The translations under genes and the position numbers were made by a program. Positions 1 through 64,000 of a stretch of DNA of 64,000 nucleotides are shown here, in pieces. Source of the stretch: a virus. The notes beneath the pieces were generated by a model. It saw nothing but the letters and a program-made list of their open reading frames with translations, did not search any database and was not told the DNA's origin. The stretch's first letter is position 1; each line of letters opens with the position of its first letter. Location of the stretch: UHGV virus genome UHGV-0020019. One strand, written 5' to 3'.

Positions 1-3000
1 ATCTTCAAGCAATACAATAGAATAGAGCTGGAAATGCTTAGAAAATACTCCATAGAACTGGCTTTGGAAATCAGTCTCCTTACCACTCTTATCAGAAAGT
101 CTTTCAATAAGCTGGGATAACCAAGGGTTCTGCTTCTGCTTATCAGACAATCTCTTAATCATATCATCAAGAGATAATGCTCCCTGTGTCCATCTCAAGA
201 TACTATTGACAGACTCTCTAGGATTTACCCTTTCTGCAATTCCCCACTTACTATATACCTTGTTACCTTCTGCATCCAGGAGATAGCATTGATGAAGACC
301 TAATCTTACCAAGGCAGACATAGAGTTAAGAACATCAATGGTTCTAGATTCAACCTGCCAATGTTCCTGCTCATCCTTTTCTCCTTCTTCTGCTGCTATA
401 TCCTGATCATTGGAATAGTCATTGAAGTTATCAAAATCTACCTTAGAGTCTTCTGTGGTAGTAAAGTTACCTCTGCTATAGTCCTTGGTAATACCAAAGC
501 CTTCATTCATAGCAAAGATGTCTGCTGCCAGATACATAATAGCATCCCAGTTGTCTGTAATCAGCTGAGCCTGCATCATGGTATCTGTATCCTCATAATC
601 CATTACCTGAGGTGAGAACAGAGTTTTGGTTCTCTCAATAAGTCTATCCAAACCTACAGTTTCTACAATCTGCTTTCTAGATGCAGACTGAAAGTCTAGG
701 TCTGTATTGAGGGAAGGGAATAGAGTCTTTGCAAGACCTTCTTCCTTCTGAAGATTAGTAATCTCATCAGAGATAGAGTTAACTATCAGTTCTGCTGTAT
801 GACGAACTTCTGTAGCAGACAGAGAAGCACCAAGTTCCTCTAAGTCCTTGTCACCATTAAGCAGGTTGTCAATCTGCTTATTAAGCTTATCATACTCACT
901 TAGATTAGTCTCAACTTCTTTCTTCTGAGAATCCTTAGATTCCTGAAGATACTCTTTCTCACTTGTTGCTTGAAGCACTGTGTCCATTTGATTGATAATG
1001 TTTTGATTTTCCTCAAATGAGTTCTCCATAGATAACTGTGCATCCAATTCCTTTAAATAAGGTATCTTCCAGGTAGCATCTACTGGTGTCTCATCATAGA
1101 GGTCATTAAAGTATTCATAACCTGGAAGAGAAACTTTCTGTGTTTGTTCTTCTGGGAAAGAAGGATTAGTTACTTCTGTTTCAGTTCCTTTATTATCATC
1201 AAAGACTATAACATCAGGATTCTTCACTATATATTCTGTGTTATCTGCCCACATAGTTCCCTTGTCAAGCACAATAACATCAGCTGTAGTGTTTCTTCCA
1301 TTTTTTACATAGTCTCTAATATCTTTGTAGTGTTCTACTTTTGCAGTAGAAAGAATATGGAATTTGCTAACTTTAGCATAATCCCCAGTATAGTGTCTAT
1401 TGATTCTATTGCCTTCTGGATGCTCTGCTGTAGGAGGTTCAGGAGATTTATCTGTTCTACTCTTAGCATAATCAGTAGCCTCTTCTTCACTTGATGTAAA
1501 GTAGAGTGCTCCCTTAAGAGTTTCATCATAATCTACTGCTGTCTTTCCTACAGTTTCACCAAGAGTTTTAGCTTCTCTATCTTCCATTAAGGCATATCCT
1601 CGATAGATAGTAAGTGGTGATTTACCATCTTCTGAGTATAAACCATCTACTTCCTTAGATAACTGACTTAACTGATACTGTTGAGCAGCATCATAAGAGT
1701 CTTTATCAAAATGCTTAGGCTCTGCTACTTCATGGTCAACCATAAATACAACTTGAGGATTACCATGATTCTTTGCAATATTATCATGGTCATACTCCAT
1801 ATTGTAATCCATAGTTGCAGCAGTATGGAAACCTAAAGTCTTCTTATAGATAGCCTGTAATGGCTGCTTTGCACTCATGTAGGCATCAAGATGGGTAGCA
1901 CCTTCTTCCTTAACCATATCTTTAATAGCATAAAGGAAACCTTTATTAGTACTAGGGCTAAGAGAGAATACACTTATCAAATTGCCATCAGGTTCTATAG
2001 CAAATCCACATAAACCATCTTCTGTAATAAAGCATTTTGCATTAGAATAATTATCATGTAAATCTACTAATTCTCCATTAGGAAGATAGATTCTTACCAT
2101 CTCAAATATATCATGGAATAATTTTCCATCTACTCTTCCTACATTAAAAGTGCCTACACTATTATCTTTGTTTGTATGGGTTAAATGAGATTGGACGCCA
2201 TGCCAGCTACCATTGCTGTTGGCTCCCAAGAGTCCTCCCAGAATCCCTCCGATTCTTTCTTTATCCTCGTCATTAAGTTCCCTTTCTCTGAGCTGAAAGC
2301 TGGATACTCCTTTTTCAGAAAATTTACGGCTTCCTTCTTGAACTCTTCTAAACTCATCTGTTGTTTTGTATTCTTCTGTTCCATTTTCTTTTGAATTTTT
2401 ATTTTCAGAACGTGAATTACTTGAACTTATTGTATTATCTTTGATATTTTTATCAAGATGTAAAGGAGAGCCTTCTTTCTTGACATTGTTACTAATAATG
2501 GTAACAGTATCTGTAGCTCTTGATACACCAACATATTCAAGCTGCTGCTTGATATTAGCTACTTGATCAGGTTGAGTATTCTTTACTTCTACATCTACAT
2601 CACTAAGGTCTCCTAAATCAACTTCTTCAGAACTCTTTAACTCTGCATTGGCTGCATCATTTCTAGTCTCTTCTCCAAGGTCAACCATCTCCATAGCATT
2701 AGCAGCATTGTTGTCACTCATAGAAGCCCTAGATACATCTACATCATCCATCAGTACATGGGTAAAAGTAGAACCTTGTGACTTATGAATGGTAAGAGCA
2801 TAGCCAAAGTCAATAGTCTTAGCCTGTAAAAGGTTATGGCTATTATCTTCAATGTTATCATTGACAAAGAGGAAAGAATCAATAGCATTAATCTTAGCAT
2901 AGACTGCTGCCTTAGCTTCTCTACCATAAGCTCTTCTAGCTTCATTCCATAATCTCTTCTTCTCATTGGCAAGAATCATGGCACTCTGTCTATTCTGGGC

Positions 3001-6000
3001 ATTGTTCTTAATGTCCATGAAGTTGAATGTATCTATATTACCTAATGAGTCTTCAAGAGTAATAGGAACAGCCTGCATCACTACAGGAGTACCATTATCT
3101 AATCTGGTCTGTACTGTAGTAGGTCTGCCTACCTGAGTTACTTTGTATGATTCAGAATTAATGAATCTATAACTCTTAGTTCTCCATTCATATCCCCAGT
3201 TAGCATAACCTGTCATAGGCTCACCTACATGTGGAATAGGAGAGTCATAACCCAAAAGTTCTCTTACCTGATTATTGTAAGCAGTTACAGCCTTGTTGGT
3301 ATAAGCTAGGATTCTAAAGTAATTAGGATTCTGCTTCAAGCCTTTAACATACTTATCAATAACTTCATTGATAGCATCTTGATGCTGAGGAGCAATATAT
3401 GCAACACCCTCACCTTTACTATTGAATGATGATATCCTAGACAAAGGTTCTCCATTACGGATAGCTGTAGCTTCCTTAAGGATAGCATTGTCATCTGTTC
3501 TCTCTACTTGGGTAAGACGGATGACTTTACCTTCACCATTTCTAAAGACCTTAGAGATTTTATCCTCATTGACAGGAGCCAGCTGAGCTTCATCACCTAC
3601 ATAGATAATCTTAAGATCCATTTTCTTGGCAATATCATTAAGGATTTTATAATTCTCCTCATTGATCATAGAAGCTTCATCGATAATAATGGTAGTTCCT
3701 GGCATGATGTCTACATCCTTCAAGACATTTACCAAGTTTCTAGCATTATAAGATTTGCTTGAATCTACTTCTACATTGATACCAAACACCTTATTTAATG
3801 TAGATGCCTTGAAGCCAGCCTTAGATACTCTGTCATTAAGTACTGCTGCTGCCTTATTGGTTGTAGCACAGAACATCACAGGTCTATTCTGCTTCTGTCC
3901 TTTCTTAGCAATCATCTCCATAAGAGAAGTCTTACCAGTACCGGCATAGCCACTAAGAGTCATAGATGTCTCATTGGACTTCATGAATCTATCCATCTCA
4001 TTGAGAGCATCTATCTGCTGAGCATTTGGCTTGAATGGAGCTTTGACAGTAGTACCATCTGCAAATGTAAAGTCTTGAGGCACAGCTTTTCCACTGTGTT
4101 TATTATCTTCTGGTACATTGTTTACCAAATCATAATCAGCACTTTCCTGCTCAATAAGAGACAGCTCATCCTTAAGTTCCTTGCCAGATATAGTACTAAC
4201 AAACTCACCTGTCTTTGCATAATCTGCAATGTTGTTGTTTGTCTTAGAGAATGTTCCTATATTATCTGTTGCTGACTTAATCTGATTAGGATTATGAACA
4301 ACATATATAGTTTGATTCTCTTTCTTATTATCATCAAAACCAGTAAGGACTATACCATTTTCAGAACCCTTTCTTTTAGATGACTTATTTACTATCTCTC
4401 TATAAGAAGTTCCTTGCTTGTGCAAGTCTTCCTTAGTACCATGAAACACTTCTAAGTTTTTTATGTTCAAGAACAATGATAACTTGGCTTTTCTACTAGT
4501 TAAGAAATTATCCTCACTACCAGGCACAACATTATCTGTGGTAAAGAATATGGCGTTCTTAGTACCACCTGTCTTTGAGAAGAAATTATCGAACTCTGTG
4601 CTAAACTCAGACAGATTTTCATTATCAGTATAATGATAGACAACCAAAGGTTCTCCATTTTCATCTACTACTTTAGAAACATCTGAAGAATATGCTGGAG
4701 TGTAATTAGCCTCAATATCTGATGATTTAATATTACCACTTAATTTAGCTGTATCTTTAATAACAGATATTTGAGAATCATTAGAATCCCCATAATTTTT
4801 CAACAAAGAGTCTTCTGTAATTTCAATTAATCTAGGAGAATACTCTTTTGTAATGACAGCTTCCTTATATTCTTTATTACCTACATTGAATGTATTTCCA
4901 TTGGTAGAAATAAATTCAGTTTGAGGCATATCATATATATAAGGTTTACCATCAATACTCAATGCTGCTACATAGTGAGTTATGATTTTTCCTGTAACAG
5001 GACTTTTGGCATTTATTATATTAGTATGGGCTTCAATCCCATATCTATCCTTTAAGAATGCTTGTATTCTTTGTGCTGTATATTGACATATTCCATTTAA
5101 AGGATTTGACCTGTTAACTAAAGTTCCTACTTTTATAACATTAGATACGCCTATACTATTAAAACCAAATGGATCTTCTTTTGTAGTTTCTTTTCTTTCT
5201 ACTGGATGAGACAATATTTCATTAGAAGTAGAATAGGTATTTCCCAAAGGATCTTTTTTAAGTATATCTACATACTCTCCTGTTCTTTCCCAAGTAGATA
5301 AGCCATATTGTCTAGGAGGTGTATATTCCTTTTCCCAATCACCAAACCACTCTTTAAAGGCTTTAGTTCTAACTTGAAGCCACTGTCTTTCACTAAGATT
5401 AGAGTTCTTACCATTAGGTGCCTTCATAAAGGTACCGTTAGCAATAGCTTTGCTCTTTAAAGCTTGTAACTCTTCATTGTACACCTCTCTATTAAAGTCA
5501 TGAACAATTTCCTTCTTTAGTTCATCATCAGACAGTGTTCTGAAATCCCATTCCTTCTCATTATACTCCTTTCTCAAAGGATTCTTGATACCATTATATC
5601 TCATATAGGTATCAATATCAAAGGCATCAAGAGCTTTCTCCAAGGCATTCATTGACCTCTGATAGTATGTATTGGAGGTATGAAGACTAAGAAGAGTCTT
5701 GAAGGCATCAAGTACTCTAGACCAGAAAGACTTCTTATCCTTATTCTGCTTGTCAATCTCTTGAATCTTACTTCTAAAGACAGGATTACCAAGTTCTGCA
5801 ACAAATTCAAAGACATCAACAATGCCTCTTTCACCCTTTAAGATAGGATTGGTCTTGAGGTCTTGGTAGAGAGAATTAACTTCTGTACGGAACTCCTGCA
5901 AAGCTTCAGGTCTCTTCCAATTCTCAGTCTGATTGGAGAGAGCATACATAGAGATAGAATGAAGTACTTCATGAAGAATGATAGAAGCCTTCATATTGTT

Positions 6001-6666
6001 CATTATATCTCTTTCAAGGAAAGACTTCTTATAGATGATAGTATTGCTATTGGTGTATCTACCAATAGTTCCAAAAGGAAGAGATTCATTAAAAGATACC
6101 TCAATACCTAAGTCCTTAGCAATGCTAAAGACTTTATCAGCCAATACTTTAGAAGTTCTATCATCATTGAATCTGTTGTATAGCTCCTGAACCTTACTAA
6201 TTGTATAGGTTTGATTCTCCCTAATACCAAGATTAAGCTTCTTGACATCCCTCATAGAACCAATGTTGTCAAACTCATCAAAGAAATCATCTTTATCATA
6301 ATTAGCTTGTTCTACAGGTCGCTTAACAGAAAGTACATAATTTCCCTTAGCATTTTTGTAATGAACAATAGCAGACTGAGGGAAGAAGTTTGATGCTTCC
6401 TTCCTAGCTACCTGAAGTTCTCTAAGGGACCTAAATTCCTGTGGAGTATTATATCTCATCTCCCATAGTTTTCTTACAGACTTACCAGACTCCTGGTAAT
6501 GAGTATTACCAAGCTGAGCCTGAATATAAACATCTGTAGGAAAGAGAGTCTCATTCCCTGCTTCTAACCAATACTTGTGAGTAATAAGCTCAAGAGTATT
6601 ACTATTCACATTATTCCTTGTAGATAGATTCTTGAACTCTTTACTACTTATATTTACACATCCCAT
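1..6666 (-). CDS. Giant multidomain protein, 3'-partial (runs off the window start; at least 2222 aa). N-terminal HExxH zinc-metallopeptidase-like segment; central Dda/RecD-like SF1 helicase; long C-terminal region not assigned.
   Basis: Hand translation from the ATG at 6664-6666 downward gave more than 260 codons with no stop (MGCVNISSKEFKNLSTRNN...ASIILHEVLHSISMYA). Segments read at 3560-3960, about 2800, 2161-2280 and 1-60 are in the same frame (codon starts congruent to 1 mod 3) and stop-free. Helicase motifs read directly: GYAGTGKTSLM (Walker A), ATTNKAA, IIIDEASM, YVGDEAQLAPV, LTIHKSQGST. Its absence from the ORF track is explained by having no stop inside the window. Confidence 0.6.
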   Translation of the reverse strand, partial: MGCVNISSKEFKNLSTRNNVNSNTLELITHKYWLEAGNETLFPTDVYIQAQLGNTHYQESGKSVRKLWEMRYNTPQEFRSLRELQVARKEASNFFPQSAIVHYKNAKGNYVLSVKRPVEQANYDKDDFFDEFDNIGSMRDVKKLNLGIRENQTYTISKVQELYNRFNDDRTSKVLADKVFSIAKDLGIEVSFNESLPFGTIGRYTNSNTIIYKKSFLERDIMNNMKASIILHEVLHSISMYALSNQTENWKRPEALQEFRTEVNSLYQDLKTNPILKGERGIVDVFEFVAELGNPVFRSKIQEIDKQNKDKKSFWSRVLDAFKTLLSLHTSNTYYQRSMNALEKALDAFDIDTYMRYNGIKNPLRKEYNEKEWDFRTLSDDELKKEIVHDFNREVYNEELQALKSKAIANGTFMKAPNGKNSNLSERQWLQVRTKAFKEWFGDWEKEYTPPRQYGLSTWERTGEYVDILKKDPLGNTYSTSNEILSHPVERKETTKEDPFGFNSIGVSNVIKVGTLVNRSNPLNGICQYTAQRIQAFLKDRYGIEAHTNIINAKSPVTGKIITHYVAALSIDGKPYIYDMPQTEFISTNGNTFNVGNKEYKEAVITKEYSPRLIEITEDSLLKNYGDSNDSQISVIKDTAKLSGNIKSSDIEANYTPAYSSDVSKVVDENGEPLVVYHYTDNENLSEFSTEFDNFFSKTGGTKNAIFFTTDNVVPGSEDNFLTSRKAKLSLFLNIKNLEVFHGTKEDLHKQGTSYREIVNKSSKRKGSENGIVLTGFDDNKKENQTIYVVHNPNQIKSATDNIGTFSKTNNNIADYAKTGEFVSTISGKELKDELSLIEQESADYDLVNNVPEDNKHSGKAVPQDFTFADGTTVKAPFKPNAQQIDALNEMDRFMKSNETSMTLSGYAGTGKTSLMEMIAKKGQKQNRPVMFCATTNKAAAVLNDRVSKAGFKASTLNKVFGINVEVDSSKSYNARNLVNVLKDVDIMPGTTIIIDEASMINEENYKILNDIAKKMDLKIIYVGDEAQLAPVNEDKISKVFRNGEGKVIRLTQVERTDDNAILKEATAIRNGEPLSRISSFNSKGEGVAYIAPQHQDAINEVIDKYVKGLKQNPNYFRILAYTNKAVTAYNNQVRELLGYDSPIPHVGEPMTGYANWGYEWRTKSYRFINSESYKVTQVGRPTTVQTRLDNGTPVVMQAVPITLEDSLGNIDTFNFMDIKNNAQNRQSAMILANEKKRLWNEARRAYGREAKAAVYAKINAIDSFLFVNDNIEDNSHNLLQAKTIDFGYALTIHKSQGSTFTHVLMDDVDVSRASMSDNNAANAMEMVDLGEETRNDAANAELKSSEEVDLGDLSDVDVEVKNTQPDQVANIKQQLEYVGVSRATDTVTIISNNVKKEGSPLHLDKNIKDNTISSSNSRSENKNSKENGTEEYKTTDEFRRVQEGSRKFSEKGVSSFQLRERELNDEDKERIGGILGGLLGANSNGSWHGVQSHLTHTNKDNSVGTFNVGRVDGKLFHDIFEMVRIYLPNGELVDLHDNYSNAKCFITEDGLCGFAIEPDGNLISVFSLSPSTNKGFLYAIKDMVKEEGATHLDAYMSAKQPLQAIYKKTLGFHTAATMDYNMEYDHDNIAKNHGNPQVVFMVDHEVAEPKHFDKDSYDAAQQYQLSQLSKEVDGLYSEDGKSPLTIYRGYALMEDREAKTLGETVGKTAVDYDETLKGALYFTSSEEEATDYAKSRTDKSPEPPTAEHPEGNRINRHYTGDYAKVSKFHILSTAKVEHYKDIRDYVKNGRNTTADVIVLDKGTMWADNTEYIVKNPDVIVFDDNKGTETEVTNPSFPEEQTQKVSLPGYEYFNDLYDETPVDATWKIPYLKELDAQLSMENSFEENQNIINQMDTVLQATSEKEYLQESKDSQKKEVETNLSEYDKLNKQIDNLLNGDKDLEELGASLSATEVRHTAELIVNSISDEITNLQKEEGLAKTLFPSLNTDLDFQSASRKQIVETVGLDRLIERTKTLFSPQVMDYEDTDTMMQAQLITDNWDAIMYLAADIFAMNEGFGITKDYSRGNFTTTEDSKVDFDNFNDYSNDQDIAAEEGEKDEQEHWQVESRTIDVLNSMSALVRLGLHQCYLLDAEGNKVYSKWGIAERVNPRESVNSILRWTQGALSLDDMIKRLSDKQKQNPWLSQLIERLSDKSGKETDFQSQFYGVFSKHFQLYSIVLLED

Positions 6667-6773
6667 AAATTATTAATTATTTAATTTTGAGGCAAAAATA
6701 AGTAAATTCCTAAAGAGAAAGTTTTACTTAACTAATATCTTTATATTATTTAAAGGGTTTATTTGTTTAAACC

Positions 6774-6799
6774 AAGGAGAGTAGATTAAAACCCTCCTT
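6774..6799 (-). terminator. Hairpin AAGGAG-(14 nt loop)-CTCCTT at the stop of the 57-aa ORF; possible weak terminator or attenuator
   Basis: Inverted repeat read directly; no clear U-tract after it on the minus strand. Confidence 0.25.
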
Positions 6800-6974
6800 A
6801 GCTTATTCTTATCTTGCTGTCAATCCACTCAACAGCCTTATTTAACATCTTCTGAAGAGCTTTTCTTTCAGAATCAGTCATTTTAGCTTCTTCAATAGCA
6901 GCGCAGGAATCACATTCCATAGCCAATGAAGAGAGTTTATTCCTCATTCCAACACTCCATTTTGTTCTTTTCAT
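6798..6974 (-). CDS. Small hypothetical protein, 57 aa (MKRTKWSVGMRNKLSSLAMECDSCAAIEEAKMTDSERKALQKMLNKAVEWIDSKIRIS)
   Basis: Manual translation; below the 60-aa ORF-track cut-off; fills the gap between the giant ORF and the 6986..7399 ORF. Confidence 0.35.
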   Translation of the reverse strand: MKRTKWSVGMRNKLSSLAMECDSCAAIEEAKMTDSERKALQKMLNKAVEWIDSKIRIS

Positions 6975-6985
6975 ATATTATAATT

Positions 6986-7399
6986 TTAATCAATATTACA
7001 ACATACTTCCTCTATTACTTTATAGAAATCAATACCATCTACCATATCCTCAATAAAGGCTACCTTGCCCTGAGTATATTGAAGGTCAGAGATATATTGC
7101 TTAAGTTCTATGATTTCCTGAATATAGTCAGGATTATCCTTAGCATACTTCTCATATTCTGCAAGTCTATCCTTAGAACTACTTATATCCTTGCTTAAGT
7201 CTGTAACAACTTCTCTAATACTTTCTTTGGTTATAGTAGTATAAAAATCCTCTTTACCTGCAAATACAGGATGTATATTCTCACTAAAATATTGGTATAG
7301 TTCTGTATTACGGGAGAATGCAGCTAAGAGGATATGTTTCTTTTCTTCTTTATCTGATTTCCTTTTAGGAACAATATAAATTGATAAATAACTACTCAT
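6986..7399 (-). CDS. Hypothetical protein, 137 aa
   Basis: ORF-track ORF, tightly packed on the same strand; no motif recognised. Confidence 0.5.
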   Translation of the reverse strand: MSSYLSIYIVPKRKSDKEEKKHILLAAFSRNTELYQYFSENIHPVFAGKEDFYTTITKESIREVVTDLSKDISSSKDRLAEYEKYAKDNPDYIQEIIELKQYISDLQYTQGKVAFIEDMVDGIDFYKVIEEVCCNID

Positions 7400-7411
7400 A
7401 ATAATTTGCTT

Positions 7412-7888
7412 TTAAAGAGTCCATAATCTAGGATCTGAGTTTTCTTTTAATATCTTATATACTTGTTGTTTGACTTCTTCAGATATAGTATACCCTCTTT
7501 CTATAGCATTATAATTTTTAGTGATATTTAATCCTGCATGATAATTTCTACGTATCTTTTTAGGTAGAAATTCTTCAGTTGGATTATAAGAGTAATAGAA
7601 CAAACTGTAGCCAAACACAGTCAGTAAAGATATAAAGTCCCGATACTCCTTATCTCCTAAAGCCATATTATAAGGAAATTTAGTAGATCTTTCCATTTCC
7701 CTTATTCCTGTTTCCCAACCTATCTTAAATCCACTTTCATAGGCTTCTCTTTGATTTCCTATTCTTTCTTTCATTTTTGTAGAGCAACCTTCATCTTTTG
7801 CTATTTTGCCAAAAATAAGGTTCCATATTGTATTATGTGGATCTACTAAATAAGATGTATCTTTTTCTAAATAATCAGTTGCATTCAT
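7412..7888 (-). CDS. Hypothetical protein, 158 aa
   Basis: ORF-track ORF, 2-nt spacing to the next ORF. Confidence 0.5.
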   Translation of the reverse strand: MNATDYLEKDTSYLVDPHNTIWNLIFGKIAKDEGCSTKMKERIGNQREAYESGFKIGWETGIREMERSTKFPYNMALGDKEYRDFISLLTVFGYSLFYYSYNPTEEFLPKKIRRNYHAGLNITKNYNAIERGYTISEEVKQQVYKILKENSDPRLWTL

Positions 7889-7889
7889 A

Positions 7890-8762
7890 TTACAAATCCT
7901 TTCCTAATTCTTTAAGAATTAAATCATGTGCCATAGAAGCTACCTGCTTTGCATTAGGATGTGGAGCACCAGTTGTTCCTCTATATCTAAGGTCAAAGAA
8001 GTGCTTCCAGTCATCTTCAAAGGCTGTATATACTACCTCAGTAGCTGTAGCTAAAGGAAGTACTTCTCTTGCCTGCTGAGGTTGCCATCCTTTACTAAGT
8101 AATTTTAAATAAGTATGATTAGCCTTTACCATAGAAGCTATAGTCTCTAAATTTGGATTCTCGGTATCATATTGTCCAGTGAGAAAACATAATTCAGATT
8201 GCATAGTAAGTTCTTTATCAATCTTAATCCAAGAGGGCAAAATAAAAGTGATTCCGTTATCAAATTTCTCTTTGGAGTAATTGCAGTAACGAGTGCTTTG
8301 CTCCGCTATGCTGGCTGTCCTATGACGATTAAATTCCCTTGAAACTCCAATAGATGTAATAAATTTTAAGCAGATCCTCTTAACATGGGTGTCTGTCGGT
8401 TCACAAAGATACTTATCAATAACTTCCCAAGCATTCAATTCTGTTATTACCCTAAGGTTGGTAGTAAGACATAGTGTATTAGTCCTATCATCACATACAC
8501 TTCTACTATATGGACTGTTTGCTACTTTCCAGAACAATAAATCATCTGAATCACAAGATGTTGCAAGATAGACAGTACCATGCTCAAGCATAGCATTATG
8601 TCTGCTCTTAATCATTCTTTCAACAAATGGTTTAGCACTGTCTTCTGTGATTTTATCTTCTGACTTATAACATATCCTACCTACACGTTCTACTTGCTTA
8701 TAAATACCCTCAAGACCTGGCGCTTGAGTAATGAGTTCTACTGATGGATTAATTAACTTCAT
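7890..8762 (-). CDS. thyX: Flavin-dependent thymidylate synthase ThyX
   Basis: ThyX signature RHRxxSxxxQSxRY present as NRHRTASIAEQSTRY; 290 aa is typical for ThyX. Confidence 0.75.
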   Translation of the reverse strand: MKLINPSVELITQAPGLEGIYKQVERVGRICYKSEDKITEDSAKPFVERMIKSRHNAMLEHGTVYLATSCDSDDLLFWKVANSPYSRSVCDDRTNTLCLTTNLRVITELNAWEVIDKYLCEPTDTHVKRICLKFITSIGVSREFNRHRTASIAEQSTRYCNYSKEKFDNGITFILPSWIKIDKELTMQSELCFLTGQYDTENPNLETIASMVKANHTYLKLLSKGWQPQQAREVLPLATATEVVYTAFEDDWKHFFDLRYRGTTGAPHPNAKQVASMAHDLILKELGKDL

Positions 8763-8774
8763 TTGTTCAATCTT

Positions 8775-9095
8775 TTAGTTTCTTTTTCTTATTTGTTTAA
8801 TTATATAATTCTTATAGCCTGCTGAAGGTTTATATCTCCTTCTCCTAGCTTCCTCAAGAGGTAAAGGAATAGTTGCTGATTTATTCCTTTCAGGATAATA
8901 TAGCTTACCAGACTTAGATACCCATACTATTCTAGTACAGATATTAATATGATTACCTCCTGGTTTATCACCTTCATCTATATTACCTCCAACATAGTGA
9001 CCATCCTTATCACAGAAAGCTCCAGTATTAGCATCTACGTAGTAACCTGGATATTTGTCACATTCATATATTTCTCTTCCATTATCTAAATACAT
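8775..9095 (-). CDS. Hypothetical protein, 106 aa
   Basis: ORF-track ORF. Confidence 0.45.
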   Translation of the reverse strand: MYLDNGREIYECDKYPGYYVDANTGAFCDKDGHYVGGNIDEGDKPGGNHINICTRIVWVSKSGKLYYPERNKSATIPLPLEEARRRRYKPSAGYKNYIIKQIRKRN

Positions 9096-9113
9096 AATTT
9101 CTTTTTTAAAGGG

Positions 9114-9473
9114 TTATTTACTAAAGTTTACTTCTCCAAATATTTTAGAGAATAGACCTCTTTCCATATACATAATAGAGTTTTGCAAGTGATTTCTGTC
9201 CTTGAAGTCTTTAGATACTCCTACCAATCTGCCAGTTCTACAAGGGTTATTACCAGTTTCTCCATCTCCAACCTCAATAATCATAGCTCCACCTTGCTTT
9301 ACTACTCCTTCACAATCATTACAAAGACCTTGGAATATTTCTCTTGGAGCTTCCTTGTCTCCTTTTAGCTTTCCTAACATGGCTACACCATAGTCTTTCC
9401 CACAACAAATGCAACGTAAGACTGATGGATTAACACCATGCTTAGGACTTAATGTTATACTATTCTTTGTCAT
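9114..9473 (-). CDS. Hypothetical Cys-rich (zinc-ribbon-like) protein, 119 aa
   Basis: CICCGK...CNDCEG cysteine pairs. Confidence 0.45.
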   Translation of the reverse strand: MTKNSITLSPKHGVNPSVLRCICCGKDYGVAMLGKLKGDKEAPREIFQGLCNDCEGVVKQGGAMIIEVGDGETGNNPCRTGRLVGVSKDFKDRNHLQNSIMYMERGLFSKIFGEVNFSK

Positions 9474-9670
9474 ACATCTACACCTTTAGTTACATACCCA
9501 AAACTATCTATCAACTGCTCAATTACCATATCTGCATTGGCATTTGATTTCTTAATGACTTCCTCAAAAGCTTCTGCTAAGTTATAGGGAAGATTTTCAT
9601 CTTCTGAAGGGACTTTAATAAAGTACTGAAGTCCATTACATTCATAGTTTATAGATAAATCATTAATCAT
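9470..9670 (-). CDS. Hypothetical protein, 66 aa
   Basis: ORF-track ORF, 4-nt overlap with the neighbour. Confidence 0.35.
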   Translation of the reverse strand: MINDLSINYECNGLQYFIKVPSEDENLPYNLAEAFEEVIKKSNANADMVIEQLIDSFGYVTKGVDV

Positions 9671-9685
9671 AATATTTATGTTTAG

Positions 9686-10150
9686 TTATTCTAGACACAC
9701 ATCTAAATCATCTACAATCCAGCCTTTACAAGCTTTAAGAATAGATTCATAATGTTTAATTTCCTTTTTAATTTTATGTTCTGTCAGTGTACCTAATGAA
9801 GGTTTCATCATATTGAGTTCTTCTTTAAGGCTTTCTATCTTTTCATCAGACAGTTCTTCAAGATATGAAAGTAGAGTAGGGATACCTATAGCTTCATCAT
9901 CATTCTTAAACTCCTCAATGAAATTAGTATTATCAAAGTCATTCTCTTGAATCTTATTACAGTATCTATGACCTTCATCATCTACCTCAGATTCATAATC
10001 TTCTGATACATTATAATCAGTGACATTGACAGGCATAGATTTGCTTAAGCTGTAAGATACACAACAATCTACTTTCACTGGTTTAGGTTCTGACTTATTC
10101 CAAGGACAAGATGGACTATACTCTGCCCCCATTGGATAATTATTGCTCAT
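9686..10150 (-). CDS. Hypothetical protein, 154 aa
   Basis: ORF-track ORF. Confidence 0.45.
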   Translation of the reverse strand: MSNNYPMGAEYSPSCPWNKSEPKPVKVDCCVSYSLSKSMPVNVTDYNVSEDYESEVDDEGHRYCNKIQENDFDNTNFIEEFKNDDEAIGIPTLLSYLEELSDEKIESLKEELNMMKPSLGTLTEHKIKKEIKHYESILKACKGWIVDDLDVCLE

Positions 10151-10160
10151 ATTTTAAGTA

Positions 10161-10682
10161 TTAAGTATCTGCATAAATAGTATAATTTTCAAAATTCCCA
10201 GAGATAGACATAAGAGCATTTATGTATTCCTTAGTTCTTTTAAGTAACTGTTCATAAGTTCCCCAACCATTAGAAGGATTGTATTTCTTAAAGTAATCTG
10301 CATCCTCTAAAAGCTTCTTATAACATGATATAAGTCCCTCTACATATTCCATAGTAGGTTCTCCTATATTCATAGTTTCCTTTGGATGCCATAGTAAATC
10401 GTACAGAGTAGGTATCTTTCCATATATTGTTATACATTTACTATATAGGTCTACTTTACATTTATCAGCCATAGTTGTCAGATTATGAGTGAGATTAATA
10501 TGAAAATAAGTGTTATCTTCATAAGTCTTTTCCTCAATATCATCAGGATTAACATCAGGAAAATAAGTTAAAACTTCCTGCTTAGTAGCAAGCTCCCTTG
10601 TCTCCCCATTGTCTCTAATATAAACTCCTGTACCTCTATGAAGCACAGGAGTCTTACTATAAATATATAAATCTAAGCTCAT
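10161..10682 (-). CDS. Hypothetical protein, 173 aa
   Basis: ORF-track ORF. Confidence 0.45.
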   Translation of the reverse strand: MSLDLYIYSKTPVLHRGTGVYIRDNGETRELATKQEVLTYFPDVNPDDIEEKTYEDNTYFHINLTHNLTTMADKCKVDLYSKCITIYGKIPTLYDLLWHPKETMNIGEPTMEYVEGLISCYKKLLEDADYFKKYNPSNGWGTYEQLLKRTKEYINALMSISGNFENYTIYADT

Positions 10683-10833
10683 GATTCTTCTCTATTGATT
10701 TCATCTAACCATTCCTCTTCTACAAAATATGCAGAAGGTCCAAACTTATCACAATCAGCTAAAGAGCTATGTTCTTCAAAGTCCTCTAATTCCATATATT
10801 CTTGGATTTCTGGAAATTCAATTAATACATACT

Positions 10834-11301
10834 TCATAATTCTCCCTTGTCAAGTTCAATATATTTGTTAAGATACCATATAGCTTTCTTCTTATCTTGA
10901 ATATCGGTACCCTTATTATTTGCTCTCCATTGGTATTTGAAGGCATTCAATTCACAGAAAGCAGCTACTTTATGTTTACCAAAGACATCAATCATTGCCT
11001 CTATACATTCTATATTACCATTCTTGTAATGAGAAGGATGATTAACCATTTCTTTTTGAAGGTTTTCTTTAGTTGAAGTTGTAGATGCTTTGGTATAGTT
11101 TTGGATCTTTTCCAGTTCTGTTACTTCCTCTTCTATAACTTTTAGTTTATCTAAAACAAAAAATAAACTAAAAGGCTTTTCACTATTTTGTTCTATAGTT
11201 AATGTTATGGCAGATTTAATTTTTTGTATAGACTTTTTGATTTTTTCTATATGTTCCATATCAATATTTATATAATGCTCCTTTACTAATTGCTTTTCCA
11301 A
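10834..11301 (-). CDS. Phage protein with an HPSHY motif (DUF3310-like)
   Basis: VNHPSHYKNGNIECIEAMIDVFG...AFKYQWRANNKG resembles the DUF3310 signature; recognised from memory only. Confidence 0.4.
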   Translation of the reverse strand: MEKQLVKEHYINIDMEHIEKIKKSIQKIKSAITLTIEQNSEKPFSLFFVLDKLKVIEEEVTELEKIQNYTKASTTSTKENLQKEMVNHPSHYKNGNIECIEAMIDVFGKHKVAAFCELNAFKYQWRANNKGTDIQDKKKAIWYLNKYIELDKGEL

Positions 11302-11524
11302 TGAATGAACTCATAAGTTTACTATGTACTATAGTTTCCTCTGAGTCATCAATTTCATTATAAACCAGGTAATCATTGTTTTCATTAAGGGATATATCCT
11401 TAGAACTTCTTATTCCAAAGTTAAGGAGTACAAAGCATTCTAAAGGATAACCTCCTTCTACTTTTCTTATTAAATCATCAAGCTCCTTCTGAGAGTTGAT
11501 TTTCTGTGGTCTCTGATTCTTCAT
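11261..11524 (-). CDS. Hypothetical protein, 87 aa or less; overlaps the upstream ORF by 41 nt, so the true start may be internal
   Basis: ORF-track ORF. Confidence 0.3.
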   Translation of the reverse strand: MKNQRPQKINSQKELDDLIRKVEGGYPLECFVLLNFGIRSSKDISLNENNDYLVYNEIDDSEETIVHSKLMSSFIGKAISKGALYKY

Positions 11525-11528
11525 TTTC

Positions 11529-11945
11529 CTAAGAAATTAAGTATGTATAATTAACTTCTTTAAGACCATCTATCTGCATATCATAACCTTGCCGAGCAAT
11601 TTCTCTGGTATGAGTCATTGCTTCTGCAATATTATTAGCCCATAGAAGGACTTTATATTTTATAGTCTTCTCACTACCATCATCCAATAGGGTAGTATCC
11701 CTTAGAGTTGCTATGAAGGTATGGTCTCCTTCATACTGAGTAATAATCTCCTTGACAATAGACAGTTTCAAGCCTGTAATTTCAAAGTCTTCTACTTCCC
11801 CAGTTGTCTTATATTGCTCCAAGTAAGATGTAACTGCATGCTCAGCATAGGCAAATACTTCCTCATCTATAACGCATATTTCAATTTTCTTCTTTACCTT
11901 TCCATCTATTTTCCAGGCAACCTTTGCTTTTACTTCTATTAGCAT
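11529..11945 (-). CDS. Hypothetical protein, 138 aa
   Basis: ORF-track ORF. Confidence 0.45.
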   Translation of the reverse strand: MLIEVKAKVAWKIDGKVKKKIEICVIDEEVFAYAEHAVTSYLEQYKTTGEVEDFEITGLKLSIVKEIITQYEGDHTFIATLRDTTLLDDGSEKTIKYKVLLWANNIAEAMTHTREIARQGYDMQIDGLKEVNYTYLIS

Positions 11946-11969
11946 AACTGTTTGGTTTTAATGTTAATA

Positions 11970-12248
11970 CTATAGCATTGCTGCTATCTTTGGCTGATTC
12001 ATTTGCTTCATCTTGTAATTGATAAAACTTTGCCGAGTTTCATCTAACTTTGCAAGGATTTCCTTCTGAGTCCAAGTATTCTCTACAGGTACTAGAGGTG
12101 TTCCATTATATGCAATGTAGATTGTACCATCAAAGTCTGCTAAGCAGATAGCATCATGTGCCTCTGCTAAAATAGTATTCTGCCGAGAAGTCTGTTGCTT
12201 CTCTCTGATTGTTCTTATAAATTCCATTACTTTAACCACATTTATCAA
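11970..12248 (-). CDS. Hypothetical protein, 92 aa
   Basis: ORF-track ORF. Confidence 0.4.
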   Translation of the reverse strand: MINVVKVMEFIRTIREKQQTSRQNTILAEAHDAICLADFDGTIYIAYNGTPLVPVENTWTQKEILAKLDETRQSFINYKMKQMNQPKIAAML

Positions 12249-12981
12249 GTTTTTGATTGTTACTATTTACTATAAGATAGTCTGTAGATTCCTCAAAAGG
12301 AATACCTTCTTTATAGTTAAGACTCCAAGGATATGACCTTCTTAAAGCCTCTGTGAGTGTATCTACATTAGAATACTTAGCTCTAATACAATGCACAGCC
12401 TTAGTACATCTTGGATTATTAAGATCTACAGAATGGGCTTTCTTATTAGAACCTAAATATCCAAATTGCTTAGCTGCCTTATCACAAATAGTATTCCATA
12501 TATCTGCATATTCTTTCAAATTATATATCCCAAAGCCTTTTGTAGGGTCTTTTCCCATTATCTTTTGCATATCTTTACAACATTGAGAGAAAATACATGA
12601 AGATATTTGCAGCATTGCGGAAATATAATGAAGGGCAGAAAGACAATCTATATGCTTAAATTTAGCATTTCTAAAAGAGATATAGATACTCTTGTATAAC
12701 TCTTCTGTATTTTCCTCTAAGAGTTCATCAATATTAGAACTAAGGATGTTCATATATCTCTCATTCTGTCTACTTATAGCCATTAATTTATTTGGAAGTA
12801 AATCCAGCTGTTTACCTACTTTATTAATCTCATGCTTAATCTCAAATTTATAAAAAGACTTCTCTTCTTGAATATTTTTAAGATAATCATGGTAAGCATA
12901 TTTTGCCATTATAATTGAAGGAAGGCAACAATACTGGAAGTACCTCCAAATATCTATTAATTCATCTTCTGTTACTCTCAT
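12232..12981 (-). CDS. Hypothetical protein, 249 aa
   Basis: ORF-track ORF. Confidence 0.45.
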   Translation of the reverse strand: MRVTEDELIDIWRYFQYCCLPSIIMAKYAYHDYLKNIQEEKSFYKFEIKHEINKVGKQLDLLPNKLMAISRQNERYMNILSSNIDELLEENTEELYKSIYISFRNAKFKHIDCLSALHYISAMLQISSCIFSQCCKDMQKIMGKDPTKGFGIYNLKEYADIWNTICDKAAKQFGYLGSNKKAHSVDLNNPRCTKAVHCIRAKYSNVDTLTEALRRSYPWSLNYKEGIPFEESTDYLIVNSNNQKLDKCG

Positions 12982-13301
12982 TTATCTGTAAATTTAACAG
13001 GAATAGACCATCCATTCTTTATAGCTCTAGATAAATTAATAGGAGAGTCTCCTATAGCTTCAGCTGCACTTTGCAGAGAATCATAGACTCTTTTACCTAA
13101 TTGGACTTTCTTTTGCTTAGAGAGTATCATTCTCTGTTTACCTTCTTCAGACATGTGACAGACACCTCTCATGGCTTTACTTATTTTTTCTCTAGTTTCC
13201 TTGGAAGGACAATATCCTTTTTTCTGTGCCATATAATTAATTGTTAATGTTTCCAAAATGGACCAATTTCTTCTTCTGCTGGAAGTGGAAGCTTGTGACA
13301 A
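12978..13301 (-). CDS. Free-standing homing-endonuclease-type DNA-binding module (NUMOD3-like repeats plus a NUMOD1/IENR-like helix); no nuclease domain
   Basis: CPSKETREKISKAMRGV / HMSEEGKQRMILS resemble NUMOD3 repeats (GxxHSEETKxKIS). C-terminal SLQSAAEAIGDSPINLSRAIKNGW is NUMOD1-like. Overlaps the 3' end of the DNA polymerase ORF by 58 nt. Confidence 0.45.
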   Translation of the reverse strand: MSQASTSSRRRNWSILETLTINYMAQKKGYCPSKETREKISKAMRGVCHMSEEGKQRMILSKQKKVQLGKRVYDSLQSAAEAIGDSPINLSRAIKNGWSIPVKFTDK

Positions 13302-15412
13302 TACTTTGCTCCAATAGTTTCCATAAAATGCTTAGTTGCTTTTACTACTTCTTGGGTAAGTTCCTTAGGACACTCTTCACATATTTCATCATGTACTGGT
13401 ACACAGAATTTTACTTTATTCTGATAGCTCTTGTCAAGAATCCAAATATAGAGAGCATAGGTAAACTCTTTGAAGATAACAGCACCAAGACCTTGGGTTG
13501 TACTATTGACACTATTCTTGTCATATTTATTTCTTGCGGCAAAGTGCTCATCAGCTTCTGTACTTCTTGGTAATCCAGCTTCTTTTCTTTCCCTATAATT
13601 ATCCCAAAATTCTTTAGAATGTTGTCTAGCATACCATTTCTTCCAATCCCACCATCTAGAAATATGTCCTGTTTCTCTACATACTCTGATAATTCCTGTA
13701 GCTTCAGTATACTTCTTACATTCCTCCTGATACTTTGTAGCCCCAGCAAAACCTTTCTTATAATTGTCTTCTATTTGCATAGCTTCTTCTTTAGGCATAC
13801 CATAGTTACCTACCAGAGTAGCCCAATTACCTAAGAAGGCAAATGTAAACTCAGGTCCTTTGGCATCTTGTCTAAGAGAATGATATTTCTCCTTAATATC
13901 TCTAATATCCACATCACGAGGAATCTTATCAGGATATATAAGCCAAGCTACATAACTATGCATATCATATCCTTTTTCAAATACTTCAAGCATACCTTTA
14001 TCTCCAGATAGACTTGCCAGGAGTCTTGATTCTTCGCTGTTGTAGTCTATTGAAATGAAATCATTACCTTCCTCTGCAATGAAGCAGGATCTTACTTCAT
14101 CAGTATTAGGGAGATTCTGAATCTGAGGATATGCACATACATCTTCAGGATGCCCTTTTCTTGGTTTTAAAGGGAGACTTTTTAGTTTAGCTAAATCTTC
14201 ATTCTGCTTTTGAGAACCACAAGACAATCTTCCTGTTACAGTATCTAGTTGACGAAATTCTGTATGAAGTCTTCCTGTCTTAGGATTTACTGCATTAGTA
14301 TATTGTGGCCCATAAGTAGAACAAAGTTTATCCAGTCTAGAATACTCTAAGTATAAATTTGCAAATTCAGGATTAATATTCTTTTGCTTCTTTACAAGGT
14401 CTGCACCTTTACTTTCTGTTTCTTCCTTTTTTTCTTTATTCCAACCCTTTGTGTTAAAGCCTAAATACTTTAAGAGAGGAACAACATCATCAGTACTACT
14501 CCAGTTAATATTACACTTGGATTTATTGGAAGTATCTACATCCTGGAATAAATCTAACTGAATAGCTTCTCTGATGAATTTCCTATTTCCAAGGTTTACA
14601 ACAAAGGTATTAAGAGCATCTATTGTTTTCTGAAGGTCAATACAGTTTCTTTTATAAATTTTCATCCATTTATCTGCATCAAGTTTAACTCCACAATACT
14701 CAAAGTAAGCAAGAGATAAGACAGCACTACATTCTATCTGTAGAGCAGGCATAGCATTAATAGATTTGAAATATTCTATTTGAGCATTCATAATGTCTCC
14801 TAAATGAATAACATCATTAGCACCGTAGATTATTACGTCTTCTGTTATACCTACATATTTAATAGTACCTCTTATGGATTTATCTATGTTTATTCCAAGA
14901 TACTTATATCCTAAAGCATCAAGAGCAAAGCTTAACTCATAATATGAATAACTTGGTTTGCCTTTTGTTGCTTTTGTGTGCTTTATATGATAGGGAAAAT
15001 CATACTCCTGTGCTCTATATTCCTTTGGAGAAACTGGTATTCTAGGAAATCCAAAGTATCTAAGCATTTCTGCTATCATTGTATCATAACACTTTCTTAT
15101 AAAAATACCTATTGCCATAAGCATTTTTGCATCATACTTTAGATTCTGTCCTACAAGAAAACTCTGTTCTATAGCTTCTTTATAAAGTAAAGGATTTATA
15201 GTAGTACAATCTACTACAATTTGAATCGATTTATCCATCTTTCCAAACTGCATAAGTAGCACTTTTGCTATATGACAATCAAGTCCTGTACCTTCAGTAT
15301 CAAACATGAAAATTTTCCAGGACTTAATCATCTCTATAGATTCTTCTATTGATAGTGGTTTATAATTTTCACTTTCAAATAGAGACTGTTGCTTAGATAC
15401 AAAATATATCAT
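13244..15412 (-). CDS. Family A DNA polymerase with an N-terminal 3'-5' exonuclease domain
   Basis: Exo motif FMFDTEGTGLD. Pol A motif A FISIDYNSEESRLLASL, motif B RQDAKGPEFTFAFLG, motif C VPVHDEI. 722 aa. Confidence 0.8.
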   Translation of the reverse strand: MIYFVSKQQSLFESENYKPLSIEESIEMIKSWKIFMFDTEGTGLDCHIAKVLLMQFGKMDKSIQIVVDCTTINPLLYKEAIEQSFLVGQNLKYDAKMLMAIGIFIRKCYDTMIAEMLRYFGFPRIPVSPKEYRAQEYDFPYHIKHTKATKGKPSYSYYELSFALDALGYKYLGINIDKSIRGTIKYVGITEDVIIYGANDVIHLGDIMNAQIEYFKSINAMPALQIECSAVLSLAYFEYCGVKLDADKWMKIYKRNCIDLQKTIDALNTFVVNLGNRKFIREAIQLDLFQDVDTSNKSKCNINWSSTDDVVPLLKYLGFNTKGWNKEKKEETESKGADLVKKQKNINPEFANLYLEYSRLDKLCSTYGPQYTNAVNPKTGRLHTEFRQLDTVTGRLSCGSQKQNEDLAKLKSLPLKPRKGHPEDVCAYPQIQNLPNTDEVRSCFIAEEGNDFISIDYNSEESRLLASLSGDKGMLEVFEKGYDMHSYVAWLIYPDKIPRDVDIRDIKEKYHSLRQDAKGPEFTFAFLGNWATLVGNYGMPKEEAMQIEDNYKKGFAGATKYQEECKKYTEATGIIRVCRETGHISRWWDWKKWYARQHSKEFWDNYRERKEAGLPRSTEADEHFAARNKYDKNSVNSTTQGLGAVIFKEFTYALYIWILDKSYQNKVKFCVPVHDEICEECPKELTQEVVKATKHFMETIGAKYCHKLPLPAEEEIGPFWKH

Positions 15413-15852
15413 TCCTTACTATAAGCTATCAATTCATCAAAGTCAAGGACATATTTGAACTCATTGAAAAACTTTGAGCCAAGCATGCCATTAACTGTAA
15501 CTCCAGTCTCTTTCTTTATGGAATTAAAGGCAGCACTCATATCCTGAATAACATAAGGATATTCATACTCCTTGTCTTTATAAGACATCTTGATAGTGCA
15601 TACTCCTGCCTTTTGAGCATTACCTTCAAGACCAGAGATGTTAGTTTCTACATTAAGCATTTTATGGTCAATGCTCTTTAGAATATTGCTATCAATGACA
15701 CAATTGTTAGAGCCTGTATCAAGAAGAAAGTTAATCTTCTTATCTCCTTGACGGAATGTTACTACGGGTAGTTCTGCAAGATCCATTGAATTTTGAAAGG
15801 ACATTGCCTGAGGATGAATGTTGAGAAATTTATGAATTATCTTTTTTATCAT
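15409..15852 (-). CDS. Retropepsin-like (clan AA) aspartic peptidase
   Basis: FLLDTGSNNCVID (the DTG catalytic motif) and a downstream NGMLGSKFFNEF flap/GxLG-like motif; 147 aa. Confidence 0.6.
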   Translation of the reverse strand: MIKKIIHKFLNIHPQAMSFQNSMDLAELPVVTFRQGDKKINFLLDTGSNNCVIDSNILKSIDHKMLNVETNISGLEGNAQKAGVCTIKMSYKDKEYEYPYVIQDMSAAFNSIKKETGVTVNGMLGSKFFNEFKYVLDFDELIAYSKE

Positions 15853-15857
15853 AGTTT

Positions 15858-16058
15858 TTAGTTTAATGTTATATTTGCTGTACAGCCTTCTGTATCAATA
15901 TCAATAGGAAGAATATTCTCAGTTATCATATATTCTACATTACTTTGTTTAAAGCCCATCTGAGTGCAAATGTCATCACCATCAAGATTCTCAAGACTTT
16001 CAGGGACATCCTTAATGATAACTTCTCCTGTACAATAATCCAAGACTGCAATTTTCAT
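15858..16058 (-). CDS. Hypothetical protein, 66 aa
   Basis: ORF-track ORF. Confidence 0.35.
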   Translation of the reverse strand: MKIAVLDYCTGEVIIKDVPESLENLDGDDICTQMGFKQSNVEYMITENILPIDIDTEGCTANITLN

Positions 16059-16118
16059 AGTTGTAATATTTTAAAGACATTGTCCTAGGAAAGGACAATG
16101 CACAAGATTAATTAATAA

Positions 16119-16649
16119 TTATTTAGTTCCTGTTGTTGAGAAGCCTCCTCTATCTTTTTTTGCAGGAAGGTCATCTACTTCAATGATTTCAATTCCACTA
16201 GTGAACAGCCACTTCAGTTTTTGCCACATTGTTGCCTTTTGGCTAAGCTGAATTTTAAACTGGCATATTCTATCATTGATTGCTATTGTAGTATTTCTAA
16301 GAGCTACTGCTTGGAACTTCCATTCATCATTTGGTCCATTATATCCAAACTCTCCACCATCAATAACTCCATAGGCATTAGTCTGTAGAACACCATAATT
16401 ATTGAAGGTTCCACTTCTAGCAACTACATTTGCTTCCATACCACCAGGCAACAACATTGCTACTCCAAGAGGAATAAGAGCTGTACTAAACTCTACTTCC
16501 TTAGGTTTACCTTTTGCAGTAGTCTTAGTAACAGGAGCTTTCAGTGTTACTTCTGCTGCACTTCTAAGGTCAATCCAATCCCCTTTGGCAATAATTTTAG
16601 GGAGTTCTACATCTTTACTAAATCTCTTAATATATATCTTCTGTTTCAT
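16119..16649 (-). CDS. dut: dUTPase-like protein
   Basis: GDWIDLRSAAE (cf. AGYDL), RSGTFNNYGV (cf. RSG), GVIDGGEFGYNG (cf. GVIDxDYRG); 176 aa. Confidence 0.55.
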   Translation of the reverse strand: MKQKIYIKRFSKDVELPKIIAKGDWIDLRSAAEVTLKAPVTKTTAKGKPKEVEFSTALIPLGVAMLLPGGMEANVVARSGTFNNYGVLQTNAYGVIDGGEFGYNGPNDEWKFQAVALRNTTIAINDRICQFKIQLSQKATMWQKLKWLFTSGIEIIEVDDLPAKKDRGGFSTTGTK

Positions 16650-16653
16650 TTTT

Positions 16654-17124
16654 TTACTTTTTAAATTTAAATGTTATATCATGTTCATAATAACTACCAT
16701 CTCCCTGATGTTCTATCTGATAGAACCTTTGGTTAGTGGTAGGAGAGTTCAGACCTCCTAATTCATGGTCATAGTGACCGAGCTTAACAAAATCCAGATA
16801 TTGCATGATACCCAGTTTATCCTTTGGTATCATATCCAAGCCACAATACCATGCAGTCTTTACTTTTTTATAAGCATATTGGAATAGCTCTGTAAGAGTA
16901 TCTATATCATGCTCTCCACCAAGTAACAGGAGAGTAGTGATGCCTTTATGAGCATCTAATAGATTCTGCAACTCCTCTATAGTGAGAAGTGCACCTTTAT
17001 CTTCCCATAGTTCCCTTGAATGGCATCCTTGGCATCTTATCTGGCATCCAGAAATAGATACCCCCAGAGTTATCTCTGAGGGCACTTCTGCAAATATTTC
17101 CTTGCAGTATAAATATTTTAGCAT
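16654..17124 (-). CDS. nrdG: Anaerobic ribonucleotide reductase activating protein NrdG (radical SAM)
   Basis: CxxxCxxC cluster ISGCQIRCQGCHS; 156 aa; sits immediately downstream of nrdD. Confidence 0.75.
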   Translation of the reverse strand: MLKYLYCKEIFAEVPSEITLGVSISGCQIRCQGCHSRELWEDKGALLTIEELQNLLDAHKGITTLLLLGGEHDIDTLTELFQYAYKKVKTAWYCGLDMIPKDKLGIMQYLDFVKLGHYDHELGGLNSPTTNQRFYQIEHQGDGSYYEHDITFKFKK

Positions 17125-19316
17125 ACATCTTCCTTTTTAGTATATACTCTTGTCTTCTGCTCTATTTGTCTGCCTTTAGACCAATTGCTAATCTTAGTAA
17201 GATAACCAATTACACGGTCATAATAACTAATGTGTTTACTACCACATTTTGGGCATTCTGTAATAGGATGTTTAGTAATAAAACCACAATCATCACATTC
17301 ACTATTAGGTACATTAAATGTGAAATATTTACATCCTTCCTCTGCGGCATATTTGATGATCTTTAAGTATTGTTCTTTATCCAAATGACTATCCAAGCCC
17401 ACATGGCATGCAGAACCTCCATCTAAATTATCTCCACATACTTCTTTACCGTGTAAATGAATTTTATCTAATACAGGGATTTCAATATCATTAGGCTTAA
17501 AGATATAGGAAGCATAGAGATTAGTATCCTTTGGAACCCAATATCCATCATTTTTATCTCTATTATACAGTTTTATAGCAGCAGATTCACAAGGTGTAAA
17601 TTCTGTATTGAACATACAATCTTTAGTTTTATGAAGGGCATTTTGCTCCTTGATAGTACTAAAAATCATACTACAGAACTCTTCGTATTGCTTATTTTTA
17701 TTACATTTCATGTCTAAGAACTCTGCTGCTTGATTTAAACCATTAATACCTATAGTAAGATACTGCTTTTTCATATTAATAAATCCTGCATTATATACAG
17801 TAAGCAAATTCTTCTCATAGAGATATTTGAGGATTTCATTATATGCAGTTTGATACTTATATACTCTATCGAGAATAGCTCCATCTTCTCTAATGTAATC
17901 CATTAAATCAGGATAGCTTTCTTTTGCTCTATTTTTATTCCACCCTGAATTATGAGTTTTCATCATTTTATACCAATCTTGAATAATCCTATTGAGATTG
18001 AGAGTAATAACATTCTTTGAACCAGTCATCTCACTGAGCTGACCATTGGTGAAGTTAAACTGTGGCTTAGATAACTTAGAAGAAAGACGGCAACATGATG
18101 ATAAGCTGTCTACACTATCACTTATATATGTAAAGAAACTATCACCTTCTGCATATTCCTTTGCTGCAAACTGATATAAATCTTCATCAAGGAACTTATG
18201 GTTTTGATATATAAGACAGAGTGATACAACAGGAAAAGTTAGTATGCACTTTAATCTCTCTTCATTTAACCAATGCATAAAATCTTTCTGTAACCATGTA
18301 AGAGATTCCCATTTTGGCTTAGTACCATCAGGGAAATAGAAATCTCCGTACATAGTATCAAAGAAAGGCTTATCAAAGATAGACAAGTTCCAAAAACAAG
18401 CTTGATTTCCTCTTGATCCTGATGGTTGCATAAGAGAATAGCATATCTGCTGAAAATACTGATGTATTTGCTTTTGAATTGTCATTTGTCTTAGACAATG
18501 TTCTGATGTAATAATTGTCTCAGGCTTCTGATAATAATTATCTCCCCATTCCTTTCTAAGAAAATAATCCATACAAAGTAGCATTCCTGGAGTAGCTACA
18601 GCCCCTTTATACTGAGCAGCAATGGCAAATACAAGATTTACAAAAAGACCACAGAAACTGTCAATGTTCTTAGGAGCAGCACTCAAACCTCCAATATCCT
18701 TTATACCATTCTTTAGGAAAGGGTAAAGAGTAATAGCAACACAATATGGCATACCAATCTGTGAAGAAAGATCGTGGGGGTAAAGTATAGTATTAATATC
18801 TATAAGGAATTGTTCTGCCAATTCCTTACCATAGAGTTCCTTAATTTTATCATACCATATTCTAATATTAGTTTCCTTATTGTCCTCTTTATGAATTTCA
18901 GTATTCATTACTGCAATATTATGTGTAGCAACATTACTATTGTCATCAATAGTTGCATTTGCAGTATTATCTGATTTAACAAAGTTATCAATAAACTGAA
19001 GATTTCTTGCTACATTATCTCTGATTTTCTTATGTTGTTCTCTATAAAGCATATAAGCCTTGCCTACAGGAAACCAACGCTTACAGAGGAACTTTTCTAC
19101 CTTATTTTGAATACACTCTATAGTGATTTCTTCCTTAACAGGATCGTCCATGGTAGCAAGAGCACCATTACTAAGATTGCTAATAAACTCAGTAATATTC
19201 CTTCTATCCACCTCACCAATTCTATAGTTGCAGGCCTTAAATGCTTTAAGAATTGCTCTTTCAATCTTTTCAGGATTAAATTCTTCTTTAGTGCCATTAC
19301 GTTTTACTATTAACAT
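17118..19316 (-). CDS. nrdD: Anaerobic (class III) ribonucleoside-triphosphate reductase NrdD
   Basis: N-terminal ATP-cone (VKRNGTKEEFNPEKIERAI). C-terminal Zn ribbon CDDCG...CPKCGS and glycyl-radical region RVIGYL. 732 aa. Confidence 0.85.
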   Translation of the reverse strand: MLIVKRNGTKEEFNPEKIERAILKAFKACNYRIGEVDRRNITEFISNLSNGALATMDDPVKEEITIECIQNKVEKFLCKRWFPVGKAYMLYREQHKKIRDNVARNLQFIDNFVKSDNTANATIDDNSNVATHNIAVMNTEIHKEDNKETNIRIWYDKIKELYGKELAEQFLIDINTILYPHDLSSQIGMPYCVAITLYPFLKNGIKDIGGLSAAPKNIDSFCGLFVNLVFAIAAQYKGAVATPGMLLCMDYFLRKEWGDNYYQKPETIITSEHCLRQMTIQKQIHQYFQQICYSLMQPSGSRGNQACFWNLSIFDKPFFDTMYGDFYFPDGTKPKWESLTWLQKDFMHWLNEERLKCILTFPVVSLCLIYQNHKFLDEDLYQFAAKEYAEGDSFFTYISDSVDSLSSCCRLSSKLSKPQFNFTNGQLSEMTGSKNVITLNLNRIIQDWYKMMKTHNSGWNKNRAKESYPDLMDYIREDGAILDRVYKYQTAYNEILKYLYEKNLLTVYNAGFINMKKQYLTIGINGLNQAAEFLDMKCNKNKQYEEFCSMIFSTIKEQNALHKTKDCMFNTEFTPCESAAIKLYNRDKNDGYWVPKDTNLYASYIFKPNDIEIPVLDKIHLHGKEVCGDNLDGGSACHVGLDSHLDKEQYLKIIKYAAEEGCKYFTFNVPNSECDDCGFITKHPITECPKCGSKHISYYDRVIGYLTKISNWSKGRQIEQKTRVYTKKEDVC

Positions 19317-19339
19317 TATATCTTATTATTATACAGTTA

Positions 19340-20383
19340 TTATTCTTTAGGTTTCAAACAATCAATGATATTAATTCCATCCTTATCAATGCCTTTTGGT
19401 ACTTGAGGTCTGAAGTTCAAGTAACTCTGAAGTTCTTTACCTATCTCAAATGGGTCTCTGAACTCCTTGCCTTCATTGTTAATAAGAGTGCCTTTAGCCC
19501 TTGTGAGAGGGAACTCCCACACAAGAGGAATGAGGGACTCTTTGTTGACAACAATAAAACGATAATCCTCAAGAGTGAAATCCTTGAAGTAAGGATCATT
19601 AGACATATTAGCTTTAAGAATACGCCAATATAATCTTGCCTGTATCATATAAGACCATTGCTCAAAGCTATCTTGAAAATCCCATTCTTTGTGTCCACTT
19701 GTCTTTAGGTCAATAGGATATACCTTCTTTTCCTCATAGTCAACAACAGCTAAGTCCATCATACAGCGATAGCAAACACCTTCAAACTTAGCTTTAAATT
19801 TCAACTGATAATATCTCTTGATAGGAGATAGAGGGTCATTGTCTGCAAAATAGCCTTGAGTTGCAGGTGAAGTCTTTAATGCCTGAACCATGTTAATAAC
19901 CCTATCATAAGTAGGTCTATCTACAACAGTTTTAGTACCAGCCTGTGTCTTAAGGTTATAATACATAGCAGTTCTCTCAGAGATAACCCTTACTCTGGTT
20001 TCATCTCTCCAATTCTTCTGCCATCCTACTTCATTGATCACTGCAAGGAGGGCATCACTTGGAATATATGAAAACATCTCACATGAATCGTGGTATCTCT
20101 CATATAGCATATCAGCTATTTGCTGTTCCTTCTCTCCTATAGAAGGGAAATCTGCAATATAATATAGTTCATTAAATTCTTCTTCTGAACCAGTGATAAG
20201 ACAATCTACCATAGAGCCTTCAAGTAAGGATTGAGTAGAGATCTTATCAAAGAGATGGTCTAATTTATTGAAGCCTTCTCTTTCAAATCTTGCAAGTGTA
20301 GAATAGCTTAATGCAGGATCAGCCCTGTATTCTCTTTCAGACACTTGCCAACTAATATCTTTTAGTTCCTTTACTATTTCCAT
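19340..20383 (-). CDS. PD-(D/E)xK family nuclease, phage exonuclease / YqaJ-like
   Basis: MDLAVVDYEEKKVYPIDLKTSG (D...ExK-type motif); 347 aa. Confidence 0.5.
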   Translation of the reverse strand: MEIVKELKDISWQVSEREYRADPALSYSTLARFEREGFNKLDHLFDKISTQSLLEGSMVDCLITGSEEEFNELYYIADFPSIGEKEQQIADMLYERYHDSCEMFSYIPSDALLAVINEVGWQKNWRDETRVRVISERTAMYYNLKTQAGTKTVVDRPTYDRVINMVQALKTSPATQGYFADNDPLSPIKRYYQLKFKAKFEGVCYRCMMDLAVVDYEEKKVYPIDLKTSGHKEWDFQDSFEQWSYMIQARLYWRILKANMSNDPYFKDFTLEDYRFIVVNKESLIPLVWEFPLTRAKGTLINNEGKEFRDPFEIGKELQSYLNFRPQVPKGIDKDGINIIDCLKPKE

Positions 20384-20384
20384 A

Positions 20385-20888
20385 TTATTCTGTTTTTATT
20401 GAAGCAATATCTTGTAATTGCCTAATAATCTCAATAGCTTGAAGAAGTTGCTTTTTTGTATAAATTTCAAAGTAAATACTATTAGGATAATTATCTTCAA
20501 GGTATTTTCTAAATAGTTTTTTCTTTATGTAAAACACATCATTTTCCAAGCCTTTAGCTTCTATTACAATAAGATATCCTTTGTGAATAAAGATAAAGTC
20601 AGGAGTATAAGTAATATCAATTATTTTTTTATTCTCCAGCTTTAACATTCTTGTAGTGTTATCCTTATTATAAAAAGGTACTACAGGTCTAAAGCCTTTC
20701 CAAATAGTAAATTTAGTAGGTTCGTATTGAACAGAAAAATTATTCTCCCTTAGAGTTTGATATACCATTTTTTCAAGTCTACTTTTAAATTGTATTCCAT
20801 TAAACTCTAAGGGAGAAGCATTTCTAATTTTTTTGTTCTGTCCTTTTTTAGCTTTTACTTTCTTACTTTTTGATGAGTTCCTCTGCAT
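20385..20888 (-). CDS. VRR-NUC-type PD-(D/E)xK nuclease with a basic N-terminal tail
   Basis: TPDFIFIHKGYLIVIEAKG (PD...ExK) and lysine-rich N-terminus KSKKVKAKKGQNKK. Confidence 0.5.
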   Translation of the reverse strand: MQRNSSKSKKVKAKKGQNKKIRNASPLEFNGIQFKSRLEKMVYQTLRENNFSVQYEPTKFTIWKGFRPVVPFYNKDNTTRMLKLENKKIIDITYTPDFIFIHKGYLIVIEAKGLENDVFYIKKKLFRKYLEDNYPNSIYFEIYTKKQLLQAIEIIRQLQDIASIKTE

Positions 20889-21241
20889 TGCTTTTTACTC
20901 TTGTTTATCTCAGTAAGTAATTCTAATGCCTTTGTTAGAAGTTCAATTTGTTCTTCCAGTTTATCTACTCTAAGCTCAAGTTTTTCATTTGCCTCGATTA
21001 TTTCTTTCACCAAATTATTCAGTGCATCATTATCCAGTGAATCCAGAGGTTTTTCATCTTTAACTTCTTTCTCTACAATAACACCTTCTTCAAGAAAAAT
21101 AGGAACTAACTCTGGTATGAACTTACACTCAAGATGGTGGTGCTTTATATGACCATTCTTCATATCATGAGACAAGTCCAATACTATCATGTCTCCAAAC
21201 TTTAACTCTTCAGCAGTCTCCTGCATAAAATACTTCTTCAT
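20855..21241 (-). CDS. Hypothetical coiled-coil protein, 128 aa
   Basis: ORF-track ORF; heptad-like C-terminal half. Confidence 0.4.
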   Translation of the reverse strand: MKKYFMQETAEELKFGDMIVLDLSHDMKNGHIKHHHLECKFIPELVPIFLEEGVIVEKEVKDEKPLDSLDNDALNNLVKEIIEANEKLELRVDKLEEQIELLTKALELLTEINKSKKQCRGTHQKVRK

Positions 21242-21252
21242 TTTCTTTTTAT

Positions 21253-21942
21253 TTAAAAATTATACTCTTTATACCATTCTACACCATAACCATAGTGACC
21301 TTTGAGAATATCATTTATCTGATACCATAGGTCAGAAGGCATCTTGGTGTGTGTTCTTGCATACCACGAAGGGTGCTTTATCTTGATAATATGGTTATAC
21401 TTTGAATTGATGTAAGATTCAAAGCTCTGAGCTTCAGAACCCATCAGTATATAGACAATACCACTGTCATAGTTAGAGAGATTAGTGAGAAAGGATTTAA
21501 TGAAAGGTCTCCACATAAGAGCATGAGAACCTATTTTACCTGCCTGACAGGAGAGTGCTGAATTTAACAACAGCACTCCCTGAGCTTCCCACTTCTCCAA
21601 ACTGGGGTCAAAGATAATATTTCCATGTGGGCGAGTGAAGTCAATAACTGACTCCATAAGAACATCTAAGGACTGTGAATAATTACATTCAAGAGTATCA
21701 TTAGAGTTTCCAAAGGCTATTCCTGTGGCTGTAGGCTTTCCATTCTTTATATCTGGGTAAGGGTCTTGACCTATAATGACAGTCTTCAAGTCATGCAATG
21801 AGCAGAGTGTAAAGGCTTTGAATATATCCTTTACCTTAGGACATATTACTTGTTTTGAATCTATCAATCTCTTGATTATTCTTTCAGCCTCTACTATGTC
21901 TACAACCTTACACCAATCTCCAAAATATTCCTGTATAGTCAT
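21253..21942 (-). CDS. Uracil-DNA glycosylase superfamily protein (divergent UNG-like)
   Basis: VIIGQDPYPD (cf. GQDPYH), GIAFGNS (cf. GLAFSV), HPSWYAR (cf. HPSPLS). Confidence 0.55.
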   Translation of the reverse strand: MTIQEYFGDWCKVVDIVEAERIIKRLIDSKQVICPKVKDIFKAFTLCSLHDLKTVIIGQDPYPDIKNGKPTATGIAFGNSNDTLECNYSQSLDVLMESVIDFTRPHGNIIFDPSLEKWEAQGVLLLNSALSCQAGKIGSHALMWRPFIKSFLTNLSNYDSGIVYILMGSEAQSFESYINSKYNHIIKIKHPSWYARTHTKMPSDLWYQINDILKGHYGYGVEWYKEYNF

Positions 21943-22694
21943 TCTATCACTTCATCTATATAGTTTAATACAGTACCAACTAACTCTTCATTGGTAGTAG
22001 AGATAGATGGAACATCAGTTTCTTTTATGACAAAAGGACAGTCTTCTACTAATACCTTTGCCTTCAAATTACAATCACCATTATTAGTCTCATATATTTT
22101 ACTTCTATAGATAGGAGAATAAATACGAGTTAATGACAAAGTTGTAGGAATAAGTTTATTAATAATAAATCGTTCTACAGTATTGCTTTTGTTTATAAAT
22201 ACTTCTGGAGCTACCCTAAGTATAGGTTTGATAAACTTATATCTAAAAGGATTCTGCTCATCATCCCTATATATCTTCTTTAATTCCCATGAGAGCATAA
22301 CTACAGGCTTGAAGTTTTCATCAAAGATTGCTCCATAAGTTCCATAATAGGTTTTTACAGGGTTACTTACAGTAATGAGTTTTCTTAAACGAGCACTTTT
22401 ATATGATGTTATACAAGCATCTCTAAAACAAGCCTCTACAGATTTATATGAAGTATAACTTCCTGTATTCTCCAAGTTTATTACTATTGCATCTATAGGT
22501 TTTTTATTTAGAATTTTTTCTGCTACTGTAGAAAGAGAATACATAGCCATTGTTGGAATTTCAATATTATCTCCTGTTACAGGGATTAGCATGTAAGAAG
22601 ATTTGCTTGTAAAACTTATTCCTCGATTTTGACTATAACTAGGAGAATCGAAGGCTTCAAAACAATAAGAAATTGTTGCTTTTAAATCTCTCAT
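21939..22694 (-). CDS. Hypothetical protein, 251 aa
   Basis: ORF-track ORF. Confidence 0.45.
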   Translation of the reverse strand: MRDLKATISYCFEAFDSPSYSQNRGISFTSKSSYMLIPVTGDNIEIPTMAMYSLSTVAEKILNKKPIDAIVINLENTGSYTSYKSVEACFRDACITSYKSARLRKLITVSNPVKTYYGTYGAIFDENFKPVVMLSWELKKIYRDDEQNPFRYKFIKPILRVAPEVFINKSNTVERFIINKLIPTTLSLTRIYSPIYRSKIYETNNGDCNLKAKVLVEDCPFVIKETDVPSISTTNEELVGTVLNYIDEVIE

Positions 22695-23785
22695 TAGCTT
22701 TCAGTTTTAAATATCATATTCTGTGCATCATACTCTGTAAAGAAAGGCAAATCATAAGGAATGATTGGATTTAAAGTGTTAGCTATGAAGTTCGTAAAGA
22801 GATTAACCATTAGGGAGCCAATCATGCAAGCAAGATATGTAGTTTGCTTCATAGAACATACTGTAGCATCAGCCATAGAATCAGAGAATAAAAATTCTTT
22901 CTTATACCTATCAATATTATACTGATCATCTCCTGTAATACAGAGTATCTGTAAGGTGTCAATACTTAATCTACCATCGAGATATAAGCATTTTTTTCTT
23001 TCTTCTTCTGTCTTATCTTTAATATGACCAACCCAAGAACTAAAGAATGTAGCTCTTGCTCTCATGTTATCAAAGCCACAAATCATAATATCCCCAGGCT
23101 CCATATCTGATGTAAATTTACTTTGAACAGTCCATACTTGCCTCATAGAAGTATAGTTATAAATCATATCAGCTATTGCATTTACCTTAGATTTACCTAT
23201 ATCATTAATGCTAAATAACTGACCAGCCATATTTACCATCTCTACAATATCATCATCATATAGAGTAAGATTTGCAGGAATCATTCTTGCTAACTGGAAA
23301 GCTACATTACTACCAATACCTCCAATGCCTGCAACAATGATTCTTGCTTTCTGTATTTCATTAAACCATTCTGCACCAGAAAATCTAGTAGTAGATTCAT
23401 CAATGAGAAGAGTAGGGGAGTTAAGGGGAATCTTTGCATCATCAGGAATACTATTCTCTGTAATAGCTGTAGATTCTTCCTGAGGCTCTTCTTCTTGTAT
23501 TGTTACTACAGTTTCAGCATCTCTTTCTTGGGCAATATCTACAGCAACATTCTCTGTATCAATATCATTTCTTTCTCTTTGATTTTCATCATAGGTTTCT
23601 TCTCCCTCTGATTCTTCAGAGAGACCATTATCTTCTATAATTTCATCAAGTTCTTCATTAGAAAGAGATAGGTTTGTCTCTTCTTCTGAATCAGACTCTT
23701 GAGGAGAATTATTAGCATTCTCTTGAGTTATTCCTATATTTAAATCTTGGAGAATACCATCAATATTATTCATATTTATATCCAT
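22694..23785 (-). CDS. E1-like / ThiF-MoeB-HesA family adenylyltransferase with an acidic low-complexity N-terminal ~130 aa
   Basis: Rossmann motif ARIIVAGIGGIGSNVAFQLARM. DDDIVEMVNMAGQLF (cf. DxDxVExSNLNRQ). Cys region ICGFDNMRAR (cf. DCTDN). Confidence 0.7.
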   Translation of the reverse strand: MDINMNNIDGILQDLNIGITQENANNSPQESDSEEETNLSLSNEELDEIIEDNGLSEESEGEETYDENQRERNDIDTENVAVDIAQERDAETVVTIQEEEPQEESTAITENSIPDDAKIPLNSPTLLIDESTTRFSGAEWFNEIQKARIIVAGIGGIGSNVAFQLARMIPANLTLYDDDIVEMVNMAGQLFSINDIGKSKVNAIADMIYNYTSMRQVWTVQSKFTSDMEPGDIMICGFDNMRARATFFSSWVGHIKDKTEEERKKCLYLDGRLSIDTLQILCITGDDQYNIDRYKKEFLFSDSMADATVCSMKQTTYLACMIGSLMVNLFTNFIANTLNPIIPYDLPFFTEYDAQNMIFKTES

Positions 23786-23787
23786 AA

Positions 23788-25029
23788 TTATTCTATAATA
23801 TTTGTAACAAGAGTTTCATTGTAAGCTTCAATAAACGGATTTACATCAATAAACTCCATAAGTTCATTACTCATAGCCTGTGCTATTCTACTTTGAATAA
23901 TTTCATAGGTTTCAAATAGAACATCAGGAACATCGGAAGTATCAAAATAATCTAATGTATATTGAATGATGAAGTCTTTCCACTCACTGAAAGCACCGCA
24001 GGAATCATGTTCACATTCATAGATACTTGATTCTCCAAATATCTTTATATAAACATTCTTCATGTGCTTAGTAATCCATTGCTTGAGGTCAAACTTATCA
24101 GGATTAATAATCAGGTTACATGTAATCATGTGGACTACAGCAGCATGAATCTTCTTAGGGTCTGGCTGCCAATCGTCAATATCAGTTGGATTGAATATGT
24201 GGTCATCTTTATAAGTGTACTTCGGAGCTTCTTTGTAAGAAGTATCCCCAAAGAGATTTTGTTCCTTAGGTACTGGCTTATAGTTCATCCAATCAAAGAA
24301 ATGACCTGTAGGAGCTATATTAGATGAATCATAATTATCTTTTTTTTCAATTGCTTTCTTTTTGGTAATCTCATCAAATCTAGCATCGAGATATTCTAAA
24401 GTATTAGGTACTTCATGCCTTTCTACTTCAAGGTCAAAGTATTCAATGACTTCTTTTTCTACAACTTTAGTAGTTTCTGTACTATCATGCTCCAGTTCTT
24501 TAGAACCTTCACCAAAGAACTCATAAGATGTACCTAACTTTTTGACTGTTACTTCTGATTTAGTCTGCACTTTTCTTGTAATGGCTGCATAGTATTTTCC
24601 TGCATTATTTACAATAAGAGATACAAAACAGTTCCTTTCATTGCCTTCTTCTTTCAATGTGTTTAAATCTGTACCACTCGGCTGAGTTGACATCTGATGA
24701 TGTGAATGAATTAACTGCAAATCACAGTCAAACAGCTCTATATTTTCAGACATATAAGCAGCTACGTCTTCACTCATCTTAAACTCAGTAAAAGTAGCAT
24801 TGCCTAAATCCATAGGATAAATATCCTTGCATGTGATTACTAAGTCATTGTTCTCAAAGGAGCCTTGATGGGTTACAAACAATACCCCAGACCATTCTGT
24901 AGTAGGGAATTTTCTGAGTAGATATCTAATTTTCTCTTCTACATTCTCAGGAACAATGAGTTTATAGGTAGATGACCCTTTCACAAGTAGGGGTAACTTC
25001 TTGGTTTCTTCTGTTTTTATTGTATTCAT
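23788..25029 (-). CDS. JAB/MPN+ (JAMM) metalloprotease domain protein with a ~250-aa C-terminal extension
   Basis: Exact JAMM motif HxHx7Sx2D: HSHHQMSTQPSGTD; upstream PTTEWSGVLF glutamate. Confidence 0.65.
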   Translation of the reverse strand: MNTIKTEETKKLPLLVKGSSTYKLIVPENVEEKIRYLLRKFPTTEWSGVLFVTHQGSFENNDLVITCKDIYPMDLGNATFTEFKMSEDVAAYMSENIELFDCDLQLIHSHHQMSTQPSGTDLNTLKEEGNERNCFVSLIVNNAGKYYAAITRKVQTKSEVTVKKLGTSYEFFGEGSKELEHDSTETTKVVEKEVIEYFDLEVERHEVPNTLEYLDARFDEITKKKAIEKKDNYDSSNIAPTGHFFDWMNYKPVPKEQNLFGDTSYKEAPKYTYKDDHIFNPTDIDDWQPDPKKIHAAVVHMITCNLIINPDKFDLKQWITKHMKNVYIKIFGESSIYECEHDSCGAFSEWKDFIIQYTLDYFDTSDVPDVLFETYEIIQSRIAQAMSNELMEFIDVNPFIEAYNETLVTNIIE

Positions 25030-26209
25030 TTTTGTATCTGAAATTAATTGTTCTAAGAATTTTTTGCAGTATGTACATTGCTAAATGACTACTAATAACA
25101 GTAGTTAGTGTTGATTCATTATTTTGTTCATTATCAATAATGGTAGTACGTATTTCCTTACCTTTGAATGTTAGTACCAGTTTATTTTGATAATTATTAA
25201 GATTGTTAACATAGGAGGTACTATCTCCATCTTCCGTATAAAATTTTCCGTTAGCAACCACAACTTGTCTTAATAAACCCCTTGTAAAGCAATTATTTAA
25301 ATTTTGAGCAGTAGTGCTGAAGTATTTATTATAGAAGTCAATAAATGAGTTGCTAATATCAATAATATATTCATAATAAGGCATTCCCCAAGTGAATGTA
25401 TTATTTATATATCTTAATGATAGATGACCATATTTTAAGTAATACTGAATAAATTCTTCTAAGTTGTTATTTGTAAATAGAGAAAGAAATTCCATATTAC
25501 TTGCATGGCTAAAGTTATAACCTATATATGAAGGAATTTGAGATTTATTTCCTATAGTTTCCATTCTGTGGTATGGACCACCTGAGATTGATTCTACAGT
25601 TACATACATGCTAAGTTCCTGGCAAAATAGCATCCAAGTAGCTTCATCATACTCATTATTCAATGTTCCAATAGTACTACGTATAGGACCCCTACCTAAA
25701 CATGGACTTTGAAATTTTGTGAAGTCATTCTTTGGAATTACATTAATGTGGCTATGCATGTAATTACTCATGAATTGTTCTCTTGTATAAGTAGCTCTAT
25801 TAAGTCTAAAGCCATGGCACTCATAAGGAATTGTACCATCACCCTGAATTTCAATCTTAGCATAAAGGTCTTTGATATTTACTGATTTATCATATTCATT
25901 AGAAATAGTTACTTGTGGCCACCATACATAGATAATGAATCTTTCATCTTCAGCTATATTTTTCAGTCCTGCTAATTGCTCTGCTGAAACTTCAAAATGC
26001 AGATTAAAGTCTTCTTCTTTATTTCCATTTGTAATATAGGCTTCATCACAAATCTTTGCAAATAAATATTCTTTGAATGATGATAATTCTCTTCCTTGTT
26101 GAGTCTGTATATCTACAAAATCTTCACCAAAGAATCCCTTGAATATATCATAGATACTTAAAGGTTTTTCAAAGAGATGCTGATATAATTGATTTACTGT
26201 ATATTCCAT
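24962..26209 (-). CDS. Hypothetical protein, 415 aa
   Basis: ORF-track ORF. Confidence 0.45.
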   Translation of the reverse strand: MEYTVNQLYQHLFEKPLSIYDIFKGFFGEDFVDIQTQQGRELSSFKEYLFAKICDEAYITNGNKEEDFNLHFEVSAEQLAGLKNIAEDERFIIYVWWPQVTISNEYDKSVNIKDLYAKIEIQGDGTIPYECHGFRLNRATYTREQFMSNYMHSHINVIPKNDFTKFQSPCLGRGPIRSTIGTLNNEYDEATWMLFCQELSMYVTVESISGGPYHRMETIGNKSQIPSYIGYNFSHASNMEFLSLFTNNNLEEFIQYYLKYGHLSLRYINNTFTWGMPYYEYIIDISNSFIDFYNKYFSTTAQNLNNCFTRGLLRQVVVANGKFYTEDGDSTSYVNNLNNYQNKLVLTFKGKEIRTTIIDNEQNNESTLTTVISSHLAMYILQKILRTINFRYKNEYNKNRRNQEVTPTCERVIYL

Positions 26210-26296
26210 AACTTTACTTTAGTTAATTGAAAAAATAAAGGGAGCAGAGACTTATTCTCCACTCCCTAATACAATTAAATGGCAAACAGTTATGTG

Positions 26297-27157
26297 TTAT
26301 ACTCCAAGTTCATCAATCATATCATCAATATCATTATCTGTGATACTGCCATCAGAAGTACTTACTGAAGGCTTTGGTGCTGTTTTCACTTTAGATGTAC
26401 CTTTCTCCTTCTTAGCAACCTTAATGAGATAATCAATATCATCCTTCAAGTCTTCAAGGTCTTCTACAGAGAGTACATCATTATTTACCAACATGGCAAT
26501 ATGAGCATACAAGGAATCTTCTGGAGTATTTATATCTAGATCTGTAATGATGTCTTCAATATAGTTTGGAAGATTCTCATCCATTTCCTCCTCTTCTTCA
26601 TCTTTAAGTTCATCAGCTACAGTATCTTCATCTTCTACCTCTGTAGGCTCTTCATTAAGTGTTTTAGTTATTTCTGAAACAACCCCATTCTGAGCAATGA
26701 ATACCAGCAAATCACTAGTAGGAACCTGTGTAAAGTTCCTACCAAACTCTTCTTTTACTGCATCTTGAAGATTATTATCCTTAATAGCCTGATATGCTTC
26801 CTTTCTAGTCATAGTACCAGAAGAAATGTTTTTCTTGGTATTGGTAAGCAGAATAACCAAGTTATTGGTAGGTTGACCCTTATACATTACATTCTGTGGC
26901 AACTGTGTAGCATCATTGAGAAGCTGAGTTTTAGAAATACCTTCAGTAAAGGTCATATTACTATAGTCAATACCAGCAGCTCGCAAGTCTGCCTTCAATT
27001 CTCCAAGTGTTGTAGCACTGGTAGTTATCTTACTTCTCTTCTGAGTTTTTGTATTTGCGATCAAAATTTCTCTTTCCATAATCTTTGTTTTGTTAATTGA
27101 ATAATTGTTGTAATTGTTTGAATTGTGTTTTGTCTTCCAAGGCTTTATAGTGGTCAC
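26297..27157 (-). CDS. Hypothetical protein with an acidic C-terminal region, 286 aa
   Basis: ORF-track ORF; DEDTVADELKDEEEEEMDE stretch. Confidence 0.45.
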   Translation of the reverse strand: MTTIKPWKTKHNSNNYNNYSINKTKIMEREILIANTKTQKRSKITTSATTLGELKADLRAAGIDYSNMTFTEGISKTQLLNDATQLPQNVMYKGQPTNNLVILLTNTKKNISSGTMTRKEAYQAIKDNNLQDAVKEEFGRNFTQVPTSDLLVFIAQNGVVSEITKTLNEEPTEVEDEDTVADELKDEEEEEMDENLPNYIEDIITDLDINTPEDSLYAHIAMLVNNDVLSVEDLEDLKDDIDYLIKVAKKEKGTSKVKTAPKPSVSTSDGSITDNDIDDMIDELGV

Positions 27158-28097
27158 TAAAGTCTTTCTGACTACCTAGATTTGGAATAATATTAGTAAA
27201 GCCAGTACGCTTAGCTAACTTTTCTCCATCTATTCTGCCTGCTTCGTCAGTATCAAAACTGATAAATATTTTCTTGTATCTCCTTTTTAGTTCATTAATG
27301 GCAGTATCAGACATAGAGTATCCTTCGCCCTGTAGACAAATGGTAGGTATATGTAACTGACAAGAGATAACCAATGCATCCTTTAATGAAGAACAAATTA
27401 CAACTCTATCACCATATTCAGGAATCTTTGTCCATAATCCTATAACAGATGCATCCATCTTGGAATACCATTTATAGCCTTTAGTATTATAGGGTTGATA
27501 TAACTTTAGTTGTAGTTGTTCTTCCTTTCTTTCTACATAACAATAAGCATATTTATCTGTAGGGAAAATATACTGTTTACTCTTACCAGTTACTGAATCC
27601 TTTTTAGTAATAATCTTATAGGAGACAGGATATATTTCTGCATACTTTAGCCATTGCTTTGAGATGCCATAAGATGCCCAGTACTCATAATCATACTCTC
27701 TCCAAGGTCTGACCTTAACCTCTAACTTAGTGAGTCGGTTAGCCTCCTTTCTTGTGAGAGTCTTTATCTGCTTGGGCTTAATTGTTACATTGTCATCCTT
27801 AATCATTAACTTACAGATTTTATCCAAAGCCTGATTAAAAGTACAGTTCCAATACTCACATAGTAAATCAATCAATCCTCCTTGAACATTAGTATCTCCA
27901 AAGTCCTTATACATGATATGGTTAGTATTGCTCATATAAATGCTGAAGGATGGGTGATTGTCAGTTCTTAAAGGAGAGTTGATTACACAAGGGATTTCAG
28001 TAATTTCTGGAAACACAGTACATAATACCTGTGTTTCACTGAATTTACTAAATATCTCTGTCTTAGATATACTGGAAGAAGTTTTACCTACTACCAT
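27093..28097 (-). CDS. DnaG-like DNA primase (zinc-binding region plus TOPRIM)
   Basis: NHPSFSIY region (cf. CPFHxEKTPSF); TOPRIM LQGEGY ... FDTDEAGR. Confidence 0.55.
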   Translation of the reverse strand: MVVGKTSSSISKTEIFSKFSETQVLCTVFPEITEIPCVINSPLRTDNHPSFSIYMSNTNHIMYKDFGDTNVQGGLIDLLCEYWNCTFNQALDKICKLMIKDDNVTIKPKQIKTLTRKEANRLTKLEVKVRPWREYDYEYWASYGISKQWLKYAEIYPVSYKIITKKDSVTGKSKQYIFPTDKYAYCYVERKEEQLQLKLYQPYNTKGYKWYSKMDASVIGLWTKIPEYGDRVVICSSLKDALVISCQLHIPTICLQGEGYSMSDTAINELKRRYKKIFISFDTDEAGRIDGEKLAKRTGFTNIIPNLGSQKDFSDHYKALEDKTQFKQLQQLFN

Positions 28098-28132
28098 AAG
28101 ATTATTACTTTAAAAGGGTTAATTTTAGGGTT

Positions 28133-29050
28133 TTAGTCCCAAGGCATATCACCACTACCAGAAGCAGTACCTGTTTCTACTGGTGCAGCATTGAGATTAG
28201 TTGCCTGTACATTATACTCTGTAAGTTCCTGTACTGCAAACTCTGTTGAAGCATAAGAACCATTATCCTTAGCATTGGCAAGGTCTTTCTCCAAGCGTGC
28301 AAGAGCCTTAGAGCCTGCATAGTTAGGAAGAATCATACCATTACGTGTAGCAATAGCCTGATACTGCTTACCATCATCTGTAGTACGTACACCATAGAGA
28401 AGCTTTACCTTATTGTTAGGCTGAAGAGCAATAGCCTCCTTAATCTCTGAGAAGTCACCCTTGAAGTAGTCCTTGATATGCTCAAGACCAAATACAAAGT
28501 CATCAGTATTCTCCTTCAATACCCAAGAACCATTAACATAGTTAAAGGCATCACCTACACAGAGATAAGGCTTCAAGAAGCCAATAAGGTCTGCTTCACC
28601 TACACAAGCTATACGATAGTCAGGAGCAATCTTTGCAGGATTTCCATTCTTAGTAAAGAGAGGTTTACCAGCCTTTGCATCTTCAGCATTAGCCCAAGTA
28701 GCATTGCCAAACTTATCAATAACCTGTGCTTTAGCCTGGTCTTGACTATATGCAGGAGCATTACGTAGGGTAAACATTACTCTATTAATCATTTCTACAC
28801 CATTGCAGGTATCTGGGTCTGTCTTTACAATAAATGTAATTCGTGCTTCCTTGCCATTATCAGTATCTACAACATACTCTGGATCATTAGCAATCTCATG
28901 ACCATAGATGTCTTCAAGTTCCTTCTTTGTAGGATTTACTGCTACTACAAAAGAAGAACCTACACCTACATACTTCTTGAACTCCTGAGCTTCTTTTGAC
29001 TCCTGTGTCTTGCCAATAGCAAGGAAACTGTAACTATTATTAATCATCAT
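28133..29050 (-). CDS. Hypothetical protein, 305 aa (possibly ssDNA-binding or annealing; unassigned)
   Basis: Position next to Sak4 and primase; ends GSGDMPWD; no confident motif. Confidence 0.4.
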   Translation of the reverse strand: MMINNSYSFLAIGKTQESKEAQEFKKYVGVGSSFVVAVNPTKKELEDIYGHEIANDPEYVVDTDNGKEARITFIVKTDPDTCNGVEMINRVMFTLRNAPAYSQDQAKAQVIDKFGNATWANAEDAKAGKPLFTKNGNPAKIAPDYRIACVGEADLIGFLKPYLCVGDAFNYVNGSWVLKENTDDFVFGLEHIKDYFKGDFSEIKEAIALQPNNKVKLLYGVRTTDDGKQYQAIATRNGMILPNYAGSKALARLEKDLANAKDNGSYASTEFAVQELTEYNVQATNLNAAPVETGTASGSGDMPWD

Positions 29051-29113
29051 AACTGTTTGTATTTAAAATATTGTTTATTATTATTGTTTACTATTTGTTG
29101 GTTTATACTATAA

Positions 29114-29617
29114 TTACTCAAAGATTGGTGCATCTGTAGGAATATCTTCTGTCTCTACAGCCTGTGCATCCTCATTATTTACTTCTGTGTCAGTATCAGG
29201 TTCCTCAGTTGAGGTCTCCATGTTATTCTCTTCACTTGTGGCTGTTGTTTCTTCACTTTCAGAAAAAGACTTTGATACCTCTTTTGTGTTATCATCAGGA
29301 ATGTGGATTACATACTGCTTATGCTGCTCATCATAAGAAACAATATCTGTAGGAAGATACTTTGTTGTCTTCTTAGGCTGACCATTGGCATCTACACCAG
29401 GCTCAATAACCTTCTTTACAAGTTCCTCTACACGGAAACCTATTACCTGCTTAATGCCTGTTTCCAATGAAGCAATCTGAGTATCATAGTCCTTAAATTC
29501 TTTAGCAAGAGCTTCAATTTTTACTTTGATTTTCTCACGCTTTACCATAAGTGGATTACAAGCCTGTGCTACACGTTTAACTGACTGAAACTGATCAAAT
29601 GAAATTCTTTTTTCCAT
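29114..29617 (-). CDS. Hypothetical protein with an acidic tail ending DIPTDAPIFE (SSB-tail-like)
   Basis: ORF-track ORF; acidic C-terminus. Confidence 0.4.
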   Translation of the reverse strand: MEKRISFDQFQSVKRVAQACNPLMVKREKIKVKIEALAKEFKDYDTQIASLETGIKQVIGFRVEELVKKVIEPGVDANGQPKKTTKYLPTDIVSYDEQHKQYVIHIPDDNTKEVSKSFSESEETTATSEENNMETSTEEPDTDTEVNNEDAQAVETEDIPTDAPIFE

Positions 29618-29663
29618 TGTTTTTGATTTTTAAATTGTTATTTATGAATTGAATGTTTATTGT

Positions 29664-30482
29664 TTAATTTGCTGTATCAAGGAAAATTTGACTCATATCT
29701 ACCTTGATATTACCTTTATCATCAGATTCTGCAACCTGAAATACCTTTTCTCTAAGATGTAATGGTCTTGAACCCCTAATGGCATTATCTCCTCCAACAA
29801 AAGAAATTAGAGTTTTATTATCTTTTCGGTAAACATAACCAATAGCATCTGCTTCACCACAGACAATATCTCCTGTCTTTCCTGCAAGATCTACAGCCAT
29901 TTCTGTTGTTTCTTCATCATTCTTCTTAATTTGCTTATCCTTAACATGACATACAAGAATAAGTGTGTCACATAAAGGCTTGAACATATTGATCATCTCC
30001 TTAAGTGCAGAACGAAGATATGTATAGCCTGCTCCATTAGGTAATTGGCGTACATCTGCCTTAGGATCAACTACCTTATTACCAGCTTTGTCTTTAAGGA
30101 TATTACCAATCTTATCTTTCTTATATCCATAATTTGCACCCATAGGTGTTTTACGGTACAAAGCTGCTGCATAGACTAATGACATTTCTTCCAGCCTAGT
30201 TGCATTATCAATAGTTATAAAACGGTAGAATGGTTTCCCATTATTTTCTTCATTCTTCTGTGCAATAAGATTCTTGATTTCAAAGATGTCATTGACACTT
30301 CTTGCCTGTACTGCCATTACATCCAATGCACGATAACCATCTTCCAAATCAATGATAAGATTGTTATTAAGACTAGCCATAATAGTGCTTTTCCCATTTT
30401 TAGGCTTTCCGTAAAGGACTATCAACCTTGGGTTGTAGTCTGTAGCTTTCCTACGCTCTGTAGGTAAAACAATGTTACTCAT
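29664..30482 (-). CDS. Sak4-like RecA-fold ATPase (AAA_24 family)
   Basis: LIVLYGKPKNGKSTIMASL Walker A near the N-terminus; 272 aa, typical size. Confidence 0.6.
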   Translation of the reverse strand: MSNIVLPTERRKATDYNPRLIVLYGKPKNGKSTIMASLNNNLIIDLEDGYRALDVMAVQARSVNDIFEIKNLIAQKNEENNGKPFYRFITIDNATRLEEMSLVYAAALYRKTPMGANYGYKKDKIGNILKDKAGNKVVDPKADVRQLPNGAGYTYLRSALKEMINMFKPLCDTLILVCHVKDKQIKKNDEETTEMAVDLAGKTGDIVCGEADAIGYVYRKDNKTLISFVGGDNAIRGSRPLHLREKVFQVAESDDKGNIKVDMSQIFLDTAN

Positions 30483-30584
30483 TTTTAACTTCTACTTTTT
30501 TATTAAATTATTGGACTGCAAATATACCTATGCAAAGATGTATAGGCAATATGCTTTTAATTATACTATGAAAAATGAAAAGAA

Positions 30585-31682
30585 TCACTTAGATGTACTC
30601 TCTTGATTCCTTTGAATTAGTTGATATACTTTATTAAGCTCTGGAATATTATCATATTTTGGCAGTGGAGCATAATAGCCTGTGGCACCATCAAAATACA
30701 TTCCTAAGATAGCATTACTTTCTCCATCTCTGCCTAATACAATTTCCAAGAACTTACTATATCCTCTAAGTTTAGTTATATCATACTTTAGATACTCCTT
30801 CAGTTCCCAAGAGAATGGAGAAGTAATACCTAACATAACATCACAATCTTTACCAGGATCCTGACTGTCAGCTAATCCTTTCTGTGTAGGTCTAATCTTA
30901 TTAGCTTTGAATGCTTCAAGGGATAGACTTTCACTATTCTGCTGTTGTACAACTACAGGAATATAGTTATACTTATTACGTACAATCTTTAGATATTCAG
31001 ACAGTTTTTTGATAGAGTTACGCAAATCCATACCCCTTTCACAACTTATAAGAGAGATATGGTCAATGATACAAAGAACATATTCATCAGGATCATTTGG
31101 TTCATAATAATCAAAGATTTCCTTCTCATATCCTTCAACCTTCTTTTTATGAATAGTGCCATTTGCTACTGCATATTTCTCTAAAGTATGGTACACACCT
31201 GTTGGATTTCTGTCTGGAATAAAGACTACATGTTCTTCAAAGAATCTAAGTATAGACTGATACTCCAGTGTTCCTAATAACTGTAATATCTCAGGAGAGA
31301 GAATCCTATCTTCATCTACAGATTTGAATGTCTTTATATCAATTCTTATCCTCTTATCAGAGAGTATATACAACAGATAGCAGATAAATTTACCAGTAAT
31401 ATTCTCTGCTTTCTCTTCTAACAAAGCATAAAAAATTTTTAACCTGACTAATTCAGGATGATAATAAGCATATAGAATACTATTAAATAGAAACAGGAAG
31501 TTTGTTATCTTAGACTTACTACTCTTTGCTCCACCTGACACTAGATAATATGTACCTAATTCTACTCCAGGAAAGTCATATCTGAAAGTCTTAAAGGGAG
31601 ATGGAATACAATTAACCTTTCCACTAAGTATTTTTTCTCTTCGTTCTTTAGCATTTTCCAGTACTCTTTGAATTAAACTCAT
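30585..31682 (-). CDS. DnaB-like replicative helicase, RecA-like C-terminal domain
   Basis: LCIIDHISLIS...VVVQQQNSESLSLEAFKANKIRPTQKGLADSQDPGKDCDVMLGI parallels DnaB (VIALSQLNR...KRPMLSDLRESG.IEQDADVV). Confidence 0.55.
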   Translation of the reverse strand: MSLIQRVLENAKERREKILSGKVNCIPSPFKTFRYDFPGVELGTYYLVSGGAKSSKSKITNFLFLFNSILYAYYHPELVRLKIFYALLEEKAENITGKFICYLLYILSDKRIRIDIKTFKSVDEDRILSPEILQLLGTLEYQSILRFFEEHVVFIPDRNPTGVYHTLEKYAVANGTIHKKKVEGYEKEIFDYYEPNDPDEYVLCIIDHISLISCERGMDLRNSIKKLSEYLKIVRNKYNYIPVVVQQQNSESLSLEAFKANKIRPTQKGLADSQDPGKDCDVMLGITSPFSWELKEYLKYDITKLRGYSKFLEIVLGRDGESNAILGMYFDGATGYYAPLPKYDNIPELNKVYQLIQRNQESTSK

Positions 31683-31720
31683 AATGAAAATGTTACTTTT
31701 ATACTCATAACTGTATTCTT

Positions 31721-32341
31721 TTAATTTCTACTATTCATTAACCAATCATCACCATCTACAATATCAGATGGTGCATCTTCTGTCTTATTTTCCAGGAATG
31801 TTGCCAAGTCTGAGATTTCCTCTACATGTACTTCATCATCAGCCATCAGCTTTCTGTCATCTTTCATGATGAAGTATTTTGATAGACGCATGCCTCTATA
31901 ACCCTTAGGTGCGTAAGAAGCTACATATCTCTTGGTAGCATCAATAATATCCTCATCAGCAACATCACCATAGATAGTAAGGAATTTCTTGAGTTTATTC
32001 TTAATCTCAGTTTTATTACATCTGAAATAGAATGGTGATGCTATACCATTTGGGTATATCATTTTTTGCTTAGGAAAACAATTCTGAAGCTTAACAGCCA
32101 AGGAGTCTAATCTTTCATCACTAAGGTTTGTAATACCCTTAGATTCATCTGAATTTAATTTCTTGATGATGCTTTTCCAATCAGAAAGAACTTCTGTGTG
32201 AGAACCATTGACAATACCCCTTAGAATCATATTGTTCATGGTTCTGTCATAACCTCCAAGGCTTACTGCTGTAGCAATGAGTACTTCCTGCAAGGTTAGC
32301 TTATTCTTTAAACATTGTGTTTCATTTAATACTATTTTCAT
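31721..32341 (-). CDS. Hypothetical protein, 206 aa; tandem paralog of 32360..32899
   Basis: Shared pattern LTL(Q/G)E(V/F)L... and KLQN(C/I)FP(K/Q) with the neighbour. Confidence 0.5.
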   Translation of the reverse strand: MKIVLNETQCLKNKLTLQEVLIATAVSLGGYDRTMNNMILRGIVNGSHTEVLSDWKSIIKKLNSDESKGITNLSDERLDSLAVKLQNCFPKQKMIYPNGIASPFYFRCNKTEIKNKLKKFLTIYGDVADEDIIDATKRYVASYAPKGYRGMRLSKYFIMKDDRKLMADDEVHVEEISDLATFLENKTEDAPSDIVDGDDWLMNSRN

Positions 32342-32359
32342 ATTATTTAGAGTTTGATG

Positions 32360-32899
32360 TTATCTGTTATTTTCTATAATGGTCATAAACATGGAATCTA
32401 TGCTTTTATCATTATGTGTTTTAAGAATAAAATATTTAAGTAATTGCATTTTTTCTTTATCTTCACTAAAAGAATCTACATATTCCTTAGTAGCTTTGAG
32501 GGCTTCTTCTTCTGTGAAGGAGAAATGATGAATGACAACTAAAGCTCTTAGTTTTTGAGCTATAGTTTCCGTTTTATCTCTCCAAGAGTATGTTGTACCA
32601 GACCTACATCCTTGAGGAAAGATGTTTTGCAGCTTCTTAGCTAACTCTGTAAAATCTATAGTACTCTCTTTTACTCTATTATCAGATTTTAGGAGAATAC
32701 TTGTTACTAAGTTTCTTGTATTGTTGGATAGTACCATAGAGTCTTTGTCAAAGAGATTTTTGCTGATAATACCTTTTTCAACGAGTTTATCAAAGTTCTC
32801 TTTGTACTTGACATTACAATATCCAAACAACATTACAAGAAATTCACCAAGGGTAAGATTACTCCTTTGCAGTATTTCTGTATCTATTGTTATTTTCAT
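32360..32899 (-). CDS. Hypothetical protein, 179 aa; tandem paralog of 31721..32341
   Basis: See the paralog. Confidence 0.5.
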   Translation of the reverse strand: MKITIDTEILQRSNLTLGEFLVMLFGYCNVKYKENFDKLVEKGIISKNLFDKDSMVLSNNTRNLVTSILLKSDNRVKESTIDFTELAKKLQNIFPQGCRSGTTYSWRDKTETIAQKLRALVVIHHFSFTEEEALKATKEYVDSFSEDKEKMQLLKYFILKTHNDKSIDSMFMTIIENNR

Positions 32900-32972
32900 G
32901 TTTCATATCTTTATAAATGCAAAAAGCACAACCCAATGAAGGATTGTGCTCTTATGTTAATGCTGTTTATTT

Positions 32973-33347
32973 TTAATCTAATAAATTTCCTAATGGACCA
33001 TCTTTCTTATACCATTTACTTATAGGATAGCTTTCATCATAAAGTCCCTTACCATCATAAAACTCTTCATAAGTAATGGCGGAATCAATGAGTTCTTTTT
33101 CAATACAGTATTTATATAAAGTTCTGAAGCATTTATCAATTATCTGATTAACTTCTTCTGGATAATAATTACTTGCATATCTTAAAGGAAGATGTCTAAA
33201 CCATATTTTTGCACTGTGAAATGTGAAGTCTTTGTCTTTAATATCTACTAATAATTTTTGATATATAGATTCATAATAATCACAAGTCTTTCTTAGTGCA
33301 TTTTTGACATCTTCATCACTATGAATTTCATCAGTTATTATATACAT
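32973..33347 (-). CDS. Hypothetical protein, 124 aa
   Basis: ORF-track ORF. Confidence 0.4.
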   Translation of the reverse strand: MYIITDEIHSDEDVKNALRKTCDYYESIYQKLLVDIKDKDFTFHSAKIWFRHLPLRYASNYYPEEVNQIIDKCFRTLYKYCIEKELIDSAITYEEFYDGKGLYDESYPISKWYKKDGPLGNLLD

Positions 33348-33355
33348 ATTAATTA

Positions 33356-33610
33356 TTACCTATTAATAAACCAGCAAACTATAATAATATACAGTATTGT
33401 AATAATAATCATAATTAAAGTACCTATAAGATTAGACCAATGGTCATTACACTTTCTTTGCATTTTACGAACTGCTTTGTGATCATAAGGCTTCATGTCT
33501 ATTATCATACTATTAGGAAAATCTTTTGCTATTTTCTTATTGTACCATACGTGAAATCTCTTATACTTATATATTATGCTTTTTATATACTTTCTATTAT
33601 TTAAAATCAT
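33356..33610 (-). CDS. Small protein with a C-terminal transmembrane helix, 84 aa
   Basis: LIGTLIMIIITILYIIIVCWFI hydrophobic stretch. Confidence 0.35.
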   Translation of the reverse strand: MILNNRKYIKSIIYKYKRFHVWYNKKIAKDFPNSMIIDMKPYDHKAVRKMQRKCNDHWSNLIGTLIMIIITILYIIIVCWFINR

Positions 33611-33947
33611 TCTTCTTTGTTTTCAATATCTTCCATATTAGTTTTAACCCACTCCAACTGTAGTCTCTTCTAACCATTAGTAAGAAAATAAGTAATAAAC
33701 GTTTCTTATGGTTATGGAGATACTTTACATAGAAGTTATTCCACCATGGTCTCTTTAAAGAACTGAGTTTCTTTTCAAGTTCTTCATTTGAAAGACTATC
33801 TAAATCCTTATTATAGGCACTTGGTGTAAACATAATTATATCTAAGTCAACGTTTATTCTTTCTTTAAATGTAAAAGAATAAAGACTTTTACAAAATAAG
33901 TATGTAGATATTAATTTCCTATTATGTTCTAATTCTTTATTATTCAT
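33597..33947 (-). CDS. Hypothetical protein, 116 aa
   Basis: ORF-track ORF. Confidence 0.35.
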   Translation of the reverse strand: MNNKELEHNRKLISTYLFCKSLYSFTFKERINVDLDIIMFTPSAYNKDLDSLSNEELEKKLSSLKRPWWNNFYVKYLHNHKKRLLLIFLLMVRRDYSWSGLKLIWKILKTKKNDFK

Positions 33948-35553
33948 GTTGTCTTCTATTTATTGAGGTTGCTATACCTATTGGGGCTGATATAGATAAG
34001 AAATTGTTTAATCCTTTCTTTATATTATCTACAGTAAGTATTTCACCTAATTGTCTAAGATTCATAGGTGCAGTAGGTATGATTCTGTTATTCTTTGTAT
34101 ATTTATTCACAAAGGCATCTGTTGTCATACCTGCATCTTCTGCTAATTGTCTTATAGCCATTAATCTAGCCCTCTTTTCTGTAGGTCTAATAAGGTAATT
34201 GTAAGTGTCTTGTATTTCCATAACTTTATCTATAGGAGTATTTTTTGGGAGATTGTTCAGTATATCATCCCAATCTATATTAGGAGTAATACTTTCATTA
34301 TATCTCATAATGTCTCCAATAAAGTTAATATCTGGATCATTCTTAAATGGATATTTAACACTGTTGACAATATCATTTGCACCTGCATTTCCTGTAGCCC
34401 AATGTGAAAGTTCATGCATTATACTTTCATCAATTTCTTTTTTAGATAAATCTTCCTGCAAGGTAATACCGTAATTAGGAGAGGAAGGCTCCACAGCGGA
34501 AAGTCCTAAAATATCAGAGTCTCCATTTATCTCAGACTTTACATGACTAGGAAAATAACCATTGTTATTAACTTGTCTATTTGTTAAATCCTTCATGTAA
34601 TCCCAATGATCTTCAAGACCTGCTCTTTGAAGTCTTTTTTGGTATTCATTACTATTGATGAAGTTTGTATATTTCTTAGCAGCTTCAGCCCTTATTTCCA
34701 TAGGAATTTCAGTTTCTCCTTTTAAAGGATAGGTTTGCTTTATTCCTATTGCAATATTTTCAGGAGAAATATTGGAATTAGAAATATTATCCAGTCCTAA
34801 ATCAACATTTTCTACAGAAATAACTTTAATGGGATTTTTTGTAGTTTTTCTGGTTGTAAGCATTCTGTCAAACATATTAAAGTTCTTAGTCATTAATCCT
34901 ATACCACCTGCCAAGTCCATGGCAGTTTCAGGAGTAAACTTACCTTGACTAACATCATAAGCACCTTTACCTGCAAAGCCAAGTCCAACAGCATTGTTAG
35001 CTAACTCTACAAGAGGATTGGCTAATACTTTAGTTACCCCACTTTTAACAGCTTGACCTGCTGCTGTACCTAATAATGTTTGACCAGTACCTGCTATCAA
35101 AGGAATAGATGCTACACCAAAGGGTATAGCTCCTGCTGCTTCTCCCCATGCTGCAAGATTAGGATGTTCTTTCTCCCATAAAGCATGTTCTTTGGCACCT
35201 CTTTCTGCATTTTCTTTCAAATGAGTATTGTATTCCCTATGAGGGAGATTATTCACCTGAATGTTGTCATTACTCATTGTAAGGTATCTGCTGAAAGAGT
35301 CAGCTAAGACATTTTGTTTCTTAGGAGCAGTAACAGTAACTTCATCCAAATTATGAAAAGGCATTACAGGAATAGCAGAGTCATTACTGTCTAAAGTATA
35401 ATAGCTGCCATTAGGAGCAGCAAACACTGTAGTAGGATTGACTTCTCCAGTATCACTCTGTATATCCCATTCTGCTGTAGGGTAGTAAGAACCTTGGAAC
35501 ATTATGGGATTAGTATAACTAAATCTTCTGGTCTTTGTTTTATTTCCAGCCAT
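33940..35553 (-). CDS. HExxH zincin-like protein with a Gly/Ala-rich hydrophobic segment, 537 aa
   Basis: ESIMHELSHWATG (HExxH); AAWGEAAGAIPFGVASIPLIAGTGQTLLGTAAGQAV segment. Confidence 0.5.
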   Translation of the reverse strand: MAGNKTKTRRFSYTNPIMFQGSYYPTAEWDIQSDTGEVNPTTVFAAPNGSYYTLDSNDSAIPVMPFHNLDEVTVTAPKKQNVLADSFSRYLTMSNDNIQVNNLPHREYNTHLKENAERGAKEHALWEKEHPNLAAWGEAAGAIPFGVASIPLIAGTGQTLLGTAAGQAVKSGVTKVLANPLVELANNAVGLGFAGKGAYDVSQGKFTPETAMDLAGGIGLMTKNFNMFDRMLTTRKTTKNPIKVISVENVDLGLDNISNSNISPENIAIGIKQTYPLKGETEIPMEIRAEAAKKYTNFINSNEYQKRLQRAGLEDHWDYMKDLTNRQVNNNGYFPSHVKSEINGDSDILGLSAVEPSSPNYGITLQEDLSKKEIDESIMHELSHWATGNAGANDIVNSVKYPFKNDPDINFIGDIMRYNESITPNIDWDDILNNLPKNTPIDKVMEIQDTYNYLIRPTEKRARLMAIRQLAEDAGMTTDAFVNKYTKNNRIIPTAPMNLRQLGEILTVDNIKKGLNNFLSISAPIGIATSINRRQHE

Positions 35554-35645
35554 AATAAATTCAATTTTATGGCAAAGTTAACAAAAGTAGAAGAAAATAC
35601 AAAGAATTATAATAAATCTCTTATATTTCCTCTACTTTTTTGTTA

Positions 35646-36866
35646 TCATTTATGGTCTGAAAGAAAAGTTGACAGTTCTTGAATAGAGTGTATTGTAGAA
35701 ATAAACTTCTTATTGAAATCTTTAATCATTTCCTGGACTATCTCTTCCTCTCTTGTATTCTCATAGTAAGGCATGATGATAATAGGGGATTTATGACGAA
35801 GACTTCTTCCTATTCTCTGAGGACCTATGGATTCTGAAGCTGAATAATTGGCAAATATTGCGTATTTACAATCAACAAGGTTGGCACCTTCATTAAGAAC
35901 ATTTACTGATACAATGTGATTAATCTTCTTGGCATTGAAGTTATCATAGATAATTTCAGAGTCTTTGTTCTTTGAATGAATGCAGTACTGACCTAAGCAT
36001 TCTGCCTGTTCTATGGTCTTACAGAAGGTGATGGTTCTTTCTTTCTCTAACCTTTGAAGAATAGATAATATAATGTTATTTTTCAAATTAGCAAGGTACT
36101 TGATTCTCTCACCACAGTCAAAAAGCCATTTATTCTTTAGAAACTCATGTCTGGTTCTTCTGTATCTGTTCTTTTCATAGAGTATCAGAGAATTATATTC
36201 ATTTACTTTTTGCCTAGGTGTACAGGATATAAGGGCATGGACTTTCATCTTTTTGTATTTCCAAAGTTCATTATAGTTGCCATAATGAATTTTTCCCTTT
36301 GCTTTAGGATTGAGTTCTATAGATTCTGTAGGATGAACATTATCAAGCTGAAGAGGGTAGAGAATAATCTGAGGTTCAGGAAGAACTTCATCTTCAATGG
36401 CATCAACTATACTACAGGTTACTACTTCTGCATGATACTCATATTGAAAATACTGCTTGAGTTTCTTAGGAATAGTAGCACTAAGACCAATGACATTATC
36501 ATAAGTAAGAGTGCTAAAGAGATCCAGACGCTTATTACTATTAAGATGATGACATTCATCCATCACTATGAAATCAAAAGATTCATACTCATGCTTCTTC
36601 AAGGACTCATAGCACTCAATGGTAAGGTCATCAACATTGATGCCTCCCCATTTCTTAAACTCATCTTTCCAAGTTTGCTTATGTACTATCTTTGCTACCA
36701 AGAGAAGCATTGATGTATGCTTCCCTTGATATTTAGTTTCTATAAGATGATTTACCAATGAAATTGCTAATGCTGTTTTTCCAAAACCTGTTGCCAACTC
36801 CAATAATAGGAAATTAGACTTTTTTAGTTTAGTCAAACATTCAGAATAAATTTCTTGTCTTGTCAT
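35646..36866 (-). CDS. Superfamily 2 (DEAD/DExH) helicase
   Basis: ELATGFGKTALA (Walker A); VMDECHH (DExH); GLSAT; C-terminal HELICc-like region. Confidence 0.7.
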   Translation of the reverse strand: MTRQEIYSECLTKLKKSNFLLLELATGFGKTALAISLVNHLIETKYQGKHTSMLLLVAKIVHKQTWKDEFKKWGGINVDDLTIECYESLKKHEYESFDFIVMDECHHLNSNKRLDLFSTLTYDNVIGLSATIPKKLKQYFQYEYHAEVVTCSIVDAIEDEVLPEPQIILYPLQLDNVHPTESIELNPKAKGKIHYGNYNELWKYKKMKVHALISCTPRQKVNEYNSLILYEKNRYRRTRHEFLKNKWLFDCGERIKYLANLKNNIILSILQRLEKERTITFCKTIEQAECLGQYCIHSKNKDSEIIYDNFNAKKINHIVSVNVLNEGANLVDCKYAIFANYSASESIGPQRIGRSLRHKSPIIIMPYYENTREEEIVQEMIKDFNKKFISTIHSIQELSTFLSDHK

Positions 36867-36885
36867 TATTTAAATGATTAACTGA

Positions 36886-37152
36886 TTATGCCACTGATTC
36901 ATGAGCATCCATTCTTGAAAGTTCTTCATCAGCTTCAAGATTCATAAGATAATCTTCTGTTTCTTTTGAAGGAAGATGGGCTATAGCCTCCATAAGATTT
37001 ATCTCCTCTTCTTCTTTGATTTTATCAAGGGTTATCATTAGGTCATATATACACTCCTTAAGAGCACATTGATAATCATCAGATTGTGTATCATTACTCA
37101 ATCTCCCTTTCCAGCGAGAAAGAAGATCATTAATATTTTTTTCTGCAATCAT
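36886..37152 (-). CDS. Hypothetical acidic protein, 88 aa
   Basis: ORF-track ORF. Confidence 0.4.
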   Translation of the reverse strand: MIAEKNINDLLSRWKGRLSNDTQSDDYQCALKECIYDLMITLDKIKEEEEINLMEAIAHLPSKETEDYLMNLEADEELSRMDAHESVA

Positions 37153-37157
37153 AAGAC

Positions 37158-37451
37158 TTATAAATTACGGATTATTTGCATTAAACGCTGCCAAATGCTT
37201 CTAGTACTCTCTACACCTTCACCATTTTTTCTATTACGAGAAACATGCTTTGGTGATGCTGTAAAAAAACAAGTAGAATTTGGTTTTTTAGATACTACAG
37301 TGTACCAATGATTGGCAACTGCTTGAGGAGTTCTACCAGTGCTTTCTGATACAATGAGAAAGCACTTTGTCAAGTTTTGAGGGAAAGTTCTTACTTGCTG
37401 AAGAAGTCTATCTTCTTCCTCAGCAGTCCATTTTTTGTTTGTTCTGTTCAT
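37158..37451 (-). CDS. Myb/SANT-like DNA-binding protein
   Basis: KKWTAEEEDRLLQQV ... WYTVVSKK, a Myb repeat pattern. Confidence 0.45.
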   Translation of the reverse strand: MNRTNKKWTAEEEDRLLQQVRTFPQNLTKCFLIVSESTGRTPQAVANHWYTVVSKKPNSTCFFTASPKHVSRNRKNGEGVESTRSIWQRLMQIIRNL

Positions 37452-37643
37452 TATTTAAAGAATTAAATTATGTGATATGTATATCCAAGCGACATACAGA
37501 CTATTACAAACTAAAAAAGTCTCCCTTGTTATCACAACAAAGAAGACTTGTCTGATTTTTACAATTATTTATGACTAAAACCAAAACATTATTTATAATA
37601 CCACTGTATTATCTACAATTAACTAATAACTATTAACAACTTG

Positions 37644-37717
37644 TGACTGATGAGGGATTCTAACCCTCAACCTATGGTGTAGGAGACCATTGCTCTATAC
37701 AGTTGAGCTAATCAGCC
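37644..37717 (-). tRNA. tRNA-Arg (anticodon CCT)
   Basis: Manual fold: acceptor GGCTGAT/ATCAGTC, D-arm GCTC..GAGC, anticodon stem ATGGT/ACCAT with loop CTCCTAC, T-arm GAGGG-TTAGAAT-CCCTC. Confidence 0.7.
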
Positions 37718-37844
37718 AAATACTTCTACTGTCTTCACAGATGGTAGAAGTTAACATTTTCAATCATTTGTTGCTTTAATCAATGACAAATTTACATATT
37801 ATATGACTTGCTACAAACTATCTAAATTTATATCTAATCTCTTC

Positions 37845-38045
37845 TTAATTGAAATGTGAAATCTTCTTAGGTTTAACCTTTTCTATAGTAAAGAAGAATG
37901 CTTGGCCATGTACAATATGCTTTAGTCCAAACTTCAAACATTTCCACCAACTTCTGGTACACATAAGTCCATATTGATGTACAGATGGAAGGATATGTCT
38001 TTTGTGAAGAGTATAGAATGTGATATACCTTTTCTGTCTCACCAT
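37845..38045 (-). CDS. Hypothetical basic protein, 66 aa
   Basis: ORF-track ORF in an otherwise non-coding stretch. Confidence 0.3.
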   Translation of the reverse strand: MVRQKRYITFYTLHKRHILPSVHQYGLMCTRSWWKCLKFGLKHIVHGQAFFFTIEKVKPKKISHFN

Positions 38046-38606
38046 AGTTATTTTTAATTAAAGAGTTTCTTTCTTTTCAGGGTAGGGTAGTAGCTTATGA
38101 AATTCTCAAATACTACTTTACCTGTAGTCTTGTTGAAGGTACATCTTGCCATCAACTGTGCATTTGTTTTAAGGTGCTGTTCCATATTAATCTTGATTTT
38201 CTAATTTATAATTTATTTGTGCTCCTATAGGAATGATAGCAACGCCACATGGAATTTTGAGATGATAGTTTTTATCATCTATTTTGGTTATTGTTGCTTT
38301 CTCTAAACCTCTATTAGGATATTTTGTGACTATATTGTCACCTACTTTAAATATTGCTTCCATGGGTCTTTTTCTCCTGAAGTTTAGTATAGTTTTCTAC
38401 TAATTTATCCATGATAGGATTAAGTTTCTTTCTAAATGTCAGGAAGCATTTACTTCCTTTCCTTAGTTCATCCTTAATGTCTAAGGTTGCTTGTTCTTCT
38501 ACTGTCATAATGATTTTAATTTAAATGAATAGAGAAAAACAGAAGAGCAATAACCAATCGTCATTACTCTCTGTTTAACCCATTTCAACCCTTTAAATAA
38601 TAATAG

Positions 38607-38678
38607 TGAACCTTGAAGGATTTGAACCTACAGTCTTCTAATTAGAATCAGCTGCTTTAATCATTAAGCTAAAAGTTC
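38607..38678 (-). tRNA. tRNA-like gene with an aberrant anticodon arm; if the 7-nt loop is UUCUAAU the anticodon would be CUA (amber-reading). Could be a pseudo-tRNA.
   Basis: Acceptor GAACTTT/AAGGTTC, D-arm GCTT..AAGC and T-arm GTAGG-TTCAAAT-CCTTC fold well. Anticodon region GCTGA-TTCTAAT-TAGAA pairs poorly (TCTAATTAGA is a palindrome). Confidence 0.35.
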
Positions 38679-38792
38679 AACTTTCTTTATAGAATTAGCA
38701 ATTTTACAATACATGGATTTATATAAGCACATGTACAACCTACATTCAAGAGACATTTAGCACTCTTCTTGTAGAATAATTTCTTTGCTAAT

Positions 38793-39707
38793 CTAATCTT
38801 CATCGTCTTTATATACTAAGTCAAGTATCGCCTTGAAGTTTGGGTTGTAGATAACAGCACTAACATCTTCATGTCTGTTGAACATTGGAATTAAACCACG
38901 TACAATCATTGGTCTTGTATATTTACCTACGAAATATTCAGTGGTTTTGTTTCTTTCGTCAAAGTTTATACAATATACTTCATTTCCCTCTTTAGAACTT
39001 TTCTTGTTGTAGTACTCAGCAATATTCAGAAGCTGATTTAGAGCCAAGAGTTTTTCAAGTTGCTTCTTGTTAGTAGCATTGTTTTTATCTCCTTTTGATT
39101 CTGGAGGTCCAGTAACAATTCTACAACATCCATTAATGTAATAGTATGAATTACTAAATAACTCCTCTACTACATCTTCATAAGTAAGCTCCTTCTTGAT
39201 AGGCTTGAACTTAATATACTCCAAGGTTGAGTTTTCTTTATCTATCTCATAACCTTCAGGAATTTTGATTTTAATTTCCTTTGTTTCCATATTATTGTTT
39301 TCTTTTGGTTCATTAATTACTTGGTCGAACATTTCAAGAGAATACATATAATTATTTTCAGATACATCATAACGTCTATAAGAATAGCTTTTAATTGTAA
39401 CTTCTTTGTACTGTTTCATTATAGGATTAAAAATAAAATCTCCATATTTTATTCCTACTTTCAAATCCTCCCTCACCTTAACCTTAGTTCCTATTGGAAG
39501 AAAAGGAAGTTCTTTAAAATGATTATGCAAACCTGCTACAGAATAACAAGACGCACCTGCTATAGAATGACAAGGCACACTCTTAAAATCTATTTTAAAT
39601 AGAGTTTTATTATAACAGCAATCTTTACAATAGTTTCCTTTACATATTTGCAATATCTTACCATCTTTATGATTGATAGCTATATCACCCACTTTGTATT
39701 TTGTCAT
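38793..39707 (-). CDS. Hypothetical protein, 304 aa; distant paralog of 48814..49434
   Basis: Shared architecture: N-terminal KVGD/E plus Cys-rich module, NNMETK..I(K/D)IPEG(Y/H)(E/I)ID, C-terminal NP(N/D)FK(A/D)ILD(L/T)(V/I)YKD. Confidence 0.5.
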   Translation of the reverse strand: MTKYKVGDIAINHKDGKILQICKGNYCKDCCYNKTLFKIDFKSVPCHSIAGASCYSVAGLHNHFKELPFLPIGTKVKVREDLKVGIKYGDFIFNPIMKQYKEVTIKSYSYRRYDVSENNYMYSLEMFDQVINEPKENNNMETKEIKIKIPEGYEIDKENSTLEYIKFKPIKKELTYEDVVEELFSNSYYYINGCCRIVTGPPESKGDKNNATNKKQLEKLLALNQLLNIAEYYNKKSSKEGNEVYCINFDERNKTTEYFVGKYTRPMIVRGLIPMFNRHEDVSAVIYNPNFKAILDLVYKDDED

Positions 39708-39716
39708 AATTAAATG

Positions 39717-40451
39717 CTATTTAATTTTTTTAATTAAATTTTCTCTTATAATATTAAAGTCAATATCATTATAATAATTACAAATAGTATGATTAAAGAT
39801 AATTTTATCCGATACTTCAAAATGCTTTTTCTTTGCTTCTATAGCATCGGCGATATTAGGATATACATCTTCGTAAGTATAACCTCCGCCTTTATGATCG
39901 GAGTATATTGTTATGATGTCATATTTCTCTCCATAATATATCGCATCTATTCTTCCATCAGTAAAAGGCGTTGAAATATTAATAGGAATAGAAACAAATT
40001 TTATATAATTATCAACTTTGTCGACATTTACAATATTTAAATCCTTACTAAGAGCAAAACCATTAGATGGTGCATTGTTAATTTTAAGTATCTTTTCAAA
40101 CCATTCTACATCTATTGGAATATACTCAACCTTTTGTCTACCTAACATTAAATCATTGATAGTTTCATATACTTCTTCGATAGGTTTTACAATATTTATT
40201 GGATGTTTAACAACCTCTCTGATTTTTCTAATCGCTTTTCCCTCATCTGATAAAAGATTACAAACACTATCTACTTCTATTACATAATAATATCTATAAA
40301 ATAATTTATGCAAATCGGTCTCATGAATCTCACCATAATAGTTAAGTCCTATACCTTTTGGTTCTAATCGGAATACTTTATTTTTAATTATTCCTTTTAT
40401 TATATTATTTTTACGATATTCAAAATAACATAATTTGTTAATACTTTCCAT
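39717..40451 (-). CDS. Hypothetical protein, 244 aa
   Basis: ORF-track ORF. Confidence 0.45.
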   Translation of the reverse strand: MESINKLCYFEYRKNNIIKGIIKNKVFRLEPKGIGLNYYGEIHETDLHKLFYRYYYVIEVDSVCNLLSDEGKAIRKIREVVKHPINIVKPIEEVYETINDLMLGRQKVEYIPIDVEWFEKILKINNAPSNGFALSKDLNIVNVDKVDNYIKFVSIPINISTPFTDGRIDAIYYGEKYDIITIYSDHKGGGYTYEDVYPNIADAIEAKKKHFEVSDKIIFNHTICNYYNDIDFNIIRENLIKKIK

Positions 40452-40465
40452 TATCTATTTATACT

Positions 40466-40909
40466 TTAGTTCTTTTTATCGAATTTATTGCCAATAACTT
40501 TGATAACACTTTCCGTATCGTCAGTACATGGTAATATTATATATTCTTCACCTCTATAACGATTTCCTACATTTAAATTTTCAAACATATACTCTTTCAG
40601 AACAAAACCCCAAACATCTTCTTCCCAAGCTACAACACCTGTTACATGAGTATCATTATCTTGTTCATCGAAGTATGTACATTCGATTACATCACTTTCA
40701 TAGATAGGTGTATAATCCTCTGCATATCTTCCTGTAAACTGACAGATAGTAGTAGGGTCAATTAAGACCGCTTCATTACGATTAAGTACGGAGTCTTTCT
40801 GTCTGTCCTCAATGATGTAGGTATTACCATTCTCTTCGTAGTAATAACCGCAAACCCATTTTCCATTATCAAGACGTTTAGCCTTGAATTTGATGTTTTC
40901 TATTTTCAT
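40466..40909 (-). CDS. Hypothetical protein, 147 aa
   Basis: ORF-track ORF. Confidence 0.45.
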   Translation of the reverse strand: MKIENIKFKAKRLDNGKWVCGYYYEENGNTYIIEDRQKDSVLNRNEAVLIDPTTICQFTGRYAEDYTPIYESDVIECTYFDEQDNDTHVTGVVAWEEDVWGFVLKEYMFENLNVGNRYRGEEYIILPCTDDTESVIKVIGNKFDKKN

Positions 40910-40911
40910 AT

Positions 40912-41121
40912 CTATTTTGCTTTAACGTTATACACTCCATCAATGACCTCCACCTCATAACAATCGGGACAATAGTGTTTATCGTCTATCATTTCCCAGT
41001 CTGAGTAGTTGCCAATATTAACTTCTTTGTTGTTGAATAGTGGGGAACAAGTGTCCGTGCCTTCAAACACTTCTCCACATCTATCGCAAACTATTTGATA
41101 CATTGTAATAGGTCTGTACAT
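40912..41121 (-). CDS. Small zinc-ribbon protein, 69 aa
   Basis: CDRCG ... CPDC. Confidence 0.4.
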   Translation of the reverse strand: MYRPITMYQIVCDRCGEVFEGTDTCSPLFNNKEVNIGNYSDWEMIDDKHYCPDCYEVEVIDGVYNVKAK

Positions 41122-41429
41122 GACGTATCACCTTTATCTTTTTTGGAGTAAATGCCCAACAAGAATTGTATTGCGAATTTATCGAAGTCGAATTTGGCTC
41201 TACCAATAACTCCGTGGTATCTGTATTTGGTGAAGCACTTTTTACATTCACAGACGTGCATAAAACCTGAAGGAGTTTCACACCATCCTAAAATGTTTCT
41301 CGCCTCATCGTACCTACTATCATTGTCACATTCAGGATTAGGGCAACAGATGCCCTCGCTATACTCTATAGATTCCCAATTACTAATCTTCATTGGGAGC
41401 ATTTCTTTCATTATGCTTTTATCTGCCAT
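41091..41429 (-). CDS. Cys-rich hypothetical protein, 112 aa
   Basis: CCPNPECDN ... CECKKC. Confidence 0.4.
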   Translation of the reverse strand: MADKSIMKEMLPMKISNWESIEYSEGICCPNPECDNDSRYDEARNILGWCETPSGFMHVCECKKCFTKYRYHGVIGRAKFDFDKFAIQFLLGIYSKKDKGDTSCTDLLQCIK

Positions 41430-41431
41430 AA

Positions 41432-41623
41432 CTATTCCTCTTTAAGCTCTACAGGTTCATCCTCCCAAGACAACTCTCTTCCGATAAGTTTCTTGATGCT
41501 ACCTTTTGGAAGTTCTATGCATTTACAAGAACCATAATCGTCTCTCCAGCTATATACAGATTTGTGAGGTTCTGTTTCAAATATAAGTTCTGTTCCAAAA
41601 CTATTAACACATACCCATGCCAT
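41432..41623 (-). CDS. Hypothetical protein, 63 aa
   Basis: ORF-track ORF. Confidence 0.3.
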   Translation of the reverse strand: MAWVCVNSFGTELIFETEPHKSVYSWRDDYGSCKCIELPKGSIKKLIGRELSWEDEPVELKEE

Positions 41624-41625
41624 AA

Positions 41626-42012
41626 CTATTCCTCCGCTTTTACGCCAAATGGAGTGCCATCGGCAAAGGTGTAGTTATCAAACATACGCTCAAATGAAAC
41701 AGAGCCATTACTAAATATAACTCCTTTATTGTGTATATAGTTTACTATGGTTCGTGCATTTTCTCTTATTACCCTCAACCACCCAAATGGTTGATGCTTT
41801 TGCATCTCTGTCCAACACTCTTCTGTGTTGACAAAAGGTCTGTACTTTGGCTCTGGCTTAATGCGATATTCAAAAGATTTAAATGATAGTTCAGGAATTT
41901 TGGTTACTTTCTTCCAGTCTTCATTAAATCCTTTACTTCTATACTCTATATTCTTTCCTTCTGCAAATGCCTGAATAATAGGCAGCAGTTCTTTTGCTTG
42001 TTGTCTGTCCAT
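41626..42012 (-). CDS. Hypothetical protein, 128 aa
   Basis: ORF-track ORF. Confidence 0.4.
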   Translation of the reverse strand: MDRQQAKELLPIIQAFAEGKNIEYRSKGFNEDWKKVTKIPELSFKSFEYRIKPEPKYRPFVNTEECWTEMQKHQPFGWLRVIRENARTIVNYIHNKGVIFSNGSVSFERMFDNYTFADGTPFGVKAEE

Positions 42013-42224
42013 TATTTATCCTCCAATTCTTTAAGATAAACATATACATCTGTAAATGTAAAGTTTGTCATTTTTTTATATCTATTTACTATATCTTCTA
42101 CAAGATACCATTTGTTTTCAATGAGAACTGTCTCACCTATACGAGGAATATTATTGTAAGGGCATGTTTCATATTGCAATATGAAATTTTCCTCATCATC
42201 TTTTTCATAAAAGAATACATTCAT
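42012..42224 (-). CDS. Hypothetical protein, 70 aa
   Basis: ORF-track ORF. Confidence 0.3.
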   Translation of the reverse strand: MNVFFYEKDDEENFILQYETCPYNNIPRIGETVLIENKWYLVEDIVNRYKKMTNFTFTDVYVYLKELEDK

Positions 42225-42568
42225 AGCTTTTTGATTAGTAATTTACTTCTTTTAGAAACTGGTCTATAACCACTACGGAAATACCAATCTAAAACAAAAC
42301 TTTCAGATTCCTCCTTGTCAAATTTTATCCCAATTACTTTAACTCCATTTAACTTAGCCTGTTGCTCTGCAAGTTGTAATAGATGCTTTGCAGTACCACA
42401 TCTTCTATGAGTATCATCTACAAAGAGTGCATATATTAGAGCATCAGCTTTGTCAAAAATATCACTAGTATATAATGGAATGGATATTTGAACCGAACCA
42501 TGATTCTCTTCATCAGTTATTAAAATCCTGATTTCGTCCTTCCATGTCTGTTTTTGTATCATACTCAA
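42221..42568 (-). CDS. GNAT-family N-acetyltransferase
   Basis: VDDTHRRCGTAKHLLQLAEQQAK, the GNAT motif A (RRxGxA). Confidence 0.5.
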   Translation of the reverse strand: MSMIQKQTWKDEIRILITDEENHGSVQISIPLYTSDIFDKADALIYALFVDDTHRRCGTAKHLLQLAEQQAKLNGVKVIGIKFDKEESESFVLDWYFRSGYRPVSKRSKLLIKKL

Positions 42569-42768
42569 GCATCTTTATATTCTTCCCATCCATTTTCCCA
42601 AAAGCCACCAGAACGGATAGCCCAAAATTCTTGTTGAGGAAGGATAATTCCCTCTTCGTCAACTAACTCCTTTCCTTTGTATTGAACAAACTCACCTTTT
42701 GAAAATGAGTTATGTCTTATCGGCTTTCCTACGCTGATAACAAAAGCCATTGCTTCTTGCTTTGTCAT
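42565..42768 (-). CDS. Hypothetical protein, 67 aa
   Basis: ORF-track ORF. Confidence 0.3.
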   Translation of the reverse strand: MTKQEAMAFVISVGKPIRHNSFSKGEFVQYKGKELVDEEGIILPQQEFWAIRSGGFWENGWEEYKDA

Positions 42769-42903
42769 GTCAATCCTCCAACTCTTTTTTAGCTAAGCGT
42801 AACTCATTTTGAAGGTGCTTAGCCGTGGCTTCACTTATTCTAACTCTTTTAGTTCCCAATATCTTAGAAACATTATTGATATGAATTATCGCTTTTTCTT
42901 TAC

Positions 42904-43239
42904 TCATTGTTTATTCTCCTTAACTTTATAGAACTCTGGAACTCTATTTACTTCCCACCAAGAACCTCCTTCATCTCCACGAGACACTATCCATACTGGT
43001 TCTTTAGTATCTTTATCTCGACAATATACTGTGCCTTGAACCTCTTCTTGCATGAAGATAGAATCTACTTCAAAGTCTAAGTATTCTAAAGTAGTATAAA
43101 CTTTACAAGACTCATCTTTTCCTTCACCATAGAATCTAGCAGCGGATTCTATATCATTGCACAAGTCTATTTTAAGTATTTCTAGATTATTCTTTTCGAC
43201 AATATCTAGAATTGACTTTTTGATATTCATTTTACACAT
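42904..43239 (-). CDS. Hypothetical protein, 111 aa
   Basis: ORF-track ORF. Confidence 0.4.
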   Translation of the reverse strand: MCKMNIKKSILDIVEKNNLEILKIDLCNDIESAARFYGEGKDESCKVYTTLEYLDFEVDSIFMQEEVQGTVYCRDKDTKEPVWIVSRGDEGGSWWEVNRVPEFYKVKENKQ

Positions 43240-43662
43240 TATTCATCCTCCAACTCTTTAAGACCTTCAAGTGCTTGAATGATATATTCAATAGCATTTA
43301 TTAATTTATCATCAACATCAGTAGCTGCATATTTATACTTATTATTAATAGTATTAATATTTCCCTGGGCTTTTTGTATTAATTTCTTTATATTTTCTTT
43401 ATTCATAATTTATCCTCCAATTCTTTTTGAATGTTATCTAACCACATAAGAATAATAACGGATTGGAGTCTTTATGAGCCTTTCACTCATTAACGGTCTT
43501 CGATGTGTACTAAATGCTTGATGCCTTTTCCACATAAGAGTGCTCTGAGGTGAATTGTCAAGCGGTAATTGATATTTTATGGCTACACCTAATGCCAACC
43601 AATCAAATTCGAGCACAACTTTTTCATTATTATCTTAATTTCACCAAGGAGAGGGTGGTTAG

Positions 43663-44154
43663 TTACTCAGTTACAACTTCCCAATCTTCCGCAAATACAT
43701 CAGATGAAGAAGGAACCCAAGAATCAGCACGACCATCAGGATTGATAATCAACATCTGATTGGTGTAGTCAATGTGAGGATTCTCACGACTCATCAAGAT
43801 GTTCTTGGCAGACTGAGGCAGCGACTGCATATTAGGAATGATATCACCAGTGATATGAGCAGGAACTTGCTTTATGATAAACAATCCCTTACCATTCCAT
43901 CCCTTGCGTCTTACTGCAAGACCAGCTTTCAGGCAATTAATAGCATCGCCAAAGTTCATTACTCCAACCTCATGATAAGCTTTCTCAAATACGTCTTTAG
44001 GAGACCAACTTTCATAGCCGCCTTCATAGACAACTTTATAGCCATCTTCACGGTTCATTAACCTTGGCACAGCTTCATCTTTAAGATACACTTTACCATT
44101 AACTCGCCACGCTGGGGTGGCATCTACAACTTTTGTACCAATGTACTTTTTCAT
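43663..44154 (-). CDS. DUF2829-like (Tad2-like) domain protein; candidate anti-Thoeris sponge; N-terminal ~60-aa extra module
   Basis: MNFGDAINCLKAGLAVRRKGWNGKGLFI ... EDWEVV resembles the DUF2829 consensus (f.eAl.alk.Gk.vrR.gW.g); recognised from memory. Confidence 0.4.
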   Translation of the reverse strand: MKKYIGTKVVDATPAWRVNGKVYLKDEAVPRLMNREDGYKVVYEGGYESWSPKDVFEKAYHEVGVMNFGDAINCLKAGLAVRRKGWNGKGLFIIKQVPAHITGDIIPNMQSLPQSAKNILMSRENPHIDYTNQMLIINPDGRADSWVPSSSDVFAEDWEVVTE

Positions 44155-44193
44155 ATCAATTTATTTTATGTCCTCATAGAGGATGATTAGTTA

Positions 44194-44406
44194 CTAAAGT
44201 TCATCAAGTTCTTTTTGAAGTCTCTGCCTTGTTTCATGCAGAAGCTGCTTGAATTTAGTTTCAAATTCCCTATCATACTGTGATAGTACTCGAATGGTAT
44301 CAATAAGTCTAATATTTGAATTTGAAGATATATCTAAAAAGCTATCTATTTTAGGAATCAAAATCTTAGCTAAGATATTTGCTCTTTCTAATTTATCTAT
44401 ATTCAT
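44194..44406 (-). CDS. Hypothetical protein, 70 aa
   Basis: ORF-track ORF. Confidence 0.35.
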   Translation of the reverse strand: MNIDKLERANILAKILIPKIDSFLDISSNSNIRLIDTIRVLSQYDREFETKFKQLLHETRQRLQKELDEL

Positions 44407-44801
44407 ATTACTATCTATTTATATCTTTTAAAGGATGGTTAATCAACTAATTCTGCTCCAAGATAGCCATAAAAAGAACCATCGCTACCTTCTGGAACAA
44501 AATCTTTGTACCATAATTCCCAAGGGTCTGTAGCACACCCTCTGTGGTCTATATAGGGATAATATACATAATGTATTTCTTCATATACATTATTTCGATA
44601 TTTCACTTCCCACCTCATACTCTATTTATTTATGCCCGAAGGCTGTTAAACATTAACTTATATAAGACAAGCTGATACCCAATATACCTGCTCCTAATAT
44701 CATAAGTATGACTCCTTGGAGCATAGATTTAAAATCTTTCAAAAACAAATATGCTCCAAATATAATCAATGCTATACCTATCATAAATAATACTTTCATA
44801 C

Positions 44802-45218
44802 CTACACCTCCATTTCGTGAGAAAGTCCTAAACCGAAGAAAAGGTTCTGGAGTTCATGAATATAATGAATCCCAAATTTTAATGGCTCTCCACGCATATC
44901 TATAACCCAACCATCCTTCTTATTTTGATAATAAAGTTGAAAACAGGTATAGTTATCTTCATCATCTTCATCACCTCCCATAAATGCTTCTGATAAAGAA
45001 AATACACTTCCGTCTTTTTCTTCTTTATCCCATCTATTCTTCTCTAGAATCTCTTGGGTAAGACTTACTGGCTTTATCTCATCAATATCAACAAGACAAT
45101 ACACAAGCCCTTCTTTAGGACAAGACAAGTCAAAGTGACTTCCGTCTCTAGGCTCTTTAACAACCATTACTTTGTTGTCATACTCAACAATATCACCAAT
45201 TATATATTTCTGTTCCAT
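44802..45218 (-). CDS. Hypothetical protein, 138 aa
   Basis: ORF-track ORF. Confidence 0.4.
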   Translation of the reverse strand: MEQKYIIGDIVEYDNKVMVVKEPRDGSHFDLSCPKEGLVYCLVDIDEIKPVSLTQEILEKNRWDKEEKDGSVFSLSEAFMGGDEDDEDNYTCFQLYYQNKKDGWVIDMRGEPLKFGIHYIHELQNLFFGLGLSHEMEV

Positions 45219-45235
45219 ACGCTTTACTTTAAACT

Positions 45236-45748
45236 TTAATACAGGAATGCACTCATAGATGATGCATCATTGAAGTAATCCTCTGCTTCATCAACTCCAT
45301 TAAAATCACTCAAAGGGTCATCATACTCACTTTCTGACATATTTCTTAGAATATTATCCAAAGAATCATAATAACCACCTTTTCTAGGGACACTAACAGG
45401 TATTAGGTCATATTCTTTGTTATAATACCTTTCTAAGAAGATTTTTGCAAGCTTATGGTCACTATACTCTTTTAGTACGCCAAAAAAGCCTTCACGAGAA
45501 ACAAAAGGGGTCTTTATACCTTTATCTTTGATATACTTCTTTAAGTTTTCCTTATTGTACACGAATTTATTAGAGCCTTCGGCTTTTGCCTTTGCTACGG
45601 CATCAAAGCATTCTTGTTCTAGCTCATTCAACTGGAACTGAGTGTTCTCTAGTAACCAAAGGATATAACCTGTATGGGCTATGATGATACCACAGATTTC
45701 TTTTCCTTTATACTTTCCGAACCTAAACTTTCTAAACTCCATACGCAT
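45236..45748 (-). CDS. Hypothetical protein with an FGKYKGKEI...ILW motif (DUF3820-like)
   Basis: Motif recollection only. Confidence 0.35.
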   Translation of the reverse strand: MRMEFRKFRFGKYKGKEICGIIIAHTGYILWLLENTQFQLNELEQECFDAVAKAKAEGSNKFVYNKENLKKYIKDKGIKTPFVSREGFFGVLKEYSDHKLAKIFLERYYNKEYDLIPVSVPRKGGYYDSLDNILRNMSESEYDDPLSDFNGVDEAEDYFNDASSMSAFLY

Positions 45749-45765
45749 TGTTCTTTAATAACAAG

Positions 45766-46041
45766 TTAAGCACACCAACTACATTTACCAATATATAATT
45801 TATCGCTCAACTCTTTACAGATAGTATTATATTCATCAACTGTTATGTTATAATGCTTCAATACATCTGATGTAGGTAATTCAGGTTCAAAATACATATC
45901 ACCACAACCATAAGGTTCTCTTTCATTTTCATTATGGTCGAAAACACTACCAAAATCTCTATAATAAGCAGGTATCCCATTAATAGTAAATACTTCTAAT
46001 TCACAAGGTAATGAGTGAAAAGGTCTAATAACTAATTCCAT
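45766..46041 (-). CDS. Hypothetical protein, 91 aa
   Basis: ORF-track ORF. Confidence 0.35.
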   Translation of the reverse strand: MELVIRPFHSLPCELEVFTINGIPAYYRDFGSVFDHNENEREPYGCGDMYFEPELPTSDVLKHYNITVDEYNTICKELSDKLYIGKCSWCA

Positions 46042-46046
46042 ACGCT

Positions 46047-46280
46047 TTACTTTTTAAGATGATTAAACTTCTTTATAGCATCCTTCTTTGAAGCTGCCAT
46101 AATTTTCATACCTTTGATAGTGAACTCATGCTGTACCTTTGGTTGACATTTCTGTTTGTCAGAAGGGATATTACCTTTCAGTGTATCAAGTGTAGGAGTT
46201 GGACTCCTAAAAATATCACCTTGTGCATAAGCAGCCGTAGCAGCCATCATTAACACCTTTCTTATTAAATTTCTGCTCAT
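46047..46280 (-). CDS. Small protein with an N-terminal signal-peptide-like segment
   Basis: MSRNLIRKVLMMAATAAYAQG. Confidence 0.35.
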   Translation of the reverse strand: MSRNLIRKVLMMAATAAYAQGDIFRSPTPTLDTLKGNIPSDKQKCQPKVQHEFTIKGMKIMAASKKDAIKKFNHLKK

Positions 46281-46468
46281 ACGCTTACTCCTTAACTTCT
46301 TTAAAGATTACATTCTTGTGGTCTGAGCGTTGTTTACTTGCACATGGGTATTTTTTCCAAACTTCACAAGCACCCTTAACATAAAAGAAACAACCTTCAC
46401 AAGTTACATTCTTAGTTACAACGGTATCCAAGACAATTCTTTCTCCAACTTTAAGCTCTTTCATACAC

Positions 46469-46657
46469 CTATTCTTTTATATCTTTAATATAGCACCACT
46501 TTGTGATATTGTTTCTCTTTACATAATCTTTCCAGTAAATAGAAGAGTAAAGATAATCAGTATCATACTTAAACTCCCCATCTTCTCCATCGTACCATTC
46601 TGTAACTATCCACTCCTGGTAGTTTGGAACTTCTTTTGCTGAGTGCCACTTAGTCAT
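46469..46657 (-). CDS. Hypothetical protein, 62 aa
   Basis: ORF-track ORF. Confidence 0.3.
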   Translation of the reverse strand: MTKWHSAKEVPNYQEWIVTEWYDGEDGEFKYDTDYLYSSIYWKDYVKRNNITKWCYIKDIKE

Positions 46658-47027
46658 TATTACTTTCTTTATTTAAATTATCTACCCAAGTGTCTAAAGC
46701 TTTAATACACTTATCAGGAAGTTCTTTAGCTGTAGGATTATCTTTCAGATAGTCTATTGTTCCTCCTACTCCGTAAATCTTATATAGTTGATTTTCAGAA
46801 GGGACAAATATAACTACTAATATAGAAATAGTTAATATTGTATATGTCCAGTTTTTAGTTTTATTAAAATCTTTATAACTAAGTGTTGATATTCCTTCTT
46901 TTATTTCTTCTGCATAAAACAAATTTACAAGAAAGCAAACACTGCTAAATATTAAACTTACTGCACATATTAACATACCCAGATTCTTCAAATTATCTAA
47001 AATAGTAATCCAATATAATGTACTCAT
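46650..47027 (-). CDS. Membrane protein (2 predicted transmembrane segments), 125 aa
   Basis: Two hydrophobic stretches in the ORF-track translation. Confidence 0.4.
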   Translation of the reverse strand: MSTLYWITILDNLKNLGMLICAVSLIFSSVCFLVNLFYAEEIKEGISTLSYKDFNKTKNWTYTILTISILVVIFVPSENQLYKIYGVGGTIDYLKDNPTAKELPDKCIKALDTWVDNLNKESNND

Positions 47028-47163
47028 TTTTTACCTCTCTTTCTGTTTAAAAGTTTTTGACCATATTCTTTTGGTGACATCTGAAGAGTAAAGCAATCTA
47101 CTTTATATTTCATAGTGTCATAAAACCCAGAAATGTATAAATTATACATACGTTTTATAGATT

Positions 47164-47496
47164 TCATTGTTCACCTCCTTCCTTTGGGAATAAATCATCA
47201 ATATATAGCCAACGAGTGATATTAGCCCCAGAACTATAAGCCACCCAATTTTTAAACAGAGCATCATTTCTCTTAAAAGAAAGATAAGTATTAATACTTT
47301 CTGTTAATTTTGCTTCTGCAAGGACTTCTTTGAACTCCTTTGGCTCTTCACTAGTGGGATGCCATAGATTCTTCAAAAGCTCCTTGATAGCCCACTTAGC
47401 GCCACATATAAATCCTTTTTCTAAAGAATCTGATTCTCCATACATTCCAAAAGTTTCTTCAAAAGAAGCTTCTTCTATTTTTTTATTATCTACCAT
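47164..47496 (-). CDS. Hypothetical protein, 110 aa
   Basis: ORF-track ORF. Confidence 0.4.
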   Translation of the reverse strand: MVDNKKIEEASFEETFGMYGESDSLEKGFICGAKWAIKELLKNLWHPTSEEPKEFKEVLAEAKLTESINTYLSFKRNDALFKNWVAYSSGANITRWLYIDDLFPKEGGEQ

Positions 47497-47499
47497 AAC

Positions 47500-47838
47500 T
47501 TAATCCTCCTTTAGTACTTTTATCAATCTATTAGCATGCATAAAAGCTAACCTTTCTTCACTGTAGCTAGTTTCATTTTTCTGTGTAATAATTATTTTTA
47601 GGAGTTCTTTTGCTATCTCATATCTTCTCTGCTCCCAATCAATTGTAGCACCTAAGTTAGGAATCTTTTCAAAGTCCCAATAGTAATTAAGAGACTCTTC
47701 TACATGTTCTACACCTTTGCTATCTATATATGAAACGCTATCATATTTACGCCTTCTTGTATTACCATTAAAACAGATAATATCCACAACTTCGCCTGTC
47801 TTTCTGATTTTAGCTTTCATCCCTCTTATCCTTTCCAT
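47500..47838 (-). CDS. Hypothetical protein, 112 aa
   Basis: ORF-track ORF. Confidence 0.4.
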   Translation of the reverse strand: MERIRGMKAKIRKTGEVVDIICFNGNTRRRKYDSVSYIDSKGVEHVEESLNYYWDFEKIPNLGATIDWEQRRYEIAKELLKIIITQKNETSYSEERLAFMHANRLIKVLKED

Positions 47839-48836
47839 TCACCAGTAGCCTTCACATCTTTAGTTGTACCTAATAATGATTCATTGCCTTCGTATGGGAT
47901 GCAGAGTTTTACCCATTCCCCACCAATTACTTGATATGGTTCTCTACCAAAAGGGAGATAACATGCAAAGAAGGATGGTCTCCACATTTCATCTAAACAA
48001 TCCCTTACCAACACCTTATCAAATGGCTTTAGAGTCCACTTTGGCTTCAAGTTCACAATCTGTTTCTTCTCAGCATCCCAAGCCTTGTTTTCCTTTTCTA
48101 AGGCTGCAAAGAGTTGCTGTTTTTCCTCTTCTGTGGCAGGACGGTCTGATATACAATCAGCTTTATAATTTTCAAATGTTTGTATAGGTTTTCCATCATT
48201 ACTAAAATTAAAACCAATATAATATCTACCCCAACAAAAATTATTTTTAATCTCCTTTTCTTTAAAGATTCTAATATTCTTTCTTTCTAAATCTACTGCC
48301 ACAATATCCCCATCCTTGAACTCTGGCTTTTCTATTTCCAAAGTTTCGAGATTTAGCTTACCACCTAATCTTTTTTCAATCTCTCTAATATATTTATAGG
48401 CAACATTGTTATCTAACTTATCAAACTTATCTGTTCTTGCATTTGATATATCTTCGTAACCATCCCTGCTATTAGAATAGCATCCATTGAATTTTGTATA
48501 ATCATTAGATGCCCATTCTTTGAAAATACACTGAAATCCACAGCTATTGACAAGTAAATCACCCTTCTTCCAAGCAAACTTAGACCAATCTCGCATCTCC
48601 TTTGATGGGAATAATATAGGTTCTCCATACAAACTGTATTTCCCATCACTATAAAAATACAGTATATATCCACTTTCATCTGAAAGGACAATACTAAATT
48701 CAGATTTAATATTTATCTCTCTTATACTAAGTTCACCAAAAGCATCAGTATAAAGCTTGGTTCCTTCTGGCTTATCCTTTAGGATTTCCGCTATATTTAA
48801 TTTTGTTTCCATATTAGTCTTTATAAATTGTGTCAA
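47826..48836 (-). CDS. Hypothetical protein, 336 aa
   Basis: ORF-track ORF. Confidence 0.45.
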   Translation of the reverse strand: MTQFIKTNMETKLNIAEILKDKPEGTKLYTDAFGELSIREINIKSEFSIVLSDESGYILYFYSDGKYSLYGEPILFPSKEMRDWSKFAWKKGDLLVNSCGFQCIFKEWASNDYTKFNGCYSNSRDGYEDISNARTDKFDKLDNNVAYKYIREIEKRLGGKLNLETLEIEKPEFKDGDIVAVDLERKNIRIFKEKEIKNNFCWGRYYIGFNFSNDGKPIQTFENYKADCISDRPATEEEKQQLFAALEKENKAWDAEKKQIVNLKPKWTLKPFDKVLVRDCLDEMWRPSFFACYLPFGREPYQVIGGEWVKLCIPYEGNESLLGTTKDVKATGEWKG

Positions 48837-49434
48837 GAATATCTTTAAAATCAGGATTATTTATAACAGCTATAGCATCTTCTTTATTTTTGAAGTAGAC
48901 AGTACTATAAGCATAATTATACATATAATCTACTGCATAAGTACCAGTATTACTATATACAATAAAATATTTAGATGTATTGGAGGCATTCCAATCAGGT
49001 TTCCAACCTTTATTATAATAATTAGCAATATTAATAAGTTTATCTATAGCACTTAACTTAGTTACATTATTTATATTGCATGCAACACCTGTAAGGTCTT
49101 TTTCAAGATTTAAAGCATCTATGATATCTTTATAAGTAATATCACTCTTCTTAAATTTAATGATGCCTTTAGATAAATCACTATGTTCTATATCTATAAT
49201 ATGCCCCTCAGGAATATCAATAGTTAATTGATTATTTTTTGTTTCCATATTATTTATTTCTTTAAATATTACACTAGTTTTATCTGATCTGTTACTAATC
49301 ATACAACCACCAATAGATGGTTCAATAAGACCGCATAGTTTACCTTTAAATGCACAACGTGCACATACAATAGATTCTACTACCTGATAAGTTTTACCAT
49401 TATAAGTAAATACTTCACCTACTTTTCTTTCCAT
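48814..49434 (-). CDS. Hypothetical protein, 206 aa; distant paralog of 38793..39707
   Basis: See the paralog. Confidence 0.5.
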   Translation of the reverse strand: MERKVGEVFTYNGKTYQVVESIVCARCAFKGKLCGLIEPSIGGCMISNRSDKTSVIFKEINNMETKNNQLTIDIPEGHIIDIEHSDLSKGIIKFKKSDITYKDIIDALNLEKDLTGVACNINNVTKLSAIDKLINIANYYNKGWKPDWNASNTSKYFIVYSNTGTYAVDYMYNYAYSTVYFKNKEDAIAVINNPDFKDILDTIYKD

Positions 49435-49481
49435 CCTATTATTTATTGTAAATATAAAAAGTAATACTATGGTGATACAAA

Positions 49482-50063
49482 TTAATCAATCCATATCCAG
49501 TCACAGTTTGTACCACCATAAATAACTTCAAATAGAAGTCTTCCAAACCATTTAGAAATATGCAAAGCAGCTTTCTTTGAATTAACTGACCTAAAGCCAG
49601 AAAGTGCTCCAGCATTAGACACATTGTCACCTAAGTCACAGCAACCGAGACCTAAAGACGAGCCACGAAAAATACTACCACTTATAACATCGAACTCTTC
49701 CCCTTCTGATTGGATTCGTCCTACAATGATGTCACCACAACAATTCATAAGTCTTCCAGGTCGACAGAACTCAATAGTAGGAATCCAACGTTCTCCAGTG
49801 GTAAGATGCCTCTGTTCATTGTAGGTTACAGCTGCAACTACTGCTCTGTAAGCAGCTATCTTCCACTCATATGAGTTTCTAGGAAGTCTAGACAATGAGT
49901 CCAGAATATCCTTACAGATTTTCTTATTTATAATAAATTGGACAGCATCTTCAATGGATTTGATACTTTCCATAGTATCTTCATCATCAAAGATAATACG
50001 ACCATCCTTCCAAATAGCTTTTTTACCATCTGGAACTTCAATTTCTAATATTTGTTTTTTCAT
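49482..50063 (-). CDS. Hypothetical protein, 193 aa
   Basis: ORF-track ORF. Confidence 0.45.
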   Translation of the reverse strand: MKKQILEIEVPDGKKAIWKDGRIIFDDEDTMESIKSIEDAVQFIINKKICKDILDSLSRLPRNSYEWKIAAYRAVVAAVTYNEQRHLTTGERWIPTIEFCRPGRLMNCCGDIIVGRIQSEGEEFDVISGSIFRGSSLGLGCCDLGDNVSNAGALSGFRSVNSKKAALHISKWFGRLLFEVIYGGTNCDWIWID

Positions 50064-50240
50064 AATTTTATATTTAAATACTATTCAACCACCAAACTTC
50101 AGAAAATACAGTATGACTGTCAAATGAATGACACTCTACTTCTATGCTATTACTAGTTCTGTCTACTTTAAGAACTTTAAACCACATAGGCTTTTGAACT
50201 AATTTCCAAGCTTGTTGAAAACGAGTACCTACTTTTAATT

Positions 50241-50564
50241 CTATTTTGCCCATTCTGAATCAATATTAAGAAGTCTAAATACATATCTAAGAGTATAAAA
50301 AAGATTCTCATCATGATTCATATTTTTATAAATCTGATAAGCTAATTCAGCATATTCTTTCTTCTCAAATCTAAGAGAACCAATTACTCCTGTATGAGAA
50401 CTAACATAATAACCATTTTTATCCTTACTAATAGTATAATCAGGTTCTTTATTTAATTTTTTCTGAAGCTCTAGATATAATCTAACCTGTTCAGAAAGTG
50501 TTAAATTATTAATAATTTCGTCCATAGTTTTAACAATTACTATATTTATCATACATAATTTCAA
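50241..50564 (-). CDS. Hypothetical protein, 107 aa
   Basis: ORF-track ORF. Confidence 0.4.
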   Translation of the reverse strand: MKLCMINIVIVKTMDEIINNLTLSEQVRLYLELQKKLNKEPDYTISKDKNGYYVSSHTGVIGSLRFEKKEYAELAYQIYKNMNHDENLFYTLRYVFRLLNIDSEWAK

Positions 50565-51216
50565 AGTCTATCATGTCACCATATTTAGCTTGAGTGATAA
50601 GCATACCAAAGTACTTTCCAAAGTGTTGAGCAATCCCTCTATTACGGCAACCTAAAAATGCAAGGTGAGCAGGAGCTTTTCCTTCAGCTGAACAATAATG
50701 ATAAGCTCCTAAATTAATCCTATTGTCAATATCAACATCAAAATGAGGATTACAATTTAAAACATGGTATACTCTTTTTCTGTATTTAAATTGTCCTAAT
50801 ACTTCTATTCTACCTTTTTTAATTTCAGTTTCATAACATGATGGGGTTGCCACAAAGGGATTATGAGGAGAACAATATCTACCAACATCCCACTTTTCAT
50901 ACGTAAGACATAAATTATTATGCAAATGAAGAGCTTTTCTAATTATATTTAACTTGAACATGGCAGCAGAAGCCTTACTAACAGTAGCTATATTTTCAGC
51001 AATAGAAGATATAGCATCATAATTAAGACCAAGAGCTTCACAAGCCATCTTGAAGGTTGTAATACTCTTAAAATGATATACTAACTCGTCTTCAGTAAAG
51101 GATTGAAGTGCAATCTCTCTGAGGGATTCATTTTTACTATGAAATAACTCTATAGCTTTTTCAAGAGTGATAGTTACATTTCTTGTTTCCATATTATTTA
51201 ATTTTAAATTAGACAA
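50530..51216 (-). CDS. Hypothetical protein, 228 aa
   Basis: ORF-track ORF. Confidence 0.45.
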   Translation of the reverse strand: MSNLKLNNMETRNVTITLEKAIELFHSKNESLREIALQSFTEDELVYHFKSITTFKMACEALGLNYDAISSIAENIATVSKASAAMFKLNIIRKALHLHNNLCLTYEKWDVGRYCSPHNPFVATPSCYETEIKKGRIEVLGQFKYRKRVYHVLNCNPHFDVDIDNRINLGAYHYCSAEGKAPAHLAFLGCRNRGIAQHFGKYFGMLITQAKYGDMIDFEIMYDKYSNC

Positions 51217-51245
51217 TAAAAAAGGAGTCTATAAGAATAGACTCC
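51215..51245 (-). terminator. Intrinsic terminator downstream of the minus-strand tRNA cluster
   Basis: 8-bp stem GGAGTCTA/TAGACTCC with a 6-nt loop, followed on the minus strand by UUUUUUAUU. Confidence 0.45.
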
Positions 51246-51291
51246 TAACTGAATTTTACATACATAAAACTCATACCTTGTTGCAGCTAAG

Positions 51292-51365
51292 TAGGCTCGA
51301 AGGGGATTGAACCCTTACTCTCTTGATTATGAGTCAATTGCATTCACCAATTATGCTACAAGCCC
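51292..51365 (-). tRNA. tRNA-Met or Ile2 (anticodon CAT)
   Basis: Manual fold: acceptor GGGCTTG/CGAGCCT (two G-U pairs), D-arm GCAT..ATGC, anticodon loop CTCATAA, T-arm AAGGG-TTCAATC-CCCTT. Confidence 0.65.
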
Positions 51366-51370
51366 TAAAG

Positions 51371-51442
51371 TAAATGTGGACAGATTCGAACTGCCAACCT
51401 CCAGATTACATCTGGTGCTCTATCCAATTGAGCTACACATTC
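51371..51442 (-). tRNA. tRNA-Tyr (anticodon GTA)
   Basis: Manual fold: acceptor GAATGTG/CACATTT, D-arm GCTC..GAGC, anticodon loop ATGTAAT (U33, A37), T-arm GGCAG-TTCGAAT-CTGTC. Confidence 0.6.
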
Positions 51443-51769
51443 CATTACGAATTGCACGTAATTCTGTTCAAATATACAACAGATAAGTTTAGTATACACT
51501 TTGCGCTGTTTACTACGCACTGCCATACCATTCAGTCAGACAGCCTATTCCAGGGATTAAGCATCTGGACATGCTTTTATACTAGTATTGCTATATAGCC
51601 TTAATTAAAAACTCACACTACTTTCACAAGCAATATGAGTTAATCTATATAACTTGATAAGTATGTCTAATTAGTCTAGTAAGTCTTATACTTTTTCTAC
51701 ACCCATCAAGAACTTATCAGAGGTTATACAGAGTTTTTAACTTATGTACAATCGTTTTATTACATTAGC

Positions 51770-51839
51770 TGGCTGACAAAGAATCGAACTCTGATTCATA
51801 GATTAACAGTCTATTGTTCTAACCATTGAACTATCAGCC
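51770..51839 (-). tRNA. tRNA-Asn (anticodon GTT)
   Basis: Manual fold: acceptor GGCTGAT/GTCAGCC, D-arm GTTC..GAAC, anticodon stem ATAGA/TCTAT with loop CTGTTAA, T-arm CAGAG-TTCGATT-CTTTG. Confidence 0.7.
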
Positions 51840-52030
51840 AATTAAAAACTAATTCTATAGCCATTACAAGGCTTATTATTTTCCCTTATAATGTGCCGTA
51901 CTATTTTCCTTAGCATGCATCGATTATATATAGTACAAAGAAGGAATACACGGAGTTTTTGCGCAAATTTATCCAATGTACTGCATATCCTTATTTTAGC
52001 TCTCATCGGGCATATGAATTAGTTTTATAG

Positions 52031-52697
52031 TACCTTCAATGGGATTTGAACCCATACAAGCATTTCTGCTCATCAGATTTTCCTACCACACTTACTTTTA
52101 CATAAGCAGACTCTTTGGCTCTATGCTTTTTGTATATTTCTCCAAGAAGAGTTAGGCTTTACGAATTACTTTCATTCGCCTGTTATATTTAACGATATAA
52201 CCTGTTATTACTCACCTTTTAGTCTTTGTGGTCTGGACTATTTTATTACCTTATTAAGAATCTTGCAAGTAAGTATATATGGAGTTTACTCTAACTCTAA
52301 TAGTAGTCTACTCTTCTCACTTCTACGAATCTTGTAAGTTTAATTTAAAACATATATACTATTCTTAACTTAGGTATCTCCTCTATAGTCTCTACACATT
52401 TATGAACCTTCCTCCTGCACTTAATGGGTAGCTACTCCCATCATTATTTTACATTGCGTATTATACCAGTTCAATTTAGCTCGTCATCACCAAAGTCTGT
52501 GTCACCACAAACGAGGCTTCTGTCGCAAGTTAAAGACTGTGCTATAAGATGTCGTTCCTTATCACAGTCGCCATTATTTGACTTTAACTTGTTTAATTAG
52601 GGAGATTCTACTCTTATGATTTCTCATAAGGCACTCAAATTCTTCATTGCTGAAGTTTTAATAAGTCTGACGTGTCTACCAATTCCACCATGAAGGC
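52031..52697 (-). tRNA. Split tRNA-Leu (anticodon TAA, class II with long variable arm). Exon 1 is 52663..52697, exon 2 is 52031..52081, separated by an intron at the canonical U34/A35 site.
   Basis: Exon 1 (minus strand): GCCTTCA TG GTG GAATTGGTAGA CAC G TCAGA CTT. Exon 2: AAAA TCTGA TGAGCAGAAATGCTTG TATGGG-TTCAAAT-CCCAT TGAAGGT A. Joined, they give a near-textbook bacterial tRNA-Leu(UAA): anticodon stem TCAGA/TCTGA, loop CUUAAAA, acceptor GCCTTCA/TGAAGGT with G1-U72, discriminator A73. Confidence 0.65.
52082..52662 (-). ncRNA. Group I-type intron (~581 nt) interrupting tRNA-Leu(UAA); no ORF of 60 aa or more inside
   Basis: Last exon nucleotide before the intron is U. The intron ends ...GTGTGGTAGG with a terminal G (omega-G) just before exon 2. 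P7-like pairing ACAGACTTTGG / AGAGTCTGC (cf. consensus CAGACUA / UAGUCUG) lies ~50 nt upstream of the 3' splice site. The insertion position matches cyanobacterial and plastid trnL(UAA) introns. Confidence 0.55.
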
Positions 52698-52762
52698 ATA
52701 AAAGTAACTTCTATACTCACGTACCAAAGTTACATAAAATGCATCTAAAAACGCTACAATAG

Positions 52763-52834
52763 TACCTCCTGAAAGAATCGAACTTTCATCATCAACTTAG
52801 AAGATTGTTGCTCTATCCATTGAGCTAAGGAGGC
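52763..52834 (-). tRNA. tRNA-Arg (anticodon TCT)
   Basis: Manual fold: acceptor GCCTCCT/AGGAGGT, D-arm GCTC..GAGC, anticodon loop CTTCTAA, T-arm GAAAG-TTCGATT-CTTTC. Confidence 0.7.
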
Positions 52835-53129
52835 TTAAAGTTAAGCAAAGATAATAGAAGTAATTAAGGAACCAAAGCACTTAAGTAAAGTGCTAAGGCT
52901 CTCTATTTTTTCTAATAATCTTTTTATGTGGACATAATTTTATAGAGGAGACCACTACATCACAGTATTTGTATGCTGTGCAGCCATAGCAGTCTATGGA
53001 TTTTTCTATAGATATTAGCATAAGACATTGGTTATCATATACCATTTATATACTAATAGAAAAGGACGATGCATCATATTATTTTTATGTGCAAATTGAA
53101 TAATTGCCTGTAAGTCTGATCTATCCATT

Positions 53130-53444
53130 TTAGTCTATTCCTTTATTTAAAACTTTATTTGCAAATTCCTGTGCTTTCTCTAATAGATAATTATGCAATT
53201 TTTCCTCAAGAGTATCCCTAATAGTTCTACTTATTTCCCATCTAGAGAATGATTCTCTTAGAGTTCTATAAACTTCTTCATTTATTAGTACTGCAAGATT
53301 ATCATCTCTGCATAAATTATCTAAAGCACTTTCTATTCCTTTTTTAACTTGCTTCTCTATATTTTCATTGTTTGTAATATATTGAGAAATCATTCTTTGA
53401 GCTGGAATCTGTAGCTCAATTCTTAAAGATGATTGTATATCCAT
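53130..53444 (-). CDS. Hypothetical protein, 104 aa
   Basis: ORF-track ORF. Confidence 0.4.
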   Translation of the reverse strand: MDIQSSLRIELQIPAQRMISQYITNNENIEKQVKKGIESALDNLCRDDNLAVLINEEVYRTLRESFSRWEISRTIRDTLEEKLHNYLLEKAQEFANKVLNKGID

Positions 53445-53542
53445 ATTATCTATTATTTAATAAGGTTCTTAACTATAGTATCTCATCTTCAGATAACCAA
53501 ATGTCTTTCTGATTAAGATAGAGATAGTATAATTTGTTTTAA

Positions 53543-53734
53543 TTATGTACTAAATAAATCTAGAACATCTTGTATAGAGTATTCTACCTTAGATGCAGTT
53601 ATTATAGGCTTCTCTATTATAGGAGAAATCGCCTTATATTCTAACTGCATCTGAGATAGAATAGAGAATATATCAGTACTGTCGTCAATACCACTGGCAC
53701 TAACATACTGATTTACTTGTGAGAAAGTTATCAT
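53543..53734 (-). CDS. Hypothetical protein, 63 aa
   Basis: ORF-track ORF. Confidence 0.3.
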   Translation of the reverse strand: MITFSQVNQYVSASGIDDSTDIFSILSQMQLEYKAISPIIEKPIITASKVEYSIQDVLDLFST

Positions 53735-53899
53735 ATTATTCTAAGAATATGCTTAACCTGAACTTTAGTAAGATTAGGAAACTTATCTAGTAGCTTTTTC
53801 TTAATAAAATCAAGTCTTATTTTGCTCCTCATATAACAATTTACTTCATAAGCATCTGTTATAAAAGAGAGTAAACTGGTGAGTTGTCTTGAATCCATG

Positions 53900-54427
53900 C
53901 TATTCTTTAATTAAATTAGCTTTTAACTCATTCAATTCAGTAATAGCATCATCAAGAGCATTATGAGCATTATTATTCTCATAGACTTTCCAATCTTTTA
54001 TAATCTCCTTTGCAGTTCTAATATCTCTTGGCTGCCAGAACTTCCAAGGAGTTTCTATATTAAGATACTCACATATATCTTTGATACAGAATAGGTCCAT
54101 AGAGCCTTTAGTCCATACTATAGTGTCTTCTGTATTGAATCTATTAAAGATTTGATATAGCTTATTTACTAACTGCGTATAGTTATAGACAATATTAGTA
54201 GGTGTTTTGCTTACAGGCGTATTTTTCTGTTGCATCCACCAAAGTAAGGTTTCTCCAGTAAAGGTCCTATTATAAGTGTTCCAAACATCAGGCATTACTT
54301 GTATTAGATATGAGTCTAATATATTGAAAGCTTCCTCTGCAATTACTATTCCTACCTGAGTAATTGCAGCATCATTTCTTCTACCTAATGTTTCTATGTC
54401 TATAATAATATGTTTTGCTGTTTTCAT
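53900..54427 (-). CDS. DEDDh (DnaQ-like) 3'-5' exonuclease
   Basis: IIIDIETLG (Exo I motif) and HNALDDAI (Exo III motif); 175 aa. Confidence 0.6.
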   Translation of the reverse strand: MKTAKHIIIDIETLGRRNDAAITQVGIVIAEEAFNILDSYLIQVMPDVWNTYNRTFTGETLLWWMQQKNTPVSKTPTNIVYNYTQLVNKLYQIFNRFNTEDTIVWTKGSMDLFCIKDICEYLNIETPWKFWQPRDIRTAKEIIKDWKVYENNNAHNALDDAITELNELKANLIKE

Positions 54428-54429
54428 AA

Positions 54430-54822
54430 TTATTTCTTTATTATCTTATTAATTAAAATAGGAGCTGTAGTACCAATACCATAAGTAGTTTTTTTAGGAA
54501 TACTATAATATCCAATATAATTAGTTCCTCTATCTGACTGATAATGTATATGATTACATGAATCTACTTTAAGTTTATAAGTATTATCTGGATAATATAT
54601 AGTACATTCTAAATAATATACTTCATTATAAGATTTCTTGATATTTTTATAGCAAAATGCAGCAATTACTAAACATAATAATGATATTGTAGTTATTGTT
54701 GTATTTATTTTTGTATTATCAAGCTTAATGTATCTTATATTCACACATAGGGATATAATAATAACAAGAGATATTACTACACTTATTACTAATCCTATTT
54801 CATAAAGACTATTATAATTCAT
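54430..54822 (-). CDS. Membrane protein, 130 aa
   Basis: Two hydrophobic helices in the N-terminal half. Confidence 0.4.
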   Translation of the reverse strand: MNYNSLYEIGLVISVVISLVIIISLCVNIRYIKLDNTKINTTITTISLLCLVIAAFCYKNIKKSYNEVYYLECTIYYPDNTYKLKVDSCNHIHYQSDRGTNYIGYYSIPKKTTYGIGTTAPILINKIIKK

Positions 54823-54966
54823 TTTATTTTTATTACTTTTAAGTTTATAAAAAAGTCAGTCAGAGTTACTTCCACTTTCTTTTACTTAAAGAAAACCGAA
54901 GAACTCCTTCACGAAGAATGCTATAAGAATCGAAGTGGTTTTACATCATGCTTAGGATGTTTATTA

Positions 54967-55284
54967 TTACCAAGCTTCGGTATAAAGAGGTTCAATAGTT
55001 ATATACTTGAAGAAGTCATTACCCAATCCTTTTCTAGTACATCTAACAGAAGCGTCTACTAGATGTCTTTCTTCATTAATATTCTTATGTATAAGCTGGA
55101 TAAAGAATGCAGGATTGTCTTTTTCTTTGGTCATACCTTCTAACCGTTCTTTACACTTTGTCCAAGTATCTACTACAATAAAAGGTCTAATTTCATTAGT
55201 AAATACAGTTGTAAGAATATAGAGGTCTTCGCCTTTAGTGTTTTTTATTTGACTGTACATAATTATAATAATTTTTAATATCAA
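54967..55284 (-). CDS. Hypothetical protein, 105 aa
   Basis: ORF-track ORF. Confidence 0.4.
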   Translation of the reverse strand: MILKIIIIMYSQIKNTKGEDLYILTTVFTNEIRPFIVVDTWTKCKERLEGMTKEKDNPAFFIQLIHKNINEERHLVDASVRCTRKGLGNDFFKYITIEPLYTEAW

Positions 55285-55504
55285 TATTTAACTGTTTCGC
55301 AATACTACTAGGGTTTTTAGTGTATTTTGAAACTTTTAAAATATCCCATAAAGAAATAATTTCTTTAAAAGATAATGAAGCAATTATATCCTTTATAGGA
55401 GTATTATTACCTTTAGTTTCTAAATATTTAACAATAGGAACTGGGTCTTTCACAATATCTATTAATGCTAACATTGTGTTACATAAATTATTCTTTTCTT
55501 TCAT
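55235..55504 (-). CDS. Hypothetical protein, 89 aa
   Basis: ORF-track ORF; overlaps its neighbour by 50 nt, so the start is uncertain. Confidence 0.3.
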   Translation of the reverse strand: MKEKNNLCNTMLALIDIVKDPVPIVKYLETKGNNTPIKDIIASLSFKEIISLWDILKVSKYTKNPSSIAKQLNIDIKNYYNYVQSNKKH

Positions 55505-55520
55505 AATTATTTAGTTATCA

Positions 55521-55841
55521 TTAAATATCTGATGGTATTTCAGGTATCTCACAATAATCCACTATTATTCCTTCATATTTTAAGTCTGAATAATAATGAA
55601 CTTCTGTATAATATTTTAGTTCACCTAAATAACTTACTGCTACAGACCAGTTATATTCAAATGAAGCCTTAAATAGTCTCTTCTGTGCATACATTATACA
55701 CTCATAGTGAGCACTATTACTACCTGTAGAATATTCTATTACATCAAGTACTACAGCTTTTATAGGGTGCTCTACATTAGGAATAGTTATTTCTACTATC
55801 TGTCCTTTCTCAAAGGATTGTCCATATATTATCTTTTCCAT
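55521..55841 (-). CDS. Hypothetical protein, 106 aa
   Basis: ORF-track ORF. Confidence 0.4.
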   Translation of the reverse strand: MEKIIYGQSFEKGQIVEITIPNVEHPIKAVVLDVIEYSTGSNSAHYECIMYAQKRLFKASFEYNWSVAVSYLGELKYYTEVHYYSDLKYEGIIVDYCEIPEIPSDI

Positions 55842-56021
55842 AATTCTTTTATTAAGTAGTGTGGAGTTTTATTTCCACACTATTAGTTATACATATCATT
55901 TAGAATGGAAGCTCTATAAATTCACTTCCATCAGCATTCTTACCCTCAAGAATGTTTATAGCTTCTTCTCTAGTATAGCCATAACTTATGACTGTACTAA
56001 TATCATACTCAGTATGTTCCA

Positions 56022-56372
56022 TTACCATTCACCTTTTAAAGTAGCTATAAGTTCATCCTTTACATAATCAGGTACAACTACACAAGGAAATGAATCTTTA
56101 GTAAAGTCTATAGGACTCTTTACAGCATGAAGGTCAAAGAAACCTTCAGCACTAGAAGAAATAGACACAAGAGTGTCTCCCTTAATAACTCCAATTTCCT
56201 CATAGCTAAGGTCAGTCTTAGTTACCTCAAGATTATCACCCTGAAATACAACAATATCACAAGGATAATCTGCAAGTTCATTACATACAAACTTTATAAG
56301 TTCATCACAGTTATTAAGAGTCACAAGTGTAGGAAGATTGGTTTTAATCATAATAAAATACAGTCTCCACAC
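56022..56372 (-). CDS. Hypothetical protein, 116 aa
   Basis: ORF-track ORF. Confidence 0.4.
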   Translation of the reverse strand: MWRLYFIMIKTNLPTLVTLNNCDELIKFVCNELADYPCDIVVFQGDNLEVTKTDLSYEEIGVIKGDTLVSISSSAEGFFDLHAVKSPIDFTKDSFPCVVVPDYVKDELIATLKGEW

Positions 56373-56452
56373 AAGAGCAGACTAAAAGAGCTTTATTATT
56401 TATATTTTGTTATTTTTTATTTCACAGACACAGAGCCATTATCGTTATATTA

Positions 56453-56635
56453 TTAATAATCTAGTGATATTAAATAATACTTGATAGTTTCTCTCTGTGT
56501 TTCATCCAGCTTCATTAGTGTGATTTTTAACGTCTTCTGGATGACGTTTGTTAATGTGGTATTAACAAAGTTTATTTTTTGCACTTCTAGCTTTTTCTTC
56601 ACTATCATAGTCTCCCTATGACTTATAGTCGTCAT
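56453..56635 (-). CDS. Hypothetical protein, 60 aa
   Basis: ORF-track ORF. Confidence 0.3.
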   Translation of the reverse strand: MTTISHRETMIVKKKLEVQKINFVNTTLTNVIQKTLKITLMKLDETQRETIKYYLISLDY

Positions 56636-56931
56636 ATGGTCTAACAGTATATCTTTTCATAATTTGTAATATTTAAAGGGATTTGAATTAAAATTTGTAA
56701 TCTAATGCTAAACTCTAAGCCAAAAAGAGTAGCTAGTTGAGCCTAGAAGATAGTAGAGTAGGGGTGTAAGAAGCAGTAAAATGAGATATAGAATAAAGAA
56801 AGTGTGCAGGATTGAAGAAAATTCCATATTACCAAAAGGTAAGGGAAGGTTATTTTCAACAATCCTAACACACATAACTATCTATAACACAGTAACTTAC
56901 AATTTTAGAATGTAATTATATTTCACTATAA

Positions 56932-57255
56932 TTAAATGCCTAATTCAACATCTTCCCAAGAGTTAGCACCTTGCTTACAAAGCGAATAATGCCCACTCTC
57001 AAGCTCTACTACTTGAAGGTCATCTTTCTGAGCAGCAATTTCTTGAGGAGTAAGAACACCAAGCTTAGAAGAGAATGCTACAAAGCATCTACTGCTAGCA
57101 TCATTAGGGTCTGTAAAGATACAGCTCTTGAAGACCTCACCAGTTTCATTATTGGCAAACTCCCCTACCTGCATTTTGCCTTTCATTTTAGCAAAAGCAA
57201 TGAGTGACCAACTGTTCTTAATACCCTGCATAACTGGACCATTATTAGTAGCCAT
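56932..57255 (-). CDS. Hypothetical protein, 107 aa; paralog A of 59602..59934
   Basis: About 60% identity read by eye: NSWSL(I/L)AFAK...MQVGEFAN..TGE(V/I)FKSCIF...FSSKLGVL(T/S)P(Q/K)EIAAQK..LQVV...SLCKQG.N(S/T)WEDV(E/D)LG. Confidence 0.5.
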   Translation of the reverse strand: MATNNGPVMQGIKNSWSLIAFAKMKGKMQVGEFANNETGEVFKSCIFTDPNDASSRCFVAFSSKLGVLTPQEIAAQKDDLQVVELESGHYSLCKQGANSWEDVELGI

Positions 57256-57398
57256 ACTATTATCTTCATCTCAGAAGCACTGTTGTTTGTAGAGAACAAC
57301 TAACTGACTGCAATATACTATTAATTCCTCTAGGACAGTCAACCCTATTAGAATCTATAAAACTCTATAAAAGATAAAATGCTCTTTATCTCTCCAAG

Positions 57399-57445
57399 AT
57401 ATAGGGGTGGTGATGTGTCCCTTGAATACTTATAAAGTTCTATAG
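57399..57445. promoter_or_regulatory. Conserved ~40-nt motif, copy R1 (TAGGGGTGGTGATGTGTCCCTTGAATACTTATAAAG), 145-190 nt upstream of paralog A
   Basis: Near-identical copy at 59137..59185 and a looser copy at 60085..60130; each lies upstream of a minus-strand gene start. Confidence 0.35.
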
Positions 57446-57602
57446 TTCTTTTATTTTACAATACTTATATTACTTATTATATTATAATATATTATATAAT
57501 AGGTACGCGCGTGAGGAAATTCTATTTTATTTACAAAAGACTAGCTGTGGTGTGTTTCCTTTTCCTTTAACTTTAATTATCTAAGTATTTTCCTTAGATG
57601 CT

Positions 57603-57632
57603 TGTTGGATAGAAATCTTTTTTGTATATTTG
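57603..57632 (+). promoter_or_regulatory. Candidate Bacteroidota-type sigma-A promoter (-7 TATATTTG matching TAnnTTTG) driving a plus-strand transcript
   Basis: TATATTTG at 57625..57632 with a TTGT/TTTG element upstream; the downstream plus-strand region ends in tandem terminators at 58395..58466. Confidence 0.3.
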
Positions 57633-58199
57633 CATTGCTTCGGCTACCAAGGACAAGTATGATATAACTTCCTTCTGGAAAGTGCTGGGGTAAGATTTTA
57701 TTGGATGGATGGCAATGTAAATGCATAGCATTGTATAGGACTGATTTTGTAGCCTACCAAAAGAATAAAGAGGACATCGGGTTAAAAAGGACTAAGTAAT
57801 TAGACACCTACCACACGAATACCCCCAAGATTCTACTTGCTTAGATGCTGCGAGGTATTTATATGAGGTCAGAAAGGCTACCAGAATGATAATAATAGTT
57901 GTACACTATAAATATCATCAGGGAGAAACGGAGTGAAAAATTCTAAACCTCTAGAAATAGAGAACACTCTCTTGGTATACTGAGAGAGAAGAAAGGACTG
58001 GAATTAGGACTAGCATTGTAGGGGATGAAATAAACTCCAACCTTGGGATTAAAGCAGGTTTTTCCCGAGGACTCCGTGTATCTTTTAATATCTTACTTTA
58101 GTAACTCTAGATTGAATAAAGAATAAGTTATACCAGAATCACCAACATTGTATCATTAAAAGAAAATGAGGTATGAATCATTATGTAATTAATTTAGAG

Positions 58200-58343
58200 A
58201 TGGATGAAGCAACATATAGAAGATTAAAGAAAGCTGAAGTTAAACTTAAATTTAAAGACTCATCTAAATGTATGTTTATTCCATTCTCAAAGAGAAAGAT
58301 TAAATATGAAGTAGGAGCAACCCTAAGAAGAAAGAAAACCTAA
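58200..58343 (+). CDS. Small basic protein, 47 aa (MDEATYRRLKKAEVKLKFKDSSKCMFIPFSKRKIKYEVGATLRRKKT)
   Basis: Manual translation; the only plus-strand ORF in a 1.35-kb ORF-poor region; directly followed by two terminators. Confidence 0.35.
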   Translation: MDEATYRRLKKAEVKLKFKDSSKCMFIPFSKRKIKYEVGATLRRKKT

Positions 58344-58394
58344 TGCACAGAGGGTAATACTGTGTACTCTTATCTGTGAAGTCCTTGCCTATAT

Positions 58395-58420
58395 GTCCTC
58401 AGGTGAGGACTTCTGTTTTA
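58395..58420 (+). terminator. Intrinsic terminator 1 (GTCCTC-AGGT-GAGGAC followed by TTCTGTTTTA)
   Basis: GC-rich hairpin plus a T-tract, read directly. Confidence 0.5.
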
Positions 58421-58428
58421 GAGGTAAA

Positions 58429-58466
58429 AAATAGCTAGCCTATGAAGACCAGCTATTTCTTTTTAT
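58429..58466 (+). terminator. Intrinsic terminator 2 (AAATAGCT-14 nt-AGCTATTT followed by CTTTTTATT)
   Basis: 8-bp perfect inverted repeat plus a T-tract. Confidence 0.5.
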
Positions 58467-58608
58467 TCCAGTATCTAATAACTCCTATCCAGAATAGAAT
58501 AGATAATATCCATCCTATTGCAGGAGCTTGATGAATCAGGAATGCTAAACCAATGATAGCAAGTATCAATATACCTATTATCAATATCCAAATCTCTTTG
58601 CTCATGAT

Positions 58609-58824
58609 CTATGCCTTTAAGAATTTATACCAAGTAGAGTATCCACTATACTTAATAAACTCTCTAAGGGTGATATTATTGTAGCACCATGTAACTAATA
58701 TTACATTGACTAACCCAAGGATAAACCAAGAGAATGATATTTCTGTACAGAATAGTATTACTGTGAGTACTGCTGTAATATATAAAATTAATGCTTTCAT
58801 ATTTCTAAAGACTGTAGGCTGCAA
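58609..58824 (-). CDS. Small membrane protein, 71 aa
   Basis: Two hydrophobic segments. Confidence 0.4.
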   Translation of the reverse strand: MQPTVFRNMKALILYITAVLTVILFCTEISFSWFILGLVNVILVTWCYNNITLREFIKYSGYSTWYKFLKA

Positions 58825-58845
58825 GGTTCCCCAAGCAGCCTTTGT

Positions 58846-59097
58846 TTATTTCAATGTATTATGCTCTCTAAATTCCTCAATGGTAATCCTCATCTCTTTA
58901 CCAAAGACTCTTATGGTCTTAAATTTCTGAGTAAATTTACCATCATTAAAGATAGGTTGGTCAAAGGCTATTTCCCCATTAACTACCATCTCATTGAAAT
59001 GAGCATGTCTTTCTCTAAGATACATTTGATGTACTCTCTTACTAGCTGAATAGTTATCTGAACTACAGACAGCAGCTCTATTTATTCTCTTTCTCAT
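58846..59097 (-). CDS. Hypothetical protein, 83 aa
   Basis: ORF-track ORF; motif copy R2 lies 40-90 nt upstream. Confidence 0.4.
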   Translation of the reverse strand: MRKRINRAAVCSSDNYSASKRVHQMYLRERHAHFNEMVVNGEIAFDQPIFNDGKFTQKFKTIRVFGKEMRITIEEFREHNTLK

Positions 59098-59136
59098 ATT
59101 GTTAAGGTTTTAAGTTACTACCTAATACTATCAAGT

Positions 59137-59185
59137 TATAGGAATGGTAATGTGTCTCTTGAATGCTTATTAAGCTTTAAGATTC
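59137..59185. promoter_or_regulatory. Conserved motif copy R2 (TAGGAATGGTAATGTGTCTCTTGAATGCTTATTAAG)
   Basis: About 85% identical to R1 over ~36 nt. Confidence 0.35.
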
Positions 59186-59275
59186 AAAAGACTAATGGTG
59201 TTGTATGCCCTTTAAAATCTAGTTTTATAAGACTAGAAAGACTAGTTAAGTTTATAACTTTGCAAATCTTATTTT

Positions 59276-59309
59276 GTATAAAAAAGGAAAGTGTGTTTCC
59301 ACACTCTCC
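59276..59309 (-). terminator. Intrinsic terminator after gene 59310..59552
   Basis: Minus-strand hairpin GGAGAGTGTG-GAAA-CACACTTTCC followed by UUUUUU. Confidence 0.5.
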
Positions 59310-59552
59310 TTAGTTCCATAGAATGCTGTCCAGTTTAGCTCTAGAATCATAGTAATCTTGAGGGTCATAAGCATCTACCCAGTTATACTCATTATCAAGA
59401 GTATCAAGCAAGTCTTCTGTAGCTTTGTTATATGAATCATAAGCACTAAGAAGATGATTTACTCTTGTATTGTTGGTATTTTGGCATACCATAAAGCCTG
59501 CAACCATACCAATTATCATTGATAAGATGCAAAGGATGATAGTCTTTTTCAT
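59310..59552 (-). CDS. Small protein with an N-terminal transmembrane or signal segment, 80 aa
   Basis: MKKTIILCILSMIIGMVAGFMVC. Confidence 0.4.
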   Translation of the reverse strand: MKKTIILCILSMIIGMVAGFMVCQNTNNTRVNHLLSAYDSYNKATEDLLDTLDNEYNWVDAYDPQDYYDSRAKLDSILWN

Positions 59553-59601
59553 GCAGATGTGTTAAAAAAAGAAGAGCAGGATTTCTCCTGCTCCTCATTG
59601 C

Positions 59602-59934
59602 TTACAATCCAAGGTCAACATCTTCCCAGGTGTTTTCACCTTGCTTGCAAAGGCTGAACATATCTTCACCTTCATTTGTCTCACAGAGAACAACCTGCAA
59701 CTCATTTTTCTGAGCAGCAATCTCTTTTGGTGAAAGCACTCCAAGCTTTGAGCTGAATGAGACAAATGTTCTTGTCTCACCATTGTCAAAGATGCAAGAC
59801 TTGAAGATTTCACCAGTCTTTTTATTGGCAAATTCCCCAACCTGCATCTTTGGACCAAACTGCTTTGCAAATGCAAGGAGAGACCAAGAGTTCTTGATGT
59901 TGTTGTTTGCTGTTGCCATAGATAGTTGCCTCAT
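59602..59934 (-). CDS. Hypothetical protein, 110 aa; paralog B of 56932..57255
   Basis: See paralog A. Confidence 0.5.
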   Translation of the reverse strand: MRQLSMATANNNIKNSWSLLAFAKQFGPKMQVGEFANKKTGEIFKSCIFDNGETRTFVSFSSKLGVLSPKEIAAQKNELQVVLCETNEGEDMFSLCKQGENTWEDVDLGL

Positions 59935-60084
59935 AGCAGGACTTCATTAGTGCTATGTCTTAATTCCTCAGGTGCTTTCCCTAGAGGCATGTATGCAAAT
60001 GGCTATTTGCTGTAGAACTAATCAGCAAATGGAAGGTTACTATGCTTCACCCTCAACCATTAGGATTGCAAATACCCCAGGGGG

Positions 60085-60130
60085 TATATCCCAATCCAAA
60101 TTATGGTGGGGGTGGTGTGTGGTATTATCT
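60085..60130. promoter_or_regulatory. Conserved motif copy R3 (looser: TATGGTGGGGGTGGTGTGTGGTATTATCTTCACC), 150-190 nt upstream of paralog B
   Basis: Shares the GGTGGTG(A)TGTG core with R1 and R2. Confidence 0.25.
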
Positions 60131-60264
60131 TCACCTTTTATACACACATTATGAATTTCTTAAATTTGCTCTATTTAATTGTACTTTTCTATCATAAAGT
60201 TTTGATACTTAGAGGAATAATGTTATTTTTGCATAAAGGTTCTAAACTTAAAATATAAAGAGAT

Positions 60265-60585
60265 ATGAAAGGATTGAGGAAGTACATAGCAAAGCATGGA
60301 AGACATCTTACAGAACAATTGGCTATGGATGCATTAGAGTGTAGATGGGATATATCAGAAGTAGTTAAAGCTACTGAGAGTAGGGTATACTATAATGTAT
60401 CAGAATCTACTCTGGGAGATATAGTACTTATGGTTAATCACTTCAATAGTTGCTTTATTGGTGCTAATAAATATGATTGTATTAAATGGGCATTAAGTAA
60501 GGTTGGAGATGTTAATACCAATGGCTATGCTTTTGAGATCCTTGTTAAAAACTATACAAAAATTGATTTAGGAAAGTATATATAA
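60265..60585 (+). CDS. Hypothetical protein, 106 aa
   Basis: ORF-track ORF on the plus strand. Confidence 0.4.
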   Translation: MKGLRKYIAKHGRHLTEQLAMDALECRWDISEVVKATESRVYYNVSESTLGDIVLMVNHFNSCFIGANKYDCIKWALSKVGDVNTNGYAFEILVKNYTKIDLGKYI

Positions 60586-60654
60586 ATTAAAAGAGGAAAC
60601 TTTACAGTCTCCTCTTTTAATTTAAATTTTATCAAAAAATGAAAAAAGAAATTA

Positions 60655-61035
60655 TTAATTTACACCGCCTAATTTATTTGCTGTACTTTCTGTATAAAAC
60701 CAATTATAAGGTTTATTAGGTGCTATTGTTCTATGGATTACTGCCCAAATAATACTAGGAATACCTATTATAATAAGGTATAGTGGTCCTAATATTAAAC
60801 TCTGTCTTGTGTGTCCCCATTCATGTCTTACAGTAATATCTGTAGCTATAGGAGATAAGAATATATGATTACCTAGTGTTACACTACCATAAGATTCTTT
60901 TTTGATAAATACTACTGCTCCTTGAAAGGTACATGTATCTAATATATCATCTTTATACTTAAGATACCAATAATATATGAAGGCTATTATTACTTGTGGT
61001 AACTGCCAAAAGAATTTTAGTATTTCCAGCATCAT
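60655..61035 (-). CDS. Small membrane protein with an HExxH motif (zincin-like), 126 aa
   Basis: VRHEWGHTRQS flanked by hydrophobic helices. Confidence 0.4.
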   Translation of the reverse strand: MMLEILKFFWQLPQVIIAFIYYWYLKYKDDILDTCTFQGAVVFIKKESYGSVTLGNHIFLSPIATDITVRHEWGHTRQSLILGPLYLIIIGIPSIIWAVIHRTIAPNKPYNWFYTESTANKLGGVN

Positions 61036-61041
61036 TCTCTT

Positions 61042-61509
61042 CTACTTAATGGTTATAATAATCTTTTCCCCTTTCTTATAGGCTGAATACATTTTGTTAT
61101 ATAACTGTAGGAAATAGTCCTTTGACTTAGTAACTTTACCTACAACATCATTCTTTCCAACAAGAATACAACCTTCTGTATCTGCATCAGTATTACCTGG
61201 GTGAATGAGTACTCCTGCATAACCAGGAACATTCTCTATTCTAGGCATCCTAGCACCATTACAGTTCTTCACATACCATTCCTTGGAACTATATTTAGGA
61301 CTTACTATATTCATTCTTACATTATAAGTACCTGAAGGAATTGCTGTTATAGCAGCTTTCTTTATTACTTTTATTTTCTCAATGGGCATAGTACTTGTTA
61401 ATCCTCGATCTTTATCCTCCAAGGTGTTGCAGAAGAATATATCATCAATAAATAATTTACCAATGGTATAACCTTCCTTCTTCCATTTTCTATCTACTAT
61501 CAACTCCAT
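61042..61509 (-). CDS. L,D-transpeptidase-fold (YkuD-like) protein; possible cell-wall peptidase or endolysin
   Basis: GVLIHPGNTDADTEGCILVG matches the H-x(n)-[ST]-x-G-C-[IV] catalytic pattern. Confidence 0.4.
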   Translation of the reverse strand: MELIVDRKWKKEGYTIGKLFIDDIFFCNTLEDKDRGLTSTMPIEKIKVIKKAAITAIPSGTYNVRMNIVSPKYSSKEWYVKNCNGARMPRIENVPGYAGVLIHPGNTDADTEGCILVGKNDVVGKVTKSKDYFLQLYNKMYSAYKKGEKIIITIK

Positions 61510-61665
61510 AATTCAACATTTTATGATTTATGAGGCAAAGATACTAAGAGCTAGGATAGAAAATAGTTACTTAAGAATGACTCTTAGGTCGGTATAACTG
61601 TGAATGTTAGGTTCTTGTTATTCATATAATGTTATAATAACTTTGCAGTATTAAAGAGAAGTAAT

Positions 61666-62298
61666 ATGGAACAAAGAGAAAATTATATACATATAGTTAC
61701 TGCTCTATTGCTTATAGCTTTTACTATTATCACTATTACCATTGGTATTCTTCTAAACCAAAGAGGTAAAATTGAAAAGAAATGGAAGAATGCCATAGAG
61801 AATGCTAAAGCATATAGTGAGTTATTCAGTAACTCAGAAAATAAGAATAGAGCCTTTAAGTTGACCATAGAGCAGTTGAAGAACTCTAATGATTCTATCT
61901 TTCAAGAGTTGAATGAGGCTAGAAAAGAATTGAAAGTGAAAGATTCTAAGCTCAAGAGTCTTCAGTATATTTCCTCCAGTTTCTCAAAGGGTGATACAAT
62001 TACTTTGAGAGATACTATCTTTAAAGACTCTCATGTGAATATTGACACACTACTTTCTGATGACTGGTATTCAGTAAAGGTAGGACTTAACTATCCTTCA
62101 AGAGTTACTGTTAAGCCCATCTTCAAGAGTATTAAATATATTGTAGTATCTGCAAAGAAGGAGACAGTTAATCCTCCTAAGAGGTTCTTCCTTTTTAGAT
62201 GGTTTCAAAAAAAACAAATTAGGTTAAATGTGGATGTTGTAGAGAAGAACCCTTATGTGCAGAATCAGGATAACAGATTTGTTGAGATTGTTAGGTAA
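61666..62298 (+). CDS. Membrane-anchored coiled-coil protein, 210 aa
   Basis: N-terminal transmembrane helix (IVTALLLIAFTIITITIGILL) then a heptad-rich region; plus strand. Confidence 0.5.
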   Translation: MEQRENYIHIVTALLLIAFTIITITIGILLNQRGKIEKKWKNAIENAKAYSELFSNSENKNRAFKLTIEQLKNSNDSIFQELNEARKELKVKDSKLKSLQYISSSFSKGDTITLRDTIFKDSHVNIDTLLSDDWYSVKVGLNYPSRVTVKPIFKSIKYIVVSAKKETVNPPKRFFLFRWFQKKQIRLNVDVVEKNPYVQNQDNRFVEIVR

Positions 62299-62335
62299 AA
62301 GATGATTTTTGTTTTTAGGTTTTGAATTTTGTTTT

Positions 62336-62372
62336 CTCCCTCTGTCAGTGGACAGGGGGAGTTTTTTATTTT
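62336..62372 (+). terminator. Intrinsic terminator (CTCCCTCTGTC-AGTG-GACAGGGGGAG followed by TTTTTTATTTT) between the convergent genes
   Basis: Read directly. Confidence 0.5.
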
Positions 62373-62378
62373 AAGAGT

Positions 62379-63587
62379 TTACTTAGACTTATGATGTATA
62401 AGAGCTTCTATATAAGTGATAACTTTCTCATTAGCCTTGTTAATATTAGTATAGTCTTTTTGTATATATATGTCAGTAATATCCATATCTGATACATGAT
62501 TCAATGCTTCATGTATAGTATACTTATCAATACCAAGTCTATTTCTTGCTATTGATGCCCAAGTATGTCTGGCAGAATAGAAATCAAAATGGGGAATATC
62601 CAAGGTGTCTGCAATTATGTGTAATCCCTTGTTTATGTGTTTATTGAAATTAGCAGCATTACTATACTTCTTATAAAAGCTAAACACTCTTGATTCGTCT
62701 CTATATTTTTTGAAAAGAGGTTTTATTATATTTGGTACTACTATTTTAATATGTGCATTATCAGATCTCCTATCTCTTGTCTTTGCTCTGTCATAAGCTA
62801 ACACATTATTACTATATGATGTACATTCATATAAGTCAACAGAGTTCATACCTATAAGACAGAATGATAGAATATAACAATCTCTTGCCATTTCTGCTCT
62901 TCCAGTTCCTTTAAAATTAAACAGCTTAATAAGATTCTCATCACTTATAACTCTATTCTTTGTCATAGGAATGCTCTTTGGAATAGTGAAGTTATTAAAG
63001 GGATTATTGATTATTACTTTATTATAATCTGTATTGTATTCTTTTATTGCTTCATTGAATATATGACGTATACAACCTAAGTATAAAGACTGTGCTCTAG
63101 GATGTCCAATAAGATAATTCTTGTAATTATTAAGTAGTTTATAATCAATATCAGAAAATGCTAATGCAGCACATTTAAGGAATCTATGCAAAGAGTTAAG
63201 CATAATAGAATAATTGCCTTTTCCCTTATTGCTTGATTTATCTATCCAGTGTCTTGTATACTCAAAGAAGTCCAAAGTCTTACTATTATTGTTTAGATGG
63301 GAATAAATCCATTCTGCATCAACGTTCATATCTACTATATTCTTTTCTAAGTCATATAATTTATTTTTTAGTACATTGATTTTATTATTAATTTCTATTT
63401 GTATACTACCTGGCTTTATATTACCACTTCTTGATAAATCACATTCCTTTATAGTGATATTCATGGGAACTCTTTTTCTTGTACCTTTATGAGATAAAAC
63501 TATATATACTTTTCTTGTCTTGTCTTTTTTCTGTTTTCCTAGTTCGTATGTAATTGTAGCCATATCAAAAAATGTTTTATGAGACAA
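62379..63587 (-). CDS. int: Tyrosine recombinase / phage integrase
   Basis: C-terminal ARHTWAS...HEALNHVS...Y (R..H..R/H..Y catalytic pattern); 402 aa; adjacent to a tRNA-like att sequence. Confidence 0.75.
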   Translation of the reverse strand: MSHKTFFDMATITYELGKQKKDKTRKVYIVLSHKGTRKRVPMNITIKECDLSRSGNIKPGSIQIEINNKINVLKNKLYDLEKNIVDMNVDAEWIYSHLNNNSKTLDFFEYTRHWIDKSSNKGKGNYSIMLNSLHRFLKCAALAFSDIDYKLLNNYKNYLIGHPRAQSLYLGCIRHIFNEAIKEYNTDYNKVIINNPFNNFTIPKSIPMTKNRVISDENLIKLFNFKGTGRAEMARDCYILSFCLIGMNSVDLYECTSYSNNVLAYDRAKTRDRRSDNAHIKIVVPNIIKPLFKKYRDESRVFSFYKKYSNAANFNKHINKGLHIIADTLDIPHFDFYSARHTWASIARNRLGIDKYTIHEALNHVSDMDITDIYIQKDYTNINKANEKVITYIEALIHHKSK

Positions 63588-63630
63588 TGTTCCTTAGTAA
63601 ATCGTAGTAATTTACCTCTATTGCATAATA

Positions 63631-63924
63631 ATTGCCGCAAATTCTACTTCTCTTTATCCTAACTCTCTGTGTTACAGTAGCTCAGTTGGATTAGAGCAAC
63701 AGCCTTCTAAGCTGTGGGTCTTGGGTTCGAACCCCAACGGAATCACTAAACACATATTTTGCATAATATTTGATAATACCGATAATTGCTTGTTTTTATA
63801 GCAGTTGTCGGTATTTTTTTATTTAGGTAATGATACTATGATTAATAGAAACCTTACACTTCTATTTATATGTAATTGACAGGTAAAATGCAGCCAATGC
63901 CGCAAAATTGCCGCAAATTTTTCA
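63631..63924. repeat. Three copies of GCCGCAAA(A)TT flanking the att tRNA (63633..63643, and tandem at 63899..63920); candidate integrase arm-type sites
   Basis: Read directly. Confidence 0.3.
63672..63746 (+). other. tRNA-Arg(TCT)-like att sequence. D-arm to 3' end are tRNA-like, but the 5' acceptor strand does not pair, so it is a partial or hybrid tRNA rather than a functional gene.
   Basis: D-arm GCTC-AGTTGGATT-AGAGC, anticodon arm ACAGC-CTTCTAA-GCTGT, T-arm TTGGG-TTCGAAC-CCCAA. 5' GTTACAG versus 3' CGGAATC pairs only 4 of 7; no CCA. Confidence 0.45.
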
Positions 63925-64000
63925 TCACATTAAATATCAAATAACCTATACACCACTTAGTGTATATTGTTCCCTTAAAGGAAAGTTGTGTAATGTTGTA

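Follow-up and report, generated by a model that had tools for sequence, protein, structure and literature searches.

A tRNA-Leu(UAA) gene on the minus strand of the virus genome UHGV-0020019, a crAss-like gut phage, is split in two, and the evidence supports reading the 581 nt between its halves as a group I intron inserted after U34. The best explanation of the locus as a whole comprises a split class II tRNA-Leu(UAA) gene, a group I intron without an ORF, its removal by the group I splicing mechanism, inserted RNA modules, a family of relatives and spread to other sites, and we hold this explanation to be very probable for the window (the entire stretch of 64,000 nucleotides that was analysed). 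A first-pass annotation had proposed that a group I intron splits a phage tRNA-Leu(UAA) at U34/A35, and that proposal was upheld by the U.G pair and terminal G, the core, the covariation and the covariance model matches described below.

All features are on the minus strand. Exon 1 (52663..52697; 35 nt) corresponds to tRNA positions 1-34 and ends ...CAGACUU, its last base being U34. Exon 2 (52031..52081; 51 nt) starts with A35, runs to the discriminator A73 and includes the long variable arm; both exons were delimited from the sequence and by ARAGORN. As had been claimed, the halves 52697-52663 and 52081-52031 give a clean class II tRNA-Leu(UAA) when joined in the spliced construct, with an acceptor stem of 7 bp (one pair being G1.U72), and direct reading of the sequence gives U as the end of the 5' exon and G as the end of the intervening 581 nt. 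The ARAGORN intron search suggested earlier returned tRNA-Leu(taa) with a 581-nt intron, i(36,581), and the gene spliced in silico is called as an 87-nt class II tRNA-Leu(UAA). The unspliced gene gives no ARAGORN tRNA call, and the call appears only once the 581 nt are removed; the locus was missed by default ARAGORN, the Rfam tRNA model and Rfam Intron_gpI. The joined exon sequence ACGTCAGACTT/AAAATCTGAT (a slash between exons marks the junction) is present exactly in uninterrupted phage tRNA-Leu(UAA) genes, and the best matches found in a search for a close intron-less allele were tRNA-Leu genes with at most 80% identity. A splice register giving the anticodon GAA, with which some relatives are called tRNA-Phe by ARAGORN, was rejected, the U.G pair of P1 falling on U34. 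The other four tRNAs of the cluster (Met, Tyr, Asn and Arg-UCU) are intact, as the annotation stated, and no signal of stop-codon recoding was found in the window.

The intron (52082..52662) was identified by the ARAGORN call, by matches to a family covariance model (CM) and by homology to introns that split primase genes. The CM was derived from 31 compact relatives of the window intron, in whose structure paired cells make up 92.7%, whereas slid controls reach 33-40%; compensatory changes occur in 41 of 54 pairs, a value reached by none of 500 shuffles. It matches the window at 52640-52334 (E 7e-14) and 52301-52072 (E 1e-11), with no other match in the 64 kb below E = 0.2. As the matches of this independent model occupy precisely the interval that separates the tRNA halves, the combination of halves and intron is beyond chance. 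The Rfam model RF00028 (Intron_gpI) matched nothing in the window, whether at the gathering score or at E <= 10, yet it recognises the compact relative L083 with 56 bits against a gathering score of 50. The absence of a group I covariance model hit, named beforehand as evidence against the intron, is thus literally the outcome for RF00028 but not for the family CM. We attribute the RF00028 result to a failure of sensitivity caused by insertions of about 330 nt, and not to a missing core. Core elements are present, namely the R and S elements, the P3/P7 pseudoknot, P3' directly after P7, P9.0 and the omega-G; every helix is base-paired when read directly in the window sequence, and P2, P3, P4, P5, P8 and P9.0 reappear when the intron by itself is folded to minimum free energy (MFE; z = -3.8). 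P2 and P9.0 are found and P2.1, P5abc and P7.1/7.2 are not, so that the helix architecture places the intron in the IC3-like group I type found in bacterial tRNA genes. No ORF of at least 60 aa lies inside it, in agreement with the earlier reading, the largest being 58 aa and antisense.

From 5' to 3', the first mapped element of the intron is a small hairpin in the P1 loop, CUUCA-GCAA-UGAAG (52642..52655; sequence and MFE fold), which takes the place of the HNH gene of long relatives (seen as HNH ORFs of L030 and L179). The internal guide sequence (IGS) UUUGAGUG (52632..52639), read directly, forms P1 by pairing its GAGU with exon ACUU, with U34.G at the splice site, and P10 by pairing its UUU with AAA of exon 2; P10 is absent in many relatives, and its apparent covariation reflects few independent events. 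P2 is the hairpin CUUAUGA-GAAA-UCAUAAG with a GNRA loop, L2 (52611..52631; compensatory changes, CM alignment and MFE fold). The 5' strand of P3, AUCUCC (52601..52606), pairs with GGAGAU (52376..52381), which directly follows P7 with no P7.1/P7.2; P3 is found in the MFE fold and the CM, and compensatory changes preserve five of its six pairs in the family. In P4, CGACA (52521..52525), followed by J4/5 GAAG, pairs with UGACG (52482..52486), both strands being recovered by the MFE fold. The window P4 has one A.A mismatch; family members show covariation of its innermost pair (A-U/G-C/C-G), and in most compact relatives just two covarying P4 pairs can be defined. Three other candidates for P4 were rejected: UUGCG with CGCAA is not conserved in IAS virus, CUCGU with ACGAG has an uncompensated G to A change, and the inserted helix X described below is missing entirely from L011 and has no counterpart in compact relatives.

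The P5/P5a hairpin CC-UC-GUUUGUG-GUGA-CACAGAC-UUU-GG (52490..52516) is supported by covariation (all seven P5a pairs in the family), the CM and the MFE fold. P6 (UGAAC with GUUCA), which covaries in the family, occupies 52403..52473 together with an insertion. The R element GUAGAGACUAU (52385..52395), the 5' strand of P7 with a bulged A, is invariant in 31/31 family members and complementary to the S element AUAGUCC (52235..52241), the 3' strand of P7 by family structure and CM; the Rfam Intron_gpI R element aligns to the R element of L083. P7 is most probably GAGACUAU with AUAGUCC (intron positions 271-278 with 422-428), complementary strands in agreement with the classical consensus of R and S and with the alignment of L083 to the Rfam model; since all seven pairs are invariant in the family, P7 is uninformative for covariation. 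The P7 put forward in the first-pass annotation, ACAGACU with AGUCUGC, was not borne out, as these strands belong to P5a and P9, helices with covariation support. In the P5a hairpin, ACAGACU makes up the 3' strand (intron 162-168), and AGUCUGC is the 3' strand of P9 (intron 551-557), with a local partner AGACU at intron 438-442; its distance to the 3' splice site is 25-31 nt and differs from the ~50 nt that had been stated.

P8 (ACC with GGU, then UUAAGAAU with AUUCUUAA) occupies 52248..52375 with its insertion, and both P8 and P8a covary. Its internal loop CCUAAG...UAAGG resembles the 11-nt GAAA-tetraloop receptor, which we presume it to be. P9.0 is formed by CCAC (52228..52231) and GUGG (52086..52089), and U-A pairs change to C-G or U.G in the family. 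Between these strands lie P9 (AGACU with AGUCU; 52108..52225 with its insertion), which covaries, and the P9.1 hairpin GCUUAUGUAAAAGUAAG (52091..52107), in which 4/4 pairs covary and which is present in the CM. The last intron nucleotide, the omega-G, is at 52082 (52082..52082); a G precedes exon 2 in 27/27 close copies, and the aligned column is G in 29/31 compact relatives.

The extra ~330 nt of the intron consist of four RNA hairpin modules, in P4, P6, P8 and P9; they are RNA modules and not a decayed endonuclease gene. The first, helix X (52526..52591), is a long hairpin, CAAGUUAAAG...CUUUAACUUG, within the 5' strand of P4, and a 66-nt interruption of P4 is in an unusual place. It is absent from compact relatives and from L011, its stem changes compensatorily among relatives, the MFE fold supports it, and its best match is in L021 (86%). 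The second insertion (P6, ~60 nt) has 91% identity to the primase intron of IAS virus. The third (P8, ~100 nt), which splits the family CM match in two, is best matched by L012 (92%), and the fourth (P9, ~108 nt) has 98-99% identity to the primase introns of cr116_1, L014 and L026. The modules are thus a mosaic in which each of the four insertions has its best match in a different relative, for which exchange of peripheral modules between intron copies by recombination would be the best explanation. Such mosaics are natural material on how group I ribozymes tolerate and use insertions.

Sister introns split the DNA primase gene of the crAss-like phages cr116_1 (MT774389) and IAS virus (NC_049978), whose database records show two separate primase CDSs and no annotated intron. 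The primase introns are 73-91% identical to the window intron over the intron and have an identical guide sequence and ACUU/AAAA junction; they interrupt an mRNA, whereas the window intron interrupts a tRNA. With the intron taken out, the primase gene of either phage again reads as one ORF. Removal of 563 nt from the cr116_1 primase at ACUU/...G/AAAA yields one ORF of 342 aa, which aligns with the window's own uninterrupted primase with no gap at the junction. The primase insertion site, UUAAACUU/AAAAUUUA, and the tRNA-Leu site share just ACUU/AAAAU, nine nucleotides centred on the junction that match the guide. Across the family the guides follow their exons: Leu and primase sites ACUU/AAA(A) accompany the guide UUU(U)GAGU, the tRNA-Lys(UUU) copies L004 and L024 have the IGS UAAGAGUG with exon CACUU/UUA, and in tRNA copies with the anticodon CUA the IGS AGGAG pairs with exon CUCU/U.

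Reverse splicing is favoured for the move because what the sites have in common is limited to the 8-9 nt paired with the guide, and guide-directed reverse splicing is most likely the route by which the window sub-lineage would have reached the primase mRNA and tRNA-Lys(UUU). Alternatively, the intron may splice but have spread at the DNA level, by homing with an endonuclease acting in trans (for example the family HNH) or by illegitimate recombination. HNH genes do occupy the P1 loop of long relatives, one on a Bacteroidales chromosome (L179) and one in a phage (L030), the two sharing 56% identity; in cr116_1 a free-standing gene for an "intron-encoded endonuclease" lies 1.8 kb away from the primase intron, and the mosaic modules indicate frequent DNA recombination among copies. 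However, the shared 9-nt site is shorter than typical homing endonuclease sites, the guide sequence of the tRNA-Lys copies is changed to match the new exons, and the window has no endonuclease gene in the intron or nearby: none was found by Pfam and PHROGs scans of eight ORFs near the tRNA cluster, and tblastn with the family HNH protein found no homologue in the window. We consider this alternative rather unlikely. One lineage at three sites with matching guides is a rare natural data set for intron transposition by reverse splicing, a route proposed long ago.

Regarding splicing, the locus is known here from its sequence, and the proposed mechanism follows established group I chemistry. The precursor would be transcribed together with the neighbouring tRNAs, and the intron would fold into the P3-P9 core, the guide UUUGAGUG pairing with exon ACUU, where U34.G is a wobble pair, and also with the As that open exon 2. 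Free guanosine would attack after U34, the 3'-OH of U34 would then attack after the terminal G (52082), and the joined exons would provide a functional anticodon loop, CUUAAAA. Decoding of Leu-UAA from this tRNA array would, as was suggested earlier, depend on self-splicing. With four large insertions, the RNA might fold more slowly or need a protein in order to splice.

The intron could instead be a decayed copy unable to splice itself, the insertions being disabling junk and the tRNA-Leu(UAA) either a pseudogene or spliced with the help of a host or phage protein. Its 581 nt exceed the 184-300 nt of typical tRNA group I introns, its P4 is interrupted by a hairpin, Rfam has no match on the window, and in a 2026 survey the bacterial tRNA introns longer than 500 bp all encode an endonuclease (PMC13011429), whereas the window intron encodes none. 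Against decay, the core strands are all intact and agree with the family consensus, about 20 long relatives with different exons and modules keep the core, guide sequence, omega-G and intact exons, and the insertion stems change compensatorily. Furthermore, primase is essential, and its intron copies lie in complete phage genomes, where their removal is required for phage replication. We therefore regard a decayed copy as improbable and retain the splicing intron. The negligible chance of some other element (a group II intron, an IS or MITE, an archaeal-type BHB intron or separately expressed tRNA halves) draws on the lack of an Rfam group I match on the window and on the blindness of default tRNA finders to the gene, but group II, BHB, IS and MITE were rejected since GUGYG...AY ends, domain V, terminal inverted repeats, target duplication and the BHB motif are all absent, and the group I core is backed by covariation and by cross-matches to Rfam-recognised and cyanobacterial group I introns.

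The insertion site is, as first noted, that of the cyanobacterial and plastid trnL(UAA) intron, according to the sequence and ARAGORN; site 34/35 is stated in PMC13011429, and the trnL intron is assigned to subgroup IC3 (Xu et al. 1990 and Kuhsel et al. 1990, as cited in PMC3984707 and PMC13011429). Over its full length (positions 1-235), the family CM aligns to cyanobacterial/plastid trnL(UAA) introns fetched from metagenomes, with 34-97 bits and E values of 3e-8 to 2e-26. These introns share with the window intron the helix order P1-P2-P3-P4-P5-P6-P7-P3'-P8-P7'-P9.0-P9, the lack of P7.1/P7.2 and a P2 with a GAAA loop; outside the core, the sequences are not similar. They measure about 225-365 nt (copies with the 3' exon within 420 nt), against 581 nt in the window, and the window copy differs in its crAss-like phage host, four inserted modules, escape from RF00028 and sisters in other genes. 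The cross-matches would fit common descent or convergent insertion of a similar IC3 intron alike.

The Azoarcus pre-tRNA-Ile intron, of type IC3, is a small bacterial intron in a tRNA anticodon loop, with a GAAA L2 loop and a P8 receptor of the CCUAAG...UAUGG type, as in the window intron with its putative receptor. It differs in its tRNA and site, in its length of about 205 nt and in having no insertions; its crystal and cryo-EM structures are available (PMC3984707, PMC13168695). The td, nrdB and sunY introns of T4 and those of Twort (IA2) are also phage-borne, self-splicing group I introns, but protein genes are where they occur, and they contain P7.1/P7.2 and frequently an endonuclease gene; because P3' directly follows P7, the window intron is not of IA type. 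According to a 2014 review, every phage intron known by then lay in a protein gene, although phages have many tRNA genes (PMC3984707). Group I introns in protein genes of crAss-like phages were found through their endonuclease ORFs (Yutin et al. 2021, PMC7886860), a route that made the search blind to copies without an ORF. In searches of the full-text literature, whose coverage is incomplete, no account of a group I intron in a tRNA gene of a crAss-like phage was found. The window intron appears to be of a known kind, with unusual anatomy, evidence of movement and predicted splicing.

The view that intron-containing tRNA genes are rare in phage arrays fails for gut phages, as a family member is present in most of 100 viral loci (120 matches at E <= 1e-5, with certain introns hit in two parts), although these loci were fetched by 16-23-nt motifs of the window intron and show many carriers, not a frequency. 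Another 99 matching loci are bacterial, mostly Bacteroidales and mostly tRNA-Leu(UAA) at the same site, including one on a 3.3-Mb chromosome; they are largely metagenome bins, among which there may be phage contigs. The Bacteroidota tRNA-Leu(UAA) introns belong, by CM and by sequence motif, to the same family as the window intron. They are compact (about 210-290 nt) or carry HNH (about 650-750 nt), whereas the window copy is long, ORF-less and phage-borne, with a different tRNA-Leu exon sequence; a survey of the Bacteroidota introns notes one HNH-encoding member (mSystems 2026, PMC13011429). Judged from these matches, the family is common in chromosomal tRNA-Leu genes of Bacteroidales and in many gut-phage tRNA genes, and its sharing by hosts and phages suggests phage-host exchange. 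Relatives of the intron are unannotated in many gut-phage tRNA genes, in the phage primase gene and in Bacteroidales tRNA-Leu genes.

The tRNA introns of Prevotella Lak megaphages were called "enigmatic" and not classed as group I (Devoto et al., bioRxiv 10.1101/356790). A tRNA intron of Lak-B1 is a strong member of the family of the window intron (178.6 bits, E 3e-50); it is compact (245 nt), and the anticodon of the spliced tRNA reads CUA. Lak-B1, described as using an alternative genetic code, and the crAss-like phage cr115_1 both have CUA (amber-suppressor) tRNAs hidden by introns.

As the locus and its relatives show, the tRNA genes of gut phages commonly contain ordinary group I introns of IC3 type. 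Because default ARAGORN and the Rfam tRNA and Intron_gpI models missed the window gene, counts of phage tRNAs are probably too low, and intron-split CUA tRNAs may account for some recoded phages without a detected suppressor tRNA. Our broadest proposal is tentative, possible but short of even chances: an ORF-less lineage may spread through gut phages by reverse splicing at the RNA level, with modules as shuffled cassettes, in a family that would hide tRNAs, including those reading CUA. If true, splicing in recoded phages could gate the genetic-code switch.

The tRNA-Leu(UAA) gene of the window is divided into two segments on the minus strand, exon 1 at 52697-52663 (GCCTTCATGGTGGAATTGGTAGACACGTCAGACTT) and exon 2 at 52081-52031 (AAAATCTGATGAGCAGAAATGCTTGTATGGGTTCAAATCCCATTGAAGGTA), separated by an intron of 581 nt (52662-52082). 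ARAGORN with default settings left this locus uncalled, as did the Rfam tRNA model, but six or seven tRNAs were called elsewhere in the window. With the intron option, ARAGORN returned tRNA-Leu(taa) i(36,581), the sole such call in 64 kb. The gene spliced in silico is an 87-nt class II tRNA-Leu(UAA) with a long variable arm, discriminator A and a 7-bp acceptor stem (G1.U72 and six Watson-Crick pairs). Exon 1 ends at U34 and the intron ends in G. The four neighbouring tRNAs (Met, Tyr, Asn and Arg-UCU) are intact, and no ORF of at least 60 aa lies inside the intron. The first-pass annotation had read the two halves, their boundaries, the intact state of the other four tRNAs and the lack of such an ORF from the sequence, and its reading of the gene structure and boundaries stands. 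The joined sequence ACGTCAGACTT|AAAATCTGAT is present exactly in uninterrupted tRNA-Leu(UAA) genes of 33 other viral contigs; none of these carries a close intron-less allele, the best sharing 69 of 86 positions.

The Rfam Intron_gpI model (RF00028), to which the first-pass annotation had looked for confirmation, did not match the window when its gathering score was applied, nor did it match an 831-nt region when the threshold was relaxed to E <= 10; its failure is attributed to the insertions in this copy. The group I core is shown instead by comparative evidence. In an alignment of 31 non-redundant compact relatives (A2), on which P2, P3, two P4 pairs, P5, P5a, P6, the P7 pseudoknot, P8, P8a, P9.0, P9 and P9.1 were written, standard pairs form in 92.7% of cells, against 33-40% when the 3' partners are slid by 1-3 columns. 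Changes occur on both sides in 41 of 54 pairs, and none of 500 shuffles reached the observed value. P7 is invariant, so that covariation speaks neither for nor against it, and in the majority of compact members P4 could be defined only in part. One compact relative, L083, does exceed the gathering score of Intron_gpI (56 bits vs 50), in an alignment that puts both P7 strands (R and S), P3, P4-P6, P8 and P9 where the A2 structure has them. The covariance model built from A2 (R1) has two matches in the window, one of 52.7 bits (52640-52334, E 7e-14) and one of 45.1 bits (52301-52072, E 1e-11), the split being due to the P8 insertion; the E-values are rough, since calibration was shortened. These are the only matches below E = 0.2, and jointly they span precisely the stretch that separates the exons. 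A weak match at 53771-53883 on the plus strand (9.4 bits, E 0.23) is probably due to chance; it contains a P2-like GGAAAC hairpin and, after it, AGUAG...CUUAAUAAA, and runs antisense to two small ORFs.

All core helices are paired when the window sequence is read directly, and P2, P3, P4, P5/P5a, P8 and P9.0 reappear in the minimum free energy fold of the isolated 581-nt intron (-134 kcal/mol, z = -3.8). The ACAGACU/AGUCUGC pairing proposed earlier as P7-like was rejected: its strands are the 3' strands of P5a and P9, and the real P7 pairs intron positions 271-278 with 422-428. The proposal of a group I intron at U34/A35 is borne out, as is its location at the site of the cyanobacterial and plastid trnL(UAA) intron. 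Among 120 cyanobacterial and plastid trnL(UAA) loci fetched from metagenomes via the conserved exon-1 sequence, 42 lack AAAATC directly after it, and most of these carry the classical intron. R1 aligned along its full length of 235 positions to each of the 18 trnL introns tested, with 51-97 bits (E 4e-13 to 2e-26) for cyanobacterial and 34-56 bits (E 3e-8 to 2e-14) for plastid or AT-rich introns; the phage intron therefore has the site and the helix-by-helix architecture of the classical IC3 trnL intron. Subgroup IA is ruled out by P3' directly following P7, and an IC3-type assignment is suggested by architecture and cross-hits rather than by formal subgroup models.

BLAST revealed that the intron is 73-91% identical to a stretch splitting the DNA primase gene, annotated as two CDSs, in the complete genomes of the crAss-like phages cr116_1 (MT774389; L001 2428-4019) and IAS virus (NC_049978; L002 2428-4016). 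Each is one gene interrupted by an ORF-less group I intron of the family. When the 563-nt cr116_1 intron, which sits in phase 0 after codon 190, is removed at ACTT|...G|AAAA, one ORF of 342 aa is recovered. The window has an uninterrupted primase of its own (28094-27144; PHROGs, primase), to which this ORF aligns through the junction (LKL|KIYQP vs LQLKLYQP) at 42% identity (E 7e-80). The restored frame indicates that the element is precisely removable at these boundaries in an essential gene.

A 2026 survey found that all bacterial tRNA group I introns above 500 bp encode an endonuclease (PMC13011429). In contrast, the extra length of the window intron consists of four hairpin modules, in the P4 5' strand, P6, P8 and P9, each with its best match in a different relative: the P4 insertion (helix X, 52591-52526, minus strand) in the tRNA-Leu intron L021 (86%), the P6 insertion in the IAS virus primase (91%), the P8 insertion in the tRNA-Leu intron L012 (92%), and the P9 insertion in the primase introns of cr116_1, L014 and L026 (98-99%). 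Identity to cr116_1 is 86-97% in the core segments and thus lower than in the P9 module that they surround. This pattern argues that copies residing in different genes and phages exchange modules. The P4 module is dispensable, as the relative L011 lacks it entirely. In the tRNA-Leu introns L006-L010, L013, L017-L019 and L022, the P9 insertion contains ATGGCGGAATTGGTATACGGCAG, which resembles the 5' half of a class II tRNA; among the Lak tRNA introns of Devoto et al., one was likewise predicted to harbour a tRNA.

Motif scans of IMG/VR yielded 24 close copies and then more than 100 loci; nhmmer and ARAGORN revealed compact relatives of about 185-300 nt in the anticodon loops of many phage tRNAs. 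Most close copies lie in tRNA-Leu(UAA), with several different exon sequences and always at ...ACUU|...G|AAAAUC; six are in primase and two (L004, L024) in tRNA-Lys(UUU), at CACUU|...G|UUAAUG. The sequence just upstream of P2 tracks the target: UUUGAGUG for tRNA-Leu (ACUU|AAA), UUUUGAGUG for primase (ACUU|AAAA) and UAAGAGUG for tRNA-Lys (CACUU|UUA). Such matching to the exons follows the P1/P10 logic of a group I internal guide sequence. When one genome per bacterial species was scanned, 99 loci were found, many of them from metagenome bins; nearly all are in Bacteroidota (Bacteroidales MAGs, a 3.3-Mb Bacteroidales chromosome, Pedobacter, Dokdonia) and the great majority at the same site of tRNA-Leu(UAA). 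Long members on a Bacteroidales chromosome (L179) and a phage contig (L030) carry in the P1 loop an HNH endonuclease gene of 163-164 aa, the proteins being 56% identical, in agreement with the HNH-encoding intron noted in Bacteroidota tRNA-Leu(UAA) (PMC13011429). The viral locus L034 has a family member at 788-1004 and a second, different group I intron at 3532-3757 (+; Intron_gpI, 65.5 bits), thus several intron lineages in one phage region. A dense phage tRNA array on the 185-kb IMG/VR contig L033 includes, besides a family intron, a permuted tmRNA (3067-3353, minus strand; RF04321, 68 bits).

By established group I chemistry, guanosine would attack after U34 and the exons would be ligated after omega-G, the last intron nucleotide (52082), so that the window tRNA-Leu would depend on splicing. 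Homing in trans by the family HNH enzyme could account for spread among tRNA-Leu genes. For primase and tRNA-Lys, transposition by reverse splicing may be suggested more tentatively: ACUU|AAAAU is all that the tRNA-Leu and primase sites have in common, and in the tRNA-Lys copies the guide sequence has changed along with the exons. Group I introns are known at position 34/35 of tRNA-Leu(UAA) (PMC13011429) and in protein genes of crAss-like phages (Yutin et al., PMC7886860), the latter detected via endonuclease ORFs, to which ORF-less copies are invisible. A 2014 review placed all phage introns then known in protein genes (PMC3984707), and introns in Lak megaphage tRNAs were termed "enigmatic" and left unclassified (Devoto et al., bioRxiv 10.1101/356790). 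Our literature search, incomplete in coverage, found no description of the family in phage tRNA genes. The window intron combines an unusual anatomy with an informative set of paralogous insertions.

Other RNA-related features were observed in the window. Some 1 kb upstream of the tRNA cluster, a 175-aa ORF (53900-54427, minus strand) has a match to an Rv2179c-like 3'-5' exoribonuclease domain (Pfam E 8e-24; PHROGs, exonuclease), and an RNA-processing role beside the tRNA array is conceivable. At 63671-63745 (+), on the strand opposite the other tRNAs, there is an Rfam tRNA match (53.6 bits) with no ARAGORN call. A tRNA of undetermined type at 38606-38678 (minus strand; ARAGORN "Arg|Pyl (ct)", 6-nt anticodon loop UUCUAA; Rfam 53 bits) could be an odd Arg(UCU) or of CUA type; no sign of stop-codon recoding was seen within the window.

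Elsewhere, the family intron lies in tRNA genes that, spliced according to group I rules, would have the anticodon loop CUCUAAA, with the amber suppressor anticodon CUA. Such introns were found in Prevotella phage Lak-B1 (L244; MK250020.1, 411704-412715), in crAss-like phage cr115_1 (L245; NC_055898.1, 30169-31154), where some 270 nt separate the tRNA gene from that of the terminase large subunit, and in the IMG/VR loci L036, L037, L052, L054, L057, L060, L084 and L088. The guide sequence of these introns, AGGAG, pairs with exon CUCU|U. An alternative genetic code in Lak phages was described by Devoto et al., and recoded phages with no detected suppressor tRNA were stated as a problem in PMC7886860. 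Standard tRNA finders do not see intron-split CUA tRNA genes; these could account for such phages, and their splicing might gate the code switch.
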